Assembly (NCBI GenBank): GCA_964016885.1
Contig: CAXHJY010000883.1
Span: forward strand, 1-64,000
Source: Eledone cirrhosa
Taxonomy: Eukaryota
Reading direction: 5' to 3'
DNA: 64,000 nt
The notes under the pieces are model-generated. The model was not told where the DNA came from. It did no database searches and saw only the letters and a list, made by a program, of their open reading frames with translations. The translations under genes were made by a program, and so were the position numbers. Positions 1 to 64,000 of the stretch are shown in pieces (position 1 is the stretch's first letter; each line of letters begins with the position of its first letter).

Positions 1-2064
1 AGCGATATATATGTGAATATAGACATAGAATATTCGAAAATATTCTGTATGTTTATAATAAACATTTTGAAGACCTAATCGCTATAGAATAGAATACGTC
101 ACGTATTACAATTAGATTCTCGATAAAAGCAAGGGAAGTAATCTACGCGTTTCATTCTCGTAAGAAATCATCAGGACTACATATCCAGTGCTTTTATCGA
201 GAATGACACAGCTAGAGACTTATAGAATACTTAGCTGTGTACAGGAACTGGTTTGAAAGAGCGGTTGCCGGTCCGGCAGAAATTAGAAATTGGAATAAAT
301 GCTCTGAAATAGCGATATATATGTGAATATAGACATAGAATATTCGAAAATATTCTGTATGTTTATAATAAACATTTTGAAGACCTAATCGCTATAGAAT
401 AGAATACGTCACGTATTACAATTAGATTCTCGATAAAAGCAAGGGAAGTAATCTACGCGTTTCATTCTCGTAAGAAATCATCAGGACTACATATCCAGTG
501 CTTTTATCGAGAATGACACAGCTAGAGACTTATAGAATACTTAGCTGTGTACAGGAACTGGTTTGAAAGAGCGGTTGCCGGTCCGGCAGAAATTAGAAAT
601 TGGAATAAATGCTCTGAAATAGCGATATATATGTGAATATAGACATAGAATATTCGAAAATATTCTGTATGTTTAATAATAAACATTTGAAGACCTAATC
701 GCTATAGAATAGAATACGTCACGTATTACAATTAGATTCTCGATAAAAGCAAGGGAAGTAATCTACGCGTTTCATTCTCGTAAGAAATCATCAGGACTAC
801 ATATCCAGTGCTTTTATCGAGAATGACACAGCTAGAGACTTATAGAATACTTAGCTGTGTACAGGAACTGGTTTGAAAGAGCGGTTGCCGGTCCGGCAGA
901 AATTAGAAATTGGAATAAATGCTCTGAAATAGCGATATATATGTGAATATAGACATAGAATATTCGAAAATATTCTGTATGTTTATAATAAACATTTTGA
1001 AGACCTAATCGCTATAGAATAGAATACGTCACGTATTACAATTAGATTCTCGATAAAAGCAAGGGAAGTAATCTACGCGTTTCATTCTCGTAAGAAATCA
1101 TCAGGACTACATATCCAGTGCTTTTATCGAGAATGACACAGCTAGAGACTTATAGAATACTTAGCTGTGTACAGGAACTGGTTTGAAAGAGCGGTTGCCG
1201 GTCCGGCAGAAATTAGAAATTGGAATAAATGCTCTGAAATAGCGATATATATGTGAATATAGACATAGAATATTCGAAAATATTCTGTATGTTTATAATA
1301 AACATTTTGAAGACCTAATCGCTATAGAATAGAATACGTCACGTATTACAATTAGATTCTCGATAAAAGCAAGGGAAGTAATCTACGCGTTTCATTCTCG
1401 TAAGAAATCATCAGGACTACATATCCAGTGCTTTTATCGAGAATGACACAGCTAGAGACTTATAGAATACTTAGCTGTGTACAGGAACTGGTTTGAAAGA
1501 GCGGTTGCCGGTCCGGCAGAAATTAGAAATTGGAATAAATGCTCTGAAATAGCGATATATATGTGAATATAGACATAGAATATTCGAAAATATTCTGTAT
1601 GTTTATAATAAACATTTTGAAGACCTAATCGCTATAGAATAGAATACGTCACGTATTACAATTAGATTCTCGATAAAAGCAAGGGAAGTAATCTACGCGT
1701 TTCATTCTCGTAAGAAATCATCAGGACTACATATCCAGTGCTTTTTATCGAGAATGACACAGCTAGAGACTTATAGAATACTTAGCTGTGTACAGGAACT
1801 GGTTTGAAAGAGCGGTTGCCGGTCCGGCAGAAATTAATAGAATAATTCGAAATATCGTTAAATTAGTCTCGATAGTGAAGTAATCTACTCTTTTGATTCT
1901 CGATAAAAGAAGGAAGTCATCTACCGGTTTCATTCTAGTAAGAAATCATCAGGATATTCCAGGCTTTTGTCGAGAATGACACAGCTAGAGACTTATAGAA
2001 TACTTAGCTGTGTACAGGAACTGGTTTGAAAGAGCGGGTTGCCGGTCCGGCAGAAATTAGAAAT
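1..2064 (-). repeat. Tandem array of 310-bp HHR-containing unit (left arm, ribozyme on minus strand)
   Basis: AGCGATATAT recurs at 1, 311, 621, 931, 1241, 1551. Copies are near-identical, with a degraded stretch at ~1837-2064. The array runs off the window start. Confidence 0.97.
138..180 (-). ncRNA. Minimal type I hammerhead ribozyme (also at 448, 758, 1068, 1378, 1688)
   Basis: Minus strand reads GTAGTC-CTGATGA-TTTCT TACG AGAAT-GAAA-CGCG-TA-GATTAC. Stem I is GTAGTC/GATTAC, the core is intact, stem III is the palindrome ACGCGT and the site is GUA. Confidence 0.88.
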
Positions 2065-2065
2065 A

Positions 2066-4012
2066 ACGTGACGTATTCTATTCTATAGCGATTAGGTCTT
2101 CAAAATGTTTATTATAAACATACAGAATATTTTCGAATATTCTATGTCTATATTCACATATATATCGCTATTTCAGAGCATTTATTCCAATTTCTAATTT
2201 CTGCCGGACCGGCAACCGCTCTTTCAAACCAGTTCCTGTACACAGCTAAGTATTCTATAAGTCTCTAGCTGTGTCATTCTCGATAAAAGCACTGGATATG
2301 TAGTCCTGATGATTTCTTACGAGAATGAAACGCGTAGATTACTTCCCTTGCTTTTATCGAGAATCTAATTGTAATACGTGACGTATTCTATTCTATAGCG
2401 ATTAGGTCTTCAAAATGTTTATTATAAACATACAGAATATTTTCGAATATTCTATGTCTATATTCACATATATATCGCTATTTCAGAGCATTTATTCCAA
2501 TTCTAATTTCTGCCGGACCGGCAACCGCTCTTTCAAACAGTTCCTGTACACAGCTAAGTATTCTATAAGTCTCTAGCTGTGTCATTCTCGATAAAAGCAC
2601 TGGATATGTAGTCCTGATGACTTCTTACGAGAATGAAACGCGTAGATTACTTCCCTTGCTTTTATCGAGAATCTAATTGTAATACGTGACGTATTCTATT
2701 CTATAGCGATTAGGTCTTCAAAATGTTTATTATAAACATACAGAATATTTTCGAATATTCTATGTCTATATTCACATATATATCGCTATTTCAGAGCATT
2801 TATTCCAATTTCTAATTTCTGCCGGACCGGCAACCGCTCTTTCAAACCAGTTCCTGTACACAGCTAAGTATTCTATAAGTCTCTAGCTGTGTCATTCTCG
2901 ATAAAAGCACTGGATATGTAGTCCTGATGATTTCTTACGAGAATGAAACGCGTAGATTACTTCCCTTGCTTTTATCGAGAATCTAATTGTAATACGTGAC
3001 GTATTCTATTCTATAGCGATTAGGTCTTCAAAATGTTTATTATAAACATACAGAATATTTTCGAATATTCTATGTCTATATTCACATATATATCGCTATT
3101 TCAGAGCATTTATTCCAATTTCTAATTTCTGCCGGACCGGCAACCGCTCTTTCAAACCAGTTCCTGTACACAGCTAAGTATTCTATAAGTCTCTAGCTGT
3201 GTCATTCTCGATAAAAGCACTGGATATGTAGTCCTGATGATTTCTTACGAGAATGAAACGCGTAGATTACTTCCCTTGCTTTTATCGAGAATCTAATTGT
3301 AATACGTGACGTATTCTATTCTATAGCGATTAGGTCTTCAAAATGTTTATTATAAACATACAGAATATTTTCGAATATTCTATGTCTATATTCACATATA
3401 TATCGCTATTTCAGAGCATTTATTCCAATTTCTAATTTCTGCCGGACCGGCAACCGCTCTTTCAAACCAGTTCCTGTACACAGCTAAGTATTCTATAAGT
3501 CTCTAGCTGTGTCATTCTCGATAAAAGCACTGGATATGTAGTCCTGATGATTTCTTACGAGAATGAAACGCGTAGATTACTTCCCTTGCTTTTATCGAGA
3601 ATCTAATTGTAATACGTGACGTATTCTATTCTATAGCGATTAGGTCTTCAAAATGTTTATTATAAACATACAGAATATTTTCGAATATTCTATGTCTATA
3701 TTCACATATATATCGCTATTTCAGAGCATTTATTCCAATTTCTAATTTCTGCCGGACCGGCAACCGCTCTTTCAAACCAGTTCCTGTACACAGCTAAGTA
3801 TTCTATAAGTCTCTAGCTGTGTCATTCTCGATAAAAGCACTGGATATGTAGTCCTGATGATTTCTTACGAGAATGAAACGCGTAGATTACTTCCCTTGCT
3901 TTTATCGAGAATCTAATTGTAATACGTGACGTATTCTATTCTATAGCGATTAGGTCTTCAAAATGTTTATTATAAACATACAGAATATTTTCGAATATTC
4001 TATGTCTATATT

Positions 4013-4017
<5 letters not shown>
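2066..4017 (+). repeat. Tandem array of the same 310-bp unit, inverted (right arm)
   Basis: Reverse complement of the 1-310 unit, about 6.3 copies, ending at CTATATTCAC followed by (TA)n. Confidence 0.97.
2300..2342 (+). ncRNA. Minimal type I hammerhead ribozyme (also at 2608, 2918, 3228, 3538, 3848)
   Basis: GTAGTCCTGATGATTTCTTACGAGAATGAAACGCGTAGATTAC, enclosed by the 16-bp stem ATTCTCGATAAAAGCA/TGCTTTTATCGAGAAT. Confidence 0.88.
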
Positions 4018-4060
<43 letters not shown>

Positions 4061-4770
4061 AGAGTATTGAAGTTTGCTTGAAGCATTGTGGAATAATAGG
4101 TAAATATCTTTAAGTCGTTTGAAAGCCTCGACAATGCAAATGGGTAAATCTCCGGGTAACAAGGTCCGGTGGTGGAGAGAGAGATGTAAGTGGGTGTACG
4201 TTGAGATACGTGGCGTGTATAAGACGTGTAGAGGAATGAAGGAAAGAGCATAAAGGATAAAATAAAAATAACAACACGAGAGAGAGTTAGCTTGGGGGAG
4301 ATTTAATTGTCCCTATATATTTCGGATTCACATCCATCAACTGGGGTTTTTTTCCGGGGTGGGGGAAAGGTTGTCTGTCGGAAAGGTGCGAAACGCGTCC
4401 TCCGCTGTTCGTTGATTTATATATGGTCCATCTGGTTCCTTACCACATTTCCTTTGTTTTATATATATATATATATATATATATGGTTTTTACCATCATT
4501 TCCACTTGGGTCCAGGTCTGTTTATATCATTTATTTTGTTTGACCTGTTTAGCTTGACTTGTTTTTTGGCTTAGGTGGTTAATGCCTTCTTGACCACGTT
4601 TTTTCAGTTTGTATGGCGTTTTAACATATTGTTTAGCTCTAGTTTTTCTTAACTATTGGAGCGCTTGCCAGCATTTCTACGATTTTGCGTTTCGTTTCGC
4701 TTTTTCTATCAGCCGAAATACGATTCTGCTGAATATATATTTATATATATACATATATATATATATAATA

Positions 4771-4956
4771 TAGAAATGGCTTCTACAGGACTAGAGCTGT
4801 TTCATTCGGAGGAAATGTTGAGAGCTCTCCTGGTGATTTCCTCCGAATGAAACAGTTCTAGTCCTGTAGAAGCCATTTCTACATTAAATATTTATACTCT
4901 GCTATATATTGAATATCTTACTTACTGTGGTTACCCCCGATTGAACCTGGGATAAA
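4771..4956 (+). mobile_element. Small inverted-repeat PLE-type element with degenerate HHR and tail
   Basis: Arms 4771-4815 and 4836-4881. Contains CTGGTGA...GAAACAGTTC, has a tail with TACTCTG, and is flanked by (TA)n. Confidence 0.6.
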
Positions 4957-5252
4957 CATATATATATATATATTGGAAATGTGGGAGATCTTTGGTGCAG
5001 TTAGGTATATTTGAAAAAAGTAAAAGTTTGACTTCACTTGTAGTTGATATTCTATAACAATCTAATTTTATAATATTATAATTTTGCTATGTAGATCTAG
5101 ACATGAGAAAAAGTACTCAATACCGAGGTAAAGTTTAAACATTCATTTAATATAGCGAAGTAGAGAGCTGAGAGTACTGCGAATGTGCAAGCGATATATT
5201 TAATTATACACACACACACGCAAACACACGCATATATATATATATATATATA

Positions 5253-5571
5253 TCACATAAGAAACGGAGAATCAGTGGTGCGACGAATTCTAATTTATTA
5301 GACATTACAATCGCTTCCAGATTTGGAATCTCTGCTTCGAAAGATCGAGACGTATCTGAGGATCTTGCGATTTCAGAGTCAGGTTCGATCATCGCACTGA
5401 TCGGGCCTCGAACTGGTCGCCAGAGAAACGATTGTAATATGTCTAATACATTTTAATTCGTAGCATCACTGATTCTCCGTTTCTTATGTGATATTATACT
5501 CTGCTCTGTAAGAGCATCGAGTGCTCAAACAGCATACCGCTTACGGACGCTTTCAGCATCCCACACCAATT
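5253..5571 (+). mobile_element. Small inverted-repeat PLE-type element with tail
   Basis: TCACATAAGAAACGGAGAATCAGT pairs with ACTGATTCTCCGTTTCTTATGTGA. Tail is TACTCTGCTC...GAGCATCGAGTG, with (TA)n flanks. Confidence 0.6.
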
Positions 5572-5595
5572 TTATATACATATATATATATATAT

Positions 5596-5770
5596 GAAAA
5601 AGTCAGGACCCCGACGGCTAGATTCGAACAATTTGGATCTAGCTGTCTAAACGGCAGGAGCTTAGCCGTCGGGGTCCTGACATTTTCCTATTACCCACTG
5701 TACTACTCTAACTATCGAGCACTCTGGTGCGTTATGGTCCACCTGGTTTCTTACCAAACCTTCTTTCTTA
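5596..5770 (+). mobile_element. Family X mini-element (half-HHR, inverted repeat plus tail)
   Basis: Homologous to 23649-23841, 35043-35237 and 59751-59927. Confidence 0.8.
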
Positions 5771-5802
5771 TTTATATATGTATGCATGTCTATGTATATG
5801 CG

Positions 5803-6125
5803 CGGGGACATAGAAATAATCGGGCTGGATACCCGATCACGCGGTTAAACCACTGGGAGTGAAGGACCCCTAGATTTTGTCAGGGCATTGTTCTAGGAGA
5901 AGGCAACTCAGGAAACTGGGATGAATTCAACATAAAACCTGCGGCACAGTAGGTACCGATGATGTTGATCTTTTCTTCTTTTCGTGTTATAGCTTCTGTC
6001 GCTCAGAGAGTGGGATTGGCTCAGTGCACAATCTTTCCTCACTTTAAAAAAAATCTTCACGCACAGGCATTGCACAATAGAATTAATTGATAATTATTAA
6101 TAATGGTATATCGTGCAACGGCCAT
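5803..6125 (+). mobile_element. RTE-derived non-autonomous fragment (5' UTR-like)
   Basis: CTAGGAGAAGGCAACTC and GAGAGTGGGATTGG...CACAGGCATTGC are shared with the 17211 and 52961 elements. Confidence 0.55.
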
Positions 6126-6130
6126 ATTCG

Positions 6131-6184
<54 letters not shown>

Positions 6185-6232
6185 ATGAAATGACAGGAGG
6201 CTGGATTTGTGTAAATCCTTGAAAGGTTTATT

Positions 6233-6290
6233 ATACTATGATCATTTCAATGACTGGGTTCCGTATGAATCCGGTGATATCATCAGGTAT
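6233..6290 (-). ncRNA. Hammerhead ribozyme motif
   Basis: Minus strand reads ATAC-CTGATGA-imperfect stem II-GAAA-TGATCA-TA-GTAT. Stem III is the palindrome ATGATCAT. Confidence 0.7.
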
Positions 6291-6664
6291 TTGAAATATA
6301 ATACCTGAATGTAATAGGTAAAATCCATGGGGCTGAAAATCGAGACCCGAGGGCGACCGCTATTCTGTTCCTTCAACCTCAGCCGGTCGCCCTGGAGTGA
6401 CGTGGCTAAAGTTTATAGTATGCTACTACCGGTCATATAAACGAAAACAGAAAGGGAAGGGAGCATAAGTTAACGTCGATCTCATGACACAAGGTAAAAG
6501 AAAGAAAGAAAGGAAGGAGAGAGAATGTATATATATATATATATATATGGCCATACATATATATATATATGGCCATACTCGATACATATTTATATATATA
6601 TATATATATATATATGCGTGTGTGTGTGTGTGTGTGTGTGTAAATATATATATATATATGTAAA

Positions 6665-6865
6665 TAACGAAGGGAATGTGGTAAGGAACCAGATGGATAA
6701 TAACGCACCAGAGTACTCAATACTTAGGGTAGTAGAGTGGGTAATAGGAAAAAGTATGTCCCCGACGGCAGAGCTCAAGCCGTTTCGACGGCTATTTCTG
6801 GACTAGTCCAGAAATAGCCGTCGAAACGGTTCGAGCTCTGCCGTCGGGGATCATACTTTTTTCCT
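6665..6865 (-). mobile_element. Family X mini-element
   Basis: Reverse copy with fold-back centred on CTGGACTAGTCCAG (~6804), flanked by (TA)n. Confidence 0.85.
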
Positions 6866-6946
6866 ATATATGTAAATATATATATATGTAAATATATATA
6901 TATATGTAAATATATGTATATATAGATATGTAAATATATATATATG

Positions 6947-6994
<48 letters not shown>

Positions 6995-7192
6995 CAGATA
7001 TATATATATACACACATCTTTTTATCTCCTAGAAACTTAATTATGTCCTATGTTTAGATAAATGTGTATTTAATTTTAATACACAGGCTGTAATTGATTC
7101 TGGCGTTTCATTGTTTACATTAATGACTTTGTATGTTTGCGGTTTGGCTTTAACCCGGATCCTACTGAGATCTCTTATTATCATCTTTATGT

Positions 7193-7224
<32 letters not shown>

Positions 7225-7350
7225 TATTATATTATATTATATTATATATATATATCTGATCTATATATGTATATGTGTAAGTATATATATAAATATATAT
7301 ATATTATATATATATATATATTATATATATATCTGATCTATATGTGTAAG

Positions 7351-7443
<93 letters not shown>

Positions 7444-8067
7444 ATATATATATATATTATATATATATATATTATATATATATTATATTGTTATACTTTG
7501 GGAGGGTCATGTTGCCAATAAGAAACACACGCACCAGTTGCTTTCACTTCAATTTATTATAATAAATTTGTAAATTTAGGAATTTATAAATTTATAAAAT
7601 TCCGGTTGGTTGGTTCCACAACCAGATGGTTGTTTATATATTGTCAAAGTTCTTTCGTCACACATTCTGTGACCACTTCAGTGACTGGGGATTCTTTTCT
7701 TTGTTTTTGTGGCTCTCCTTTGTTCTGTCCTACGCCATTTTGTTTCTGTGTGTGTGTTGTGTGCTCAGGGTAAATTAGAGAACATAGAAATAAAAATAGA
7801 ATCTACGCACAGAAAAGACGCAATGTTTAGACAAATCACAGAGGCAATAAACATAAAAGAATTACAACCAAAATTAAATAGAAAACATGAATGGAACAGC
7901 AACATCACAACTTACAATTAAGGACAAAAATGAAAACACACACGCACATAGAACAAACAATCAACCTGTAACATGTAAATAAACAAATAAATAAACGAAT
8001 ATAAACACACACAGACACCCGGATGTGGCGCATACGCAGACTGAGCACACAACACACAGAAACAAAA

Positions 8068-8663
8068 GAACTAGGAATAAGGCTAATAGAATAAACTCAT
8101 GGTATGATAGCAATAAATACCAGAGTGTAATGTTCATCGATACAACCCCTAGAGGTGAATTAGCTTACAAATTTAGAAGGGTCCTAGATAAACATAAACT
8201 CAATATTAAGATAGTAGAAAGACCAGTTACCTCCGTAAAAACACTTATTAGCAAGACATACCCTTTCCAAAGACCCCCCTGTATAGATAAGAAATGTATA
8301 ACCTGTAAAATAAGCCCCCATATTAACTGTAAAACTAGAAATGTAGTGTATAACATAAGATGTACTGAAGGACAATGTAGAGACAAAAATATAGTGTACA
8401 TAGGTGAGACAGCTCGTAGTGTAGGGGAACGGATAAATGAACACTGGCGAGACCTTCAAGATAGTAAAGAATCATCTGTACTCTACCAACATGCTAAAAT
8501 AGAACATAAGCGTAAATTAGAGAACATAGAAATAAAAATAGAATCTACACACAGAAAAGACGCAATGTTTAGACAAATCACAGAGGCAATAAACATAAAA
8601 GAATTACAACCAAAATTAAATAGAAAACATGAAGGGAACAGCAACATCACAACTTACAATTAA
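8068..8663 (+). pseudogene. PLE ORF C-terminus: Cys-rich linker and GIY-YIG endonuclease
   Basis: FIDTTPRGELA...CIDKKCITC...NCKTRNVVYNIRC...YIGETARSVGERINEH...[19 protein letters not shown] is missing. Confidence 0.9.
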
Positions 8664-8860
8664 GGACAAAATGAAAACACACACGCACATAGAACAAACA
8701 ATCAACCTGTAACATGTAACTAAACAAATAAATAAACGAATATAAACACACACAGACACCCGGATGTGGCGCATACGCAGACTGAGCACACAACACACAG
8801 AAACAAAATGGCGTAGGACAGAACATAGGAGAGGCACAAAAACAAAGAAAAGAATCCCCA

Positions 8861-8903
8861 GTCACTGAAGAGGTCACAGAATGTGTGACGAAATAACTTT
8901 GAC
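8861..8903 (+). ncRNA. HHR in PLE pseudo-LTR (other copies 7643-7685, ~18708-18750, 35539-35581, all minus)
   Basis: GTCA-CTGAAGA-GGTCACA GAATG TGTGAC-GAAA-TAAC-TT-TGAC. The 7643 and 18708 copies have core mutations. Confidence 0.78.
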
Positions 8904-9132
8904 AATATATAAACAACCATCTGGTTGTGGAACCAACCAACCGGAAATTTATAAATTTATAAATTCCTAAATTCCTAAATTTATAAATTTATTATAATAA
9001 ATTGAAGTGAAAGCAACTGGTGCGTGTGTTTCTTATTGGCAACATGACCCTCCCAAAGTATAACAATATCGGTTTCAACACACGTTCTCAGATAAAGAAT
9101 CTTGCTAAACAAATTCAGAAACGAAATATATA

Positions 9133-10144
9133 TTATATATATATTATATATATATTATATATATATATTATATATATATTATATATATATTATATATATA
9201 TATAATATATATATTATATATATATATATATTATATATATATTTATTATATATATATATTATATATATATATATTTATATATATATTATATATATACATA
9301 TATATTATATATATATAATATATATATAATATATATATTATATATATATATATATTATATATATATATTATATATATATATTATATATATATATTATATA
9401 TATATATTATATATATATATATATATTATATATATATATTATATATATATATATATATTATATAAATATATATATATATATATTATATAAATATATATAT
9501 ATATATATTATATAAATATATATATATATATAATATAAATATATATATATATATTATATATATATATTATATATATATATATATATTATATATATATATA
9601 TATTATATATATATATTATATATATATATATTATATATATATATATTATATATATATATTATATATATATATATTATATATATATATTATATATATATAT
9701 TATATATATATATATATTATATATATATATTATATATATATATATTATATATATATATTATATATATATATTATATATCTATTTATATATTATATATATA
9801 TATGTATATATTATATAAATATATATATATTTTATATATATATATTATATATATATATATATTATATATATATATATTATATATATATTATATATATATA
9901 TATTATATATATATTATATATATATATGTATTATATATTATAAATATATATATTATATATATGTATTATATATATTATATATATATATGTATTATATATT
10001 ATATATATATATATTATACATATATTATATATATATATGTATTATATATTATATATATATATATTATATATATATATGTATTATATATTATATATATATA
10101 TATTATATATATATTATATATATATATGTATTATATATTATATA

Positions 10145-10176
<32 letters not shown>

Positions 10177-10304
10177 GTATTATATATTATATATATATAT
10201 ATTATACATATATTATATATATATATGTATTATATATATATATGTATTATATATTATATATATATATATTATATATATATTATATATATAAATATATATT
10301 ATAT

Positions 10305-10337
<33 letters not shown>

Positions 10338-10356
10338 TATATATATATATATATTA

Positions 10357-10430
<74 letters not shown>

Positions 10431-10549
10431 ATATATATATTATATATATTATATATATATAGATATATATTATATATATATAGATATATATTATATATAT
10501 ATAGATATATATTATATATATATTATATTATATATATATAGATATATAT

Positions 10550-10581
<32 letters not shown>

Positions 10582-11104
10582 ATATTATATATATTATTAT
10601 ATTCATATATATAGATATATATTATATATATATTATATATTATATATATATATATATATTATATATATTATATATATATAAGAAATGAAATTTCGTTTTC
10701 ATTTTGTTTCAATTTATATATATATAGATATATATTATATATATATTATATATATATATTATATATATATAGATATATATTATATATATATTATATTATA
10801 TATATATAGATATATATTATATATATATTATATTATATATATATATATATATATTATATATATTAATATCATATATATATATTATATATATATTATATTT
10901 ATATATATATAGATATATATTATATATATATATATATATTATATATATTATATATATATATATATATATAGATATATATTATATTATATATATATATTTT
11001 ATATATATATTATATATATATAATATATATATATATATATAGTATATATATTATATATATTATATATATGTTATATATGTTATATATATATATATTATAT
11101 ATAT

Positions 11105-11136
<32 letters not shown>

Positions 11137-11249
11137 ATATATTATATATATATTATATATATTATATATATTATATATATATATTATTATATATATAATA
11201 TATATAATATATATATATTATATATATATATATATATATTTTATATATA

Positions 11250-11293
<44 letters not shown>

Positions 11294-11562
11294 ATATATA
11301 TAATATATATATATATATAATATATATAATATATATATATTATATATATATATTATATATAATATATATTTAATATATATAATATATATATATAATATAT
11401 ATATAATATATTTTATATATAATATATATTTAATATATATATATATATATAATATATATTAATATATATATATTATATATATATATATATATATAATAAT
11501 ATAGTATAATATATTTATATATAATATATATTTAATATTTATAATATATATTATATATATAT

Positions 11563-11594
<32 letters not shown>

Positions 11595-11863
11595 ATATAT
11601 TATATATATAATATTTATATAATATTTTGTGATTAAGGTAAGACAAGAGTTATCTTTAAGTAAGACAAGAGTTCTCTTTCGTAATTCTACTCATTCGGAT
11701 TTTAATTTACTCTTTGTACTTGAAACAAAAGGTACGCTTCCTTGAGACTAACAATATCATATATAATATATGTATAATATATATATATATAATATATATA
11801 ATATATATAATATATGTATAATATATATATATATAATATATATATAATATATATATTATACAT

Positions 11864-11912
<49 letters not shown>

Positions 11913-12437
11913 TATAATATATATAATATTTATAATATATTATATATATATATATAATATATATATTAATATATATATATAATATATATATATATAATAT
12001 ATAACATTATATATATATAGATATAATATATATATAATATATATATAATATAATTATATATATATATATAATACATAATATATATATATAATATATACAT
12101 AATATATATATATAATATATATATATATATATAATACATACTATATATATATATATATATTATATATATAACAGATATATATATATATAATATATATATA
12201 TATATTTATATATAATATATATATATATATATATAATATATATAATATATTATAATATATATATATATAATATATATATAATATATTATATTATATATAT
12301 ATTATATATGTAACAATGTAACAGAATATATATATATATAATATATATATAATATATTATTAATATATAAATATATATAATATATATATAATATATTATA
12401 ATATATATATATATATATAACATATATATATATTATA

Positions 12438-12503
<66 letters not shown>

Positions 12504-12507
12504 TATA
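9133..12507. repeat. Degenerate (TA)n microsatellite tract
   Basis: About 3.4 kb of almost pure A/T with two short inserts. Confidence 0.97.
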
Positions 12508-12680
12508 TTGGAAAATGTATTAGAGCGTTGGTACAGTTAGGTATATTTGAAAAAAAGGAAAAGAAAGAATCCACTTGTAGTCTAAACAAATTTATTTTAT
12601 TTTATAATATTATAATATAAAATTAAAATCAATTTGTTTAGAACTACAAGTGAAGTTATTCTTTCCTTTTTTTCAAATAT
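12508..12680 (-). mobile_element. Small inverted-repeat element related to 4973-5100
   Basis: TTGGAAA...GGT(G/A)CAGTTAGGTATATTTGAAAAAA is shared. Arms are ATATTTGAAAAAAAGGAAA..CACTTGTAG / CTACAAGTG..TTTCCTTTTTTTCAAATAT. Confidence 0.6.
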
Positions 12681-13539
12681 ATTATATATATAATATATAT
12701 ATAAGACTAAGTTTTCTGTTTGTGTGGTGTGTGTGTGTGTGTGTGGACAATTTTTAATGAGGGCTCATATATTCTAAACCATCCATGCGATTTCTTTGAA
12801 ATTTTCTACAGAGTTTCTTCTTGCACAAAACCTGTACATGATCTACAAAGGCTTTCACAAATCGATATTGTGGCCTTTGAAGACATTAAATAATTTCGGT
12901 TATTTGTGGGTGAATTTTCGTGATTAAGTAAGACAAGAGTTATCTTTAAGTATGACAAGCGTTCTCTTTCGTAATTCTGCTCATTCTGATTTTAATTTAC
13001 TCTTTGTACTTGAAACAAAAGGGTACGCTTCCTTGAGACTAACAATATCAATTTGTATATTTCACAACCAGCAATTTCTGAACAGATTACTAAGTTAAGT
13101 TATAGATTTGACATTGTATAATTTATCGTTTCAAGCTTGTCCAAGTCTGTATTATCCCCATGGCATGACTTTTTAATTTTTCCACTCCATACTCCCTCAT
13201 CTCCTACCACCCGCTACTCACAACACCCGTGTCAGCCATGTTCAATCAATGAAGCAGTAATTTTAACTAATGTATTCCCAACGTGTTCAGGCAGACATTT
13301 TGTTTTACTCCATATATATTTTTTGTGTAATGTGTGGGTTATTTAGCTTTTAGTTTTACCGATTGAATGTATTCCCCTTTGAGGTTTCGATGATTGGCAT
13401 TGCTTAAATTGCATCCATCCCCCACATTTTTACACACACACACACACACACACATACACACATACATACATACATACATACATACATACATACATACATA
13501 CATACATACATACATACATACATTATGAATGAATTATGA

Positions 13540-13570
<31 letters not shown>

Positions 13571-13574
<4 letters not shown>

Positions 13575-27741: not shown

Positions 27742-28500
27742 ATTGAGAAGGCGTATGTCCTCATAGCGCCTCATATGGCGATGCTAAGCCGTGTCCTCAG
27801 GGAGGAGAAAACCGAAGGGAGGGATGAGGGGAAGGAGAGGGAAAAGGAAAAGGAAAAAGAAAAAGTAAAGGAGAGCACAAGCACGGACCTGAAAGAAAAT
27901 GATATACCCTCCGCTACAGGCAGGGAGGGCAGGCCGGGCAACCAACAAGCTAAGGGCAAAGGTGAAAAGCGAAATCACCTTCCGAAGGAGAACCAAGCGC
28001 AGAGGGACCAGTGGACAGCTGTTCAAAGAAAGAACAGAAAGCACCGAGACACTGGGAGCAAAAAACCCCAAGTAATGTGCAAGTTTTTCAAGAACGGGAC
28101 ATGCTGGCATGGAGAGACAGGGATGGGATGCAGATTCGCCCACCCTAGGTCTCAAACGAACTATGCCCATCATACTCGCGCAACATGCCCCAGTCTAAGC
28201 CGAAATAAGCCGCTCCAGAAGTATGCTGATGTCGCGCGTGCCGCACCAACAAGGAGAAGGCACGCACATGCCGACGAGATACAGATGGCAGCAGCAGATC
28301 AGAAAAATTTTTTAGTGATGGCAGAGAAGATTGTGGGACAGCTGACCTGGCTGCATCGTCTCCAGAGCCAGGGTCATCCACACCAGCACTCGAGACCACC
28401 GCAGTTAAGGGACCCAGAGTGGCCGCCGCTGACACCAGACCAGGTGTCATACCGACAGCCATTACTGGCACCCCAAAAGTCACACCAGTGCTGCTGCTGA
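27742..28500 (+). CDS. LINE ORF1 C-terminal part with CCCH zinc finger
   Basis: [23 protein letters not shown]. The ORF-track N-terminus is microsatellite. Confidence 0.75.
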
Positions 28501-31460
28501 ATGTCAGGGGCCTGGTGAAACTCAGCAACATGAGTAAAATTTCCTACCTGGGAGACTTAGCCATAAGCAATCAAGCACTATGCATGGCACTAACCGAAAC
28601 GCACCTGACAAGCAGTATAGCAGATGCAGAAATACATATACCGAAATATACTGTATTTCGTTCGGACAGGAAGGAGAGAACTCATGGTGGGGTTGCTCTG
28701 TATATCCGTGAAGATGTCACACCAATTGTACTGTTGACACATTCAAACTCAGTCTGTGACACACTGATAATACATATGAAGCAACTACAGACGGTAATAT
28801 GTGTCACATATCGGCCGCCCGATGCCCCCAGTCATGAGGGTAAATTTGAGGATAGCCTAAGTAGGATAGAAGAGGTCCTTGACAAACTGGACCAGGGTCT
28901 CAACATCCTACTGCTGGGAGACTTCAACCTACCAAAGGTCAAATGGCCTGAGGGCCACCTCCTCCCTGGAATGACGTCAATGGAACAGAGACAGACGGAA
29001 TCCCTGCTGGCCCTCACACACAGGCTGTTCATGGAGCAAGCAATACTCCTCCCAACAAGAGGCGAAAATGTCCTGGACCTCTGTTTTACAAACAACGAAG
29101 TGCTCATCCACAATGTAAAGGTGACACCAACAATTCTCTCGGATCATAACTTGGTAGAGCTAATGATATGTGGTCCAAGAGAACCAACAGAGACAAAACC
29201 ACTAAGAAGCTCCGGGACGCTATCCAGCCTTAACTTCTACGGGGCTGACTGGAAGAAGATTAAGAGTGAAATCGGGAAGCAAACATGGAGTGCAAACATC
29301 GCCACACAAGACACTAACACACAATTTCAACACTTCATGACAACGATACACACCATATGCAAAAAGTGTGTCCCGGAGAAAGAGGCAAACAGACACAAAA
29401 ATCTTATTCCCAGAGATAGGAAAATCCTTATGAGACGTAGAACTAAACTCTCAAACCAGTTGAATAGTCAACAAAACCAAAACAAGAAGGAATCCTATTT
29501 GAAACGTGCACTACTTGACACCGAGATTGCACTCAAGCTTTCACATGAGAATGAGAGGGCAAGGAAAGAGAACAGGGCCATAGAAAACATTAAAACAAAC
29601 CCTAAGGCCTTCTTTAAATTTGCAAAAGAAACTGCCTCAGTACACTGCAAGATTGGACCACTCTTCCACACGGACGGTTCATTAACCGAAAATCCCCAAG
29701 AGATATGTGAAATACTGAACGAACAGTACAAAAGTGTCTTCACATGTCCACTGAGGCACATGCAAATAACGAAGCCAGAGGAGTTCTTTGATGCCACAAC
29801 ACTACATCAAGAAATGGCAACCATCAACCACATAGACATAACGGAGGAGGATGTGGTGTACGCCATTGATGAAATTAGAACAGACTCGGCTGCTGGACCT
29901 GATGGATTCCCAGCAGTTCTCCTAAAAATATGTAAGCGGGCCTTAGCAACTCCACTGAAGATGCTCTTCAGAAGCTCCTTGGCTAGCGGTGTACTACCAA
30001 GGGAGCTGAAAGAAGGCACAATATGCCCTATCCATAAAGGAGGTAGTAGAGCGGAGGCCAAGAACTATAGGCCAGTCTCCCTGACGTCGCATATCAGTAA
30101 GATCATGGAGCGAGTCGTCAGAAAGAAACTAATCACTTTCCTCGAAGAAAATGACCGCCTGACTAGCACGCAACATGGCTTCCGCCCAGGAAGAAGCTGC
30201 CTTACACAGCTGCTACATCACTACGACTGGGTACTGAGACAACTACTAGACAGCTCACATGTAGACGTGATATATCTTGACTTTGCGAAGGCCTTTGACA
30301 AGGTCGACCACGGAATGATATGTCACAAACTACACGGACTCGGCATAACTGGAAAAGTAGGTGAGTGGCTGCATGGCTTCCTAAGGGACAGGAGCCAGGC
30401 AGTCGCAGCAAATGGGGCCCTCTCGAGGGAAACACCGATAACAAGTGGGGTGCCTCAGGGGACAGTCCTGGGACCACTACTGTTTTTGGTGGCTCTCTCG
30501 GACATGCCCTCTGTGGTGCATGCAACAACATCCCTCACTAGCTATGCTCATGACACTAAGGTAGCACAGGCAATCAAAAACCCGGCTGACGCTGCCCTCT
30601 TACAGCAGGATCTGGATGCCATATACAGATGGGCGGAAGAAAACAACATGCAGTTTAATGCTGGCAAATTCCAAGCCCTACAATACAAACCTGCAAACAC
30701 AAACACAAATATAGCGGAACACAGCTACACAGGACCAGGGGGGACCGATATCCCCGTGTCAAAATCGATACGAGACCTGGGCATAGACATGAGCGATGAT
30801 GCATCTTTTTCTTCACACATCATGAAGGTGGCGACAGCATGTAGACGATACGCTGGCTGGATCTTGAGGACTTTCCTTACAAGAGATCGAGACACCATGT
30901 TGACACTGTGGAGGACTTTTGTGCTAAGCCGCCTGGACTACTGCTCCCAGCTGTGGTCACCCCATAGTGTCAAACTAACCACGGGGCTTGAGGCAATCCA
31001 GCGAAGCTACACCAAGAGGATTGCCAAGATGAGGGAGACAAGCTACTGGGAGAGGCTGAAGGAACTGAACCTCTACTCCTTGGAGCGAAGACGGGAGAGA
31101 TACGCAGTGATCTACATGTGGAAAATCCTGGAGGGACTAGCACCAAACTTTGGCATTGGGAGCTGGACCAACCGTCGAACAGGACGTCACTGTGTGGTGC
31201 CAAAGGTCCCGTCTTCCACACCTAGAATAAGGAGCAGATATTGCAATAGCCTGGGATTCAAGGGCCCTCAACTCTTCAACAGGCTGCCGAGGCATCTGCG
31301 AGACTTGCATGGCGTGGAGGTGGATGTCTTTAAGAAACATCTCGACACCTTGTTATCCAGGATCCCGGATGAGCCCACAGCAAGACACGAGGGAAACCTA
31401 AGGGCTGCAGCAACAAACTCCCTCCTACACCAGTGGCCAACCTATACAGGCTGGAGATAA
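28419..31460 (+). CDS. LINE ORF2: APE endonuclease plus reverse transcriptase (YADD changed to YAHD)
   Basis: [99 protein letters not shown]. Confidence 0.95.
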
Positions 31461-31535
31461 AATGTGTAGCAACAAGGGCGGTGCCTCAGCATGGCCTCAG
31501 CCGGATGGCTGAAACAGGTAAAAGAGTAAAAGAGT

Positions 31536-33794
<2,259 letters not shown>

Positions 33795-33879
33795 ATCAAA
33801 AGATGGTTAAAAGAGTTCCATATATTTTATTATGCGCATTTCAAAAACAAACATATTCACCTTAAGGTTCACCTTACAT

Positions 33880-34822
33880 ATGATACACTGTACCAATAGG
33901 AAATGTATCATATGTAAGGTGAACCCCCGGATAAACTGTAAAACTAGAAACGTAGTCTATAGCATAAGATGTACAGAGGGTACTTGCAGAAACATGACAA
34001 CAACATACATAGGTGAGATAGCTCGTAGCATAGGTGAAAGGATAGACCAACACTGGGGGGAACTAAAAGGACGAAAAAACTCGTCAGTACTATACGAACA
34101 TGCTAGACAACAACATGACGGTAACATAGACAACATAGAAATTAGAATAATATCTAAACATAGGAATGACCCAGCAGATAGTCAAATCAGAGAGGCCAGT
34201 GAAATAGAAATTAGAAGACCAAAGCTAAACAGAAAGAATGAGTGGAACAACAACAACACCCAAACAAACAACACTGACCTGAGAGAAGTATTAATAAGTA
34301 AATAAAATAAAATAAAATAAGATAAATAAATACATACACAAGTACAATAACAACAAGCACATAAACACACACTAGTCACCCAGCAGACACAACACTATAT
34401 ACACTAGTCACACAGCACACATAACACTATACACACACACAAACGCATGCGCAAAGAAGACAAAATAAAATAAAATAAACAAACAAGCAAATAAATAAAT
34501 AAATATATAGACAGACTGAATAAAAAAATGGCGTAGACATACAACACAACAGGAGGAACAAAGAATATAACACCATTGACGATGTTGCAGATGTGCAACG
34601 AAAGATTTATGTAAATTATGTAAACTATATATATGTGTTTGTGTCTATATTGTATCTGTATTATTTTTGACCGTCGGTCAGTCAATGGCAACATTGAGGA
34701 CCGAGTAAGTTAGATCGCAGATATAAAAGACAGCGAGAAGCGAAAACCAACCAAACAGTGAGTGTGTTCTGTTATTAATTCTGGCAATATTACGCAAATA
34801 TGACCCTCCCCAAGTATAACAA
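33880..34822 (+). mobile_element. PLE 3' fragment (GIY-YIG to 34305, pLTR with HHR variant at ~34573-34611), relative of 8068-9132
   Basis: NCKTRNVVYSIRC...YIGEIARSIGERIDQH...RPKLNRKNEW. HHR reads TTGACGA-TGTTGCA GATG TGCAAC-GAAA-GATT-TA. Shares the end motif ATGACCCTCCC.AAGTATAACAATAT. Confidence 0.87.
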
Positions 34823-34852
34823 TATATATACATATATATATACATATATATA

Positions 34853-34948
<96 letters not shown>

Positions 34949-34949
34949 C

Positions 34950-34985
<36 letters not shown>

Positions 34986-35003
34986 TCATATATATATACA
35001 TAC

Positions 35004-35042
<39 letters not shown>

Positions 35043-35044
<2 letters not shown>

Positions 35045-35235
35045 GGAACCAGTAAGACCCCGACAGCTGAGCTCAAGCCGTTTCGACGGCTAATTCATAA
35101 TCAGAATTAGCCGTCGAAACGGCTTGAGCTCAGCTGTCGGGGTCTTACTGGTTCCTATTACCCACTCTACTACCTCAAGTATTGAGTACTTTGGTGCGTT
35201 ATGGTCCACCTGGTTCCTTACCACATTTCCTTCGT

Positions 35236-35237
<2 letters not shown>
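35043..35237 (+). mobile_element. Family X mini-element
   Basis: Perfect ~55-bp fold-back followed by the tail. Confidence 0.87.
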
Positions 35238-35279
<42 letters not shown>

Positions 35280-35289
35280 AATATGTATA

Positions 35290-35341
<52 letters not shown>

Positions 35342-35347
35342 CATATA

Positions 35348-35892
35348 TAATATATTTCGTTCCTGAATTTGTTTAGCAAGATTCTTTATCTTAAAACGTG
35401 TGTTGAAACCGATATGGTTATACGTTGGGTGGGTCATGTTGCCAATAAGAAACACACGCACCAGTGGTTTTCACTCCAATTTATTATAAATTAAATTATA
35501 AATTTAAAAATATATACATTTCCGGTTGTTCATATATTGTCAAAGTTCTTTCGTCACACATTCTGTGACCTCTTCAGTGACTGGGGATTCTTTTCTTTGT
35601 TTTGTGCCTCTCCTATGTTCTGTCCTACGCCATGTTGTTGTTGTGTGTGTTGTGTGCTTAGTTTGCGCATGTGTTACATCCGTGTGTCTGTATGTGTTTT
35701 TATTTGTTTATTTATTTGTTTATTTACATGTTACTGGATGGTTGTTTGTTCTATGTGTGTGTGTGTTTTCATTTTGTCCTTAATTATAAGTTGTGATGTT
35801 GCTACTCCATTAATGTTTTCTATTTAATTTCGGTTGGAGTTCATTCATGTTTATTGCCTCTGTGATTCGTCTAAACATTGCGTCTTTTCTGT
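35348..35892 (-). mobile_element. PLE 3' end and pLTR, 7485-9132 family
   Basis: [26 protein letters not shown] plus pLTR with HHR at 35539-35581. Confidence 0.88.
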
Positions 35893-35905
35893 ATATATAT
35901 GTATA

Positions 35906-36019
<114 letters not shown>

Positions 36020-36044
36020 TATACATATATATATATATATATAC

Positions 36045-36141
<97 letters not shown>

Positions 36142-36182
36142 TATACATATATATATATATATATAAATATATATATATATAC

Positions 36183-36215
<33 letters not shown>

Positions 36216-36216
36216 C

Positions 36217-36295
<79 letters not shown>

Positions 36296-36296
36296 C

Positions 36297-36329
<33 letters not shown>

Positions 36330-36350
36330 CATATATATACATATATATAC

Positions 36351-36450
<100 letters not shown>

Positions 36451-36492
36451 ACATATATATACATATATATATATATATATACATATATTTAT

Positions 36493-36542
<50 letters not shown>

Positions 36543-36545
<3 letters not shown>

Positions 36546-36970
36546 TTGGTAAACGGAATAGAAAATGCTGACAAATTGTTCACAGTTGAAAAATGGTTTA
36601 ATTAGGAATAAAAGAGTATTAGTAATTGTATGGGTTAGTATTCAGTTGTGGTTTTAAGTTTTTAAGTTTTACCGGTTGCGCATTTCTAAATGCTTTTCAA
36701 AAATAATTTTGAGATAGAGTGTCCGTGCTGTTTGCTCTGATCTGAGCAAACAGCACGGACACTCTATCTCAAAATTATTTTTGAAAAGCATTTAGAAATG
36801 CGCAACCGGTAAAAACTTAAAACTTAAAACCACAACTGAATACTAACCCATACAATCACTAATACTCTTTTATTCCTAATTAAACCATTTTTCAACTGTG
36901 AACAATTTGTCAGCATTTTCTATTCCGTTTACCAATATATAATAACTTGTGTGTTACACCTCTATTCTTT

Positions 36971-36972
<2 letters not shown>
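36543..36972. mobile_element. ~195-bp-arm fold-back element with HHR-like motif
   Basis: Arms 36543-36737 and 36744-36940. TTGAAAA-GCATTT AG AAATGC-GCAA-CCGG-TA at 36781-36811. Confidence 0.75.
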
Positions 36973-37024
<52 letters not shown>

Positions 37025-37035
37025 TATATATATAT

Positions 37036-37080
<45 letters not shown>

Positions 37081-37115
37081 TATATATATATATATACACA
37101 TATATATATATATAT

Positions 37116-37266
<151 letters not shown>

Positions 37267-37355
37267 TATATATATACATATATATACATATACATATATA
37301 TATATATACATATATATATACACATATATATATATATATATATACATATATATAT

Positions 37356-37414
<59 letters not shown>

Positions 37415-37419
37415 TATAT

Positions 37420-37490
<71 letters not shown>

Positions 37491-37772
37491 TATACATATA
37501 TATGAGTGTGTGAGAGAGAGAGAGACAGACAGAGAGTGTGCCCCTTTGTTTAAATGCAAATAAAACAACGATGCGTTCCTACTTAACCGGACGCGTTCAG
37601 GAAGAACGCATCAGGTTTATATTGATTTACATTTGAAAAGAGAGTAGTAACCCCGAAACATAAGGAGGAAATATACTAGATAAAAAAAACATTATTTTCT
37701 TTTGCTTTATTTGTCATCGTTTGCTCTTTATACTTTTCCACTGCATTGTACTTCCTTTCTGAAGTTCTCATC

Positions 37773-37809
<37 letters not shown>

Positions 37810-37988
37810 TATAAATATCGAAGTTCTCATCTATTATATATATATATATATAGGTATAAATATCGAAGTTGTAACAGATGCCATTGTCATTATATTACCA
37901 TCCTTTGCCCTTTATGTATTTCTAATGCATTGTACCGGCTTTCTAAATTTCTTATCAGCTATATGATATATCTCACAATATTTCATTT

Positions 37989-38043
<55 letters not shown>

Positions 38044-38047
38044 ATTT

Positions 38048-38127
<80 letters not shown>

Positions 38128-38418
38128 CAGTCTCCTTCTCAACAAAGAAGATGAAAAACTTACCTCAATACTTAATTTTAAATCTCTAATTTTTAGTTTT
38201 TAATTCTTATTAATTCTTTTTATTTCAATACTCAACATTTGATGAGATGAATTTAAATAATACATCAAAGCCGGTTATATTTTATATACTCCATAAACTC
38301 TTTTCTTTTAAAGAATTGTCCCTCTCATTTATTCAATAATGTCACTTTGACAAATCAATAAAAGGAACAAAAAGAAAAACAGGCCCTTAAATATATTTTC
38401 AGTGTTATTTCCAATTTC

Positions 38419-38548
<130 letters not shown>

Positions 38549-38644
38549 ACAACCACCCATAGTTTGTGGTCCCTATGGTGGATGGTGGGCCGGATCCTCT
38601 ACTGGTTAGGAGTCATCAAAACCACGTTTTATTGAACCTGATTT

Positions 38645-38675
<31 letters not shown>

Positions 38676-39186
38676 TATATATTTTTTTTATGTGTTTATG
38701 TATGTGTATTTTATATATATGTATATATATATATGTGTGTATTTTATATATGTATGTATATATATATGTATTTTATATATATATATATGTATGTATATTT
38801 TATATGTATATATATTTTATATATATATGTATTATATATATATATATATGTATGTATATTTTATATGTATATATATTATATATGTATATATATTTTAGAT
38901 ATATATATGTATTTTATATATATATATTTTATATATATATTTATTTTATATATAGATGTATTTTATATGTATATATGTATTTTATATATATATATATACT
39001 TGTGCGTACATATATATATATACACACCTGTATGGATTTGTGTGTGTAGATGTGTGTGTGTCTGAGGGGGTAGGTGTAAGTGTATGTACAAGTCAACTAA
39101 CATAAGCCTTTTATTTCTAAATTTTCAAGTATTTGACTCTAACCATTATTTTAATTATTACCACTTCACATGAATTCCTTAATTTG

Positions 39187-41811
39187 TATGTGGAGGTGGG
39201 TGTGAGTGTATGTGGAGGTGGGTGTGAGTGTATGTGTGGATGTGTGAGTGTATGTGGAGGTGGGTGTGAGTGTATGTGTGGATGTGTGAGTGTATGTGGA
39301 GGTGGGTGTGAGTGTACGTGTGGATGTGTGAGTATGTGGAGGTGGGTGTGAGTGTACGTGGAGGTGGGTGTGAGTGTACGTGTGGATGTGTGAGTTTATG
39401 TGGAGGTGGGTGTGAGTGTATGTGGAGGTGGGTGTGAGTGTATGTGTGGATGTGTGAGTGTATGTGGAGGTGGGTGTGAGTGTATGTGGAGGTGGGTGTG
39501 AGTGGAGGTGGGTGTGAGTGTACGTGTGGATGTGTGAGTGTATGTGGGTGTGAGTGTATGTGTGGATGTGTGAGTGTATGTGGAGGTGGGTGTGAGTGTA
39601 TGTGTGGATGTGTGAGTGTATGTGGAGGTGGGTGTGAGTGTATGTGTGGATGTGTGAGTGTATGTGGAGGTGGGTGTGAGTGTATGTGTGGATGTGTGAG
39701 TGTATGTGGAGGTGGGTGTGAGTGTATGTGTGGATGTGTGAGTGTATGTGGAGGTGGGTGTGAGTGTATGTGGAGGTGGGTGTGAGTGTATGTATGGATG
39801 TGTGAGTGTATGTGGAGGTGGGTGTGAGTGTATGTGGAGGTGGGTGTGAGTGTATGTGTGGATGTGTGAGTGTATGTGGAGGTGGGTGTGAGTGTATGTG
39901 TGGATGTGTGAGTGTATGTGGAGGTGGGTGTGAGTGTATGTGGAGGTGGGTGTGAGTGTATGTGGGGGTGGGTGTGAGTGTATGTGGAGGTGGGTGTGAG
40001 TGTATGTGGAGGTGGGTGTGAGTGTATGTGTGGATGTGTGAATGTATGTGGAGGTGGGTGTGAGTGTATGTGTGGATGTGTGAGTGTATGTGGAGGTGGG
40101 TGTGAGTGTATGTGTGGATGTGTGAGTGTATGTGGAGGTGGGTGTGAGTGTATGTGTGGATGTGTGAGTGTATGTGGAGGTGGGTGTGAGTGTATGTGTG
40201 GATGTGTGAGTGTATGTGGAGGTGGGTGTGAGTGTATGTGTGGATGTGTGAGTGTATGTGGAGGTGGGTGTGAGTGTATGTGTGGATGTGTGAGTGTATG
40301 TGGAGGTGGGTGTGAGTGTATGTGGAGGTGGGTGTGAGTGTATGTGTGGATGTGTGAGTGTATGTGGAGGTGGGTGTGAGTGTATGTGTGGATGTGTGAG
40401 TGTATGTGGAGGTGGGTGTGAGTGTATGTGTGGATGTGTGAGTGTATGTGGAGGTGGGTGTGAGTGTATGTGGAGGTGGGTGTGAGTGTATGTGGAGGTG
40501 GGTGTGAGTGTATGTGGAGGTGGGTGTGAGTGTATGTGGAGGTGGGTGTGAGTGTATGTGTGGATGTGTGAGTGTATGTGGAGGTGGGTGTGAGTGTATG
40601 TAGAGGTGGGTGTGAGTGTATGTGTGGATGTGTGAGTGTATGTGGAGGTGGGTGTGAGTGTATGTGTGGATGTGTGAGTGTATGTGGAGGTGGGTGTGAG
40701 TGTATGTGGAGGTGGGTGTGAGTGTATGTGTGGATGTGTGAGTGTATGTGGAGGTGGGTGTGAGTGTATGTGTGGATGTGTGAGTGTATGTGGAGGTGGG
40801 TGTGAGTGTATGTGGAGGTGGGTGTGAGTGTATGTGGAGGTGGGTGTGAGTGTATGTGGAGGTGGGTGTGAGTGTATGTGGAGGTGGGTGTGAGTGTATG
40901 TGGAGGTGGGTGTGAGTGTATGTGGAGGTGGGTGTGAGTGTACGTGGAGGTGGGTGTGAGTGTACGTGTGGATGTGTGAGTGTATGTGGAGGTGGGTGTG
41001 AGTGTATGTGGAGGTGGGTGTGAGTGTATGTAGAGGTGGGTGTGAGTGTATGTGGAGGTGGGTGTGAGTGTACGTGGAGGTGGGTGTGAGTGTACGTGTG
41101 GATGTGTGAGTGTATGTGGAGGTGGGTGTGAGTGTATGTGGAGGTGGGTGTGAGTGTATGTGGAGGTGGGTGTGAGTGTACGTGGAGGTGGGTGTGAGTG
41201 TACGTGTGGATGTGTGAGTGTATGTGGAGGTGGGTGTGAGTGTATGTGGAGGTGGGTGTGAGTGTATGTGGAGGTGGGTGTGAGTGTATGTGGAGGTGGG
41301 TGTGAGTGTATATGGAGGTGGGTGTGAGTGTATGTGGAGGTGGGTGTGAGTGTATGTGGAGGTGGGTGTGAGTGTATGTGTGGATGTGTGAGTGTATGTG
41401 GAGGTGGGTGTGAGTGTATGTGTGGATGTGTGAGTGTATGTGGAGGTGGGTGTGAGTGTATGTGGAGGTGGGTGTAAGTGTATGTGGAGGTGGGTGTGAG
41501 TGTATGTGGAGGTGGGTGTGAGTGTATGTGTGAATGTGTGAGTGTATGTGGAGGTGGGTGTGAGTGTATGTGTGGATGTGTGAGTGTATGTGGAGGTGGG
41601 TGTGAGTGTATGTGGAGGTGGGTGTGTGTGTATGTGGAGGTCGATGTGTGTGTGTATGTGGAGGTGGGTGTGAGTGTATGTGTGGATGTGTGAGTGTATG
41701 TGGAGGTGGGTGTGAGTGTATGTGGAGGTGGGTGTGAGTGTATGTGGAGGTGGGTGTGAGTGTATGTGGAGGTGGGTGTGAGTGTATGTGGAGGTGGGTG
41801 TGAGTGTACGT
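39187..41811. repeat. GT-rich minisatellite of interspersed 22-bp and 20-bp units
   Basis: TATGTGGAGGTGGGTGTGAGTG and TATGTGTGGATGTGTGAGTG. Confidence 0.97.
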
Positions 41812-41978
41812 GCAAGCCAACCTACATAAGTCTTTTTATTTGTAAATTTTCTACTCTAACCATAATTTTCAGTAGCACCACTCCACTATAAATTCCTCAA
41901 TTTAAGAATGACCTGTAGTATAAATATATAAATGAAAGGTATAGAAAACATTTTATACATATATATATATATACATAC

Positions 41979-42051
<73 letters not shown>

Positions 42052-42107
42052 TATATGTATATATATATATATATGTATGTATATATATATATATGTGTAT
42101 ATGTATG

Positions 42108-42140
<33 letters not shown>

Positions 42141-42713
42141 ATATATATATATGTGTATATGTATGTATATATATATATATGTATATATATATATGTATGT
42201 ATATATATATATATGTATATATGTATGTATATATATATATATGTATATATATATATGTATGTATATATATAGATATGTATATATATGTATGTATGTATAT
42301 ATATATATGTATGTATATATATATGTATGTATATATATATATGTGTATATATATATATGTATATATATATATGTATGTATATATATATATGTATGTATAT
42401 ATATATATGTATGTATATATATATATGTATGTATATATATATATGTATGTATATATATATATGTATGTATATATATATGTATGTATATATATATGTATGT
42501 ATATATATATATGTATATATATATATGTATGTATATATGTATATATATATATGTATGTATATATATATATGTATATATATATATGTATATATATATGTGT
42601 ATGTATATATATATGTGTATGTATATATATATATGTATATATATATGTATATGTATATATGTATATGTATATATATATATGTATATATATATATGTATAT
42701 ATATATATGTATG

Positions 42714-42744
<31 letters not shown>

Positions 42745-43018
42745 GTATGTTTATATATATATATGTATATATATATATGTATATATATATATGTATATAT
42801 ATATATGTATGTATATATATATATGTATATATATATATGTATATATATATATGTATATATATATGTGTATGTATATATGTATATATATATGTATATGTAT
42901 ATATATATATGTATATATATATATGTATATATATATGTGTATGTATATATGTATATATATATGTATATGTATATATATATGTATGTATATATATATGTAT
43001 GTATATATATACATATTA

Positions 43019-43628
43019 TGTCAGGTCACCAGTTGGTGCTACTGGTAACATGTATCCCAGTACAACCTGTCTCATGGTCGGGTCGTTGGCGACTAAACTG
43101 GCAACCCCACCAAGGTTTCTTGGTGAGGAGGGTGACTTTGGACATCCTGCAGGACTAAAAACAAAACCTGTCAAAGGGCAAAGGAGCTCTTAAGAGTCAA
43201 TGGCCATCCAAAATCACCGGGAGAGATGACCCCTTAGCCTTTGTCAAGGCAGAATTCTAGGAGAAGGAAAACTCTGATATAACACCTGCAACCCTGATGG
43301 TATCCAATGATGTTGACTTGTTCTTCTTTTTGGTAAATATCATCTTGGTTAAGAGAGTGGGACTGGCTTTGTGCAGTGCCTTTGCTCACTATAAAAGCTT
43401 CACGGCACAGGCATTGCTTTATATCTGGAGATCTCTCTGCACTTGTCGTCACATGGTACCATGGGCCCAGCACTATGTGTCAATAATTGTCACAAGTGTA
43501 GTGTTTGTACCAGAGTTTTCAAGTCGCTGGCTGGAATAAAAAGTCACATTCGTTCAGCGCATCGGTAGGGGTTCTCCTACATGTATATAAAGTAGTGGCC
43601 GTACTCGAAAACGAGTTGGCAGCCACCA
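43019..43628 (+). mobile_element. Family Z bipartite RTE-derived element
   Basis: Near-identical to 17211-17820. Confidence 0.8.
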
Positions 43629-43698
43629 TGTATATATATATGTATATGTATATATATATGTATATATATGTATGTATATATATATGTATATGTATATA

Positions 43699-43741
<43 letters not shown>

Positions 43742-43747
<6 letters not shown>

Positions 43748-44210
43748 CAGGAAAGAAGGTTGACATGGTTTGCTATACAAAAAAGGTTTTTAATCTCATA
43801 GCTGACAATTGTTTCTCTGAACTGGTAGGTCTAGAGATCGCTATTCGCTTATTTTCACGTTACTCGCATTCTCGCATGCTCCGATGAACTGACTGGTTAT
43901 AATTTTGTATTGGCGATCGAGTAACGTAAAAATAAGCGAATAGCGATCTCTAGACCTACCAGTTCAGAGAAACAATTGTCAGCTATGAGATTAAAAACCT
44001 TTTTTTGTATAGCAAACCGTGTCAACCTTCTTTCCTGATTTATTATTACTCCAAGTGTTTACAACAGGAATTACGGCGTACCCGCAGCGCATCACTATGA
44101 AAACGCCTTGTTGAGTCAAACCAAGCCAAGCGTTAATATCATCCACTACCTGGAATACCATAATTGGACTATACCTAAGTGGACTGCATTTAACTATTAT
44201 TTGTTACCCC
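43742..44210. mobile_element. Fold-back element with 3' half-HHR and tail
   Basis: Arms 43742-43866 and 43917-44043. Contains GAAA-CAATTG-TC-AGCTA, and the tail starts TTACTCC. Confidence 0.7.
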
Positions 44211-44322
44211 GTATATATATATATATATATATATATTATGTATATGTATATATATGTATATGTATATATATGTATATATATGTATATGTATATATATGTA
44301 TATATATGTATATGTATATATA

Positions 44323-44353
<31 letters not shown>

Positions 44354-44593
44354 GTATATGTATATATATGTATGTATATATATATATATATATATACATA
44401 TATATATGTACATATATATATATATATGTATATATATATGTATATGTATATATATATGTATGTATATATATATATATATGTATATGTATATATATGTATG
44501 TATATATATGTATATATATATGTATATATGTATATGTATATATATGTATATACATATATATACATATATATATACATTCATATATATACATAT

Positions 44594-44678
<85 letters not shown>

Positions 44679-58875: not shown

Positions 58876-59720
58876 GTTAATAAATTAACGAGCCAGAACA
58901 AATATAAACAAGGTTTAGTAAATAATGAAAAGGTTTCAAAATAAATTTTAAAAAATTGACTTTACCTACTATAGTTACCTTTACCGATCGGTTTCGAATC
59001 CCAAAAATAAAACGGAGACCATACGGCCTTCGTTGCAAAGAGAGATTCTCGTCAGAAGGTTCTTTTCATTCAAAGAATATAAAATTCCTGAATTTAAATC
59101 ACAAACTAGCGCTATCAAAGACTGTTCCTGGGATGAGAGTGGATGATGTAGAACAGGTTTATCAAGGGCCGTAGTAAAGATAGAGGCAAAAGGAGGTAGG
59201 TCAAACTAGCCACCGCTGTTGTCAGCAGCAGTCGGAATGACCCGGTTTGTTCTCAACGTTTGTGGAGGTAGTAGTAATATGAAATACGTCCCTTCACGCA
59301 CAAGGCGCCAAGGTACGCATGTATTGTCCAACCAAGTGCCAGTGTGGTTCAATGGCGGGTTAATAAATTAACGAGCCAGAACAAATATAAACAAGGTTTA
59401 GTAAATAATGAAGCTAGTTTGACCTACCTCCTTTTGCCTCTATCTTTACTACGGCCCTTGATAAACCTGTTCTACATCATCCACTCTCATCCCAGGAACA
59501 GTCTTTGATAGCGCTAGTTTGTGATTTAAATTCAGGAATTTTATATTCTTTGAATGAAAAGAACCTTCTGACGAGAATCTCTCTTTGCAACGAAGGCCGT
59601 ATGGTCTCCGTTTTATTTTTGGGATTCGAAACTGATCGGTAAAGGTAACTATAGTAGGTAAAGTCAATTTTTTAAAATTTATTTTGAAACTTTTTCATTA
59701 TTTACTAAACCTTGTTTATA
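58876..59720. mobile_element. Inverted pseudo-LTR pair, each arm with a full HHR (58977-59060 minus, 59563-59646 plus)
   Basis: Arms 58904-59209 and 59412-59719. ACCTT-CTGACGA-GAATCTC..long loop..GGGATTC-GAAA-C(C/T)GATCGG-TA-AAGGT. A 53-bp direct repeat lies at 58877 and 59360. Confidence 0.85.
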
Positions 59721-59750
59721 TATATATATATATATATATATGTGCATATA

Positions 59751-59924
59751 TAGGAACAAGTATGACCCCGACGGCAGAATGACCCCTATTCCAGAAATAG
59801 CCGTCGAAACGGCTTGAGCTCTGCCGTCGGGGTCATACTTGTTCCTATTACCCACTCTACTACCATAAGTATTGAGTACTTTGGTGCGTTATGGTCCATC
59901 TGGTTCCTTACCACAATTCCTTCG

Positions 59925-59927
<3 letters not shown>
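59751..59927 (+). mobile_element. Family X mini-element
   Basis: Short inverted arm plus body and tail. Confidence 0.85.
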
Positions 59928-59964
<37 letters not shown>

Positions 59965-59998
59965 GTACACACATGTGAGTGTGTGTGCATGTATGTGT

Positions 59999-60042
<44 letters not shown>

Positions 60043-60473
60043 CACACAACACGCACAAACTAAACTAGAGCTCTTTAACGTTAGTGATCTCACATAAAAT
60101 TTATACCGTATTTTTTTTTATATTCATCCGAACATCCATTGATAATACTTATAATAAATCCTTCTATTCTCCCGTTTAAAGTATATTGTTGTAATGGCGG
60201 TTTATTGGCAGTTTGTTGATTCGTTGGTGAACTACATTACACCTTCTCGCTAGTCATGTGGGTAGTAAACGGGTGCGGAAATCATGTCAACAATGGAACT
60301 TATTTCCATATTTTAAATTGCATAAATTGTATATATTTGTATATATTAAGTTGAAAGAATCCCTCACAGACATTATATATATACTGTATATATATATACT
60401 GTATATATATATATATATATATATATTTATTTATTAATAAAATCAGAATTTTTTTTCTCCTGTGCATACTTAC

Positions 60474-60542
<69 letters not shown>

Positions 60543-60661
60543 TATATATATATATATATAAAGTTATATATATATATATAAAGTTATATATATAAATTAT
60601 ATATATATATAAAGTTATATATATATATAAATTATATATATATATAGTTATATATATATAT

Positions 60662-61033
60662 ATGTAGGGGCGCCCAAAGGAGAACTGAGTGCAATGTCAA
60701 CTCTGGATGTCGGTGAGCATGTCCAGCCAACCTCAGTCTCCTCTGTGTCACTTTTGAGCTGACTTTTGGGATGCTCCCATACAGCTCTGAGTTTTTCATC
60801 CTCAGTGTATACTGATTAATGTTCAGAGCCATCCTCAGCATTCTCGTGTAGCACCCATCCACCATCTGGACACACTAGAAGAGGAAGACCAAGGTTAACA
60901 TATGTTGATGCCCTAAGGACAGACACTGGTCTGTTGGAGATGCAGGATATGGCAGCGATAATGAGGGACAGAGACCGCTGGAGAGAACTCGTCCATGGAT
61001 CTCGGGAATTTTACCCGCCTTAGATAGATAGAT
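60662..61033. mobile_element. RTE-type LINE 3' fragment with 5' inversion
   Basis: Minus 60866-60662 encodes VDGCYTRMLRMALN...LLWAPLH. Plus 60868-61022 continues GHT.RGRPRLTY and ends in a (TAGA)n tail. Confidence 0.87.
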
Positions 61034-61084
61034 ATATATATATAAATTATATATATATATAAAGTTATATATATATATATAAAG

Positions 61085-61118
<34 letters not shown>

Positions 61119-61465
61119 TATATATATATATATATATATATAAATTATATATATATATAAAGTTATATATATATATATACAAAGTTATATATATATTTAT
61201 AAAGTTATATATATATATTTATAAAGTTATATATATATATTTATAAAGTTATATATATATAAAGTTATATATATATATAAAGTTATATTTATTATATATT
61301 TATTATATATTTATTATATATATATATATTATACATATTATATTTATTATATATTTATTATATATATATATATAAAGTTATATATATATATATATAAAGT
61401 TATATATAAATTATATATATAATGTTATATATATATAAAGTTATATATATATAAAGTTTTATATA

Positions 61466-61502
<37 letters not shown>

Positions 61503-61986
61503 CACATTTATATATATCTAACAGTATATATAAAGTTATATATAAATTATATATATATATACACATTTATATATATCTAACAGTATATATAAAGTTATAT
61601 ATAAATTATATATATATATATATACACATTTATATATATAATCAGTTATATATATATAAAGTTATATATAAATTATATATATATATATATACACATTTAT
61701 ATATATAAACAGTTATATATATATATGTATGTATGTATACATTTATATATATAAACCGCTATATATATATATATATATATTCACATACATTTATATATAT
61801 AAACAGTTATATATATAAATGATATAGGTATATATGTAAATATAAATAAATATACATATATATAGAAATAAACATGATCTCATCAGATATTTTCTTACAT
61901 AATAAACTTAAGTTCTCGAGGCTATCCAAATTATAACAAGAGAACGGGTAAAGATAATCTATTTGAAGCCTTCGCCTGTTCCCTTA

Positions 61987-62879
61987 TCTATATATATAAA
62001 ACTGTGGTTGTCTGTCTGTCTATCGATTTTTGGCACACATCTCCTCTTAGAATCTCTCACGGAATTGCACCGAAATTGCTATACTTGTACATTGAGCCCT
62101 AGCGAAGACATCGGAAAAAAAAAATTTCAAATTGACCCACCCTATGTGACGAAATCGAATATAATGTATCGATTTTTGAGCGTAAGTGATCAGTTATTTC
62201 CCTTTGTTCTATTTACATTGAGCGTCTTACGTAAAAAATTACGCTGGCTTTAACAGTTGTCGAGCCAGCAAAATATTGACCTGCAAAATTCATCAGTTCG
62301 AACACTAAGCTTCCGTTTTGCTTCATTTCCATTTAAAAGCATTTTAAAACAATATTTTTACTTGAAAACAAGTCTATTTAAAGACTACGTAAAACAAGCA
62401 AATATTTCGTCGTTAGGCGTGCAGACAGACAGTCGTGCAGACAGACAGTCGTGCAGACAGACAGTCGTGCAGAGAGGTGATATAGGCGTGCAGACAGACA
62501 GTCGTGCAGAGAGGTGATATAGGCGTGCAGACAGACAGTCGTGCAGAGAGGTGATATAGGCGTGCAGACAGACATAACTGATAATTTGGTTACGCTAATG
62601 TTTTTCTCTGCGTTGCAGTGTTTACATTTTCGATCTTTGTTAATAAATAACCAGTGCAGTTTCTATCCCCAGCATCCTCTTTTGTTATAACATTCGGGTT
62701 ATCGTTATGTTTTCTTAACTTCATAAGGCATATTGTTGGTTGAGGGAATATTAATCAAAAACACCACATGCAAGTCTGCACAGTAGACACTACAGTTTTT
62801 AAGCCAAGAAAGAAACTTAACATTGTAACTTTAACACAGCTACTGAGCGACCCCGAGCAACGCCGGGCTTTACTGCTAG
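61987..62879 (+). mobile_element. Non-autonomous Helitron
   Basis: 5' TC (TCTATATATATAAAA), subterminal hairpin CCCGAGCAACGCCGGG and 3' CTAG, inserted between A and T. Carries an internal 37-bp/15-bp tandem repeat at 62415-62572. Confidence 0.85.
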
Positions 62880-63033
62880 TATATATATATAGTTGTTATA
62901 TAGTAAGGTGTATTATTGCGTGTGTAAAACGGTCCAATAACTTTATGTTAGCAATATTAAGTTCTCCACGCTTTTGTATATCTCCAATTCCCTTCAAGGG
63001 AGCAGCTAGATGATGTAAAACGGAGTATAAGTA

Positions 63034-63433
63034 TGAAAATGAAAATCCGAAGGCAAGGTAAAATTCCAATCATTTTAATCACGACACATGTTTCAATAAG
63101 AGATAGATCGATCGTAAAGCCATGATTAATTATCACTGAACTCCTCAGGTGAAAATGAATTGTCTTCAAATTCTTGACATGGGGGAGATAATTAGCAATG
63201 TTCACTCACAGAGAACATATTCTAACAGTATGTATTCTCCTATGAGGGAATAAACTCTGTGAGTGAAGATTGCTAATTTTCTCCCTCATCTCAAGAATTT
63301 GAAGACAATTCATTTTCACCTGATGAGATCAGTGATAATTCATCATGGCTTTACGATCGATCTATCTCTTATTGAAACATGTGTCGTGATTAAAATGATT
63401 GGAATTTTACCTTGCCTTCAGATTTTCATTTTG
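63034..63433. mobile_element. Inverted pair with HHR in both arms (63079-63152 minus, 63316-63389 plus)
   Basis: TCAC-CTGA(G/T)GA-long stem II region-GAAA-CATGTG-TC-GTGA. Confidence 0.78.
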
Positions 63434-63527
63434 ATATATATATATATATATATATAAGGGAACAAGGTTCTGATACCATCAACACCATAAACACAGAGCT
63501 GGCACATCTAAAGAACTGACTAACTGC

Positions 63528-63559
63528 CTGATGAAGTCAAGTCAAACGAAACATAAGTA
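63528..63559 (+). ncRNA. Hammerhead core truncated just after the cleavage triplet
   Basis: CTGATGA-AGT CAAGTCAA AC-GAAAC ATAA GTA, then TA repeats. No stem I partner. Confidence 0.5.
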
Positions 63560-63902
63560 AATATATATATTTCTTGGTGCAATACTTGCTAATATATATA
63601 TATATATATATGAAAGGATTACAAAGGTGAATACATACAGTTAGAACATATTCTAACAGTATGTATTCTCCTTTGCAATCCTTTCATTTGTAACCGCTCT
63701 GCTTATATTCTCGCCCACTAAATATTAACGCCTCCGATATTTAACTCTGTAGGCACAAGTATTGAGCACAAATGCACCAGCTTTGGGCAGCTAACTATAT
63801 GTATCGCTTATCCCTTTAAACCTCTACTCTCTCACGATACTAAAATATTCTATTATATATATATGATGTGAGAAAAACCACAGACCCTCCATCTCAACTC
63901 TA

Positions 63903-63938
63903 CTTTTGAAAAGCAGAAGAACTGCGAAACCGGTAAAG
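63903..63938 (+). ncRNA. Minimal hammerhead, U3:A8 core variant
   Basis: CTT-TTGAAAA-GCAG AAGAA CTGC-GAAA-CCGG-TA-AAG. Confidence 0.75.
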
Positions 63939-64000
63939 GAACCAAATAAATATATATATTTTTTTAAAAAAATAAGACTCCAGTTGCAATTTCGATTTCA

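Follow-up and report, generated by a model that had tools for sequence, protein, structure and literature searches.

A putative programmed -1 frameshift site at the ORF1/ORF2 overlap of a LINE and its distant relatives

The LINE copy and its ORF1/ORF2 junction

The window (the whole 64,000-nucleotide stretch of DNA analysed) is animal DNA with many (TA)n repeats. It contains a 3.8-kb LINE copy at 27742-31535 that is bounded by (TA)n tracts at both ends; no second copy is present within the 64 kb. The (TA)n microsatellite found on either side of the copy (27742, 31535) may represent a preferred target site. The copy has the features of an APE-type non-LTR retrotransposon: ORF2 encodes an APE-type endonuclease followed by a reverse transcriptase (RT), there is no LTR, the 3' tail is a short tandem repeat, and the 5' end is truncated. 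The endonuclease (EN) domain lies at 28491-29156 (+; Pfam PF03372, PF14529) and the RT domain at 30030-30683 (+; PF00078, E = 1.8e-27). A short 3' UTR (31461-31535, +) ends in a (TAAAAGAG)2 repeat at 31519-31534, followed by (TA)n. Because the RT catalytic motif reads YAHD (30543-30554, within an uninterrupted ORF), the RT of this copy is probably dead and the copy inactive.

ORF1 is represented by a remnant at 27742-28500 (+), truncated at its 5' end at the (TA)n microsatellite; the related protein P0067 reaches further N-terminally. The remnant encodes one CCCH zinc finger (28078-28143, +; Pfam zf-CCCH, E = 0.014, under the curated cut-off), whose Cys and His residues are invariant in P0067 and P0068. 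Phe-Leu comes next, and the remaining tail runs in overlap with the ORF2 frame to its stop at TGA 28498-28500.

Other repeats are found elsewhere in the window. A 310-bp tandem array in an inverted arrangement (more than 99% identity) and a dispersed copy that is 97% identical are found at 1-4045 and 13540-14127. Two fragments (7995-8663 and 33811-34305, both +) resemble by eye the GIY-YIG endonuclease termini of Penelope-like elements. Two more (57634-58362, -; 23713-24171, +) look by eye like the C-termini of other non-LTR elements.

In the ORF1 frame, positions 28300-28317 read CAG AAA AAT TTT TTA GTG (Q K N F L V). The two overlapping slippery heptamers proposed in an earlier note, A AAU UUU (28305-28311, +) and U UUU UUA (28308-28314, +), are both present in ORF1 phase. 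The second, which encodes Phe-Leu, is the conserved one; A AAU UUU is seen in the window alone among nine loci and has not been kept by distant relatives. Relative to ORF1, ORF2 is read in the -1 frame, which is stop-free from 28230 to 31460, so that 28230-28500 (+) is dual-coding: frame 0 encodes the ORF1 tail, and frame -1 encodes a Ser/Thr/Pro-rich linker to the endonuclease. As that note had also claimed, the open -1 frame leads into ORF2 with an endonuclease motif ahead of the first ATG: LLLNVRGL begins at 28491, and the first ORF2-frame ATG past the heptamer (28530) is downstream of the motif Asn. The predicted fusion is 1,228 residues in length, counted from the ATG at 27775 in the truncated window copy. 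Since the stop-free overlap of the window alone is not significant (P about 0.12), the case for frameshifting rests on the family contig and on distant relatives.

The junction in family copies and distant relatives

At least half of the sampled words were present in 7 of the 19 listed read runs, under four organism labels. In run X3, from an organism other than that of the window, a 327-nt contig with a depth of 4,880 covers 28093-28419 (the remaining listed contigs of this run have depths of 18-25). It has no gaps and five substitutions, placed by the depth table at 28194, 28196, 28242, 28243 and 28401, all of them outside the heptamer, which is untouched; the X3 substitutions considered here are 40 of 98 entries. 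Runs X8, X9 and X12 gave three to four short contigs each. A copy-specific indel as the cause of the -1 register was rejected by the gap-free, high-depth X3 contig: because this family contig has the site without a gap, the register, judged from these reads, is that of the family and not damage in the window copy. A check on family copies, which the earlier note had proposed, therefore came out in favour of the signal, with heptamer and register retained in the family-majority contig and no stop created in either frame by any of the nine listed differences tested. Two closer ORF1 relatives retain S-F-L, followed by a nearly invariant tail.

More distant relatives were compared in an endonuclease alignment of 80 of 137 metagenome loci and 6 genome-bin loci; no EN relative was found among viral contigs. 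In the RT tree (FastTree, midpoint root), the window belongs to a group made up of L001-L012, L030, L032 and L081 (support 0.977). The corresponding node of the EN tree (0.996) also takes in two proteins that the RT tree places elsewhere. This CCCH group forms its own clade in the RT tree (0.977), away from stork proteins that we take to be CR1, in a midpoint-rooted FastTree analysis without named L2, Crack, Daphne or Rex references.

L010, L011, L030 and L032 are without junction coverage and L002-L004 are one family, giving 10 families for the junction count. ORF2 is in the -1 frame with an in-phase heptamer in 9 of these 10 (7 by the strict X XXY YYZ rule), and in the nine families the heptamer is close to the start of the ORF1/ORF2 overlap. 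U UUU UUA is found in six families (the window, L001, L007, L008, L009 and L012), and the variants are G UUU UUA in L005, G GAU UUU in L002-L004 and A AAA AAC in L081, the heptamers of L002 and L081 having been chosen after inspection. EN identities among the nine families are 27-48%, with one pair at 70%. The exception is L006, which reads T TTT TCA, lies on a contig without ORF1 upstream, and has its own ATGs.

TTT TTA encodes the junction Phe-Leu in 7 of 7 loci; of 22 Phe-Leu pairs at other places in these elements, none is encoded in this way. U UUU UUA is absent in phase from 7,598 other codons, among which any strict heptamer occurs 24 times. The joint synonymous probability across the six U UUU UUA loci is 1.5e-10; the site is conserved at synonymous positions, beyond what the protein needs. 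Between the heptamer and the EN Asn the -1 frame stays open over 61-159 codons, but it is closed 2-26 codons upstream of the heptamer; the +1 frame contains 3-11 stops in the overlap of each locus. When the expectation is conditioned on the ORF1-tail amino acids and the codon use of each element, 23.3 stops are expected in the -1 frame of the overlaps and none is observed (joint P about 1e-12, which, like the other joint value, assumes independence of the loci). Calibrated upstream, the same stop-count method gives 173 observed versus 185 expected. The retention of the heptamer at synonymous positions in distant relatives, together with a stop-free -1 frame, supports the frameshift-signal reading put forward earlier.

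Heptamers were also seen in other CR1-like groups, whose ORF1 is different. A -1 overlap with A AAA AAC in phase is present in L031, L046/L051, L057/L060, L067, L068, L070/L071, L072 and L076, and L066 and L075 likewise have U UUA AAC and C CCU UUA in phase. Elsewhere in these elements (9,361 codons) A AAA AAC is found in phase only 3 times, the sites having been chosen after inspection. Still other relatives overlap in the +1 frame or, if in the -1 frame, lack a heptamer (L017, L022/L025/L026/L029, L044, L052, L054, L059, L061, L073; L019-L021, L023, L024, L028), so the frameshift signal is not universal in CR1-like LINEs. An N-terminal extension of ORF2 by 140-520 codons, in the same frame as the endonuclease and often with a PHD-like Cys pattern, is found in L014-L016, L018, L033, L035, L037, L038 and L042 and in the proteins P0046, P0048 and P0060.

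ORF1 proteins and RNA structure at the junction

The ORF1 architecture of the clade is (PHD)-CCCHx1-3-helix. Weak Pfam PHD matches are present upstream in 7 of 8 ORF1 proteins and absent from P0067, the closest relative of the window. A profile of the fingers and tail matched 2,738 clusters at 50% identity, and Phe-Leu follows the last finger in 138 of the best 150 of these homologues. The residue preceding Phe-Leu is NNU-codable in 137 of the 138, although E/K/Q/M/W account for 28.5% of the residues in these tails. The codon after Phe-Leu starts with G in 123. S/D-x-x-E is a helix capping box; the protein-level Phe-Leu count is supportive, but is confounded by helix capping and by a search profile that itself contained Phe-Leu. 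The ORF1 alignment was too variable for a scan. AlphaFold2 (60-sequence alignment) predicts a helix that starts at the junction Phe (residues 143-178 of P0080; 36 residues, mean pLDDT 80). With the ORF1 model as query, Foldseek found nothing at E<=0.001; the best weak rows are CCCH proteins such as CPSF30.

CCCH, EN and RT are found in one frame in three database proteins, P0022, P0029 and P0035. The junction of P0035 reads DSFFR, the same residues that four loci encode across the heptamer in the -1 frame; its single frame may reflect a homopolymer error, or P0035 may come from a fused copy. Longer, fused forms of ORF1 were looked for among 1,444 candidates and not found, although this is weak evidence.

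The HIV frameshift site has a 3' stem-loop, whereas no conserved 3' stem-loop was detected in the LINE. The stem proposed in the earlier note (28317-28357, +) stands as far as its arms are concerned, GATGGCAG (28317-28324) and CTGCATC (28351-28357), but it is weak: in 5 of 5 stretches folding did not rise above that of shuffles (z -0.15 to +1.11), and the stem is absent as a shared feature in relatives. No hairpin is shared across the nine loci, and only L007 folds well at all three lengths. Pseudoknot prediction downstream of the heptamer, another suggestion of that note, did not favour the window: in a crude scan, which does not strictly exclude structure, 95% of shuffles were beaten in two of the nine loci, the window not among them. 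There is no Rfam match at the junction, and pairing with the 3' end of the element was not found in any of the six loci tried (13-96% of shuffles were equally good). L004 has an internal duplex that outperformed 12 of 12 shuffles, though it is not a shared feature. The stem-loop or pseudoknot that characterizes the retroviral -1 class 5-9 nt downstream of the heptamer was not found. In this respect the site falls short of the classic class defined by heptamer plus structure, although it behaves like a member in all sequence tests.

Routes to ORF2

Because the heptamer sits at the ORF overlap and is kept letter for letter in very distant relatives, we consider it likely (probability approximately 0.8) that this LINE family makes its endonuclease and RT as an ORF1-ORF2 fusion by programmed -1 frameshifting at U UUU UUA (28308-28314). 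Most ribosomes would read Phe-Leu and then the C-terminal helix and Gln/Pro-rich tail up to the stop, producing ORF1p. A minority would slip back one base on tRNA-Phe/tRNA-Leu, traverse a low-complexity linker rich in Ser/Thr/Pro/Asn, and go on to translate EN and RT. The fusion would retain the zinc fingers (CCCH, with PHD in many relatives) and exchange the ORF1 helix for ORF2. Since a shared RNA stimulator was not found, the shift is predicted to be inefficient, and an inefficient shift would suit the large ORF1p excess required by LINEs.

This arrangement is like HIV-1 gag-pol in several respects: the identical heptamer is in the phase of the upstream ORF, the polymerase ORF is in -1 without its own start, and the upstream ORF runs past the site. 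Unlike HIV-1, the LINE is a non-LTR element, and the fusion would remain whole and uncleaved because no protease domain was found in it. The claim that U UUU UUA is the HIV-1 gag-pol site agrees with the accessible text of PMC5009743, which names U_UUU_UUA, as well as G_GAU_UUU and A_AAA_AAC, as natural -1 sites and in which the only non-LTR elements discussed are HeT-A and TART. Among LINEs, Dictyostelium TRE5-A and TRE3-A are stated to require a -1 frameshift in the accessible part of PMC5911963. These are L1-clade elements, of another clade and host than the window LINE, and, as compared with that review statement alone, the window clade differs in having its heptamer conserved at synonymous sites.

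The element also resembles the CR1-group LINEs, for which ORF1 types I-V have been described (Metcalfe and Casane 2014, PMC4120745), in its ORF2 with APE and RT, its short repeat tail, and the PHD-like finger that many of the clade's ORF1 proteins carry. Compared by description, the (PHD)-CCCHx1-3-helix ORF1 fits none of the CR1-group types quoted in that paper, and the accessible main text contains no reference to CCCH, frameshifting or overlap. The accessible portions of PMC1965478 and PMC5443660 hold nothing further on LINE heptamers or frameshifting. Within the open-access literature searched there is no description of a slippery heptamer conserved in LINEs. Frameshifting may already have been proposed in older work on LINEs with overlapping ORFs.

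Reinitiation is the reported route to ORF2 in SART1 and L1 (accessible texts of PMC2881922 and PMC3708506, and also of PMC3894237, where LINE ORF2 initiation is called an open question), and for rat L1 the title of a paper reports reinitiation rather than frameshifting. The window LINE is like SART1, with its UAAUG coupling, and mammalian L1 in being a bicistronic APE-type LINE RNA with low ORF2 output. Those elements make a separate ORF2p by restarting at the ORF1 stop, whereas in the window LINE the -1 overlap of the two ORFs extends over hundreds of bases, with the conserved heptamer near the start of that overlap. ORF2 could nevertheless be produced mainly by termination and reinitiation at the ORF1 stop or close to it (on CUG/GUG in the window, on UAAUG in L008), with the heptamer secondary. 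A possible site in the window is the run of near-cognate codons GTG CTG CTG CTG in the ORF2 frame (28488-28499, +), which is directly ahead of the EN Asn and whose last codon overlaps the ORF1 TGA. The ORF1 stop is 2-71 nt from the EN Asn in 9 of 9 loci, an ORF2-frame ATG precedes this Asn in five of them (it is absent in four, the window included), and the ORF1 stop reads as a SART1-like TAATG in L008, GTGA in L002 and ATAG in L081. A SART1-type AUG over the stop is absent in the window, however, and is found in one of the nine loci (L008); there is no common start codon, and neither L009 nor L001 has a near-cognate within 30 nt of the stop. Reinitiation also needs neither the 61-159 stop-free -1 codons before EN nor the synonymous TTT TTA. 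We consider it improbable as the main route, while it could be running alongside frameshifting.

Three other explanations concern the site itself. If TTTTTTAG were a 3' splice or trans-splice acceptor, a spliced mRNA would join part of ORF1 to the ORF2 frame, which would also account for the opening of the -1 frame at the heptamer. (T)nAG is present at the site in 5 of 9 loci, with TTTTTTACAG in L012, and the G-starting codons after Phe-Leu (123/138) would fit an acceptor. AG is absent after the site in L002, L005 and L081, however, and is in another phase in L012; the 20 nt upstream are not rich in pyrimidines (0.25-0.60; 0.25 in the window, which also has 4 upstream AGs); no joint lies at 28315-28316 among 15 listed of 18 joints, and family depth is flat across the site. 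A splice acceptor would accept TTC/CTA equally, although TTT TTA is found in 7 of 7 loci. Slippage of RNA polymerase on the T-run, adding one U to some transcripts, would similarly bring ORF2 into frame. It would suit the T6 run present in 6 of 9 loci and P0035, which looks like the product of one base gained in a T-run, but G GAT TTT and G TTT TTA obey the tandem-slip rule with T4-T5 runs only, and retrotransposed slipped copies would be expected whereas no insertion at the site is among the X3 differences listed. Both splicing and polymerase slippage fit less well than frameshifting; we regard the former as very unlikely and the latter as hardly credible. Lastly, selection might act only on the protein motif x-F-L at the start of the ORF1 helix, leaving the heptamer and the open frame as by-products. 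This agrees with the position of Phe-Leu at the start of the predicted 36-residue helix and with the non-significant overlap of the window on its own, but not with the fixed synonymous choice (7/7 versus 0/22) or with the absence of stops where 23 are expected given the amino acids, and it is most improbable.

Applied to the thousands of ORF1 clusters, the frameshift reading would imply a large LINE lineage that makes its RT only as an uncleaved Gag-Pol-like fusion. The slip at the first helix residue would swap the helix for EN-RT, and the shift would be set by a protein, possibly the ORF1 CCCH fingers, which would autoregulate the ORF1:ORF2 ratio. We offer this wider picture as a speculation, and a rather doubtful one.

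If frameshifting at the heptamer is the true reading, it would be of interest as a third route to ORF2, beside reinitiation in the tested cases SART1 and L1, and work on recoding would gain a useful natural example in which no structural stimulator is apparent. It would also mean that annotation commonly starts the ORF2 of this group too far downstream, at an AUG within the endonuclease, as many database entries do. RNA-binding zinc fingers are predicted at the N-terminus of the replicase in this group.
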